DNA of 63,099 bases, the filler included, from Rhabdomonas costata (taxonomy: Eukaryota), in NCBI GenBank assembly GCA_019059605.1. It is 26 parts of 26 records of this genome, joined end to end, with 100 filler letters (N's around TTAATTAATTAA, not from the genome) between each part and the next. Parts side by side here need not be neighbours in the genome. Positions count along the whole stretch, not along the records: positions 7,299 to 9,631 come from JAHMHO010003970.1; 25 more parts are not named here. One strand, 5' to 3'. This document shows positions 1 to 63,099 of this stretch, in pieces. The position numbers and the translations under genes were made by a program. Position 1 is the stretch's first letter. Every line of letters starts with the position of its first letter. The notes under the pieces are model-generated. The model did not search any database, was not told the origin of the DNA, and saw only the letters and a program-made list of their open reading frames with translations.

Positions 1-1499
1 CGCTTGAGTAGAAATTCGATAGTAAACACCACTTTAAAAAGATTTAAATGGAGCTTGGAGACTTTAGAAAAGTTACGGAGCTTGGGTGGTTGTGCAGCAG
101 AAGGAGCTTGGAGAGATGTTTTGGCGGAGCATTTAATACCATTTCTTTCTTGTAAATAAGCTGGGGGTCATTTATTTGCTGCTCATTTTTCAGGAAATGA
201 TGGCAAAGCATAGAATACACAGAGGATATAGCACATACAGACAGAAGCACTGAGCATACATCACACAACACAACCATCGGCGTTCTTTTGGAAGTAACCT
301 ATTGCGCAGACCCCAACTCATCTTACTGCACTGCATGCCTGCTGGAAAACGTATCCTCCTACTACATCGGAAGTGGTTAGGTCATGTTTACCAAACGTCA
401 TGTAACGTGATTAAATGTCAAATTTCCAATCTCCCAGGCATCTATAATGCCACGGTACTCATTGCATGCTGCAGAACTTTATGAATTTACTCGTTACTTT
501 TACTCTAGCCGCTTGCTCTACATTTCCACATAATTCACCCGTTCTACAAGATTTTTTACCACATCAAAAAAAAACAATCGCCTCGAAACCAAACATAATC
601 ACAAATTTACTCAATCATTCAACATTTTCATTCACAAATTTAACCAAATCTTTGTACTCTTTATGTACGTCAACTTACTTAGCTTAACTTAAACACAACA
701 AACCGTTGCCACGTGAAAGTCAGTTCAAGGCGCTTTAAATCGATACTCTAGTTCCAGTTGATTTAGCGCTTGATCTTTAATTAACTTCAATTTACATCTG
801 CACCCGCAACTATTTGCATATTCATTCGGATTTTGACGCCAGACTAAGCACAGTCTGTTTTCAGAAGTCAAAACAAAGCCAAAATCTAAGTCCGTTTTTA
901 CTCACAATAAATGTTATAGTTTCTTCTGATGAATTCACTGCCGACTTTGAGTCCACCACGACATTCTTTTTATCAACTTGCCACCGCATTCTGTATTTGT
1001 GTCATTTGCAACTTTTGAAGCGTAATAAACCAGTTTTAACCACGCAGTTTCATTGAAATGACGCCATATTGCAATAGTTCTGCAGATACCGATTTGAATC
1101 CTATTTCAGGCCTTATATTAGAAGCTTTTGATTCGCGTTGATATTAGTCTGATACTAGTCTTTAATAGAACGTCTCACAAACACCACATTTGGTGGACTA
1201 GTTGTGGTGTGATAAGACGTTAGTGTGCATATTTTTGTGTGGTTTTATGCTACTGATGTGAATGTTATAATATTTATCCAGTTTCGTTTACTTTTGTGAG
1301 GCAATTTGTATCATTTGTTATCTTTTTTATGCAACTTGTTCCACACTACGTTTTATGAATAAGGCACAACATCGTGTAATTGACAGTCCGTGAGACTTTA
1401 GAGAGTTTTGACTAATTGAAAGACTAGGAATTATAGCATCAATAGTTTGTGGTTAGCAAAACATCAAAAATGCATACAGTGGTGTTCTTGTGCGCGATG

Positions 1500-1975
1500 A
1501 TTGACGAGTATATGGCGCATCATCAACTGTTTGTGATATGCGTTTATGATACATCGTTTTGTGTCGTGATTTGGAAACTGATAGAGGCTTTATTAACTAA
1601 GGTAAGTTACATCCCAAAACTCAGAATTTAGTATGTTATGAGTTTTCAATTTAATTCCTGTGAACTCTATCAAATGCAGATAGGCTGGTATGTATGCATA
1701 CGATATGTTTTAAATGTTTTCATGCTACTGAGGCTAAAAAAGCACGTATTCTGAGTTTACGGTATAACATTCTATATTTACTGAACTACATTCATTGTAA
1801 ATTGCGTTGCTAAATACAGTATTATGTTAAATTGTTAAATTGCAATTTTGAATTCATTTCTGCTGGTATATTGTTGCTGTAGCTGTCCAGTCATGGAGTG
1901 ACTGATGAGTAAAAATGTGAACTAGCGTATGTGAACTATTTCACACGACCACATAAACAACTAATGCCCTGGAAA
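1500..1975 (+). repeat. Strongly diverged, AT-rich copy of repeat family R1 (A then B order)
   Basis: 1599-1654 aaggtaagttacatcccaaaactcagaatttagtatg... aligns at about 45/56 to 29995-30049. 1749-1768 ttctgagtttacggtataac matches 30290-30309 at 18/20. Weaker B-like matches follow (ccagtcatggag vs ccagcgatggag). Boundaries approximate. Confidence 0.65.
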
Positions 1976-2112
1976 AGACATATGATAGTATGCAAAACTC
2001 TTGCCACTTAAACGTTTCAATAATTGCGTTGTAGCATCAATCGAAACACGCTGCTGTATTTGCTGTGCGAGTTAGCAAAATATTGAAGGAGATATGTTAT
2101 GTACTAGGTAGA

Positions 2113-2326
2113 TTTTGCGCCTTGCATCTATTAAAAGCACTGAAGTGCAATCAGGAATATATGATGAGATGAACGTTCAAAAATGCAAGTCAAACAGCGG
2201 TAGACGCGCTAAAACAGGATTTTTTACAAGTATCACATCGCGGATTTGACTTGCACGTTTGAACGTTCATCTCATCATATATTCCTGATTGCACTTCAGT
2301 GCTTTTAATGGATGCAAGGCGCAAAA
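2113..2326. repeat. Contig-end inverted repeat (82-bp arms, 3 mismatches, 50-nt loop), probably an amplification fold-back
   Basis: 2113-2194 is the reverse complement of 2245-2326 and ends at the contig end. Confidence 0.9.
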
Positions 2327-2332
2327 CCCACC

Positions 2333-2432
2333 NNNNNNNNNNNNNNNNNNNNNNNNNNNNNNNNNNNNNNNNNNNNTTAATTAATTAANNNNNNNNNNNN
2401 NNNNNNNNNNNNNNNNNNNNNNNNNNNNNNNN
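2333..2432. other. Artificial contig linker (44 N + TTAATTAATTAA + 44 N), first of 25, recurring about every 2.43 kb
   Basis: Identical 100-nt spacer with stops in all six frames. Flanking contig lengths fall from about 2333 to 2329 bp, i.e. a size-sorted concatenation. Confidence 0.99.
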
Positions 2433-2899
2433 GTTTTTTGTTAACGCGCCTTCCTGTGCATGGTACGGAGGGTGATGGGAAGGATGATGCCGTTTGATGT
2501 TGTCCGGTTGGGGGAGACGATTTTTATCACTTTAGCACTATTAACGGGGGTTAACAAGTTTAGCTGTGATGTGTCCCAGAGAACATCTTGATTTTAGGGA
2601 TCACCACTCGTAAGAGGGACAGGGACAGGGATTTTCTCTTGAAGTTGGGGAGTGGCTCCTATCTACCGCATAAGTGTTGCATTAAACCTTGTCTCGTCTT
2701 TACCTTCCCCCTTCGTCATTACCACTGGTGGTCATGATTACCACCGCCCCTGCCAGCTAGCACTGGGCACTCTTAAAGTGAGATCTGTCGTAAGAGGCTT
2801 TGCTTAAATCCGCATGAGATGGCCAATGGTTGGGGAGAGGTGAGGCCAACAGTGTTAGCAGAAATGTGGCTGAAAATTTTTTGCTAAATTAACTTGAAA

Positions 2900-4343
2900 G
2901 GGGTCATGTAAAACATGCCAACGCCCTCGAAATGTGTTTTATAGGGGACAGGTATACTTCCCCAGTACTTCGTTGAAGTGAGGGACACAATGATTAACAT
3001 ATTTAACCAATAGCCTATAGCTGGGACACGGAGGGACAATAGGCCAATGTTTATTACAGCAGAATGCCGGTGGCGTTGCGGCAAGAGCGGGCGTCTGCTG
3101 CGGGATAACTCCAGGTGCACTACATTCCAACTCGCGACTCTCCGCGTGTTGTTAGTTTTATTCCAGGTGGTGGTCTGCTCACCGATTCACCTCTCCTCTG
3201 TTCTCGTGTGCAGTCCATTGATCTCCAAAAGCTTCCCAGGGACTCCTCCCTACAGCACACCATCGACTTCGGGTTTGGCACCCTCACCGCCCAGCTGCAG
3301 GTTTGGGCGCCCCTCCAAGCCCCTTGCACGGCGGACTCTGTCGGCTCATCCTCGCGGTTGGAAGTTTTCGCCGGAAGCCATATCGACGCTCCCATTACGT
3401 CCTGTGATGTGCCTTAGTCACCTAGTGCTCGTCGTCGCCCTAATTTTCAAGCGGCTCCATTTTATCCTGGTGAGCTTCAAAATCTGGCGCATTGCGAACG
3501 TCTTTTTGGGGAGACAGTCTGGGTTGGGAAGTACATCCTTTAAATCAATATCAGCGGAAACAAGACAAACTAGCCAGCAGTGGATAAGATGGAAAAGAGA
3601 AAGTAAGAAAAGAGGGCGTGAGAGGTAAAAAACGCATTGGAAGGGAAGGAGAGTTATAGAACAAGGGCAGGAGGGGAAGAAACGAGTGAGACGAAGCTTT
3701 CGAATGGGGTTTCCTATCATTTTGGCAGAGGTGCACCCGAGCGCTTTGTCTTTTGGTGGATGCCAATGTTTTCTAGTTGGCTTTCCATAACAGCTTGTCG
3801 ACTTGCGGAAGCTTCCCGTGGAGGATTCTTTGCACCTCAACGTGCAGTTTAGCATCGGCACAGTCAGCGCGATGCTGGAGCCAAAGCGCGCTAAGATCAA
3901 TGCTTTGGTTGCGAAATCCATGGTTAGAGGGGAGGAGGTTCTTCTCTCACATGCGCTGTCCGGCGTTGAATGAGGGCATTTTCTCTCGGCCCCTGCAGAA
4001 TATTAGCAACTTTCTCGTTGCTTTGCGCCACATGTGACTGTGTAGCCTTTGCAAGCTCCATGTGAAAGGCGTTTGGGCTCACATGGTGGTGGCACGGTCG
4101 CCATGCACCACACTGGTCACAAATTGTTCACAGCGAGCTGCGAGAAGACTGTGGCTCAAGAACAACACAAAACCCCTCTGTGACTTTTTTATGGCACTCC
4201 CTTTCCGGAATATGAACAAGTCGACACCTTGTGTGCTTTAAGGTCATGATGGTTTTCATGCTGCCGCTTGGTTTTGGTTTCTTCGACATCCGTCCTTTCT
4301 TCTATGTCATGACAATGACAATGCGATTTAGGGGGTGACAACC
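2900..4343 (-). mobile_element. Decayed Merlin (IS1595/ISXO2-like) DNA transposon remnant
   Basis: Minus-strand fragments in the expected order and roughly expected spacing, across frameshifts and stops: CDQC (about 4110), QLGGEGAKPEVDG (3260-3298; cf. IGGxGxxVEIDE), YVNH (2990-3001), THFEG (2923-2937; cf. HTNxIExxW). GG-initiated candidate TIR GGTTGTCACCCCCTAAAT at 4343-4326. Confidence 0.5.
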
Positions 4344-4368
4344 GCATTCTTGTCACCCCCTAAATCGC
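4323..4368. repeat. Perfect 19-bp inverted repeat with 8-nt spacer (candidate abutting TIRs)
   Basis: gcgatttagggggtgacaa-ccgcattc-ttgtcaccccctaaatcgc. Confidence 0.95.
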
Positions 4369-4526
4369 CCCCTTGCTTGTAAATGCTTCCCGCCCGCAAA
4401 GCCCGTAGCTGCTCTCCGCGTAAACCCCGAGAGCTGCCGCGTTTTCCTGTGCTTCGAGACAACAAGTGACTACGGGTGCTTAACTTGTACTGGACCTTTT
4501 CAGTTGGAGTGTATTTTTCGTGACAG

Positions 4527-4761
4527 TGTGATTTTTGTGCATGCTTCCTCATAAGCAAGTTTGAGTTTTCGTCAGGTGTCTGCTTTCAGAGACTGGGATG
4601 GGGAGCGAATCTTGCTTCTCCATTCTTTTTGTGTTCTTGGGTGAAGCATTAGCGCATGTGAAGAACATCGTTTTGTGTCCCCATTGCTCTCACAGTCTCT
4701 GAAAGCAGACACCTGACGAAAACTCAAACTTGCTTATGAGGAAGCATGCACAAAAATCACA
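4527..4761. repeat. Contig-end perfect inverted repeat (69-bp arms), probably a WGA template-switch artefact
   Basis: 4527-4595 is the exact reverse complement of 4693-4761, immediately before the linker. Confidence 0.9.
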
Positions 4762-4943
4762 AACANNNNNNNNNNNNNNNNNNNNNNNNNNNNNNNNNNN
4801 NNNNNNNNNTTAATTAATTAANNNNNNNNNNNNNNNNNNNNNNNNNNNNNNNNNNNNNNNNNNNNACGTTTGTTATGCTGCCGAATCATCCAACTTGGTC
4901 CGACTCACTTTGGGCTGTGTGCTTGCTTTCTGTTTGTGCCCAG

Positions 4944-6561
4944 CAACACGTTGCTCCGGTTTTCTTTGGGGCCCTGCAAGGCATCCTGGAGGTGGCCGAC
5001 ATGGTGGCGTGCTGCTCCCAGGTCTGTGTGTGCATTTGTGATGGAAGGAGGGGGTTTGGGAGGAGGTAATATTCTTTATGCTCCCTTTGCAGAGGTGAGA
5101 TTGGGTCGGGTTGAGGTTGCAGCGTCCCTGTGGCCCTGCGGCGAGTTGAGCGCAAAGACCATCTGGAAACTGGTGTTCGAAAAAGGAAACTGGGGCACCA
5201 CCTCTGCAAAATCCGATAACTCAGTCCTGAGCATCTCTCTCTGCGCAGGAATATTACGAGTACTGGGCCAAGAGAGGCCTTGACAAGAACCGCATGTGCG
5301 TATGGATGACTGGGGTGGACACAGCCCGCTTCAAGCCTAGCCAGCGCACTGCTCAGATGCGCGAGCGGCTCACCGGGGTGCGCGCGCCTTTTTCCTTTTA
5401 TTGCGGTACTGATTATTTTCACTGGCCTCGGGGCACCGGAAGATAGCTCCCATCGATGGTTGATTGAGGGAGAGGGAGATTTTCTTCTTTGACTTAGGGA
5501 CCCCTTTCTAATGTGATAAAGATATGGACTTCTAGCTTCCGTGTGTGCACGTCTGGATGCCAAAGCGGAAAGGTGCTGAGATTGAGCTTGTGTCAAGGTT
5601 TTGGATGTCCGCTGGAAATATTGCACCGGTTGTTTTGTTCGGACGGAACAAGTTGGTGTCTGTTACACACCTGCCCCCTCTTGCCACTTGCGGTCAGAGT
5701 ATTTGCCCCTTTGCCTGCCTGGGACACTTCTTCTGTTGTTGGTCGATGTATTGATGGCCGATAACCATGTTCCAGAGCACTTTGATCATATGTTTTCAAA
5801 ACGAACAAAAAACCATTTTATTTTAAGCAGAGTATGGTGGGTCCGGTCAGATCCGAACAGAGGGGGAGTGCGCGGGTTCCACGTGTGTGTCTAGGGCCAC
5901 CCTGAGCAGCCGCTTTGTGTGAACATTGGCCGGGTGTCGGTGGAGAAGAACGTGCAGGTGCTGGACTCGGTCTCACGGCGACTTCCTGGGGTTCGCTTTG
6001 CGGTTGTCGGCGACGGCGCGGAGCTGGAGAAGATGCGCACACTCATGGTGTGGTGTAGCGTTGTTTCATGCGAATGGGGCGCGATTGTTCCGTGGGATGG
6101 TGGGATGGGAATGTGCATTTTTATACACCTATTTCCAGTGTGCGCATACCATTGATACATACGCCCAGCGTCATTTGTGTCCATGTGAATATTCTTTCGA
6201 TGGAGGAGGGGGGGGGAGAGAAATCCCGCATTTTGCATCATCTCAAAAAAGGTGGTATCCTAATATTTCTCATTCATGGGTGGATAGAAAAACGCACACC
6301 ACTCTAACCCAGTCACTCAGACCTACTCCGTTACCCCCTGAAGTCGTAGTTAAATTTTGTGTATGTGTGCCTGTGTATTTTTAGGGTGACCGCGTGGTTT
6401 TCACGGGTCCTATGTTTGGGGATGAGCTGGCGTCGGCGTACGCCAGCGCGGACGTCTTCCTGGTGACCTCCGATACGGAGTGCTTCCCGCTTTGCGTGAT
6501 GGAGGCGATGGCGTCAGGGCTGCCCGTGGTGGCCCCCAAGAGGGGCGGTCAGATCGAGCAG
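4944..6561 (+). CDS. GT4 glycosyltransferase, SQD2/sulfoquinovosyltransferase-like (partial; exons 4944-5021, 5249-5377, 5895-6047, 6385-6561)
   Basis: Spliced ...VWMTGVDTARFKP..MRERLTGGHPEQPLCVNIGRVSVEKN...VVGDG...VFTGPMFGDELASAYASADVFLVTSDTECFPLCVMEAMASGLPVVAP contains the GT4 EX7E motif. All junctions GT-AG, phase 0, frame preserved. Confidence 0.88.
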
Positions 6562-8491
6562 GTCACACGCGTATCCCTATTCTTTATCCATTGCTCAACG
6601 ATAATCAAAGTCTGCGAACGCACGAGAGAGAGTGTGTGTGTGCGTGTGTGGCACGTGTGTGCTGACCCGCCACTTCCAATCATGACTTGGGACTACGTTC
6701 TCTCTCCCGACAATTAAGGCAGGTGTTGACCCGAGGTTAGGAGGGTGGTCCCCCAGAGCAATACCTCCGACAACGTGCCCCCTGGTTCCCTCAAACTGAT
6801 GCAGGGCAACCGGAAGCTCTCGGTGTCTTCGACAAAGAGTGAACCCAGAATTTGCTCAATCCCCGAGCTCCCAAGGGATACCACCATGGGCTCCAGCCCG
6901 TGCTGTCCACCACAAAGCCTTGATGAGTCGGAAATTGAGGTAATATCGTTCAAGGATCTGGCAGGAGCGGAACTCCCGCGCCTCAGATCTCCTCAGCGTT
7001 TCCGCACCCTCACGGCATGGAAATGGGCGAATGAAGTTAGCGGAGTAAATTTGCTGAACAAGTGGTGTGACCATTCCTCACGAGGCAGAAATGCCGGGGT
7101 GAATTCCCCAGGTCCGGAGTTTAGCGTGAAGTTTCTCGCTCCTAGTCATCTTGAACCATCGCAGCAATGCTGTGGTTTGTGTAGCGGCCCACCAACCCNN
7201 NNNNNNNNNNNNNNNNNNNNNNNNNNNNNNNNNNNNNNNNNNTTAATTAATTAANNNNNNNNNNNNNNNNNNNNNNNNNNNNNNNNNNNNNNNNNNNNGG
7301 TTTTGGTGGTGTGTTTGGGTGGTTTTGTAATTCGGTTTTGCGAGGGCAAAACGGGCGAAATTTGGCTTAAAATGCACTATTTTGTATTTATTTTTTTTTT
7401 CACTCTTTAGCACTTTTTTGCATCGCATTTTTGGTCCCGCCAATTCACATTTTTTCCAGCCCTGGATCTGAGGGTGAGATTTTCCGATTGGATGGAATTA
7501 TGACGTTTGGACGTTTGGATGGATTCAGATGGTTTTCAAAGAGCTCGAAGCTGCCTCCAACCATTTTATCGCAGTGTCTTAAGAGCACAGAAAGTTGGTT
7601 TTGTTATGATCTTTCGCAGAAAAATTCAAGTACTTTCTCTCGAAGGCCTTCACCAAGCGCAACCAGGTCATGGAGGAGTACGACAAAGCAAAAGCTGCTG
7701 CCGCAGCGGCCGAAGAGGAAAGCTAGCAGAATGTTTTGAATGTGCATGTCTTGAACCACTCGTGAATCTGTGAGCAAAATCCGCGAGCAGAATGTGTGTG
7801 TGTGTGTGTTTGTGTGTGCATGTGCTCAACTTGGGACAAGCATGATGCTTTGTACATTCCGCTTTTCCGTTTTGTCGAGTGTAAGCGAAACAATAACAGC
7901 ACCCCTCCAAAACGCACCACAAACATTTCAATTGCTGCTGCCTCCCGAAGAACGAGCGTTTCTTGGTTTAAACATAGCGACTCAACTGAGTTATGGGATC
8001 GTTTGAAAAGAGCGAAATCTAAATTGACGGCACTGCCGCTAGGCAGTTCGTGAAGCGTCCGGGGTGCACCAAAAACAAACAATTTACAAGAAGGATCGCG
8101 AGATCTGAGGGGGAAACAAAAAACAACAAGATGAAACGGGAACCAGAAGGGAAGGGTGACAAACACTGGCAAGATTGGAGAATTTCTCAAATCGCCTGGG
8201 GAAGAAGTGGGAGTGGAAAAACAACTCGGAAGGAGTAATTGTAACGGGGGGAGGCGGTTTTTAAAACTGTTTCGAAGAGATTTGCGAATGTCAGCGGCCA
8301 GGGATTGAGTTGTTGTGGAGACGTTGCTTTGCCCTGTTCGAACGATCCTCTCGTTTCTCAAAGAGGAAATTGGTAAATTCTTTGGTGGGAAGATGGTGGG
8401 ATGGGTGGCTGATTGTTACAAGAGCGGTGAGATCGGGCAAGATCCCCCCCGCCCTTTTTTTAAAAGACTTTTTGTTCTGATTTTCAAGCGC

Positions 8492-9539
8492 ATGGGGAAT
8501 ACAGAAGTGAAGCAATTAGTCCAGCCGAATCCCCTCAGCAAGGACGAGCTGTGCAATTTCCAGAAGATCTACCAAACCTACGGCTCCTCCCTTGTGGTGG
8601 ACGCCCCGCTATTTACCTCTCTGTTTGATACGGGCAGGGTCTCCTTCAGCATCCTTGACCGGCTTTTCACCGCTCTGGACAGGGACATCACGGGCAGCTG
8701 GGGTCAAGTGCATTTTGGGGTGCGGCAGCCGTTATGACACAATGGAACATTATGAGCCTTCCTCTTCTAGGTACCCAGCTCGTCCAAGCCCAAAATGAAA
8801 TATTGTTCCAGTGCTCTGTAGTTTTGGGTTTTGGGGATGGAGCCTTCACTGCCGCCTGCTGCTACAAAAGTAAGGTGGTGGATATTAATCTCCCCACCAC
8901 CCACCACCACCGCCGTCACACGGCTTTCGCCTGGAGGTGCACGGTGGTGCTTCTTATTTAGGGGTTGGGGTTGGGTTGGAAAAGGGAGTTAATGATGATT
9001 CGGATTAATAATGGATCAGTTCCGAACTTCGAGGAGAAAAATGGAAGATTAAGAATTAAAGGAGGGCCACCTCCGGGCCAATATATCTCAACTCTGAGAG
9101 ATGGGAAACCGTGGATCAAATCACGGATCGATCAATTGTGGCGCTGCCTCAATAAAATCGTTGTTCTGATCCATTGCTAATCCTTTGCTCCGATAACGGC
9201 TGCCCCTTCCGTGAACACGAAGAAAGTGCACTTGGCGGGGAAAGTGTTGATCTCGCCGAGCTTGCGGTCGCCCTCGTGGCTGGAGACCGCGCGCCAGTGC
9301 AGGAGAAGCTCCGGTTCCTGTTCTCTGTTCTGGAGCAAAACGGAGAGAGGAAGCTGCTGCGGAAGGAGGTAATGCGGCTTCTGGTGGTGGCGATTCGCCA
9401 GAACATTGCCAGGCTGAGGGGAGGCTCCGGGGGCCTATGGAAGGACCGCGAGTGCGCGGGGTGCAAGAAGGTTCCCAAGGGTGTGGTCTACACCTGTGAG
9501 GACTGCTGCTCAGGGTCCGTGCTTGGGGTGCCGATCACA
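8492..9539 (+). CDS. N-myristoylation-type (MG) EF-hand protein (calcineurin-B/recoverin-like) followed by a ZZ-like zinc finger (5' part; exons 8492-8701, 9240-9539)
   Basis: MGNTE...LDRLFTALDRDITG(SW|E)SVDLAELAVAL...EKLRFLFSVLEQ...CAGCKKVPKGVVYTCEDC. AG acceptor 3 nt upstream of the ATG. Confidence 0.75.
8702..9239 (+). other. Euglenid-type non-conventional (non-GT-AG) intron, 538 nt
   Basis: Ends are GG...GG. CAA at +4..+6 pairs with TTG at -8..-6 within a 12-bp stem (8705-8716/9223-9234). Further stems: 8724-8735/9193-9204 (perfect 12 bp) and 8740-8746/9170-9176. Removal restores the frame. Confidence 0.72.
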
Positions 9540-10590
9540 GTCTGTCTGTGCTCGGGTGTGCCCCCAATTTCTCCTTTACAAAAAGTTGCCAGAATGCACA
9601 GAGAAAAATGCCTCTCGCCCACCCCCACCCCNNNNNNNNNNNNNNNNNNNNNNNNNNNNNNNNNNNNNNNNNNNNTTAATTAATTAANNNNNNNNNNNNN
9701 NNNNNNNNNNNNNNNNNNNNNNNNNNNNNNNGGTTTTGGGGAGCGAAGTAGCCAGCCCTCACAACAGCTGGGGAAGGAAGCAATGAAACATTCAAACAAT
9801 ACCAGCACAGATCACCCCCAACGAAGGCAACGAAGGGGAGAAGGAAGGAGAGGTGGGTGGACCTGACCTTCTCCTATCCGAGACCTGCAGTTTTGGGAGC
9901 CGGTAACCCTAACCCAGCCCGTAGCTTTGAGCACAACATGTGCAACTGATTTGTTCAAATCCCTTCTGAATGGCCGAACGCAGCTGGGAATTGGGGGTCG
10001 GCATAGGTCGACAAATAGGTGTGTCGCACCTATGCCGCATCCCTCAGACATTTTCTTCTCGTTTCTCGTTGCTGGGAGCAAGACCCAAAAAAAAAAGTAG
10101 GAATCCAATCACGGCAATCCTCTCTGGCGAAGAGTGGGATGCCTTTGTCCAACTGGCGTTCAAGGCCACAGGAGGGTGCTGTCGTCCTCTTTAATCTGTT
10201 GTCTTCGTCTGTCCCTTTACCGGAAGAGGAACCGTTTCGAGCTGTCTGGCTGCAACAGCAGGACCCAGTACGGCAAAAGGTAAAACACTAACACTGACTC
10301 TAACCCTCACCCCTACCCCACTCGGAAGTGAGTGAGGATCCGGCTCCCTCCAAAATGTGCTTCGTTAACTTCCTCCACTCCCCACTATTCTCCGAAAAAC
10401 CTTCAGAACCATGCAGTACACGCATGCACAAACCAAGCAAACATGAATCATAACAGTGCAAACACAACAACCTGCTATACAAACGAAGAAAACACTCCCT
10501 GTCCCAGCAGGCTCTCCTTCTCGTCCCCAAGTGCAAGTCCCGGTACCCACTGGAAGAAGAAGCGCCCCAGGACCTACCGAAAACCTGCCC

Positions 10591-11568
10591 TTAGCCATGC
10601 TTGCGGGTGGCTCCGTTGATGGCCAGCAGGTCCTTCAGCCGCAGCCTGCAGTCAACGTCGATCTTGGTGTTGCTGAAGCCCAGCTCCACCACCCGGGAGT
10701 TCTCCTTCAGTAGGGTCTCCAGGGCCTTGCCCGCGCCCTCGCTGATATAGTTATCGCTGACGTCAATCGCCGTCAGCGAGGGGTGTTTCAGCGCCGCCGC
10801 GGTGAGCGCCTGCGCCATACACATACGTTCTTGCACGCATGTTACTTTACATTCACGTCACTTAAAAAGTGACTTTGCATTTCGGATCGGAAATGGTTGA
10901 ATTGCGTGTGTTGTCTTCCGGCTGCCGGAAAGCCGACCTTTCGAAATGATTCTGCGACATTGCACCTTTTGGGACCTTTTCTGACCCCTTGATGAAGTCC
11001 AAATAAATTGCATGAGGTGGGCGGATGAGAAGGTGTGAAAGCGAATGTTTGGAAATTAAGGAGACAGAAAAACACTCTGGTCCTGGGACGTCTTCTCTCT
11101 TCTTCTTGCAAGTGATGCCAAGGCCATGAAGGTCGCCGTGATCGGCAACCAAAAGTATTGCCCATGGAGAGCTGCTATTATATTGCTCTTTTGCAAAAAC
11201 CCGCCAGTGACAGTATGCGTTAAAAAATCACTGATGCGGTCACGGCGCGTGTGCATGTCGCATCATTGGCACCCTAACCACGATGGTTACCGCGAGGCAG
11301 TGATCCCGGAGAAACTGCACAGCCTTTTTTTCTTCGCTCTGAATGCTCACGCCACAAATTAGTGCACTGAGCATAAGACCAAATGGTGAGCGTCAGGTTA
11401 GATGGGCAAGTTCCATAGAATGGGTCATGCTGGAGTTACCCTGCCAGCGTTGGCAGGGTAGAGGGTAGAGGTCGACCCTAGCTGCTTGCTTACCTTGATG
11501 GCATTGTTGCGCAGCCCATTCTCCGTGACAATCAGCCTTTGCAGAGTAGGCCACCGCTGCACAACGTC
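10591..11568 (-). CDS. Leucine-rich repeat (RI-like) protein, last two exons (11568-11494, 10809-10591)
   Basis: PTLQRLIVTENGLRNNAIK|ALTAAALKHPSLTAIDVSDNYISEGAGKALETLLKENSRVVELGFSNTKID...*; GT-AG, phase 0. Confidence 0.8.
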
Positions 11569-12163
11569 CTGCGAATTTAGAAGGTACACGAAACCTTGCT
11601 CACGTCTTCGCGCGTGCTTGGGTGCGTGGAAACTCGAAGAAAAAACATATATTTTCACCTCACTTTTCTCTCTCACCCAAAATCCTCCCTTGCTATGTTT
11701 TGCTTGCGAAAATGTCATTGTTCAGCGGTAGAATTAGCTATAAATGCGGAGGGAAGCGGAGGTCACGTGGAGGGTGAATACTGCGTTTGACAGCCAGGGC
11801 TACCATCACCTCAGGTTGGCATCAACATAGCGATTGTTACCAGGCATCTTTTTAGCCCCTCGTGTTTTATTTCGCTTGGGTATTTGGGATTTCTGACCTC
11901 TGTTTTGGTATTTGGTATTTGGGGTTCACAGAACGAGCGCAGCGAGTGGAGTAGCGCATTTTGGTATTTCGGTATGTGGTGGTTCTTTCTTGATATTCTA
12001 TCCTCAGGAGAAACGAGAAACGACAAAAAATCCCCGTGAGGGAACCGCCGGCAAAGCACACCNNNNNNNNNNNNNNNNNNNNNNNNNNNNNNNNNNNNNN
12101 NNNNNNTTAATTAATTAANNNNNNNNNNNNNNNNNNNNNNNNNNNNNNNNNNNNNNNNNNNNG

Positions 12164-13229
<1,066 letters not shown>

Positions 13230-14842
13230 GTGTGGACGTGGCCTCCCCCCCCTCCCCCCTGATGCCTGTCCTTTTTGCATGGCAATTATTGCTGTAAAGT
13301 GTCTCTAACTAAAATCGGTAAGAAGGCCAACCCCTCCTAGAACGCTGTGCGACACCGCTGCAGGATTTGTGTTGAAGGGCTCAGGGGAACTACAGATGCC
13401 TTTGGGGGAGATGCATTGCATTGCATAGCTGATTTATTTCCTTTTGCCTGGATCGGAGTACTCACGTGGCACCACGCCGGCTGGGGGGGGGGTGAGATGC
13501 CATATGGAATTTCCAAGGCCTTAGTGTCATGGGATAAGGGAAGAGAACCTCATCCCGTTTCGGTTCAGCCTGACCGACCGGAACTGTGGGGACCCTGCAT
13601 GATTTAGCGTCACTGCAGTGTTTTTCTTTTTCTTTTTTGCTCTCCGGCGTATCCGGGAATGGTTCCGTCCCCTCCATGGGTCTCTTTCCCTCCTTCACTA
13701 TTTTTCATTTGTTGTGGCCTGACGTCCGTCTTGAGTGAACCACTTTTGGCGGCGGCCATCCGCACTTCAGCATTGACGTCGGAGTGGGACCGGGCGTGGG
13801 GTAAGTGGGGACCTCTGATGGAACCCCTCCGATTGTTTGAATGTGACCTTTTTCTTCATCCCACCCGAAGATGTTTGTTCGATTGTGCAGCCGCTGCTTG
13901 GAATGATTGTGAAGGATCCCGCCTTTGTCTGGCGCAAGTGTGCGAAAAGCTTTGCTGAAGGCTCGAATCTGTTTATGGAAAAGAAGGACGCCCCCTACGC
14001 ACGAAGTCTTTGTAAGTCAAAGGAGCTTGTTGTCAGCATGCAGTATCCACCCCAACTGTGTACAGGTGGATTGGCTCCGGAATTGATGAGATCGGAGTGG
14101 ATGCCAAGGACCCCTCCCGAGTGCTGATCCGAGTTGGTACTAGCGTTTTTGCACTTTTCTTGTGTTTTATTTTCTTTGGCTGCTAGAAATTGTTGCAGGC
14201 AGTCGTCCAAAGTCGTCCAGGGAGGGGGGGAGGGTATGAGAGTTGCTCACGACGAAGGGGTTGTGGCTGCCCCCGCCCCCCTCTCTTCCCTCCGTTTACC
14301 CTTCCTTGACCAAGACCAGGCGTCTCTTTTTGGAGGCAACATTGCGACCACTTTTTGCTTACCCCCGCTGTGTTGGATTCATATCTTTTTAAGCCGACAT
14401 ACTGTTATAAAGCCGTGCTGTTGGGCGATAATGCCAGGCTACTCCCCCCAAATACTCCTGTTTTTGGGGCTGGCTAACGTGCAGACCCACACACNNNNNN
14501 NNNNNNNNNNNNNNNNNNNNNNNNNNNNNNNNNNNNNNTTAATTAATTAANNNNNNNNNNNNNNNNNNNNNNNNNNNNNNNNNNNNNNNNNNNNAAATTT
14601 GTGGTGGTGGTGGTGGTGGTGTGGAGACGACCCCAGGCCCCCTCGCACGAGCTAACCGAGAGTTTACCTGCTTCCCTCCAGATACTTCTGAGCGCCTATG
14701 CAATCCAACAGGGAGGGCAGGGGAGCTGAAGACTTAAAGTTCTGCCCCCTTCGCACATTCCTCGTGTGCGCACTCTGCCTGTGGAAATCTGTGTTTTGGT
14801 GATTTGTTTGAGTGTTTTAGGGGAGGGGGGGCGGTGTCGCAG

Positions 14843-15373
14843 GTCAATGAGGACTTCAGCAGTCCCCAGCGGAAGTTCAAGATTCCTGTCGCTGTCAGAG
14901 CCGTGGTGTGTGTGTGTGTGTGTGCGTGTGTGTTTCCGCGAAGGATTCTATTTCGTCTGAGCGCGCACTTGGTGCCCCGCTAGTAAAGGCACCTGCTCAA
15001 TAGTTTCGGAAGCGGGGAGCGGAAGTTCTTCTGATCTCCCGACCGGAGCCAGCAATGGTCCTGTGGATTGAGAACATCGGGGCTGATTTGCCTTGTTTCG
15101 TCCTCAGGTGAGGATGCGTGCGTAGTGGGTCACAGGACAGCAGTGTGTGTTTGTGGGGGGTAGGGGGTAGGGAAGTAACTTAAGCGCAGGTTGCCCAGCC
15201 CCTTGCAACTTTTTCTGAGCTCACGATAGCCACGTCTTTTTTGACTTTGTTATGTGTGCGGGGTGGTATAGGGCGAAAGTGTGGAGCGCGTGACGGACGA
15301 TAACCGGAAGCACGTGGTGGAGGCCTGCATCGTCCGCACCATGAAGTCGCGGAAGCAGCTGCACAACACCGAG
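14843..15373 (+). CDS. Cullin, C-terminal neddylation region (partial; exons 14843-about 14902, 15272-15373)
   Basis: VNEDFSSPQRKFKIP... and DDNRKHVVEACIVRTMKSRKQLHNTE match the cullin DRxxxIxAxIVRIMKxRK motif. Confidence 0.88.
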
Positions 15374-15889
15374 GTGTGGTGGGTGATTCTGGAGGATTTT
15401 GAACCTCCTTCTTTGGGCTCCGTCTTTGGTGGCGGGTTTGCGCGTTTATTGGCGGTGAGGCAAGGCATGGCGCGGGGGGGTTTGTCTCCTTGCAGGCTTT
15501 GCTTTGTGCGATGTGTATACATACACGTGTCTCTCTACCACTTTCATGTCAGAGCCATTTCCCTGGCCTTCCGCGTGGTAATGTGCGAGCTTCTGTTTTC
15601 TGACAGTCCCACCCTTCAACGACGCCCCCCCTCCTCTTCCTCTTAGCTACAGTCTGAGGTGCTGCGGCAGCTAAGAGGAAGAGGAGCAGCACACTGAACA
15701 AATGTACAGCGGTGGAGGACCGCGAAGACACGCAAAGAGGAAAAACCCATATTCTATTTGCAATGTTTCCCTTTCCCCCTCTGTTCTGCAAAGTATAAAG
15801 GACTTGGTTGCGCACATCATCGATAAACGTGCGTCTGAATGAAGGTGCGTCCAATTTTTGGAAAAGGCGCGTGAGTGGGGTTCCCCAAC

Positions 15890-16725
15890 CTGGTCGACCA
15901 CATAGACTTTCATGCCGGCCTTCAGCAGGGCCAGGGAGTACTTCTCCATCTGAGTGGCCGGGAACCCAGACATCCGCACCCGCCCCGACTTCAGCTTCTT
16001 GCTCGTCAGCACAATTCCGGCCACCGTGGACAGCGCAATCGCGTCGTCGAAGTACGCCTAACAACAGAGAGAAAATCCACAGATCCAGTTGCTTGGCGTC
16101 CCATCGCGGTCAGAACAAAACACCATCCTCAAATATTGAGGTCTTTTGCCCCACATAAATGTCACCATCCGCAAGGAAACAGGAAAAGTTTTGTTTGGTC
16201 AGAGTGGTCAGAGTGGTCGACCAGAAGGACGAATGAAAATTCAGTAGCGTAGTAGCGTGAAGTTGCAGCGCTTGTAAACTGGCCACCCGTCGTGATACTA
16301 TTCTAAGTTTGCGAGAGTTCACGTTTGGTTGAGTTTCACGCAGAGCAGGCATCCTCGTTTACCGCGCAGCACAAGGCCACACAAAACGCCACATGGCATA
16401 GCAACAGTAACAGGGTACGATGATTCTGCATCCAACAAGCAGTTTCGTTTTTCTCGGCTTGCACGCCGAAAAACGCCATCCTTTTCTGACCTGCGGTGCA
16501 AGAGGTGTCCAGGGAAGCCCATCCATACCCACCCCACACCTCGAAAAAATCTCCAACGCGGAAAAGCAGTAGCCCTTCCGGCTGCTTCTTCTTGTGGTCC
16601 ACGTACTGCTGCACCAAAGGTGGCAGGGACGGCGAGTCCATCGTCAGGAACTCCGACTCAGTGGGGTTCGCCGTGCCAGCCGCAGCGTCCGAGAAGTCTC
16701 CACTGGTACCCATCGCGAAGGACGA
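15890..16725 (-). CDS. MutS-family mismatch-binding domain I (MutS1/MSH1-like; exons 16725-16540, 16057-15890)
   Basis: PPLVQQYVDHKKKQPEGLLLFRVGDFFE|AYFDDAIALSTVAGIVLTSK...MSGFP...YSLALLKAGMKVYVVDQ carries the GDFxE mismatch-recognition motif. Confidence 0.9.
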
Positions 16726-18224
16726 CTGTGAACAGTGCCCCGCATGGCGACAGTAGAAGGAGGGTACTCTATCACAAGTTGACCTCACACCTTCATCAGG
16801 GTTGTGAGGCGATACCACCTCGGAGCCCTTTCGCAGCTTAAGAAAGGCGCCCATAGAACTACCATTGAGTATAGCCCGTCAGCTGTCCACAACCTTGGGC
16901 CTTCATTCATATGCAAACCCCACAAANNNNNNNNNNNNNNNNNNNNNNNNNNNNNNNNNNNNNNNNNNNNTTAATTAATTAANNNNNNNNNNNNNNNNNN
17001 NNNNNNNNNNNNNNNNNNNNNNNNNNTCAGATGTGGGATGCATAGGCAATGTCTTGTGTCAGCAGTGTGCCTCTATGTGTGTATTGACTGAGTTTATCTC
17101 TGGTCGGATTTAATGGTGGGTTGCGCACGCTCACGCTTACCCCCACTGAAAGGGTAACGGGAACGCGGGTCTAGGAATTGTTTGGGGATGTGAAGAGTTC
17201 TGAGGGATTTTTCGGATTTGCTGAAACATTTACTGATTCCGGCACAAAGTCACTCTTCACACTTTACCCTCTCCATGTATCGGCGGGTTAAATACGGGCT
17301 GGGGCTGACTGGTTTTGAGATGGGGGGTGTGTGATGTACAGACAGAGTTACCATTTCTTATGCCCCTTTTACTTCCCTGGTTTTCCTCGAGTGCAGCACA
17401 TTATCTGGAGGGTCCAGCTAAGATGATATGCACTTCCATCCCAGTGGATTGCGGGTTGTCCCTCTTCACTATGGCCCCTTTCGCCGAGACCCCTCACTTC
17501 ATGACGACTGACTTGTCTTTGCAGGGCGGATGCTTGTCCCTCTAAGGACAGCCAGATTTCCCAAGAGGTGTTTGCCATCTTTTTGAGGAAAACGTTCCTT
17601 CCCTTCGGATCCTGGCTAGTTCTCTCTGTGTTTTTTCCTTTTTGCTTGGGTTAATTATTTTGATACGTGCATCTGCTCTCTTTGGAAGGATACATTATGA
17701 CGTGACTTAATATACAACACTTCGTGTCTCAGGAACCAAAAATGCCATTTCCTTCGAACGCACTATCGTGCATGCTTCTCACAGTTTCACTTTTTGTCAC
17801 GCTTTTCGATAATTGAGGGGTTTTCGACTTCGTCTGAAACCCCGCTGCCGTCCTGTAATGTCGTTTCTTTCTTATAAGACAGACCACTTGGTTTCTGAAA
17901 GTTGAATACATACCGAATAATCTGGATGAGTTGTTCATTGTTCGATTTGATAATGCAACAATTGAAAAGGATTAGATGAGTCGCCAAACAAACGGTGCGT
18001 GCATTCTGATTCAAGGCAAAAGGTCCGACTCGGCACCTTTTCACACACAACCCCCTGTTTACCACCTCTTAGCCCTATGCTGCTGTTTTAATGTTCGGAT
18101 GCGCATAACCCCACCAAAATACAGCGTAGAATTTCAGAAACAATCACGTCTTCCCCAACAAACAACGCAGCCATAGGGTCAACTTTAAGAGAGGGTAATT
18201 GATGAGACCTTTCAAATTGTACAG

Positions 18225-19357
18225 CCGCGGGACGAGAGCGAAGAAGTGAGGCAGCTTCGGGCCACGGTGGAGGAGCTTCGGGCGGCGCTGGGCACCTCTC
18301 GGGCTTCGCCACCGCAGAGCGGAGAGCTGGATGGGCCTGCGTCCCCGCAATCACAGCAGCCCCTTGCCGGCACGCCAGGCCCCGAGGTTTTGGGGGGCAA
18401 AGTTAAAGAGCTGGAGCAAGGTCAAAGGATCTCTCCTCGCTGCCCCATCACCATCTGAATTCACCACAAAACAGGCAACCCACCAACCCACTCCAATGAA
18501 TGAGCTGCTACTCAAAAAACCTAACGCTCCCGGAACCCCACCGCAACTCAAGGCCTCCATCCGTGCAGAGCATTCTCGAATTTTTTGTACTGCCTTGCGG
18601 AGCCGTCGATAAAGCTTCCGCTGTGCTGGGGAAAGAACCGGCAGAAGAAAGGAAAAGAAGCAATAGTTTCCAAGGGATACACCTGGTGCTGGCCTGAGGG
18701 TGATAGACCTGCCACACAGTGTTTTGGGAGGCCCATTGGATACGCAAAAGGCCCCCGGGCCTGTTTCGGCTTTTCCCTTCAGCGATAGCGATGTGATGGT
18801 TCTCGCTATGAACCAGGTGGTGGTGCGCTTATGCTCTCTATCTCTCTGACTCGTTTTCCTTCACAGAGCTGCAGCGGCAGGCCGAGGCTCACGCTCAGGA
18901 GGTCGCGCAGGCTCGAACAGCGGAGCATCGACTGCGGCAACAACTTGATCGCCTGGACGGGGCCTCGGCGCGGCAGCTGGCTGGCCTGCAGGAGGCCCTA
19001 GCAACGCGGGCCCACCATGTGGCCTTCCTGTGCAAGGCGTGTGCGTGTGCCTGCATGAATGCCGATACACTTTTGTAATGTTATGCTTGCCGCTGCCAAA
19101 GGTGATACGACTCAGGTTGCGGTGTAGCACCTTTTCCAAGTAGGATTGATAAAATGCAAAATAATTACGTGCTTACTGGGGGCTCCTTTTTTTTTCAGAA
19201 GCTAGGCATTTCTGAGGGGGACCTGGACAGGCTCATGCCCCGCCCCTTAGCCACCCCAAGCAACAGCATCCCCAGTAGCAATGGCAGCGGGATAGCAGCC
19301 ATGCACACCGCCCGGGAACCCCACGGGTCTTTCGGAGCCCCCCCGGCCCGTCCTGCG
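18225..19357 (+). CDS. Coiled-coil protein of unknown function (exons 18225-18420, 18867-19036, 19199->19357); second intron is GC-AG
   Basis: EVRQLRATVEELRAAL..., ELQRQAEAHAQEVAQARTAEHRLRQQLDRL... The frame is kept only with the GC donor at 19037. Confidence 0.65.
18593..18783 (+). repeat. Dispersed repeat family R2, copy 1 (intronic)
   Basis: Shares gtgttttgggaggcc...aaaag-cccc-ggcctg-ttcggctt and upstream blocks with 54128-54330 (minus) and 35291-35400. Confidence 0.8.
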
Positions 19358-19457
19358 NNNNNNNNNNNNNNNNNNNNNNNNNNNNNNNNNNNNNNNNNNN
19401 NTTAATTAATTAANNNNNNNNNNNNNNNNNNNNNNNNNNNNNNNNNNNNNNNNNNNN

Positions 19458-21788
19458 GTGTTGGGTGTGGTTGGTGTGTTGGTGAGGTCAGGGTGGGTCG
19501 GGGCGCTGGTGTTTCTGAAGCTCCACGAGAAGCTCTGCCCAGGGCACGTGGTGTAGAACGGGGTGGCGTCCGCAACGAAAGGCTCGTAGACGTGGGCGTA
19601 CAGCGTGGGCCCGGTGAACGTGGACACTAAGGAGGAAAGGAGGAAAGAAGGAAAGGCATTAGCAGCCTTCGCGAGAAAATAATCTGTTCTAGGGATTCCG
19701 TGATAGCATGGAAGCGTTTTACGCCTAATGCTGGGTACAATTTCGCACGCACTTAGGTCACGTTGCTGTTTAATTCGAGTGATGTTTTACCTACGAAAGA
19801 GTTCTGTGAGATGGAGGAAGAGAAAGGTGATGGAAAACATTTTTATGTGCGCTGCCTGTTGCCTGGTTGTTGGTCACCGCTGAGGACGCGCTGTTGACCA
19901 CGGGTGCTCGCGAGAGGAGGCTGATGTGTGTGTGTGTGTTTTCCGACATGCTTGCCTGCGTTTAAACAGAGCAAAATGACACACACACACACACACACAG
20001 TGACGTATACCACGAACAACCTAACAACCGAACAACCGAACAACCGATAGGAAACAACGATGGTAAAAAAAACGGAAAATATGCATCTTGTCCTCCAACG
20101 CCCACAAAACTCCTCTTTAAACGTCAACCGCGCATTTCTTAAAAAGCCATACGGACGGAGCGCAAAGTTCTGACCCCAAATAAGAAGGGCTGTCGCTCAA
20201 AGTGTTAGTTCTAACGAAGACCCGCTGTGAAGCACTGGACAGAAGGCGGGCGATTGAAATTCAGGCAAGTTTTCTCATCAATTTTCATAAACCGGAAAGA
20301 TCTCGTTGTTATTGTCCGCACGACATCAAAAGAGAGTTTAAAAAATGTTGTCAAACGGAAGCGTTTCACCTTCTGGGCGATAGTTTTGGTTGGAAACGAA
20401 AGTGCACCAAGGACGATGCAAATGGAGCGAATAGCAATGCTCCATCGCTGGTGCGGTGTCGTACATTTTTGGGCCGCTGGTATTTGACTTCTTTTAACCA
20501 ATAACACCTGTAAACACGCACTTTTTGGCTTCTGGAGCTAAAATTTCACTACATGGTCAAATCCGTCACATACCATCGCAAAGTACGTTACACCGTAAAC
20601 TCAGACCTGCACCACACCGTATGGCCGGGTTTAAACCCCACCTTCTCAACAAACAGCCGGTTACACAATTCACACGTCGCATTAAAAGATCAAAACAATT
20701 ACGGAATCATCCGGAAAAAATCGCGCCTTCGGCGCAGTAGTCCGGGTTCATCACATAACATGTCCCCAGATAGCGGCATTTCTACAAGCTAAAAAAAAAC
20801 TTCGAATGAAAAACCGCCTTATACCATTTTCTAAGTTTTTGGGTGTAGCTTACCTTGCATGAGATGCTGTGCGGCAGCAGCCCAAAGTACGCCTCACAGG
20901 CAGGCATACCCAGCAAGGTTTACGATGCATACGCCATTGTACCCTCACTCGATGCATTCAAAAACCCGGTTTTGAGGTGCAATGTCCGTTTACAGGCTAG
21001 ATTCTGTTTCTGCACCAACTCTCACTTTTGACGTGACCCGGGACATATATGCCAGCCCCCGCCGGTTCGTCATCGCCGGATCTGTAAGTAGCAACAACTG
21101 CAACGATGAAGGCTGAGCGATTCAGTAATTCAAGCCAGAGTGAAGTCACAAAAGTAACATTTGAAAGCGACCGAGCATGAAAAAAGTCACCTAGGTTGTT
21201 GTTCAGTATTTGGAAGTACGCTGTCGTGCTGGTGTTGGTGAGGCGGTAGAAGGGCCGGTCCACCAGGGTCAGGTAGAAGGTGATGGCACTTTCCCCATAA
21301 AATGCGGGGATGGGGAGCTTTACCGTGGCGTTAGCATGGGGGCGCTGGGTGACGTTGTATAGGATGGAGGTCATCAGGGAGTTGTCTGCGAGTCAGCGAA
21401 GGCCACGGGTGTGGGACAAAATGCCAGAAGGAAAGAAAGCTCCCTGACAAACTGGGGTGTGGCGCAATGAGCACGATGCGGGGTGAGGAAGCTCCCATAA
21501 AAAACTCACTTCTCCAAAAGGGAAAGTCAACCCAATCACAGCAAAAATAGCGCTCATTTTTCGAAGCACTGAGTTTCTGACGCAAACCAGATATAATACA
21601 ACGATGCACGACACTCACAACTAATATAAGAGAAGCACAAAGCAAAACAGCAAACGCCAGCAGCAAATACCTGAAAACACAATCAGAAACAAGCGCAAAC
21701 ATTGCACCCAATGCGCTCACGCTCACGTCATGACCTACGGGATCCACGGTAGACAGATCGGGAAGGTAAGGACAAGAAACCCACCACC
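19458..21788 (-). CDS. Extracellular beta-rich protein, possibly REJ/PKD-like (partial; exons about 21788-21737, 21385-21191, 19626->19458)
   Basis: In-frame GT-AG joins, several NxT sequons, motif VADATPFYTTCPGQSFSWS. Family assignment tentative. Confidence 0.55.
20313..21042 (-). repeat. Repeat family R1, order A (21042-20580) then B (20579-20313), intronic
   Basis: Long blocks align by eye to 29797-30316 (A) and 29483-29751 (B). Confidence 0.92.
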
Positions 21789-22000
21789 NNNNNNNNNNNN
21801 NNNNNNNNNNNNNNNNNNNNNNNNNNNNNNNNTTAATTAATTAANNNNNNNNNNNNNNNNNNNNNNNNNNNNNNNNNNNNNNNNNNNNGGGTGGTTGTGT
21901 GCGGGACTGAAAAATCGACGCACCCGCCCTTCCGTGGTGCCAGCGCCTCAAAACTGGAGCACTGGAGCATAGCAAAGCAAAAAGTAAAAAGGATCCAGAC

Positions 22001-23192
<1,192 letters not shown>

Positions 23193-24320
23193 GGTCGGAG
23201 CTCTTTTCAGAAAACCCTATATGACCTACTCTCTCCCACAACAATGCAGCTTCAAAGAGAGGGAGAGGGAGAGGGAGGGAGAGAGAAAGAGTGAGGGAGG
23301 GGATGGCCCCAGCAACTCAGGTGGTGGTGGGGCGAGCAAGAGCACACACTGGGCAGAGTGCGTGTGCCTGGTAAAGGGGAAGAAAGCGAGAGAAACCCCC
23401 TGTGAACAATCAAAGCAAACCACCCTTTTGTATAACATCGCAAGCATTTCTTACCCTAATTCCCTGTGAAACATTTCACCAACTGGGCTGTGTTGTTGTT
23501 AGCCCTTCATATGTTCAGTTTTGCTTGAAAGATGAGGCTGCTCCACCACTGCACCCGCTACACTCAAACACCGTAACAGCTGACCCACATTACAAACCAG
23601 TCCCCCTGAGCAGAAGCCTCATAGGATCTCAAGAAGAAGAAGAAGGTTGGTTGCAAAGGTCCCAACTTTACGGGCACCTAATAAGGAAGCACCAACACCA
23701 CCGAGCAGCTTCTTTCCAGCGAAGAACAAGAGGGAGGCTCAATGGTACTACCACAACTGGAGTCACCGCAAGGTCAGACCCAATGTAATAGCGAAGAAAA
23801 AAACGGCAACAGTGGACACGACGAAGGTGCCGGAGAGAGTGGAGGGAGGGAGGGATGCAGGGTAGAAATGAAGGGTGGGCGGTGGTGCGAGCGTGATGCG
23901 CTTCCCTCGGGCACATCGTTTCAGAAAACATCCGATGGCACGAGATCCATTTTTCGGCACCAAAAGACAGCCCTTTGGCTACAACCAGAGAAGTGCAATG
24001 ATGATCCACGGTTCTTGGGTCGCCAGCGACGACTCAGCAGCGCAAGCCACACACTGCATCGTTTCTCGGCTCCTTGGGGTGGAAGGGAGCACAGGAGCAG
24101 AGAAAGTGAAGCCCGGCACCCGCGGGTGGCAGACTGGGGGAGGAAGCCACGCCCACCTGACACCCGCTTCCGTGAACTTGACCAGACGTACCCTTCACCC
24201 TCACAACGTGCCCAACAAAANNNNNNNNNNNNNNNNNNNNNNNNNNNNNNNNNNNNNNNNNNNNTTAATTAATTAANNNNNNNNNNNNNNNNNNNNNNNN
24301 NNNNNNNNNNNNNNNNNNNN

Positions 24321-25330
24321 GTGGGGGTGTATACCGTCGCCGACCGCGGGGTGTACTTCTCATCGGAGCCCCGAAGGCGGCTGGACCGGGGCTGCTCGTG
24401 GATTGCAAGGGCACGGTCATCGAGGTCGGAGAACTGCACCGAGAAGCTGCAGGTCAGCCCAGAGGTGGAGCTGCGGTGGGTGAGGCAGCTGCGCTGCGAG
24501 GTGAAGGATGGGGAACTTGTCCGGGTGGAGGTCGACGCGGTGGTGGGCTGCCTCTCACTCTGCTCGAAGCTTGAGGAGGGGGCCTGCCCCGCGGTGGGTA
24601 GGGTGCGGAGGGAGGGCACCTCAGGGGCTCTGGAGTGCGAAGAGACGGGGGCCGGGCTGGCGCCCGCGCTGCGGGCGACGTGCTGAGCCTCCTGGGGGGT
24701 AACCAGCTCGGTGTCGGACACGGAGAAGCGGAAACTGGAGGTCTTGAAGTTCTGCAAACGGGAATGAGAGACAGCATGTGCGCGTTTTAATATCGTATTC
24801 GTTCTGTGAAGCTCGGAAGGTTGGGGGTGCTGGTGGCCGTTGCTGTACGATTGCAGGAGAAGCTTTCCGGTTCCTGCTTAACACAGGAATGACCGAACAA
24901 ACAAACACGTCTGTCCCTGAGTCAAAAAAAAAGGCGTGCTTCCTGTTTCGGTGAGCTCTGGAATTGGGCTAGCTCTCGCTGCGTCCGGAACGGCGACTGA
25001 GTCGAGGTCTCAGGGAGCTGCTTTGCGCTTTCGGTGGAGATGCCAAGCAAACCAAAACATGACGGGGGGCTGTGCACACCAGTACGTTTGCGAAAGGTCT
25101 CTGTACGCGCGCCAAAGGACAAAGACTGACTGTTCGGTGGTTTAAATGGGCCACAAGATTGAGACTACGGCCAACAAGCCAATAATAATAATGTCAGCTA
25201 CCAAACACACCGTGAATCCATCGAAGGAAGCACGGCGGGGGCGGCCCGGCCCGATGATGGTCTGCGGCGAGGCAGACTCCCGCGGGAGGGCCCCTGAGGT
25301 GGGGAGGGCTTCCCGCAGAGGGATAGCCTG
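24321..25330 (-). CDS. Ser/Pro/Arg-rich low-complexity protein (partial exons about 25330-25212 and about 24751->24321)
   Basis: GC-rich open frame after a tttgcag acceptor (NFKTSSFRFSVSDTELV...); upstream exon ends at a GTGTGT donor. No recognisable domain. Confidence 0.5.
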
Positions 25331-25624
25331 TGCACACCCCCACAATAACGTGAACACAGAAGGAATCCAGCAGCATACCCGCACTTTAGGTGCAGAAAGG
25401 CAGTACGAATACAGACCGCCATATGTTCTGTCTCTCTTTGCAAGTATCTTGCTAACTTTCCATCAAGAAGGCCTCTTCCTCTTCCATGCCAACAATGATT
25501 TCAAACTGAGAGGATCGCCATATTGTTCCTATGTGTGCATATGGTCCAGCGACAGAAACCTTCTCAAACATAACTATGCGTTTTCCAATTTCCCCATCGG
25601 CCTATACCGCTTGCCACAACATGA

Positions 25625-25800
25625 TGTCACCCCTAATTTGAAAAACATTTGGCACTCCTTCGGCAGTCCTTCGTCCTTTTTTTATTTCTGTCTCTCTTTT
25701 TCCTCATGTTGACAATTTATGATGTTCTCGACCTCTGCGGGGATGAAGCGAAGCTTCGGGAATGGCTAAGGAGCTATGGGGTGCTCAAAGAGCTTCCTTT
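25625..25800 (+). mobile_element. 5' fragment of a Merlin-like element (TIR-like tgtcacccctaa + transposase-like N-terminus from 25706)
   Basis: MLTIYDVLDLCGDEAKLREWLRSYGVL is homologous to MLTPNEVLDLFNYQRNLREWMRGLGVL at 47467 (minus). The upstream motif matches the 4323-4368 hairpin arm. Confidence 0.5.
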
Positions 25801-26199
25801 AGCTTCCTTTATTGAAAGATTCAGAGTTAGGTAAACTGGCCTCCTCCCAGAAAAAGGAAAACCGCCAAAGGTATGCCGGTTGATCATTAGTCCCTTTTCG
25901 TTTGTTTGACTTGTTACACCGTGAGCTGGCTTTCGCTTCAACGCTAATACTTTGTGGTGGGCCCTCCTTTTTTTTCTCTCGATCCGCAGCAGCGGTGTTG
26001 GTAATCTGGGATTGGGACCAGATGTTTCCCCGAACAGAGCAAAACCAAATGCCCCGACCTTGCAATACATTGCATAGGCATGACCGCAGGAACCCGTGAT
26101 GCGATATGATGATTCGGGCACTTTTGCCTTGGTGCCCGTGGTGCTCTTCTCTGGTGATCAGCCATGTCTGCTGCTTGGGATGGGCTTTTGGGGAAAAGG

Positions 26200-26425
26200 T
26201 ACCGGCCAACGATGGATATCCTCGCCAGCCGGCACCGCCTGTGCATCAACAACAAGGTTCTGGGAGCGGTGAACAAGGGCAACAACCTGGGCGAGCTATG
26301 CGACAAGACGGCGATGGTTTTCGGGGTCTGTGTCCCCAACTCCTTGCGCCTTGCACCCGAAAGAGTCACCTTCTTTTGGAGCCAGCTCCAGAGCATGGCA
26401 AACGCCCTGGTGCAACTTCACCACG
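26200..26425 (+). CDS. Probable exon of an unknown protein
   Basis: GC3-rich frame PTMDILASRHRLCINNKVLGAVNKG...ALVQLHH ending at a GTGCG donor. Confidence 0.45.
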
Positions 26426-26749
26426 GTGCGAGTTATTGGAACTGCCCCATATGGACCACTGTCAGCGGTTTCCCATCGTCCCACGCCCCTCTCCCTCTCC
26501 GCGCTGTCCCACATTCACTCTCGTGCTTTGTGGTGCACCACACTCTGACTTCCAACACTACACTACGCCTATGAATGAGGCCTCTGACCTGGCTCAAAAG
26601 ACCCGGGTGGACTCGGCAGCGGGCTCCGCACCCCCCCCCCCCAAACCACNNNNNNNNNNNNNNNNNNNNNNNNNNNNNNNNNNNNNNNNNNNNTTAATTA
26701 ATTAANNNNNNNNNNNNNNNNNNNNNNNNNNNNNNNNNNNNNNNNNNNN

Positions 26750-28865
26750 TTTGTTTGGTGGAACCACCGGGGGCCCTTTTGGCCCTGAGAAGAGCCGGAG
26801 GAGCGGTGGAGTCGTCAGAGAGAAGCACATTCCTGACATCGAGATAATGATAATGATAACCAATGCTCATCCGCAGACAACCAATCGAAGAAAGCCCAGA
26901 ATCCGGCTCGCCATGGTCGATAGCGGAAGCAAAACCTTGGGCAATCGACCCAGGATCCGCAAGACCACCGTCGCGCAAGTCCTCACTTCCGTATTTCAGG
27001 TTCCACACCTTAATGGTGTTGTCCAAACTGCCGCTGACAACACGTGTCCCGTCCGAAGTAATAAACAAGGACGTGATGCGATCAGTGTGTCCCTCAAGGA
27101 CGCGCTCCACTTTCCTGGAATGTAGGTCCCACACCTTAATGGTGGTTTCCTTACCGGCACTGACAAGGTATTTCCCGTCTGAAGTTATCGCGACAGCATG
27201 AGCCGCACTGCTATGTTCTTCAAGGGTGAGAACGGCCTTCTTGGTATGCAAGGTCCACAGCTTGACGGTGCCGTCTTCACTGACGCTGGCAATGAACTTT
27301 CCATCCGAGGTGGCGGTCAAAGCTTCGACGGATGAACCATGTCCCTCAAAGATGTGCTCATCCTTTCCAGTATCTAGGTCACACACCTTAACAGTACCAT
27401 CTTCGAAGCCTGAAGTAATGCGCTTTCCGTCCTGCGTCGCGGTAACGGCAGTTAACTTAGCAGGAAATCCGCCAAGCCCAAAGGTGCTTTCCTCCCCGCC
27501 CGTATCAATCTTATAACCCCTGATGCCACCGAGGAAATTTTCCCACACAATCCATTTCCCACCCGACGTCCTAGCCGTGGCAACAACGCGACCACTCTTT
27601 CCCTTGAAGCTGTGCTCCTCCTTCCCTGTAGCCACGTTCCACACCTTGATAGTACTGTCCTCATCACCACTGATAATGTGCTTTCCGTCGGGGCTCACCA
27701 CCAACGCACGGAGGGCACTGGTGTGTCCTTTGAGGGTGCGCTCCTCCTTCCCCGTAGCAAGGTTCCACATCTTGATGGTCTTGTCCTGACTGCCGCTGAC
27801 AATGTGCTTCATGTCCGTGGTCACGGCCAAGCCAACGACGGATTTAGAGTGTCCTTCGAGGCTGCGCTGCCCGGTATCCAGGTTCCATACTTTTATGGTG
27901 TCCTGACTGCCGCTGACGATGTACTTTCCGTCTGAAGTCACAGCCAGGGCCATAACGCAATCGTTGTGTCCCTCAAGGGTCCGCTCCTCCTTCCCAGTAA
28001 CCAGGTTCCATACTTTGATCGTCTTATCTTCACTGCCACTGACGATATGCTTGCCGTCCGAAGTGACCGTCAGCGCTGCGATACCATCACCATGTCCCTC
28101 AAGAGAGCGCATCATATCCCCTGTACGCAGGTTCCACACCTTTACGGTCCCATCTGCACTGCCGCTGACGATGCACTTTACGTCCGAAGTAACACACAGG
28201 GAGGTGACAGATTTCGTGTGCTGTGAAAGAGTGCGCTCCATCTTTCCGGTTTCTCGGTTCCAAACTTTGATGGTCGAGTCCCTACTGCCGCTGACAATGT
28301 GCTTCCCATCCGAGGTAAAGACCACCGAGGTGACATCTCCACTGTGTCCAGAGAAAGACTGCATTTCCCCGGCAACCAATTCATGCAACTGGATAATTTC
28401 GTTAAGGGCATGGGCAATGTAGTTTCCGTCCGAGGAGACAGCAACAGCGCCCGAGCCAAGGTTTGAGAAGACGGGCACCCTGCAGCAAATCGTGCGCTCC
28501 TCCTTCCCTGTTCTCAAGCTCCACACCTTGACGGTTTTGTCGTTACTGAAGCTGACTATGCGTTTTCCGTCGGAAGTCACCGCGACGGACCAAATTAAAT
28601 CAACGTGGCCCTCAAGGGTACGCACCTCTATCCCAGATTCCAAGTTCCACACCTTGATAGTCTTGTCTTCACCGCCACTGACAATGTGCCTGCAGTCCGG
28701 TGTCACGGCAATTGCCCTGACCGAACCAATGTGTCCGATAAGCTGTGCCTTTTCGCCGCAGAGGAGGTGGGCCAGGGAGGCATCTCTGAGGTCGAGGCCG
28801 CACAGCCGCAGCCGAGTGAGAACGGCGTACCGAAGATCAGCCCCACGAAAGCTGCTGCACAGCAC
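26750..28865 (-). CDS. Pentapeptide-repeat + about 14 WD40-repeat protein (C-terminal part of a NACHT/STAND-WD40-like architecture); single exon of about 2.1 kb
   Basis: FRGADLRYAVLTRLRLCGLDLRDASL followed by repeated GHxxxVxALAVTSDGKHIVSGSxDKTIKVWNL. AG acceptor at 28867-28866. Confidence 0.92.
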
Positions 28866-29180
28866 CTAAGCATATACCGATGGGCAGCACGATTTTCTCA
28901 TTCCGCGTGTCGTGAGTTGTGAAGAGAAGAGCTGAAGGGAAGAAAGTATGAAGCATAGAAAGTGTGGAACTGGAAAGCATGTCATGCTCTCGGCATGCCA
29001 ACACTTGGCTTTTCTTGGACAGCGTAGGGGGTCAAAGAAGCAGATGCCTGAAGGAACCCTTCGCTCCGACAGGACACAAANNNNNNNNNNNNNNNNNNNN
29101 NNNNNNNNNNNNNNNNNNNNNNNNTTAATTAATTAANNNNNNNNNNNNNNNNNNNNNNNNNNNNNNNNNNNNNNNNNNNN

Positions 29181-29292
29181 GTGTGGGTGGTGGAGCTGCT
29201 ACAGATGACGGAGCTGAACGAGGAGCAGAAGCAGTGTCTGGTGACGGTTCGAGATGCGATTTCGGCGATGATGGTGGTGATCAACGATTTGG
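29181..29292 (+). CDS. Histidine kinase dimerisation (HisKA) domain exon, hybrid-kinase type
   Basis: VVELLQMTELNEEQKQCLVTVRDAISAMMVVINDL then a GTGTGG donor; resembles ELLxxTxLxxEQxxxxxTIxxSxxxLLxxINDILD. Confidence 0.78.
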
Positions 29293-29482
29293 TGTGGTGA
29301 GGGCGTTTTTGTGTTTTTTTTTGTATTTTTAGTGGTTTTTACTCGCTTTAGGTTGGCTTGTGTTTTCGATTGGTTAGTCTGTTTTTAGTTTTTTAGTAGT
29401 TTTTTTGTCTGTTTTTTTGTATCTTTTCTTTCGAATACGCACCTGCTGCTTTCCAGGCAACATCGATTTGGAATGATTACAA

Positions 29483-30316
29483 GTGATGGCATGCGACGGA
29501 TTTGGCCATGTGGCGAAATTTTAGCTCCAGAAGCCCAAAAGTGCGTGTTTACAGGTGTTACTGCTTTAAAAAAGGCAAATACCAGCGGCCCAAGAATATC
29601 GGGCACCACACCAGCGATGGAGCATTGCTATGCACTGCATTTGCTCCGTTATTGGTGCACTTTCGTTTTCAACCAAAACCATCACCCATAATGCAAAACG
29701 CCTCCGTTTGACAACATTTCTGATAATCTCACTTTTGAGGTGGCGCGGGCAAACACCTGTTGCCTAGAGCATACCCCAACGTATTTTGCACCTTGGCTCG
29801 GGTCACGTAAAGTGAGAGTTCAAGCAGAAGCATAATCTAGCCTGTAATAGTTGAAGGCTGCACCTCAAAACCGGGTATTTTGAGTGCCTCCAGGCCTCCA
29901 GTAAGGGCGCAAGGGCCGCATGCTTTGCAAAGCTTGCTGGGAACGCCTGCCCGTTAGGCGTACTTTGGGCTGCTGCCGCACAGCGTTTCATGCAAGGTAA
30001 GTTACTCCCTGAAACTCAGAAAATGGTATGTGATGGTTTTCCATTCAAGTCTTTTTTCAGCCTGGGGACACGTTATGTGATGAGCCCGGACAGTTTTTTT
30101 GACGGGTAACCTAAAAGGCAGTTAGCTATGGGATGCTCCAAAGAGACTACTGCGCCGAAGGCGCGATTTTTTCGGGTGATTCCGTGATTGTATTGATCTT
30201 TTGAAGCGAATGGTAAATTCTATAACCGGCTGTTTGTTGAGAAGGTAGGTAAAGATTGGGTTTAAACACAGCCATGTGGTATGGTGCAGTTCTGAATTTA
30301 CGGTGTAACCTACTTT
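29483..30316 (+). repeat. Repeat family R1, order B (29483-29751), 45-bp spacer, A (29797-30316), intronic
   Basis: Reverse-complement homology to 20313-21042 with the block order permuted. Confidence 0.92.
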
Positions 30317-30952
30317 ATCTTAGCAAGTCCGGAACAGCACTACCTCGGCATCCAAAAGGAAGGATTTTGCTTCCCGATAAGCAGCAACTTATGAGTGAAA
30401 AGGGAATGGATGGTGCCTGTGTATGTGTATCCCAAAGCCGAAAGGTTGTATCTATAGGCTTGAAGACTCTCTGTTTCCCCGGGGAGGGAGGACTGTATCA
30501 AACCGAGTAACTAAAGGAGGCACTTCGGCGAGAGCTTTCATTGGCAAGATTCTTGAAAGGAATAACCACCGTCCTCCCTGACGGTGGTGCGCACCGTCGC
30601 TTCGCGGACCTATTTTTCACCAAAAACACCCCTCGACCCCAGAGAGTGGTAAATAAGGCCCAACAACAAATCTGGAACGGCGGCGTTTAGCTTCACACAA
30701 GTCGGACTGAGGGTCGTGCGGTGTAATGGGTCTGCCATGATGGCAAATGGGACTGGCGGGCGAATCGGCGCCAATGGCCACCACTCTTTCCATATGAAAG
30801 CCAGCACTGTGCAGTGTCCGGGGCGATTTCTGGACCCTCGGTTTGGGAAGTGACTACGATATCGGTTCCAGTGCACTGGTTCAAGCCTGGTTCAAGCCCC
30901 TCGCAAAGGGTGGTGGTGGGAGTCGGGAGTGGGGTGCTGGGTTGTTTGGCAG

Positions 30953-31512
30953 GTTCTCGGGGCACCGTGGTCGTGGACCTGAGTATGCAGCCTCTGGCGG
31001 GGGTGCCCATCCGGGGAGCTCACGGCCCCCGGCTGGACTGGATGCTGTACAGTGGCTACTGCGGCGCGAGGCTCAGCAGGTGTGAAGCTTGGCGTGCGTG
31101 GGGCGCTGGTAGGGTGCATGATTCTGGTTCTGACACTGCTCTGCACCTTGGTGTACTTACACACTCTCGAGTTAAGAATATGTGTATCTTTATTGAAGAT
31201 CAGAGCGATGGGTAGCGGCAAGCGCAGAAATTTGAAGTCAGGTCGCTTGGTGTGAAGGTTTTCACTGTATAAGGGGATAAACTTCCAGGAAGTGGGAGAA
31301 AGCTCGCTTAAGACTGACACATATCCTCAGATGCAATCACCCTCTCACTCGCTCAGACGACTGTGGACCCATTCCTCCTCAACACAGGAACTGGAGCGGC
31401 CTTCCCCTGCGTCAACTACCTCGCACCTGGACAAGCAGCGCGCACAGATCGAGAGGCTCCTGAAGCGCCCCCTGAGCACCTCTCACACTCCCCACGGCTC
31501 CCACTCCCACAC
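30953..31512 (+). CDS. Two probable exons of an unknown protein (about 30953-31079, 31358->31512), frame ambiguous
   Basis: tttggcag acceptor, GTGTG donor, cgctcag acceptor, GC-rich open frames. Confidence 0.35.
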
Positions 31513-31917
31513 NNNNNNNNNNNNNNNNNNNNNNNNNNNNNNNNNNNNNNNNNNNNTTAATTAATTAANNNNNNNNNNNNNNNNNNNNNNNNNNNNNNNN
31601 NNNNNNNNNNNNGTGGTTTTTGGCACTTGACAAGAAATTTCATGAAACGGGGCTGCCAGAAAATGGCCCAGCCGGAACGTCACGGTACAATCCCACAAGC
31701 GAGAAGCGGCCATTGCGGTGATGACCTTCTCCCCCCCTTTTGCCGCCCAGGCTCAGTTCCACCCGAAGACACGCGCTGATAGACGAACTGTTGCTGCTAC
31801 TTAACGCGGCTATATGGTCAACTCACCCCCATGCACCGTGTTGACTACATCGTTTTCCAGTCGCTGCGGTGGCCTCCCAGTTCTCCGTCCGTGCCTCCCT
31901 CCCTCTTTCACTCACAG

Positions 31918-32833
31918 GCTATGCCAACCCTGGGGGCAGTCCCACGTTGAGCGACGGCGTGGCTCCGCTGGCGAAGCTTTTCATGCAAGACTTGTCCCCG
32001 TCTCAGGGTGCGTTGTGTCGATTCTCGTTCTTTTCGTTTCGTTTATTCCATTCTATTCCAGTGGATGCTGCTTGCCAGACAGGCTGTGGCTTTGGGACAG
32101 AGAAGGGACGGATGAAACTGATATGCCGGTCTGGAAGCTCTATGTCCGCCGAAGTCATCAAGCAAGCATCGTGGCTGTTTTTCAGTTTCCGGAGCCGGGG
32201 ACCGCATCATCCTGCCCTGCCGGGTGCAGACTGCTGTGGACGGTCCCGTGGGTGCGGGCTCTCGGATTTACCTTGGGGCTTGGGGTAGCCCATGCGATGG
32301 CAGCGGCTGCGTGGGGAGCATGCCCTATGGGGATCTCGCGTTTCAGGTTGCTCGGTGTCTTAGGGTTTTCGCTTCTTGCCACCTGCCGTCATTTAGTGGT
32401 CGATCAGTCACACGACGCGCTGGCTTCGCCTGTTTGGTTTGTCAAGAGCATCCTTGTCCTCTTCCCTTCCCTTTTTAACCACTGCTTCCATTCTTGTGTG
32501 AAATGTCCCCCTGAACTCAGTGGCAAGTCGTTGTTGTGCAGCATATGCATGAGCATTTCCGAGTTTTGGGGGTCTACCTGACTCTCTCTTGTTTTCAAAA
32601 TTCAAATCTGTTGCCTGATTGTTGTAAAAGCTTCCGTAGGAGTTTGTGACGCACCACCGTCAAGTTGAAGGATTCCTGAGATGCGTGATAATTCGAAGGG
32701 AGGGGGGGTTACAGTTCGACGCTTACGCGTGGAGCAACCCTGAAGTGCTGTTCGTGTTTGCCGCGGGCAACGACGGCACGGTCAGCCTCACCGAGCCCGC
32801 CAATGCCAAGAACGCCATTGCTGTGGGAGCTTA
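31918..32833 (+). CDS. Subtilisin-like peptidase S8 (KP-43/TagC-like; exons 31918-32007, 32186-32346, 32715-32833)
   Basis: DGVAPLAKLFMQD...GAGSRIYLGAWGS...FDAYAWSNPEVLFVFAAGNDG...EPANAKNAIAVGA, including the oxyanion AAGN motif. Confidence 0.88.
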
Positions 32834-33127
32834 GTGCGTGTTTCCCCGCCCCCTCCCTCGCACCCAGAAAGACTGCCCTTTCGCAAATGATGGGCGACAA
32901 GACCGTGAACGTGTTTAAACATTGTTGCCCCCGCCCCTCTACGATTGCGTTGTGCAGCGGCAGTGAATATCTGTGTTGCAGGTCGCAACATGTTGAAGTG
33001 GTGTTTTGCTTACAGCGAGAAGGGACAGTGTAGGTGAGGTGAAAGGGGTAAACTCTGAGTTGAGCAGCTGAATGATCTGAATGAATGATGCCTTACAGGA
33101 GTAACTGGCGTTTCGACCTAAGAGGCG

Positions 33128-33207
33128 GAAACTGGACCCCCCCCCCCGTGAACCAGATGGTTCACGGACATGAACCACAGGGCTGGTTCACGGTGGGGTC
33201 GAGTTTC
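33128..33207. repeat. Small nested inverted-repeat element (MITE-like)
   Basis: gaaactggacccc/ggggtcgagtttc outer arms (12/13) enclose ccgtgaacca and two copies of tggttcacgg. Confidence 0.6.
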
Positions 33208-33823
33208 ACCTTAACCCCGCCCTTTCGCTGTACAGGGAAGACACAGAGCACAACAGCTTCACTAGCTCTTACGCAATGCTAATGGCCCCCTAATGGCTGA
33301 GGCGGATGATCAGGGTTTTCTCGAGAGAAGTCACACCCTCACCTCACTCCATAGACCAGGTGCAGCGTATAAATGCTGCCAAATGCTGCCCCCCCTCCCC
33401 CCGCCAACCCCGTGCACGTACGTACGTCAATGCACCACGGCCACAAAGTTAGCCTTGCAGAGAGCTCTCGCTCTTGCCACTCGGCAGCAGGGGATAGGGG
33501 CGGTGGGACCACCCCTAACCCAGTCCTTCTGTGGGATGAAGGGACAGAGAAGGAGAGCTTCGAACAAGCCAAAGATTTGGCCGTGAGCGAGGCAAAAGAG
33601 GTCGTTGGATTGAGGCGCCCCCGTGGGGGAGGGCATGGCCTGCCACTACCTCCAAGTTGAGTGGGAAGGGACGAATGGAGGGGGGCGCACAAAGAAAACG
33701 CCGCAGAGTAGCAGCTGCGCGAAGATACCACTTGAAACAAAACGAAGGCCAACCTCCTTCCTCCCTCCTCCAACACACGCACTTCCTTGAACTCACACAC
33801 ATCCGCGCAGCTATCCATCCAAG

Positions 33824-33860
<37 letters not shown>

Positions 33861-34279
33861 CACAAGCGAAAGGCGCAAACACAGATGCTCCCCGAAACCT
33901 TATGGTGAAGTGCAGTCGGCAAAGCCATTCTCGAGAGATAAAAAAAAACANNNNNNNNNNNNNNNNNNNNNNNNNNNNNNNNNNNNNNNNNNNNTTAATT
34001 AATTAANNNNNNNNNNNNNNNNNNNNNNNNNNNNNNNNNNNNNNNNNNNNTTGTGGGTGTGAAGTTGGTGAGCTTTTTGTTTGACTTTTGGACAGCTGTA
34101 GGTTTACATGAAAAAGCGAAGATACGAAAAAACGGAGAGGGAACATATGGAGGAGATTGTGGATTATAGAAGTTGCCTCTAACCTAACGCGCCAGCTTGT
34201 GAGCTTGCACGGAGGGTCCACGGCCAGCCTGTCGTATCCCCCTCCCCCCACATACCCACGCCCACACTTCCACCTTCAG

Positions 34280-35694
34280 GATGATCAACTGAATGAGAAA
34301 TTGAGCGTGGAAGAAACGCTGCAGTTCACCGCGGCGCTTCGGCTGTCGCCAACTTTTACGGCAGAGATGCGGCAGCTGCGGGTGGAGGAGGTGCTGGCGC
34401 AGATGAACCTAGTGTCCTGCCGCGCTCTGCGGGTCGGGGACCGCCACCACAAGGGCATCCCTGGGGGCGAGCGCAAGCGCCTGTGCACGGCCATCGAGCT
34501 AATCACCCGGCCTAAGCTGTGCGTTCCCGCGCATCCACCTGAGCATCATATGTGTACAGCTTTGGTCAGTTTTGCAGCCCCCCTCGATCAAGTCAAATCA
34601 AGTGTGCTACCCCAGGTTACGGGACGCTGGACGATTCCAAAGCTGCTAAGATCACTGCAGCACCTAGGATCTTGGGTCGCGTAGCTCATCCTGGAAATCC
34701 CTGAGAGCTCCCACAAGCCATCCATTCGAACCCACGGGACGCGTGTGTCGCCTCCTAAGATCATTTGCTTGTTTCATGTGGCGCTCGGCCGAAGGACACG
34801 GGTAAGGTACTTATGTTGAAGGGACTGTGTACTTGACGTGATGCTTTCGTAGGTGGAGAGGCAGTATATACTTGATCAAATGAACCTACCTACATGCCCA
34901 TTCTCCGTTCACTCCTTTCCGTGAGAAATACTGATATTTTTCTTTCTCACCTGCCTTTTTGTGCAAGTGGGGGATTTGGGGGTGAACTACCTTTCCAGAA
35001 TCTTTTTGGATGAGCCCACCACTTCGCTGGACTCCCACGCTGCGCTGACGCTCTGCGTGACCCTCCAGAAGCTCGCCCACAGCGGGACCTGTACTGTGGT
35101 TTGTTAGTGTGAATGAGTGGATGGGTGCCTTCCTTGTGTCTCTGCATTGGGCATGGACTCTTATGACACCTTGCTTTTGCGTCCATATCTTGGATTTCGG
35201 TCTCAAGAGTTGTGTTCAATCCGTGGCAAGGGAGAGAAACATGCGGAATAGCTGGACACAAGACGGAGTGCAGCCAGAAGGGCCACCTTTGGGGCACCAC
35301 TGCCGTCCAAGGGAAAGGTAGGAGATCCTGATTCCAAGGACTGGCCAGCGTTTCGGGAGGCGTGCTTTATATACAAAAACCCCAGGCCTGCTTCTGCCTT
35401 GTCCTTGTTATAGCCATTACACTGCTTTTGTTGAGGCAATGCTAAAGTTTGGTAATTGTGGGTCCTCTTGGTTACTTTGTGGATGTTCGACCCCACTGAA
35501 GGTTCCTTGCGGGCACCCACAGGTGTGTACCATTCACCAGCCCCAGAGCAAGATCTTTGCCTTGTTCGATGACCTGCTGCTGCTGAGCCACGGCCGGATC
35601 GTCTTCCACGGCCCTGCGGATAGGGCCGTGGAGGCCTTCACCAAGGGGGGGTTTCCCCTACCCCCCTTCACCAACCCCGCGGACCACCTTTTGG
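34280..35694 (+). CDS. ABCG (White-like) transporter nucleotide-binding domain (exons 34280-34518, 34999-35098, 35523-35694)
   Basis: DD..LSVEETLQFTAALRL...GIPGGERKRLCTAIELITRPKL|IFLDEPTTSLDS...TV|VCTIHQPQSKIFALFDDLLLLSHGRIVFHG...NPADH. Confidence 0.95.
35291..35400 (+). repeat. Dispersed repeat family R2, copy 2 (in ABCG intron)
   Basis: ggggcaccac...cctgattccaaggactggcca...gggaggc...tatacaaaaaccccaggcctgcttc matches the minus strand of 54140-54257. Confidence 0.78.
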
Positions 35695-37386
35695 GTCTGC
35701 GCCGACAGTTGCACATGCTCAATTTAGGGTCCGGTCTATGTCACCGTTATGCGGTGTAACTGCTTAATACCGTGCAGCGCCCCTTTCCTCCCCATAAAGA
35801 CAGAGAGATGGCGGCCGAGGAGAAGAGGCTTCGAGGCGAACCTCTTTGAAAGATTGAGAGATCATCATCATCAAGGATCCGGAGGACGCCAACCCAGGGA
35901 TTCGCCTTTGCGCTGAGACCCCAGTTTCAGAAAAACTGAGACCCCAATTTTAGGAAGAGGCGAATGCTCGGCTGCCAGGTCGGGCAACCATGATCTCTCT
36001 CCTCAACATGAACTGGAGACGCGGAAAGCCAGTGCCCATGGGTGGGGGTGTCTTTTGAATAAAATACCCATGACACCTCGCGCGTCGCCTGTCCCCCTTC
36101 CATCCAGAGAAATTGCAGCGGAGGAAGCTGCCGAGTGATTCGAAGCTTTTCCATATTCAAACAAGTAGTGGGAAACTCGGGGGCACCAGAGAATGCGAAT
36201 ATGCTGCTCACCATACGTTTACAAGCCGAAAAGGTGGTTCCTGCTCGCGGTTCCCCGACCTCTCGTGCCATCAGTCTTCAGCATTCCCATATCCCAAAGC
36301 GATAGCGATAGCACTGAGAGCAAGAGCTGTGCTTCGAGGGCAGATATGTGCTTGTTCCAAATGGGCTGGTACCAACACAANNNNNNNNNNNNNNNNNNNN
36401 NNNNNNNNNNNNNNNNNNNNNNNNTTAATTAATTAANNNNNNNNNNNNNNNNNNNNNNNNNNNNNNNNNNNNNNNNNNNNGGGGTTGGGTTCGGAAAGGG
36501 AACCATGCAAGTGGACAACGTTGTGAGACGAGTGTGGTCCCCCTTTTCAAGCTGGGCTAGGACCAGCCGCCTTTTGCAGTTTCTAACTGCATAGAATTAA
36601 CATATCTTTGTTTGCAGTCTTCAAGAACGCGTGAAAGTGCGCGAAAGCTGGTGCGCTTTCCACCCTTCCGGCCCCAAAGATGGAGTAACGTCACTATACG
36701 CGACCATGTCACGATAAGGCTGGAGGCAGTATTGTGCAGGATTGGCACACATCTTCTTTGTCTTCATATGCCAATCTCGAGGTCAATTTGATGGCCTCTA
36801 CCAAAGCAAACGTGCTAGAAGTGATGTCGGCCTGCTCACTGAGTCAACCTGTCCGCCACGAGCAGCCCTCCAGTGGCAAACAGGATCACAAAGTAAGCCA
36901 GCCCGATGTACGCAAAGTAGACAGTAACTTGCCCCCCGCACCACGCAATGGCCGGGCCTGATGAAAGCAAGGAAAACATGCGATCGTATGTGACGCACAC
37001 TGTCAATCTAGAATGTTGGATGGTACCTGGGTTGGCAGGCACTACCCGAAACAAAGAGGAAGACATGTGACCCATTCGAACCAGGTCTGTCAAATCAAAA
37101 AACAGTTGCCGTCGTCTTCAGCAGGTCAGGTATATGGTCCCACGGTGTCAGATGCTTTGTTCCATGAAGGCTGTGTGTGGAAATGGAGGTCGAAGGGTAC
37201 ATCGTTTGATAACAAATCCAAAGAAAAAGAAAAAGAAAAAGAAAACGAAGGATTCCTGGTTCTGGTGAGTTCCCGGTGTGACGCACATCACAAGTGAGAC
37301 CTGGTGTCCCGGTCACACCAACATATCGACTTAGATCCGGATGAGGACGCAGGTCGTTACTGGATCCGCGCGCGAGAAATTTTTAC

Positions 37387-38355
37387 CTGAGAGAGCGGCA
37401 ACAATGATCTGAGCAAGCGGCGCGGTTGCCGCGACTACGGCCATCACCGATCCTCGCAGGCGGTCACTGTCCACCATGTCCTCAGCAATCACCAGGGCGT
37501 TGTTGTCGATGACGGTGGTGATAAATCCTACGCACGGCCATACACTCTCGTGACCCCCCCCCCTCCAACTCGCTCGCACATATATGTAACCTAAAATGCA
37601 TAGGTAGGCAACCTTGACACTACCTGGAAGAAGAAATAAATACTTTTGGCGGATGCTCGCCAATGGAAGTAACATGGAAACCAGCACTGCAACTGTTCCG
37701 ATGAGTTCAATCCCAAAAAGCACATGATAGGTTATCATGTCGTTATCATCAGCATCAGCATCAGCATCAGCATCAGCATCAGCATCAGCATCAGCATCAG
37801 CATCAGCATCCAATGTGACTAAAATGCACAATGCTGCACCCGCAACTCAGCGCTGTCCTAAAGTCCATCGAAATGGAAACTCTGAAATGGAATCAAAATG
37901 AAATATTTTTTCTGTGGTAGTTGCTTTTTCGTCCGAAACGAAACATATATCTGCTTCAGCTTTATGCGCTTCGATGGCTCCTTTTCTGCCTACTCTTCGC
38001 CCGATATCAGCGACACGGCTTCGGCAAGAAAAGAGAACGCAGAAGTCCTACCATAACAGCCCCCGATCACAAGTATGGAAGTGGAGCCTTTGGTGAAGTC
38101 GGTGAGGGCGATGCACCCTGCGGCAACGAGGTGGCCGGCCAGGAACATCCCCAGTGTGCCTATCCGCGAGCCGTTCAGCAGCGGCAGCATCACTGCCGCC
38201 ACAACCTCACACACGGCCTCACAGCACAGACTGGCAAAAGCCAGGCTGAGACCCGTCCCTGGCAGCTTGGTGTCCAGCCCCGTCCAAGTGGTCCAGTAGA
38301 ACCCCAGGGCGTACATGCTGACATACCCCATGCACGTCAGAGCAAGCGCTGCCAC
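37387..38355 (-). CDS. Multi-pass membrane protein, MFS-like (exons 38355-38052, 37527-37387)
   Basis: Successive hydrophobic helices, in-frame GT-AG join, MFS-like EDMVDSDRLRGSVMAV loop. Confidence 0.65.
37747..37810. repeat. (CATCAG)n microsatellite, about 10.5 units, intronic
   Basis: Perfect hexamer run. Confidence 0.97.
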
Positions 38356-39352
38356 CTGAGCAGGGAGAAAGGTTTCAGTGAGTTCCAGATGAATGCCATA
38401 TTTAGGTTTCCATGCGGATGCTCCTGAGAAATGATAATCACCAGTCCTGCCGTTAACCACTTTCCCTCCCTTTCCTTATGATGACCCAGGAATGGGCGAG
38501 GTCACGCAAGCAGAAGTTGGAAACACCTGAAAAAGAAAACAGCCCTAAGAGCAACTCAAGCGATCCGCCGCAGGTAGTGGGATACTCAGTCCCATGCTGC
38601 TGCTTCGCCTAATTTCCACTTTCACCCAGCGAGATGCTGGAGCGCTCATCATTGCACCGCGACCCAAACTCCGCAGCCAAAGCAAAACAATGAAGTGAAC
38701 TGAGCTGCACTTATTTGAATACTTTCAAGCGGACCAATCCAATGAATACTTTTAACCCACACATAAGCTGGCCAGACCACCCTACCAAGTAACCTCAATA
38801 CACACACCAACNNNNNNNNNNNNNNNNNNNNNNNNNNNNNNNNNNNNNNNNNNNNTTAATTAATTAANNNNNNNNNNNNNNNNNNNNNNNNNNNNNNNNN
38901 NNNNNNNNNNNGGTGGTGTACAATTGACTGAGTATAAACAGGGTTTTCCGTCATCAAACCACTAGCAAAGCTATAGCTACTGACTTTTGGTCTTCATTTG
39001 GATTTACAGCACATTTGAGACCTGCAATCAGAAGTTATGTCCTAACCGGTCGCTAATAGCCCAGTCACAAGTGGGCTATCAGCCAGGCAAGACAGAACCT
39101 TCACTCGCTTACGCCAAATCTGTACATATCTCAGCTCTCTCTCTCTCAAAGGGTTGTGCAAAAGGTGGGAACTGGGGAAAGGAAAATTAAAGGAGATGAG
39201 GTGAGAAGTTGTGTTTGAAGAATTGAGGGACAGGTTTCAGGAGTAGATGACATACAGGAACATCATATGAAGTTCCTATAATTTCTGCGGCCACACGGAA
39301 TTCAAGTTTGTCCGGTTAATACCCTTTTGGAGTTCTCGTACAAAGCACGCAC

Positions 39353-41241
39353 CTCGGCCTCTGCAGGAAGTATTTCAAGGGACTGGGCTTCCTCCTTTTG
39401 AATGGTTAAGAGGCGGCGAAGCTCGTCAATTTCCTGTGGAAGAGCGAAAAAACGAGACCCCCTGGACACAAGTAACTAAGAACCAATCAAGCGTGCATTG
39501 TGAAAGAGCATGTGAATGGATGTGAAGCTAAGCGAACCGCGACGGTATGTGGGTTATGCGCGGCACAGACCTTCTGCAGGGCGAACTGCCTGCTGGCATC
39601 CATAGCCGCGTCCCTCCTCACCTCCTGCAGCGCCTCTTGGGTCTCGCGTAGCTCGGCGGCTTCCTTTGCGGCCTGCTCCCGCAGGGACAGCACCTCAGCG
39701 CGTAGCCGCTCCTCAGCTTCTCGGTGCTATCCCCATCATTTTTTCACACGGGAATGTCAACGTGACATTTACAGAAAAAACGCATTCATTCAACTGTCAC
39801 AACATTTTGGTGCAGTGATGATCGCAATGGGGAAGGGGAGAATGGTGTAATGATGATAACTGCTGTCAATCAATTCAAATCGTTGCTGGCAAGTCTTCGC
39901 TATGCCTTTCCAAATACCTCAGGCCGCAGTCATTTTTGCTGCTCCCACGTGACGTGTAGAAGAGTGTCCTGGAAATCAGACCCCGACTCTTCTATTGTCG
40001 GGTAACTCAGCACTCGAAGCGAACTCCTGACTTGTTCCAGGACTCTCGGAGCTGCCTTTGAAACGAGTGAGCATTTGGAATGTGCGTCTTAGCAACTTGG
40101 CCTCGGTTATGCGCAGAATAATGTTTGGTCCAAACCCACTCGCAGACCTCAGCGCTGGAGTTGTGCAAAAGCTGCCACAGCCGGGAGGCCTCCCCTCTCG
40201 CAGCGGAAACCTGAAGCAACAACTCCCCAACTATAGTGAAACCATGACTGCCACCTGACGGCGAACAATGAGTGCATGTGTGGGAGCATGTGGAGGTTGA
40301 TCAGAGAGAGATGGAGAAGAGATGGGCATTAACGCAGACACGTCTGGACAACCGAGCAAAAACTCAAGCGGTGCTAAAAGAGGAGCAGTTCGGGAAAGCT
40401 TGTTCCTTTTAGTTCGTTCACTTTAAAAGAGGGAAAAACCCTGCGGGTGCGTCCGCAGTTTCAACAGTATTTCCGCCTCCGTGGGTATGCGAGCGCGCGG
40501 CAGAGAGGAAGGCACACGCTCCTGCTCCGTTAGCAGCTCGTTCTCCTGACGCAGCTGAGCCTGCACGGCCTGACCTTCCTGCCGGCACCGAACGATCTCT
40601 CCTGACAGCCGCAGCACCTCACTGGTCAGCTTCCTGCACGGAAGGTCCCCCGCAAGTTAGCACCACAACAGCGAGGAAAAAAGTGCAGGGGGGTGGGAAC
40701 CTCGGGTGCCCAAAACGAACGCTGACAATCCCGCTGCTTAAGGCAGTAAAGTAGAACCAGAGCCCCCGACCCCACATACGCTTGTCCCTTCTGGGTTGTT
40801 CCAAAACAAACTTGGCAGGACAAGCCGGAAGACATCAAATACAACGTGGAGTCGCACCGTGGTGTGTGGAAAAAGGGAGGGATAAACGAAGACCGTTCGT
40901 GCTCCTCCGCCTCCCGCGAGGCCTCCAGTTTGGCTGTGTCCTCGGCCCTCCTCTCCAGAGCAACCAGAACCACCCTGCAGGAGACCCCCATCCCAGATAT
41001 CAACAATGACGCTGGAACCACAGGGCCACGGGCACAAGATAATCACCAAAGTTGGCAGCGAAAAAGCGTCTGCTGTGTGTGCATTTCTTGCATTCTCTTG
41101 CATGCGCAGCAAAGTCTCTGATGAGGTGGGGGTGCTCTGGGTGGGAACCAACCGTTGCCTCTCCGTCTCCAGCACGCTCTGCAGCTCTGTGACCTGCCGC
41201 CGGAGCAGGGGGCACTCCGGGCACAACGTGGCCCACATCGG
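39353..41241 (-). CDS. Coiled-coil protein, at least 6 short exons
   Basis: RRQVTELQSVLETERQR|VVLVALERRAE..|KLTSEVLRL..|VSAARGEASRLWQLL..|HREAEERLRAEVLSLREQ..|EIDELRRLL, joined in frame by GT-AG introns. Confidence 0.72.
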
Positions 41242-44200
41242 NNNNNNNNNNNNNNNNNNNNNNNNNNNNNNNNNNNNNNNNNNNNTTAATTAATTAANNN
41301 NNNNNNNNNNNNNNNNNNNNNNNNNNNNNNNNNNNNNNNNNATGTGGTGTTCATGGCTGTCAGGGAAGGGCGTAGGCTGTCAAGGTATAGCCATGGTGTC
41401 ATTCCTTCCACGTCAGGGTGGGGGTGTCACAACCCCGTACTGCCATGTGATGGATGGATGACCTCTGTGGTGGATCGAGCCCTGTGTGATGTTGCGTGTC
41501 ATCGCCTTGTCATCCTGTCATCCTGGCATCTGTGAGCCCAGGGTGGTGTTGACATCACAGCATGGCAACTTGGCATCCCTGCCAACCCATGGGTCTGTTC
41601 CCTTGATCATAGTGTAGGTGTGTGCTTCGATGAGCTATGTGCTGATGTTGACGTGGATGCCAACGGTGGGTGATGTCAGCATCCTGTGATCGGGGCCATG
41701 CATCGAGTGGTGGAGTGGAAGGCCCTCTCACCCTGGGATGTGTGGTGATGCCAAGGAAGTACGCCCAAGCACCCAAGTCACCTGTGTCACGAAAGGCCTC
41801 TGGGTGGGTGTGCTCTCTGTGGTGGTGGTGCTACGCAACGATGCCTCTATGCTGTCGGGTTGAGGGTGGGGTTCCTCCTCCTCCTCATGGTTAGGGGTTG
41901 TTCGTGCGTAGAAGGACCACCACCTGCAGATGGCCAGGGAATGACGTTGAGGGCAGAGCGTAAGGACCGCCTCAACATCATCCCTAAACCCAGTGGTGGG
42001 TGAATGTGCGTAACGGGAGCATCCGGGATGCCAGAAAACAATGCATGTGGCTCGGGGATCGAGGATCCTGACACGATCTGACAACAGAGCCGTAGGAACC
42101 TGTCACAGGCGAATGTGGGGATCGGCAGAGGAGGAAGGAAGTCAAACACTACCACAGATGAAGCACACTTAGCGCTAGAACCTGTCACCCCTAAACATGA
42201 TACACGTCCAACAAACACCACCCGATACCCTTACCACGACACCCTCACCTTCACCCCTCACCACCAACCCTGACCCACCTCACCCAAAGCATACCATTAC
42301 CAAACCCATACCCTTACCACGTAACCCGAAATCGTAACCAAAACCGAAGGCGAAGACATAGACATGATAGAGAGGATACCTATTCACTTTCGCTTGGGAC
42401 CTCCCATGACAATGGCATAATTCCCACGCTTCTATTGTCGTTACCCTGGCGCAGAGCACACGTATGGAGTTGGCCATCCCGGGGGCACCGAGTCGCTCGG
42501 CCTCTTCTACCCATGCTTCTATGCGGCAACATTTACCGTCTTCGCTGGAGAGTCTATTGAGGTGCTCCCTCGCAGGGCCTCAGACACCAGTCCTGTGACT
42601 TAGAACTCCGTGTTCCAGTGGTCAACTTGTTGCGTTCCTTGCGTACTCAAATACCTGCGCTACAAAACCCCACTACAGCCCCTTGCTTAGATCGAGAACC
42701 TGAAAGCCGAAAGCCGAAACCGAAGATGCGAAACCCGAAAACCAAAACCAAAACCCCCACGCGAAAATAAAAACGGAGGGAGGGACCCCGAACCCCGAAT
42801 TCTGAGTGAGGGTGCCGAAGGGTGATGTAAGAACCTCTGTAGTGGAGCCCGCCGAGTGTGACAAGCTCCCACCTCAGGTGCCCTTCACCTCGACTTCGGC
42901 ATGCCCCTACGGACCGTGCCTCCGTACCACCCCACTGAATCCCTCCCCTCCCCGTGAGCCTCCCACCAGGTGATGTGGGCTGTTCCTCCACCCGTGGATG
43001 AGAGGAAGAGGCCACCTGAGGCCCCCACGCACTACAGCCAACATCCCACCCCAGTGGCCAAGATCTCGACCTCCACCTACCCTCCACCTCAAAATGCCGT
43101 GTTCGTGATTGATGTCGCTATGCTCCACCAACCACTACGTACTTGGACCCACGAGAGAAATAGCGGCACCAGCCTCCATGTGACCCTCTGATGAGGACAG
43201 ATGCGAAGGTGAAGCCCAAAGGTAGCGAACTACTCCCTCAGCGCAAACAGACACATGCACAAACGCTAATGAAACAAACACAACTGTCCCCAAGTGAAAG
43301 AAGAAAAGTTCAGAAAATCATTAATGCAGACCAGCCAGTGGGTCCCTCTCTGCAAAGGCTGAGTTCCCCGGGGGGGTTGGGGTTCACCAGTGGTAAAAAT
43401 GAACTACGGGTCTCTTTGCACTGATGCACAGTCGTAGAAGCAAAAAAAAAACACCCGTAGGGATAGAACGAGAAGAGAAGCTCAGTGTGTAAGGCGTGCG
43501 CCGCAAACAGTGAGCCTAAGTACCGCTGTTGCGTTGACTTTGGGTGGGGGGATGTACAGAACAGTTTCAATTGAAACTTCAGTTAGCGCAGGGAGTGGAA
43601 AAGGATGCTCAGAACGCACACTCATCGCAGTGGGGCCTGCACAGCAGTCCGCGATTCTGTCACAACAAACACNNNNNNNNNNNNNNNNNNNNNNNNNNNN
43701 NNNNNNNNNNNNNNNNTTAATTAATTAANNNNNNNNNNNNNNNNNNNNNNNNNNNNNNNNNNNNNNNNNNNNGTTGGGGTTTGAGTTCCCATTTCCTGGT
43801 TTGTTGGTATCATACCCATTATACAGATATTGACTGATGTTTGTTGGAGGTGGTTTGGTTCTGTATGTGTCTGGCCTGTGCGTGGCAAGTGTGCCGATTC
43901 CATTATGGTATGAACGGAAGGGGGTGCCGCAAGGTGGGCACATGGTTATGGGGAGTGTGATGTTTCGTTCTTCGACCTGCCATGCGCAGGTGCTGGGCCC
44001 TGGATGTGATCCTTTAATTTTGGGCAGAGGTGGGTTACTTTGATAGCAGGCTTGGCTTTGTGGGCAACGACCCTTCCACCCCACTGCTGCTCGCAGTTCC
44101 TGTGTGCTGTGCGGATGCCGTTGAGGGGTCCAACTGAGGCTTCCGATGCCCGATGTGATAGCCGCCGCATTAGCGTTGCCTCTCTCCCATCTCTTTGCGT

Positions 44201-44814
44201 GACTATTTATTGCTGTATGACTATTATTATTTACTGTAACTGGCATTTTTGTTTTTGAGCGGTGACCAATATGTGGTGGTTTAATTTGGCTTTCCGGTGA
44301 AGCCTCGAGAATGGTTTTTTAAAATGCGCCATGGTTGCAGGTAACGTATTTAATTGTTGAGTTTTCCAGGCCCTGCCTCAGCAGCACTCTGTTTTGCGGT
44401 GGATGCGGCTGGAGCCAAACGCTGGACTGTCACTGGGCTTCCAATTAGCATGATCTACGAAGCTGCAAAAAGTACCTTCCTCAGTGAGAATCACTTGTTC
44501 CACATAAAATCTGTCAGGCAGGAAGTTAGCAGAAACGGAATAAAAGACAAACGAAATAGCACATTACTCACCATCCCATTTATCCCACGTACCACCGTTT
44601 TTTATAGGGCTGCGTCTATCCACATTTTTTTTCCTTTTGTGACTTCAGTTTTCGTCGTGGAGCCAACAAGAGCTCCACCTTGAGCTTGAACCGCAGTTAT
44701 TTCACCAGCCTGCATTCTCTGTTCTCCTTGGCAGCCTGCACAGTGTCTGGTAGTTGCCATTTTTTTCTGCGAGCACTTTATACCTTCGCCTGAGGAGTGG
44801 TGCTTTCCGCCAGA

Positions 44815-46061
44815 ATGTGCTGCAACAGCCGCGCGTGCGCAGCTTGGTTTGGGTGGATTGTCTTCTTCCTCCTCACCGTGGTGTGGATCCTGGGCATTGC
44901 TAGCACCGCCACGATTGCCTGGTTCGTGTCACGCGATTGGACCAAGGAAAGTATTTCTTTGGGAAGATTCTTTTCCCTTTTTCGGGAAACTAAGTGCTAA
45001 GCTTAACCGTACAATTGAGCCCCTGGGCATCTGGATGTGGCGGCCTGCTGCTGGGGACTAGGCGCTCGCCCACGCGCTTTGCTCGTGAGCCGGCGGTGGC
45101 CTGCCCTGCTGGCCTGTTCTGTGTTATGAGGAGAGCTGAAACCAGTGGTCGTCAAGACCGTCAACTGGAGCTGGCGGACTCGCGCACACCCAGGCACGCA
45201 TACACACATGTCAGATCACAGCTGATTTTGAGAAACACACTTTCAAGCAGCAGCACGGCACGCTTTCGGTTGTGTCCGCGGACAGGACACCGGCCCATCC
45301 AGTACACGTTCCCATTCTCCGTTTTCTCTTTTTTTGTTGTCCTGTTCCTTCCCCAAACTCATTTTCTCTCTTTTCACTCTCCTCATTTTTGCCCCCCCCC
45401 CCAATTTGTTTTTCTCCTTGCTCGCACCTCTCTTTTCACTTTGTACAGGAAACGCCCCCGATTCTCTCACTCCCAGAGTTTCCCAGTGGTTGACGTTTCG
45501 TGCACTCCACTCCACTTCGTCCTCTCCTCTTCCCTCTGCTACTTTTTCCCCAATTCTTCCATTCTTCACTCTTCTTCGGTGTTGTGCCGGACTTTGGACA
45601 CCCCAGTGTATTTGGACTCGTATGTGTACGGTTGATACTGTTGAGTTCATTTCCCTGAGTAGATGCTCAACCCGAAGTTCGAACGATGAGTTTGACAGAC
45701 AAAGAATCACATACACCATGTTACTACCAAGTGTGCGGTATGATCATCAACAAATTGGAACGTGCATGGATGGTTCCTTTTTTCTAGTATTATGCAGGAT
45801 TACGGTGGCCTCGGCTTCGTTTTGCCTTTATTTTCTGGCAGGTCCTCGGTCAGCGGCACGTCCATCCACTATGGGATCTGGAGGATGTGTCTGGACCAAG
45901 ACACCAATTGCGGGGACATCACGGACGGCCGGTTCAACAGCCTTGCCGGTGGGGGCTGCGACTCGCTGATCCGGGCGGTGCGGGCCTTCAGCATCCTGAC
46001 GATCATATTTGCGGCGCTGACGAGCTTTCTGATCCCGGTGGTGGAGCTGCTCTGCCTGGGG
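44815..46061 (+). CDS. Claudin/PMP22/amastin-like tetraspan membrane protein (exons 44815-44921, 45842-about 46061)
   Basis: TM1, then W...HYGIWRMC..DTNC (W-GLW-C-C type signature), CDSLIRAVRAFSILTII. AG acceptor 1 nt before the ATG. Confidence 0.78.
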
Positions 46062-47214
46062 TGCATCTGCAAGAACTGGCCGTCCGTGATGTCCCCACAA
46101 ACNNNNNNNNNNNNNNNNNNNNNNNNNNNNNNNNNNNNNNNNNNNNTTAATTAATTAANNNNNNNNNNNNNNNNNNNNNNNNNNNNNNNNNNNNNNNNNN
46201 NNGTTGCTGTTACATCCTCGATAGATATGGAATCATACCACATCCCAGAAGCACCTCGACAACATAAATTGGCCATTTCCAAGAGTTTTCAGAGAATTCA
46301 CTGTGTGTTCTATCAAATATGTGTGGCCACTGAAGTAGAGCCATTGGCAAATCGATACATAGTGGACGATGTCTGCACTGACAGCAGCAGTCTTTTGATT
46401 TGTTGAATTTGCGACTTCTTCAAGCACCAATTCTAATTCACTCCAACATGAAAAAGCAATTTTTGTTGCAAACAGACGCTTGAGACGTTTGAAATGGTGC
46501 CACACGTTGCAGTTAGGTTCTAGTGCGTGAAAGTAATGATTACCCTCTCAACGAAGCTAAATAAGATACACAATAACCACCAAGATAATGTGAATTATGT
46601 GCTTGACTTGTTGGACGCGATATCTATAGGTTGTGTTCACAGTTTCACATCTACACCAAAAAATCAGCTCTGATATACCCCCAAAATACAGCTAGTTATT
46701 GCTTAAGGAGATATGGCAGTTACACTGCAGCTTACGCGTTGTACCTCAGCCCGATGTTGAGTGACGACTATTTCAGCCTTCTGGAGGACAACGTGCTTTA
46801 AACAGCCGCTCGGTCTCACGTGTCGGTTGTTTCAGATCATGTTGTGAATATAAAGAAAATCAAACTGATTGGTAAGCTGCTCCGTAACAGGTATCGGCTT
46901 TATCCGCTTCTGTACATCTGCAACCACTGCTGGGTTGGAAAATGCGTCGTATCGGTTGGTTGTGACTTTTCTCTTAGCTGGTCCATCTCCAGTTTGTCAT
47001 GAATGAAATATCATGTTTGTCTAGTGACAATAATGTGCGTGGCCGCTAGTTAGGTGCAGTGTAAAAGGCTGACGCTGATCCAATTACCATATAAATTTTG
47101 TAATATGTTTGTATATATTATTTGTACATATTTGTCATACGTTCATTAGTGAACCTTTTTATAGGAGACACATGAATTGCTTCCTACCACATCAGATATT
47201 GAAAACAAAAAGAT

Positions 47215-47520
47215 TCACTGGAAATGTCCATCGCGAATGTGCTTCATCAACAAAAGCCCTTAGAGCCCTCCACCGCCATCCGCAACAGCCGGTTATCTAA
47301 GGCACTTTTTGTCGGTACACAAGCCCAGTCTTTACACTGTACACACTGGCACTCTGGGAGCTACATTTTACAGAATGGGACTCTAGGAGAACACCAAGAC
47401 CTCTCATCCACTCTCGGAGATTTCTTTGGTAATTAAAAAGGTCCAGGACTTCATTCGGTGTCAACATGAGCAACAAAATGAGCCGTAAGGAAAAAGGTTC
47501 AATGCCGAAGTGGTGCACCT
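47215..47520 (-). mobile_element. Decayed Merlin-like transposase 5' region
   Basis: MLTPNEVLDL...LREWMRGLGVL, then frameshifted CQCVQC and KHIRDGHF (cf. SIRxGxFF). Homologous to 25706-25800. Confidence 0.45.
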
Positions 47521-49404
47521 GTAAGATGCCAATTGAAAATTGTGTGCGTAGGGGTTTGTGGTATTGCTAATATTGATACTGTTTTCACTTCAGAAAATAA
47601 TATTTGGTGTACCATGAGATTGATTATACTGACGCTTACTCCCCATGATACGGCGGTGCTGGTTTTCTTTTGCTGCTACTGCTGCGGGAGCGGGGGTGTA
47701 GGACCCACTTACAGGGAGGTGGCACAAGCTGCGCTGTATCGGAAGGATGACCTTGCGACACTGCGGTACTCGCTGCACACCCGTCGCTGAAAATCCAAGT
47801 TGCGCAACGTTCTACTCGTTTACAGTTGTCGTTTACCGTTGTCTTCCATCATCATGATTGGACACATCAAAAGATAAGCGAGGTATGGGAACGTTAAAGC
47901 AAAAGCAAACAAGAAAACACACAGAGAGAGAAACGATGCTGCACAGCTCTTGTCGGTGTCAAATGCAAAGCGAGGGAAAGAAAATAAAACTGTACAGAAG
48001 AGGCAAATTAAGGAGGCAGAAGACCAGGTGAAAACATGTTCAAGAAGACAAAACAGAGAGGGCGAGCGAACAACAAACACAAAAGGAAAGAAGCAGTTGT
48101 TCACAGATGAACGCAAGCCAAATGATCATCCTACCCCCCCAGCAGCACGGCTTCAGAGACAATTTCTGATTGATGAAGTGCTTTTTGGATGAAAACTCCC
48201 GTATACCCAACAGGAGGAGGAGCGCGGCGACGACGACCCAGCATAGAAGGAGGCATTCGAGGTACCGAGAATGCCGACATCTTCTTCTCTCTTCTCTTGC
48301 CTTTATGCATTGGGTGAGGGAGCGTACCGTATGCGGGGAGCGACCGAACAACGCATCTAGGAGGGATGACGAGCGCAGCGAGGCATCCCAACAGCCATCA
48401 CCATTTTCTTCCATTATTACGGTTCCCCTGTGCCTCAGCCCTCAGTGCGTGGCATCATCTCACCATCACTGGCATCTTTCACCCTTCCACTTCCATCTCA
48501 GCGTGGGTTCAGGCATCAGGGCACCACCCCCCNNNNNNNNNNNNNNNNNNNNNNNNNNNNNNNNNNNNNNNNNNNNTTAATTAATTAANNNNNNNNNNNN
48601 NNNNNNNNNNNNNNNNNNNNNNNNNNNNNNNNGTTGTTTTTTGCTTGAAGGCGCCGAAGCCGAGACTTTGTTAAAACCATGTCGCATCCAATCGAGGGGC
48701 CGAGCAGTCATTTCCACGTGGATTATCTGGAGCCAGGTGTCTGTATTTGCACGGCCGGACCGGACTGACTGGCTCTCAGGTTCCGCCGCTTCCATCCAAC
48801 AGCGTGCCTCTCCTTAATGACCGGATCGAACCCCGGTCACGGCGGTCAACCGCACACACGGGCGAGTTGACTGAGTAGGAAGGCACTTCTGTGAAGCTCA
48901 CATAGGTCAGATCACCACATCGACAAGCCATGGTGGCACATTTGGGCACAAATCCGCGGTCTTAATTTCGGACAGAAGTCCGGGAATGCTGGCGGACGAG
49001 TCCTTCAGGTTGTGCTGGTTTTGCTGGTTGTGCTTGCTCAAGAAGAGAGGGTATCGGTGTGCGTTCCATCCAACGGCCGTTGCGCTGGAAGTGGCCGATC
49101 AGGCACCAGATGCGGCGCTCTCGGTAAAAGGAAGGGGGCGAAGAGTATGATCAACGTCCGTTCCAGAGGCCTCCAAAGGCGCAAAAACCGCAATGCTGGC
49201 AGACTGGATATCCAGAAGAACGCGCAGCTGAAGCACGCGTCGGAAAGGACCGAAATGTACGGCGGTGTGGGAAACAAAACCTTTAAGCAGGAAAACGAGA
49301 TCGATACCATGGAAAAAAAGGTAGAGAAGAGCGCGAAACAGAAAGGGGGGTCGCGGGAGAATACACCACGGCGCCGGAACCAATTCTTACTGTCGATGAC
49401 CCAG

Positions 49405-50245
49405 GAGCCTGCCAACACCAGGTCCAACCCGGAGTGCCCCTCTCCTTTAAGAGCAGCCATCATGGCTTCCAGGAGACCTATTCTCAGTGTATATAATGTT
49501 GACAACGGCATGCTGTTCCCGCCCAATGCCCCATAGTACCATACTATCCGGGCGCGCCCGGCACCAACCCGCATCCCACTCAGCAGGAGCCCCACCCCCA
49601 CAACTACAACCGCCCATGTACGCAACCGCCCAATTATCGGGGCGTAATCCGGCCCATAATAAAGCGCATGGCTCCACCTGTGTGTGTGCGCGTGTTTTGA
49701 GGGGTTTCTGCTGCTGATGCTGCCTCTGCTGCTGCACACTTCCCATTAGAAGTGCCCGTGTGTGTTGCAAGGCTTTGTGCTGGTGCGCATTCCAATCAAA
49801 TTATCAAATTGCTGGATGAAGCCTAGGACCGAGGAACCTCCCTGATACCACGATACCCCGCCCTTTGCTGCTGCCGCAGGCGACGTTGCATCCCCTCGGT
49901 GTGTGTGCGTGCGGGTGGTGATGGTTTGCCGCATAGACATGCGGTGCGGTTCGCTCCTTGCGAGCACCTATGACATCGACTCAATTTTTGCTTGCAAAGA
50001 AAAACGCAATGCATATAAACCTCGTTTTAGAGGTTCTTTCCGAAAGCACCCTCTGACCTCAGTATCACTTTTATTCCTTAGATGGCACGTTGATGTTGTG
50101 CGGACGCCCACCAAAGGCCGCACCACCGGGTTAATCGCCCACCTACCAGGGGCCGACTTCTTAGGGAATGCTCATTGCTGGCACGCAGTACCGCGGGTGA
50201 AGAACTGGAAGCCGACGGGGGGGAACATGCGAAGTCTCAGTTACG
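49405..50245 (+). CDS. Two exons of an unknown protein (49405-49486, 50082-50245)
   Basis: ACQHQVQPGVPLSFKSSHHGFQETYSQ|WHVDVVRTPTKGRTTG... joined in frame by a phase-2 GT-AG intron. Confidence 0.5.
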
Positions 50246-50530
50246 GTGCAACGGTGAGTCATTGGAGCCAGTGCACGGGGGTGACTATATAAAGCTCCAA
50301 AGCACAGACGGAGAAAACAGGGAGGCATGGGAGTGGGTGACGGATAATAGCCCAAGAAGATACAGTACACGAGGGCATCTTTCCGCCGCACTCCACCCGA
50401 AGTGTATGGGGGTTTAAGTTCATGTCCACCCCATCTCCCCGTTAACTTGTCCCCCCCTCCAATTTCTCCTTCCCACCGTCCTTCTCTTGCTCTCTTGGGT
50501 GGGTGAGAGAGCGAACCAACGCTGCGTCGC

Positions 50531-50608
50531 TCACAGCAGGTCCTCCTCCACGGGCTTGCCGTCGGCACCGGTGGTAAGCAGGCGGTTGATCTGTGGCGGC
50601 AGCTTGCC
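50531..50608 (-). CDS. Probable terminal exon of an unknown gene
   Basis: cctag acceptor, then GKLPPQINRLLTTGADGKPVEEDLL*, with high GC3. Confidence 0.5.
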   Translation of the reverse strand, partial: GKLPPQINRLLTTGADGKPVEEDLL

Positions 50609-51060
50609 CTAGGCCATATCCTCGTCCACATGGCTGCACTGCCCGCCGTACACCACGAACACGATGAACACGAACACCAAGTCAACCAAGTGAACGTAGA
50701 TAGAGGTCACCCTGTTAGTGAGAGAGAGAGAGAGCAAGCGAGCGAGTGTGTGTGTTGTGCCTTGACGGCGTGCGCCGTCGCCCATCCCCACCCATGCAGC
50801 CCAATTCTCGGGGCGCCATCCGGCCCCCAAGAAAGCACACGGATCCCGGTGTGAGTGTGCGCGTGGATGGGCACGGCGCCTGCCCTCAACCCAACGCACA
50901 ACATGACCTTCAGCACGCAGGGCACCATCTCCAGACCAACCAATACAAGGACAACCCACCNNNNNNNNNNNNNNNNNNNNNNNNNNNNNNNNNNNNNNNN
51001 NNNNTTAATTAATTAANNNNNNNNNNNNNNNNNNNNNNNNNNNNNNNNNNNNNNNNNNNN

Positions 51061-51618
51061 CCCACCGAGATACCGGTACCCCAGGCATTGAGCGCTAAAT
51101 TTGGTCATGCCCCTGGCTGTTGAGAAATAAGTCCAGTAACGCTTTGTCGCGCAGTGTCTCTTTTGCGACATTAACCACAAGTGACAACTTCACCCCCCCC
51201 CCTCAACCTGCCAACCATTCTCAGACCGTCCAGTGCATCGTGGACATTGCCCGCGCCGGTGGAGGTGCGGGTGCCCCAGCCCGTGAAAGTGCCTGTGCCT
51301 GTGGAAATCGTGCGGTACCGCGACGTCCCCACGATCCAAGTGCAGACCGTGGAGAAGGTGCCGGTGCCCGTGCCGCGGACCGTGCCGGTGAAGCAGGTGC
51401 AGTCGAGCGCACCCACCGGCACTTTCTCGTGTACAATTACTCATGTTAGCATCAATAAAAGTGCACTTCACACTCGTCACTCGTTCACTGCCTACTCTCT
51501 ACTTTATTTATTGTGTGTCATGGAAGTGGGGTCACAGATCCGCCACGTTCCTGTTCCCGCGGAGAAGGTGGTGACCGTGCAGAAGCCCTTCCCAGTGCAG
51601 AGGACCGTCACACGGGAG
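51061..51618 (+). CDS. Articulin (VPV-repeat pellicle protein); exons <51061-51084, 51225-51396 (apparent +1 frameshift), 51538-51618
   Basis: EIPVPQ|TVQCIVDI/PAPVEVRVPQPVKVPVPVEIVRYRDVP...VEKVPVPVPRTVPVKQ|IRHVPVPAEKVVTVQKPFPVQR. Confidence 0.85.
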
Positions 51619-52519
51619 GTCGCCTCCACCTGCCCCGCCCCCCTTCCGTTCGAACCTGTCATTCTACTCAGAAGCAGAGGTTGGTTCGTTCATTGACAGA
51701 AGCTTGACTTTTTTGACAGTTGTGTGTCTGTTGTTGTAGAAGCCTTTTCAGCCAATTTCTGCGCCACAGGGTTTTCTTGGCTTGTCAGATGCCATGGTGT
51801 CGCGGAAACTCTCATTGTATGCAGTGTATGCAGTGTCTCTGGTGCCACGCCCGTGAAATGAAACGTTGTTAGAGAAAACTGCTTCCACTAAAGGATCCAG
51901 CCTTTAAGAGTGCGAGGGCGAAGCTTTTTTTTTACGGTTCTTTCTCTTATTGCTGTTGTGTGGGGCTCCTTCCAAGCGAGTCTATCTAGACGGCTCAGAA
52001 GACCTCAAGAACCTCACCAATTTTCCGGGCCCTCATCGGAAGGGGGGGGGTGTATCATTTATAACGTCAGCTCGTTTTCTGAGTGACAGACGCCATGGTT
52101 ACTCCGGACCAGACTGGAAACATTTAACCTCAGAACTGGAGCTAGAGTGACGGGTTGGGCTCATATGGTAGTACTCCTGAGATGAGTTGGTTGGCCGCTT
52201 CCACGGGCCTTCCCATATATGACCCCTCAAGATTCCATTTTGGCCCTTTAAGGGCATGTTCGACTTCGAAAAAATTCAAGGTCCTGTAGTGCAGTTTTCA
52301 TACCAGTGCATGCCTGCATACAAAACGCACCTTCGGTTGGCGGGTGTCCACTACCGTTTTGGCCGTTTTGGCAGTTTCCTGGAGCACTTTGTGGTGGTGG
52401 CCCGCAAACAAGGCAGCGTCCCAAGGAATTATCAAGTGCAAGTGTTCGTTGGCAGAGCTTCTGTACGGTTTGGAACTCACCCCTCCTCACACCCACAATG
52501 ACCCACTCCCACGGGGAGT

Positions 52520-52683
52520 ACCTGGTGCAGAGGCCCACAGGGGATGGCACCGGGTACGGCACTGGGCAAGCCGTGCGGGGGACCGGCACCACTTTCTCGA
52601 CCATCGGCTCCACGGGCTGGTCACGCACTGCTCCACAGGCACGGGCACGCACTTCGTCACGATCTGCTCCACCACCACCTCGG
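52520..52683 (-). pseudogene. Frameshifted articulin-like fragment, opposite strand
   Basis: EVVVEQIVTKCVPVPVEQCV continues in another frame as QPVEPMVEKVVPVPRTACPVPYPVP. Confidence 0.6.
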
Positions 52684-53049
52684 CAAGTTTTTTCGAGGCA
52701 AGTTTTTGGATCAGAGGCGGTCAAGCGGAAGCTTTGAGCAGAATGCTGCCAGCTAAGGCGTCCGAAAACAAGAAGTAGAAGGTGCATGAGGACTGTGCTG
52801 GGGAGAGCCGTTCCGGAGGACACCCTTGATGAGGACAACGCCGCAGAGCTGAGCACACACCGGGTTGGGAGAAGTTGATCCAGAAAGCCGTGGAAAGCAG
52901 CCCCGGAATGAAAGGAAGGTGGCGGCAAAGTGCAGCAGGCGGCGGGTTGAGGCTTCAAGGCCCCGGCCAGCAGCGCCAGTTGAGGACAAGGCCTCGGAAA
53001 AGCGGAGTGGGATGGCAAGCCGACGAGAAGAAGGAGAGATGGACGAGAA

Positions 53050-53385
53050 GAAGAAGTAGAACAACCACGCGAGAGGAGGCACCCCAAGCCCCGGTCAGCT
53101 GAGAGAAAAGAAAGGCAGGGCAAATAGAAAAGCAAGAAGAGCAGCCCGAGCCAAAAAGGACAGAAAAGCCAGAAGCAGAGAGCGAGAGCCGTAGCGGAGT
53201 GAAAGGGAGACAGCTAGAAGCATGGATAAAAACCAAGGGAGCAAAAGAGAATCAAAAGAGCCAGAAGTAGCAGCAGTCAAAAGCAGGAGTCAAAAGTTTG
53301 AACGAGAAGCCATAAGGCAAAGCTCCGGGCAGCCAAAAAAAAACGCGGAGGAAGAAGTAGAACAACCACGCGAGAGGAGGCACCC
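53050..53385 (+). repeat. 35-bp direct repeat at 301-bp period in a purine-rich tract
   Basis: gaagaagtagaacaaccacgcgagaggaggcaccc at 53050 and 53351. Confidence 0.9.
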
Positions 53386-54127
53386 AAACCNNNNNNNNNN
53401 NNNNNNNNNNNNNNNNNNNNNNNNNNNNNNNNNNTTAATTAATTAANNNNNNNNNNNNNNNNNNNNNNNNNNNNNNNNNNNNNNNNNNNNGGGGGTTTGG
53501 GAAGGCGCCAGGGTGCTTGTACCGCAGTAAGGTTTGACGACAACTAGCGCGCGCAAAGCGTGGAACCCGCAATCCTGGACAGGTTCGCACGACTTCTGTA
53601 CCGAAGCCCGAGGCAGGCGGAGTGTCTCTTGTCTGGTAAGCCCCGACAGTAGTGAGAGTAACTAGTCTGTCCGAACCTTACTTAACGCAACGATCAGTGC
53701 GTCTTAAGTTGGGGAATGCCTCCATTCATCCACATACTCCTTTTTGCTCCTTTGGAGACAAGCAGCGAAGCACACACATCCCCTAGTGATTACGAGGTCA
53801 AAATTACGAAGGCGTTTGTTGTCAATATGTCAGTGCTGTGGATTTTGTCATCGCTGCTGCGTTTTGGGTTCTCGCTTAAGAATTTTCTTGGCAAGTGTAA
53901 ATATCAAAAAGACGACAGTAACGCAAAAATGTTGTATGTGTTTACGATATCCAAAATGTCGTTGGCAAGCTGTTATGACTTTGACCTATCACACGACTGA
54001 GTTTTTTCCCTTACGCCTTTTTTAATTCGGCTTGGGTTGCTATTTGAGCAATGGTATGAACTTGTGTTTTCCTAATGCCTTGAATATTGTATTCGGATTA
54101 ATTTTGGATCAGGACTTTATAGTCATT

Positions 54128-54330
54128 CTGAAGAGATCTAAGCCGAAGCAGGCCTGGGGTCTTTTGTATACAGCAGGCCTCCCAAAACACGGCGTGGCCG
54201 GTCCTTGGGGTCAGGACCGGCCAGTCCCGAACCCTCGGCCGGTGGTGGTGCCCCTTGGCGGCTCTTTCGTAACCCTTTTTTGCCGCTTCTTGCCCCACGC
54301 AGCGGAGGGTTTACGACAGCATCCACAACG
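54128..54330 (-). repeat. Dispersed repeat family R2, copy 3, with perfect 11-bp hairpin
   Basis: Homology to 18593-18783 and 35291-35400. Stem tggccggtcct/aggaccggcca at 54195-54223. Confidence 0.8.
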
Positions 54331-55069
54331 TACTTTACAACGAACCACCCACGCCGAAAGAAAAGGGCTCGGCAACTGGCTCGTGGCCGCCTGCAACCCA
54401 CAGCAATCACCACAACAATCAGGACTTTTGAAATTTGGAAGAATTTTTTATCTATAAATAATATTTTGAATGGCATAAAGAGTCGCGGCAGCGATGCAGG
54501 GTATCGGTGCAGGCAACGGCACAGTGCTGGAACAAGGGGCGGGCAAAAGGACAAAGGAGAAGGAGGAACTAAGACATCGCGTCTTTTGATTTCGTCCGGA
54601 ATCCACGAAGAGGCAAACAATGTCATTCGGTTTGTTTTCCTTCTGACAGGTCGAAAATAGGGTAAGTATGGTGTAAGAGCCCTGGTAATCGCGTGAAAGT
54701 GCAGCTCATTGTTGTTTGCTTTGCTGTAACTGTAATCTGAATTTTGGATCACATGCAGGGTCTTTTTTTTATAAAAAATACCGCCAATACCCCCAAAGCA
54801 ACCAGAGCACCAATCGAAGTGCACACTCAACAGCAACAACACAACTGACCGAGAAAATAACCGAAGACTAACCGGATACTCCAGGAAGGCACACCGAACT
54901 TCGAATTAGAACTCACAGCACCCCAGTAGACGACGCACAAGCACGCACGCACACACACACACACAGAATTACCCGCGCGGTACTGACACCGTAAGACTAG
55001 GTTTTTTGTTTTTGTGAAGTGCACTTTCCCCTCCTGCCTCCTTCCCAATGTGATGCTTCTACTTTTCAG

Positions 55070-55585
55070 GTTTCCATTTTGGGCAAGGAAAGTATCATCG
55101 TCGGAACAGATGTTTTGGACTTCATCCCCTCTGACCTCAAGGGAGCGGTATTCACTGCTTCTTTTGCCTGGCGCTTGACTGGCGTACATTGAAGCTCATT
55201 GCTTGTATCATATTAGGTCAAAGCTTCTCGGTTCGCTCTTATCACTGATGAAAACGTGGGCGCGCTTTACCTGGACAAAGTAAAGGTTTGCCGGGTTTTC
55301 ATTTCCTGCATTTCTTGAAGAAAAAAAGAGCTTCTTTCTTGGTGCCACACGGTTTGTTCACGCTTGCAGACCATTTTTTCAAAATGTGGTTTGGAGTTGT
55401 TGACTCGGGTCATTCCTGCCGGTGAGGGGACGAAATGCAGAGCCTCTAAGGAGGAGTTGGAGAACTGGCTCCTGGAGAGCCGGTGCAACCGAGATACTTG
55501 CCTCATTTCTTTGGGTGGTGGAGTTGTTGGTGACTTGACTGGCTTCGTCGCTGCCACGCTTCTCCGTGGAGTTCCTTTTGTGCAG
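55070..55585 (+). CDS. 3-dehydroquinate synthase domain, AROM-type N-terminus (exons 55070-55147, 55217-55285, 55370-55585; following donor is GC)
   Basis: VSILGKESIIVG...|...LITDENVGALY..|..IPAGEGTKCRASKEELENWLLESRCNRDTCLISLGGGVVGDLTGFVAATLLRGVPFVQ. Confidence 0.93.
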
Positions 55586-56075
55586 GCATGCTTCGTGAAT
55601 ATGGTTTTTTTAGGGTTCCATGTGGGCCTTGGCCCTGGACATTTATTAAACTGAAACGAACCGAATCGAACCTTTTTCGATTTTTTTGCCAGCTTTTTTC
55701 ATTTCAAGTCCAAAGTTCAACGTAACCAGCTAAAAGTCCAAAATAACTTAGTTCAGTGTTATGACCGGGCACCCCCAAATTGAACTTGCGTTCAGTGCCA
55801 CCCTGGTGATTNNNNNNNNNNNNNNNNNNNNNNNNNNNNNNNNNNNNNNNNNNNNTTAATTAATTAANNNNNNNNNNNNNNNNNNNNNNNNNNNNNNNNN
55901 NNNNNNNNNNNGTTGTTGGATCGTAGTCCTGTTGAGAAAATTGACTTGTATGATAATCTGGTTCGTGACCATGGAGTGCAGGAATGAAACTCTCTGGTTT
56001 ATCACATTTCATCTATTTCATCTGCGCGCTTATTGTTTTTTTGTTGCGGTTTTTTCATTTTGGTTCTTTATTCAG

Positions 56076-57809
56076 GCTTTGGTCCAACTCATCCGGGATT
56101 CCCGTACGCTGACACACCTGAATCTGGGTGCAAATGATATTGGCTCGATGGGTTGTGCCTTCATATCGGCTTTGCTGCCGCAGAACAAGAAACTGAAAGT
56201 TCTCATTCTTGGTGCGTTACGAATGGGCTTCCTTCGCATTTAGTGTCGTTTGCGTTCTGTCGCATTCACCGCTCCCTCCTTTTGCACAGGGAGCGAGGAC
56301 TCGACCCTTCACACGAATCACATCGACACTGAAGCAGCCAAGGGGCTTATTGAGGGATTAAGCAGAAACAAGACAATCAAATGGCTGGACCTCAACCGCA
56401 ACCCAATTGGGGCTGCATCTCAAGAGCCTTTTCTTGCTATTGCTAAAGTGTGCAACCCCCTTTTCGTATCTCATAGTTTTTTTTTGGCGTATATTCGTCT
56501 CTCCTTGTCATTTTTTGCAATGTTGCAGGTGCTGGACAAAAGCAAGCAACTTTCTACCCTGAAGCTGGGTTCTACATCCATGCAATCCGCCTCGGCAGTG
56601 GCTATCGTGAAGGCCTTGCACAACAACACCGGGCTTGAGTTTTTGGATTTCCACGACAACGACCTTATCCCTCACGTATCTTGTCTGGAATTTTGAACTT
56701 TTTTGAATGGTTTATTGAGTATTGAGAGGGTTAGGGAGTCGGCAACTAGACAATTGCAGTTGAATTGTTTGTTGTCGTTCGTTGTTTTGCGGATTGGGAG
56801 ATAACGCAAGTTTCCATTAGAAAATTAAGGCGGAGACTTATTTTTCTGTGGTGGTTGCTCTTTCCTCTCACCCGAAACAAAGAGCAAAGGGGACGTCTTC
56901 ATTTGAAACAAAACCTGCACATGACAACATTGTAGCAAAGCGCGACTCGCAACCGTACTGGAAGAGGAGGGATCAAACACATTCAGAGATCGAGAGATTC
57001 AATGTATCGGTAATCGCGATCCCGGTAGTCGATTACCGATGGTTAGTCGACTGTGAACATTTTTGTTGCTTTATTGTCGCTCTATTCTTGCGTGTGCGCT
57101 TGCGTAAGACTTGAGAGCAAGTTCCTCATTCAAAAGGACGTCCTTTGTATGTAAGAATGGCTATCATGCTGCTCCCTTACGCGAGCCCCCCCCCCCCGGT
57201 ATTCTATCACCTTGGTTTTTCTTGGGGGGGGGCGACAGTCCTTTTGTTGTCAGATGCCTGTGGTTTGCATGCAGGTCGGCGAAGCGTTCGGGGAGCTCTT
57301 TCAGGCTCGAAACGGAACGGCCGGCACGGAAGGGTCAACAGGTGGCCAGCAACGCAGTCCGGAAAGTTCGAAGAGCAACACGAACACGATTCATACCTTA
57401 CTGCTTCACGGCAACCCAAAGATGAAGGCTAAAGGGCTTGTGCCGCTTTTCAAGACTCTCCAGCAGAACAAGTCTCTCACCACACTGAACGTTGCGAGAA
57501 CCAGCATCGGCAACGACGGTAACAGCCTGCTCTTTCTTTTTTCTCTTTTTTGCGCTCAATGTGGATCTGGGGGTGTGCTGTTTAAATTGCTTTCCATTAA
57601 TTTTGCTGTTCCTTGGCGCGACTTCTTCTGTGCTCACTTGTCTCTGTTTTGGATGCTGTTTTTGTCTTTAGGGTGCTTTGCGTTGGCCGAGGCATTGAAG
57701 GAAAACGGTACCCTCACCAACCTGGACCTTTCCCAAAACGATATTGAGGAATCGGGGGCTGTCGCTCTGGCAGGAGCTCTTCAGGGAAACACGGCTCTCA
57801 AGATCTTGC
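56076..57809 (+). CDS. RI/NLRC3-like leucine-rich repeat protein, 5 exons
   Basis: TLTHLNLGANDIG, TIKWLDLNRNPIG, SLTTLNVARTSIGNDG|CFALAEALKENGTLTNLDLSQNDIEESGAVALAGALQGN; GT-AG joins in frame. Confidence 0.9.
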
Positions 57810-58345
57810 GTATGTTGTCAGCTTGTTGGAATCAGGCACAGGAAGAGAAGAGAGTTTGAGTGACAGACAAAAGTAGGCGGGGAACCCTCAGGACACGGTC
57901 TCCTTTCCTTCGCAAAACAGTTAGTGTTAGTCTGTTCCTGGAAAAGCGGTGCTGAGTCTTGCACTACGTCTCAAAGTCTCGCATTCCCTGACGTGCATGT
58001 ACACTTTCTGGTGCACGCCAGGCTGGCCTGCGCCCATGCCGTGTGCGGCCTCACATTCCCACCCCTTGTGTCGGATGTCACCCCATACGCTGTGGACGGA
58101 GCCCAAGCGGACGACCTGACATAGTAGGAGCAGAAGTTGATGGGCCCCTACACGAAGCACGGATCGTTACTGAATTATTGGGTGGTCCGGCGTTCTCACT
58201 TTCAGAGCTTTCGGGAAATCGCGTCAGAGACACCCACCCCNNNNNNNNNNNNNNNNNNNNNNNNNNNNNNNNNNNNNNNNNNNNTTAATTAATTAANNNN
58301 NNNNNNNNNNNNNNNNNNNNNNNNNNNNNNNNNNNNNNNNGTTTG

Positions 58346-58427
58346 GTGGTCGCTGTCCATGTGAGAGGACTTACCTACTGAGGCACCTGCCACAGTAGGT
58401 AAGTCCTCTCACATGGACAGCGACCAC
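58346..58427. repeat. Contig-start fold-back hairpin (35-bp perfect arms)
   Basis: 58346-58380 is the reverse complement of 58393-58427. Confidence 0.92.
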
Positions 58428-60200
58428 AAAACCGTCCTGGCAATCTAAGTGAGGGCTCGATGAATAACTTCACGCGTCTCACTCACCACACGAGAAGTGC
58501 AACGCAATGAAGAAACCTGCCACCAAAGAATAGTCAACGTGGTTGTTGACAGAGATGAGCTTTAGTGCGCTGAAAGAGGAGCAGTGCACAACTACAAACT
58601 CGCGCCAGAGCCTGACCATGACATCCCCTAGTACAAGGCTGACACTGTGGCCATCAAAAATCCCACATCTGAGGAGTCCCAAGCGCATATACCTTGTAGG
58701 AGTATATGAGCATGTAAGACGTTTCTGCACACTCCTATATCTAGCTTAAGTCGACGTTCTGGAGAGCAGAGAGATTAAACACAAGCAGAAAGTTGTGCAA
58801 CCAATATCGGCCGACACGAAATTGATCACATCAAAAGGCGCCATTAGGTGTCATTCTCAAAGATCAGCTTCAAGAACGGCTACCATCACCATCTTCTCCT
58901 ATTCATCCTTTAGTTCCGGATACCCACTGCACTCCAGAAAGCTAAGTCAAGAGGACAGAGGCAGCGATGTAACAACGGAAGTCTGGGCCAGCTGGACGCG
59001 CCAAACGCCAACATCTACATGGCTAGATGACAGCCCTGACACGCATAAACACTGTCATGTGACGGCAAAATACACGCATCATTGGCAAGGCAGAGGTGGA
59101 ACCTGAGTGTAAGGGGCAGGTAAATGACACCCCACTGAAGCTACTTGATGTGGAGACCATGTGAGCAAACACGCTAGGAACCTTTGTTACGTCCTGCCAA
59201 ACTTTGTAGCGGTGTACTAAATACAATCATCCAGTCCATCCAGCTCGCTGCAGATCGGTGTAGTGCCATATCGAGCACACAGTCGAGCCACTATTCAGCG
59301 TTTTTACTGGGCACTGGTTACATAAAGCACCCAAGGCACCTCCAGCAGAGCAGTGGAGAATAAAGCACTTTTTATCAGCACAAGTTCAGTAGATACAGCG
59401 CCTCACCACATTGGATCACAGCACATCGCACATGGAGTGAAAACTACTTTAACAGTACAAGCTTTACAAAGTCTTTTTGCCCAGTATCGGAGCGATTCTC
59501 TTTCTCAGCTGGGACAATGTGGAGAGGAGAAATGTCACAACACCTCATCCGCCGCACACAAGGACAAGCAGCGACGCTTTCGAGTCCTCACAGGCTTCAA
59601 TTCATCCTACTTTTGAGATACACTCTAGCAGCATCACCAGATTCCAAGCTTCTGTTCAACCTGAGCTTCAGTGGGAACCAAACCAAAGCAAAGCCGATAG
59701 GGCGTATTGTGGAAGCACAGAATAAGTCGGTTTCATGGGCTTTGTGCCATTGTGCCATTCCACGTAAAAAGCCCAGCAGCTCACGGAAGCCTCCATCCAT
59801 ATTCACAGGAACTACGCCCCACCCCACAGAAAACCCCCACCAAGCAGGCAGCGCGGCCACTCTGACACCTCCACGCGGAAGCCAGCATTGGCTTGAGTGG
59901 CCCAATCCGACGGCCCAGCAAACCCGGGCACCAGATCCCAGCCGAAAATTTGGGGTCCGTCGTGAAAGCACAAAAAACAATACACCAGACCATCGCGGAG
60001 CGCTCCGCGATTTTCTCACGGCTCATTTGTACAGCCACATTTACAGACAGCCTCCAGGTGGTCTGCCAACGGCGACCACACAGACCTTATTTGTATGTCA
60101 TGCCATGTAGTCATCATGTCGCCTCCTAAACAATCTCAACGAGACTGGGGAGGACTGATGCCACCACCTGCCGTAATTGGCCATCTTCAGTTCGACCACA
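58413..60200 (+). mobile_element. Highly decayed non-LTR retrotransposon (APE-RT type) remnant
   Basis: Ordered weak motifs: DSDHKTVLA (APE C-terminal SDH), RTWSENYF (about 59430), KFGVRRESTK (cf. QxGFRxxRST, about 59950). No intact ORF and no YADD seen. Confidence 0.35.
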
Positions 60201-60799
60201 ATATTAACATAACCCGTGCCGTGGCACGGCCTTATTCCTCCAAACCAGCCTCCCTACAGCTTGTACACTCTCTTGGGCCACAGAATCCCGCCACCTTCCC
60301 AAAGTCTCAACCTCATGCTCAATGTCATTCGCGGAGTGCTTTCCAGCCAATATACCATTCCAACAGCCCAACCAACACACGCACACCTACACCCATACAC
60401 ACGCCGAGTGAATCCAGCACCGCCGGCACAAGCAGATGAGAATGAATAAGCAGATGCTGTGGCATGCGGGATGGCATCCTGACCAACGCCTACTTAACAG
60501 CAACCGCGCGCACACGCGCCAAAAAGACACACACAAGCATATACGGCGACCGCAAAACCGTCCGGGCAATTGCGGCCAAGGCTTGCAGAATAGCTTTCTC
60601 TACCTGGCCCTTTCATGGTGGGCTGCGGTAGCATTAGCAGCGCAAATGGACACGGCAAACCACCAACCCANNNNNNNNNNNNNNNNNNNNNNNNNNNNNN
60701 NNNNNNNNNNNNNNTTAATTAATTAANNNNNNNNNNNNNNNNNNNNNNNNNNNNNNNNNNNNNNNNNNNNGTGTTGGGTTGGGTGAATTTAAGTTACAA

Positions 60800-62616
60800 A
60801 TCCCTGCAAGTAAGGGGAGGCACCCAAAGATAAATCTGGACCTGCTTCGAGTAGGTGTACGCCGAGAACACCGGGTTTCCGTCCGGGTCCACCCCTTCCT
60901 CCAGACCCTTGCCTCCACGAAGCGCCCTCAGCATCGCCTCCGCCCCACTGCCTTGGTATGCATGAGGTAGAGTTGACATCCGTGGAGCAGCCACCGGACT
61001 CCATATCGGAGAGGAACTGGACCGCAGAGCCAAGGGGTTGGTGCACGGGATAGGCTCGGCCAACCATGAGCGCCAAGCTACTATCGTCCACACGGTTTTG
61101 AGCGTTGGCGTAATCAGTCGCCTGATCGATGCTCTGCTGAACAATTTCGTCGTCATCGGTCTTGTAAATCAAACCTAAAATGGGATTAATAAACAGGATA
61201 AAAAGGGGCGAAAAACAGGGGGGGGGGGCAATGCCAGAACCAGGCAGATGGGAAACGTAAGAAAAACAAGGGCACCGATTCCGAGCTCAGGAAGGCAGAC
61301 CGTGGACGCCAGCACGAGCTCGTTTCTGTGAAAAACGAAAACAAAAAACGGCACAACAATCGAAGCACTCTCGCTGGTGTCAAGAGTTCAAGGAGAAGAT
61401 AAACTCAAGGTATGAGAGAAAAACCAAGTTGATCAACTCCCGGAACAAAAAAATCGATCAACCTGTAGTCTCGGATCATTCCACTGCCGTTCACACATAG
61501 CACAGCCGCATTCAGCGGACCCTGGTTGCTGCCTGCCGCCGTGCTGCAGTTCGGCGCACACTCCGAAACAAACTTCGGCTCAGAGAGGTACGACGCACTG
61601 ACTCCATTCGCACCGGTCACCTTCTGCACGATCAGGAGCTCGGTCGTGCCGTTGAGCTTTGCATTCAGAAAGCTTCCCTGCTTGGCAAGCAGCTGCAGAA
61701 ACTCTCCATGAACGGAGACGTAGTTGCCGTCGTTGAGAGCGGTTGCTTGCATGTTGGGCGGGTCCACAAATATCTCGATCAAGAAGCTGGCGTTCAGCAG
61801 CGGCATTTCGGAAGCAACAGCGAGCGACTTGGGGGAGTTATATGTTGGCAGCCCAATGGAAATCTGCGATGGCGACCGCAGCGCCGCTGCACCCGCACGG
61901 TCAAAACCACAGCTGCCCACACCGCATCCTGGGTAGTTTCCCGTCAGCACAACGCCGGGGTTCGACTTCTGCTCCATCACAAGGTCTCCCATGAGATCCG
62001 TCAGGTTCGCAATGTAAGCGGCGTCCACCGTGTGAGTCAGGAAGTGACTCTGCCTCTGCCGAAAGGGAACGATGTACACCACTCCCAGCGATGTGCCGGG
62101 AACCGGGCAGTACGCAATGAACGCGGCTTCCTGGGTGTAGGTGATGCCCAGCATGCTTCCCCCGGCATTGCTGCCCAGGGCAAGGCTGGCCGCGCTGAAG
62201 AGGTCCTCGGTGAGGCTGCAGTTGGGAAGGGGGTGGCCCCCCGCGCAGTACCGCAGCTGGCTCAGAAGCACCGTCTCGTTGCCCAGACGGTAGCCCTGGG
62301 TGGGATTGGCGCTCTTCTGCACCAGAATCGCCTCGTGGCCAGGGTCCAGCAGCTCGTTGTTCATCTTGTCCACCACAGGCACAACCACATCCAGGCCATT
62401 CCCCATTCGCGAGAGCGCGGCAAGGCTGTTCCCGATCATCCTGGCTTGCTCCAATGCTGAGCACTTCGAGCTGGACAGGAAGAGCTGGTCCGTCACGGAT
62501 GCCATCAGCACGAGTGCGCTGTGGGTGGCGTCCTGCAGGGCGCCCACCATGTTGTCATATCCCACGCGCTGCACCATCTCGGCCATCATTGTCGCAGTAC
62601 TGAGTTGCTGACTCAG
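60800..62616 (-). CDS. Extracellular sensor protein with tandem Cache/PAS-like modules (exons 62616-61463, 61325-61276, 61174->about 60800, apparent frameshift near 60960)
   Basis: Recurring module ending GITYTQEAAFIAYCPVPGTSLGVVY, RDYR|NELVLASTVCLPELGI|GLIY and GVDPDGNPVFSAYTY, each preceded by a Cys pair. Confidence 0.68.
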
Positions 62617-63099
62617 CTAAAGGGCGAAGAAAAAACTGCACAAGGAAGCCCGGAGGCACCATTGTAGTTACTGCGCCGTTTTATGCGGGAAAGGGGATCA
62701 CAACCAACTGAAGCCAAAAGAAAAACTGTCTAGGGAGTGCCGAAGTGAGCTGTTAGTCTGACAATCGGGTTGCAGACGAGAGTCGTGAGAAACGGGGCAC
62801 CATAGACTTCACCTCTTTCCTCTTGCATTCAGATTTATACTTGCATTACATTAAAGAGCACCACCAAGAATGTGGTGCTCGATCCGGGTTTGCACAACAG
62901 TGAAGCAGTGCGCGACCACCCCACCACCACCGCTACCATAGCATCACCGCCGACACCCTTGCAAACATGAGAAATGCCTTGGCTGTGCGACTCAGGGCGG
63001 CGAGATGGACGTACTGGGCACCTAAATCTGCGACGACCCAGATGTCGCATAGGGTGAAAGTCTACCAGAGAGATTTTTGCACTGGGCTTACAACCACAC

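Follow-up and report, generated by a model that had tools for sequence, protein, structure and literature searches.

The window analysed here, 63,099 nt of the Rhabdomonas costata draft assembly, is not a single locus but strings together 26 contigs, each about 2.33 kb long (2321-2338 bp), with 44 N, TTAATTAATTAA and a further 44 N between neighbours. One of these contigs carries an EF-hand gene whose coding sequence is split by about 0.55 kb of intervening DNA (Table 1). From the ATG at 8492, the frame reads MGNTEVKQLVQ...ALDRDITGS before it continues into WGQVHFGVRQPL and meets a stop codon. Shifted by one base, another frame runs from 9246 and reads VDLAELAVALVAGDRAPVQEKLRFLFSVLEQNGERKLL...ECAGCKKVPKGVVYTCEDC...GVPITVCLCSG. 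The 3' edge of exon 1 is ambiguous, lying anywhere from 8695 to 8698. Exon 2 supplies positions 8-12 of the first EF-hand loop and continues through a further EF-hand, which is degenerate, into the beginning of the first ZZ finger. Homology to proteins P0001 and P0008-P0015 ends after ...VCLCSG, and because the bases that follow also match the GTGTG donor consensus of Euglena gracilis, the next intron probably begins at 9556; the C-terminal part of the gene lies beyond the contig.

Table 1. Features of the interrupted EF-hand gene, conventional introns of the same window and the junctions predicted for three excisions. A vertical bar marks a cut.
Feature	Position	Strand	Description	Basis
Contig carrying the EF-hand gene	7299..9631	.	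2333 bp	N-run coordinates and sequence
Exon 1, coding part	8492..8698	+	MGNTEVKQLVQ ... ALDRDITGS; first EF-hand loop positions 1-7	ORF reading and homologues
Putative nonconventional intron	8698..9244	+	547 nt	inferred from homologues and profile score
Outer stem, 5' arm	8703..8716	+	core 8705-8716	repeat search, MFE, duplex test
Middle stem, 5' arm	8724..8735	+	GGCAGCCGTTAT, with CAG at 8726-8728	repeat search
Inner stem, 5' arm	8740..8749	+		repeat search, 9/10
Inner stem, 3' arm	9167..9176	+		repeat search, 9/10
Middle stem, 3' arm	9193..9204	+	ATAACGGCTGCC, with CTG at 9200-9202	repeat search
Outer stem, 3' arm	9223..9236	+		repeat search and sequence
Exon 2	9245..9555	+	(S)VDLAELAVALVAGDRAPVQEKLRFLFSVLEQNGERKLL ... 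CAGCKKVPKGVVYTCEDC ... GVPITVCLCSG	ORF reading and homologues
Probable start of next intron	9556..9631	+	conventional donor G|GTGTGC; runs off contig end	inferred
GDP-mannose 4,6-dehydratase gene intron	12725-13110		GAG|GTGAAG...TTCAG|G	homology-delimited
GDP-mannose 4,6-dehydratase gene intron	13230-14065		AA|GTGTGG...TACAG|G	homology-delimited
MutS gene intron	16539 down to 16058	minus	GAG|GTGTGG...GTTAG|G	homology-delimited
Predicted junction, 547-nt excision			...ACGGGCAG|TGTTGATC... (...GGCAG|TGTTGAT...)	
Predicted junction, 8702-9239 excision			...GCTGG|GAAAGTG...	
Predicted junction, GT-AG 8703-9222			...GCTGGG|AAAGTGCAC...	

The two exon halves, searched separately against Pfam, gave nothing significant. 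A phmmer search with exon 2 against 1.84 billion representatives returned six matches at E ≤ 0.001, the best with 58% identity, and ten proteins were matched by profile A1. The matched proteins are 345-397 residues long and share an MGN N-terminus, EF-hand domains and ZZ fingers (PF00569). The closest named homologue, P0004 (EukProt), is an ORF of 155 residues from a transcript of the euglenid Entosiphon sulcatum; its N-terminal 11 residues are identical to those of the window protein. The MGN N-terminus, the EF-hand pair and the ZZ finger are co-linear with the EF-hand/ZZ-finger proteins P0002, P0004 and P0008-P0015. Matches in the PDB were weak (E = 0.05-0.2, best 0.052); nine of the eleven best were chains of the neuronal-calcium-sensor family, and VDLAEL was placed against IDFREF, from residue 80 of hippocalcin-family chains. 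We take these IDFREF residues to be positions 8-13 of the EF-hand 2 loop. On these alignments, the gene is a predicted N-myristoylated, calcium-sensor-like EF-hand/ZZ-finger gene that is interrupted within its first EF-hand loop. A previous reading made from the DNA alone (the sequence-only reading) had already placed the split inside the loop; the homologues confirm this and locate it between loop positions 7 and 8.

A near-identical protein was found neither in searches with exon 1 and exon 2 at longer lengths nor with exon 2 phmmer or profile A1. These negatives are weak, because the profile A1 search also missed P0001 and P0005, both of which are rows of the query alignment A1. In metagenome contigs, exon 2 led to 594 pattern stretches, none of which was confirmed as a related locus. 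A query with P0001, which is 58% identical and encoded on a 214-kb contig, gave four loci (L001-L004), all matching the low-complexity N-terminal part only and irrelevant here.

We compared the split loop with 11 loop-spanning homologues in alignment A2, from which P0001 was excluded as its N-terminal part could not be aligned. Nine of the 11 (P0004 and P0008-P0015) have a loop of 12 residues with glycine at position 6; the Entosiphon transcript ORF, for instance, reads DKDPNGCLDLSE, and P0009 reads DIDQSGSIDFTE. The end of exon 1 (...DRDITGS) and the start of exon 2 (VDLAE...) fill the loop columns of this alignment with zero gap and zero overlap. The other two homologues, P0002 and P0005, carry about 20 extra non-EF residues in the same loop, so the family tolerates added loop residues; the D-x-D-x-[ST]-G signature is lost in these two proteins and kept in the window.

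The ends of the interruption can pair with each other through three nested stems, and the repeat search and the sequence bore out all three as the sequence-only reading had drawn them. The outer pair (8705-8716/9223-9234) is 12 nt long with 11 of 12 positions complementary (92%), and it can be extended by G8703-C9236 and U8704-G9235. Its 3' arm contains a perfect 10-nt palindrome, AAGTGCACTT (9224-9233), and its 5' arm a near copy of that palindrome, AAGTGCATTT, at 8706-8715; built on this palindrome, the outer arms are also direct repeats of each other. The middle pair (8724-8735/9193-9204) is complementary at 12 of 12 positions (100%), and the inner pair (8740-8749/9167-9176; 10 nt, 90%) encloses a perfect 7-mer, 8740-8746/9170-9176. 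With a seed of 6, 40 inverted pairs were listed in a region of 751 nt, so that a single pair may be due to chance. The three stems together, nested and co-linear at both ends, are not chance. The resulting terminal helix has three parts, with 31 paired nucleotides spread over 42 and 65 nt. Its base fits the register 8702-9239 and not the 547-nt registers discussed below, which speaks against the latter.

To put a number on this pairing, the first 55 nt of the segment were matched with its last 80 nt in RNAduplex, yielding -51.1 kcal/mol. Of 400 genomic pairs matched in geometry, whose energies averaged -26.2 (sd 8.2), none came this low, the minimum being -49.6, and none of 400 shuffles did either. 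The cofold ddG of -27.3 was reached by two genomic controls and one shuffle, each out of 400. For two conventional control introns from the window, the end duplexes came to -22.6 and -22.1, equal to background; their ends were taken one base off the read borders, which is immaterial for arms of 55 to 80 nt. The fold of 8690-9250, a check that the sequence-only reading had proposed, was also unusually stable over its whole 561 nt (z = -3.55), with 0 of 100 shuffles equally stable.

Five excisions join the two frames without a stop codon. Three of them had been named by the sequence-only reading, each rightly as in frame: 8702-9239 (538 nt), the GT-AG pair 8703-9222 (520 nt) and an excision of 547 nt between AG direct repeats; the other two are GC...GG variants with other products. 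The AG repeat makes 8696-9242, 8697-9243 and 8698-9244 equivalent, and 8699-9245 changes a codon synonymously and leaves the protein unaltered. This 547-nt excision (8696-8699 to 9242-9245) is the only one giving a 12-residue loop, joining DRDITGS to VDLAE (...TGSVDLAE). Removal of 8702-9239 would add WES between loop positions 7 and 8 (...TGSWESVDLAE), and removal of 8703-9222 would add nine residues, WESALGGES, in the loop (...TGSWESALGGESVDLAE). The joined products scored 153-167 bits against the family profile. With the profile of all 11 homologues, the 547-nt product reached 166.9 bits, the 8702-9239 product 161.6 and the GT-AG product 158.6; without the two long-insert homologues, the scores were 166.6, 159.0 and 152.5 bits, so that the gaps between products are only 5-14 bits. 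The ends of the loop-restoring excision are AG..AA, GC..AA, CT..AG or TG..GT, and the area 8650-8800 x 9120-9300 contains no GT-AG or GC-AG pair that would yield a 12-residue loop.

Our best reading is that the 0.55-kb interruption represents an end-paired, non-GT-AG intron of the euglenid nonconventional type. Nonconventional excision of 547 nt, with the first base at 8696-8699 and the last at 9242-9245, has in our estimate a probability of about 0.52. This register is preferred because it is the sole join that restores the loop length of 9 of 11 homologues and because its product has the best profile score. The sequence-only reading had mentioned it as an alternative that would restore the loop, and it is now the best supported of the registers. 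In the proposed mechanism, the three-part terminal helix would bring the intron ends together in the pre-mRNA, and removal of the 547 nt would rejoin ...DRDITGS to VDLAE..., recreating the canonical 12-residue EF-hand loop. The cuts would lie 6-9 nt outside the helix base on each side, unlike the 3-nt and 5-6-nt distances of the code determined in Euglena.

The register that the sequence-only reading had favoured, a nonconventional intron at 8702-9239 with cuts 3 nt ahead of CAA and 5 nt past TTG (...DITGSW|ESVDLAE...), now appears unlikely. Its GG...GG ends and G flanks are as that reading described, and its geometry fits that of Euglena, with a 3-nt 5' spacer, a 5-nt 3' spacer and a purine at the start of the exon. 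It also has CA/TG at +4,+5/-7,-6, called the most conserved part of such introns (PMC3935182), and seven base pairs are possible between the outermost 10 nt of its two ends. On the other side, the added WES has no counterpart in 9 of 11 homologues, and its product scores 5.3-7.6 bits below that of the 547-nt excision. Moreover, the motif N3-CDG/CH'G-N5-6|R requires G at +6 and C at -8, where this register has A and T, and single changes in CAG or CTG abolished splicing in knock-ins (PMC12501133). The sequence-only reading had called the pair CAA/TTG a compensatory variant. It does not comply with this motif, and the abstract and Results of the same paper report no test of a compensatory double change. 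Finally, the register starts with GG, compared with GC in seven of seven R. costata examples.

A conventional spliceosomal GT-AG intron at 8703-9222 that contains the inverted-repeat element, leaving WESALGGES in a degenerate loop, is also improbable in our judgement. Its prior in this genome is high and its acceptor fair; its donor is of low quality, and among the three named joins it yields the worst product. The three complete homology-delimited introns of the window are all GT-AG, so that a nonconventional intron has a low prior probability in this genome; the next donor of the gene, GTGTGC at 9556, looks conventional, and in six R. costata genes 29 of 29 complete introns were reported as GT/AG (PMC8219788). 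The existence of this in-frame GT...AG, whose AG follows the C-rich stretch CTGCCCCTTCC (9200-9210) at a distance of 11 nt, is a point against the 547-nt excision; conventional introns of E. gracilis are described as typically having such stretches. The family includes proteins with long insertions in the loop (P0002, P0005), and some conventional euglenid introns form stable structures (PMC4770533). The donor argues against this reading. GT-AG introns of E. gracilis have the donor consensus GTGTG, which pairs with U1 (PMC11170887), and the donors of the control introns and GTGTGC at 9556 fit it, whereas GTCAA at 8703 matches at GT only (2 of 5 positions). The four donors read in the window (GTGAAG, GTGTGG, GTGTGG and GTACTA) all have a purine at +3. 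This excision would also part D1, D3, T5 and G6 from V8, D9 and E12, although all these ligand positions are intact, and end pairing of the strength seen here occurred in neither conventional control nor any of the 400 genomic controls.

It is least likely among the named explanations that the segment stays in the RNA, as an inverted-repeat insertion in a dead allele or pseudogene or as an assembly or amplification artefact of an extremely fragmented, low-coverage draft: the arms do resemble terminal inverted repeats, and the failure to find an identical or near-identical protein in the collections searched would agree with this weakly (known members were missed as well), but both flanking frames are intact, every conserved residue is kept up to the junction, and neither a target-site duplication nor a second copy was detected in the window. 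Other explanations take up the remaining probability.

The sequence-only reading had also called the intron MITE-like, a description that holds for the terminal inverted arms, although these are interrupted (42 nt vs 65 nt), and not for the further marks of such elements. Only the 2-nt AG is common to the junctions, and the alignment score of 11 between them was attained by 1025 of 2000 shuffles and 762 of 2000 genomic controls. With junction similarity at chance level, longer direct repeats and a target-site duplication were rejected. A second copy of the element was absent from the 63-kb window (blastn, word size 7), where the best other match was 22 nt long (E = 0.008), and other copies of the arms, which the sequence-only reading had suggested looking for, were absent there as well. 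Membership in a transposon family is not shown, because there is only the AG repeat, no second copy in 63 kb and no Rfam match (none at E ≤ 1 on contig 7299-9631). Like the introners and MITE-derived introns of Micromonas, dinoflagellates and others (PMC11282704), the element is short, non-coding, flanked by terminal inverted repeats and located in a coding exon, and its removal would restore the reading frame exactly. Introners, however, occur in many copies, are flanked by clear target-site duplications and bring or generate GT-AG sites (PMC11282704), whereas here the duplication is at chance level and the restoring excision has no GT-AG.

Nonconventional introns of euglenids have variable borders, ends that pair, and CAG/CTG at +4..+6/-8..-6; repeats resembling target-site duplications, late removal, circular products and a hypothesis of MITE-like origin have been described for them, and the enzyme that removes them is still unidentified (PMC3935182, PMC4770533, PMC11282704). 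The account of the class given in the sequence-only reading (the position of CAG/CTG, the machinery, the circles and the MITE-like origin) agrees with this literature. The interruption studied here resembles the class in its ends paired by inverted repeats, its length within the reported range, the non-canonical borders that the homology-supported excision would have and the short AG direct repeat that makes the excision slidable. The host is probably also a euglenid: the one homologue with a named organism comes from Entosiphon sulcatum, and donors of the GTGTG type occur in the control introns. Unlike described members (PMC3935182, PMC4770533), the loop-restoring registers do not have CAG/CTG at +4..+6/-8..-6; the intron also stands apart in an unusually long helix of three parts, a 3' end rich in purines and a C-rich tract near that end. 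What was found of the defining features is thus a predicted RNA structure joining the ends (three nested stems, -51.1 kcal/mol), while paired CAG/CTG, or at least CA/TG, at +4..+6/-8..-6 is represented only by the CAA/TTG of 8702-9239. The proposed assignment to the nonconventional type is supported by the strong end pairing, which the two conventional controls lack, by the absence of GT/GC-AG borders from the loop-restoring excision and by the euglenid origin of the closest named homologue; neither the loop-restoring registers nor 8702-9239 fit the Euglena code.

This code, 5'-N3CDG-/-CH'GN5-6|R, was set by knock-ins (Nomura et al. 2025, PMC12501133), in which splicing was lost after single changes within CAG or CTG and the 5' spacer tolerated no change in length; in E. 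agilis, 61.2% of nonconventional introns fit it and 38.8% do not (PMC12501133). Base-paired ends are common to the code and to the intron proposed here. Of the four loop-restoring registers, 8696-9242, 8697-9243 and 8699-9245 leave a purine as the first base of the exon that follows, as does 8702-9239. This last register has the right spacing with CAA/TTG, whereas the 547-nt registers have neither motif nor spacing: they read TGG or GGG at +4..+6, without C at +4 and without CHG at -8/-9. In an exhaustive scan for N3-CDG/CH'G-N5-6|R, no pair agreed with both a paired helix and a join that keeps the frame and restores the loop. The inner CAG/CTG pair of the middle stem (8726-8728/9200-9202) was rejected as the true site, as N5 or N6 would be out of frame and the exon would start with a pyrimidine; an in-frame N4 variant would leave 18 extra residues and had the lowest profile score, 153.5 bits.

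The interruption is a candidate member of an already well-described class, whose hypothesis of MITE-like origin and circular products are already in print. Its value lies in a testable junction prediction (...GGCAG|TGTTGAT...) against two named alternatives, and the mismatch with the Euglena code gives it moderate interest. The only genetic rule for euglenid nonconventional introns comes from two Euglena species. A clean example in which the product is fixed by a conserved 12-residue calcium loop, the helix has no CAG/CTG and the cuts fall outside the Euglena spacing would help to define what the excision machinery reads, and would provide a compact test substrate.

Within R. costata itself, seven putative nonconventional introns have been curated (Soukal et al. 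2021, PMC8219788, Table S6). Each of the seven opens with GC, closes with pyrimidines (CC, CT or TT) and is followed by an exon starting with G (PMC8219788). One curated sequence from that table gave no match in the window at up to three mismatches. The intron proposed here differs from these examples in its purine-rich 3' end (GGGGAAAG), which would be AAA or AAG, and this speaks against the 547-nt excision. One tentative and rather unlikely reading is that the excision machinery of deeper-branching euglenids takes its distances from the helix by another ruler than the Euglena code, perhaps |GC...|G; as part of the same reading, the host would be a heterotrophic euglenid, the cuts would fall 6-9 nt outside a long MITE-like helix without CAG/CTG, and the three-part 40-65-nt arms would represent a transposon end, still recognisable, at an early stage of conversion into an intron. 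When we traced four of the seven R. costata helices by hand from the printed ends, they began 0-13 nt from those ends (PMC8219788, Table S6), and in three of the four the helix starts several nucleotides inside the ends, as it would here. Register 8697-9243 likewise starts with GC and is followed by an exon starting with G, as in seven of seven of these introns (PMC8219788).

In the outer stem, formed by pairing of the ends of the candidate 547-nt nonconventional intron, one arm contains the 10-nt sequence AAGTGCACTT (9224-9233), which is perfectly palindromic, and the other contains a 9/10 copy of it (8706-8715). Because of this, the arms repeat each other in direct as well as inverted orientation, with 12 of 15 positions matching in the direct-repeat pair D7. 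In the intron interior (8818-8979), the predicted fold pairs both G-rich runs with the C-rich run, corresponding to inverted-repeat pairs I2 and I5.

The closest relative of exon 2, the part of the EF-hand/ZZ-finger gene downstream of the intron, was P0001, a protein encoded on a 214-kb contig (58% identity). The first 90 residues of P0001 are low-complexity and non-homologous, and end in ...GVSSVDVG. This N-terminal segment looks like a gene call running through intron sequence immediately upstream of the same loop position.

The window (1-63099) consists of 26 contigs of 2321-2338 bp each, ordered roughly from longest to shortest and separated by linkers of 44 N + TTAATTAATTAA + 44 N. Consequently, "genes" on either side of a linker are not adjacent in the genome. 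Conventional introns were found in the GDP-mannose 4,6-dehydratase and MutS homologue genes. The WD40-repeat reading frame occupies nearly its entire contig. It contains 11 WD40 repeats (Pfam E = 3.5e-115), and could represent either an intronless gene or bacterial-type DNA within the draft.

Coordinates of features inside the candidate intron and elsewhere in the window
Feature	Position	Strand or location
G-rich telomere-like run TTTGGGTTTTGGGG	8823-8836	inside intron
C-rich run CCCCACCACCCACCACCACCGCC	8892-8914	inside intron, opposite both G-rich telomere-like runs
G-rich telomere-like run GGGGTTGGGGTTGGGTTGG	8961-8979	inside intron
GDP-mannose 4,6-dehydratase gene, partial	12163-14494	+
same gene, acceptor …CCACAG/A	near 12536	+
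same gene, complete conventional intron	12725-13110	+
same gene, complete conventional intron	13230-14065	+
same gene, additional donor TTG/GTACTA	near 14139	+
MutS homologue, N-terminal part (MutS_I domain)	15674-16878	-
MutS homologue gene, interrupting conventional GT-AG intron	16539 down to 16058	-
WD40-repeat reading frame, uninterrupted, 705 codons	26751-28865	-
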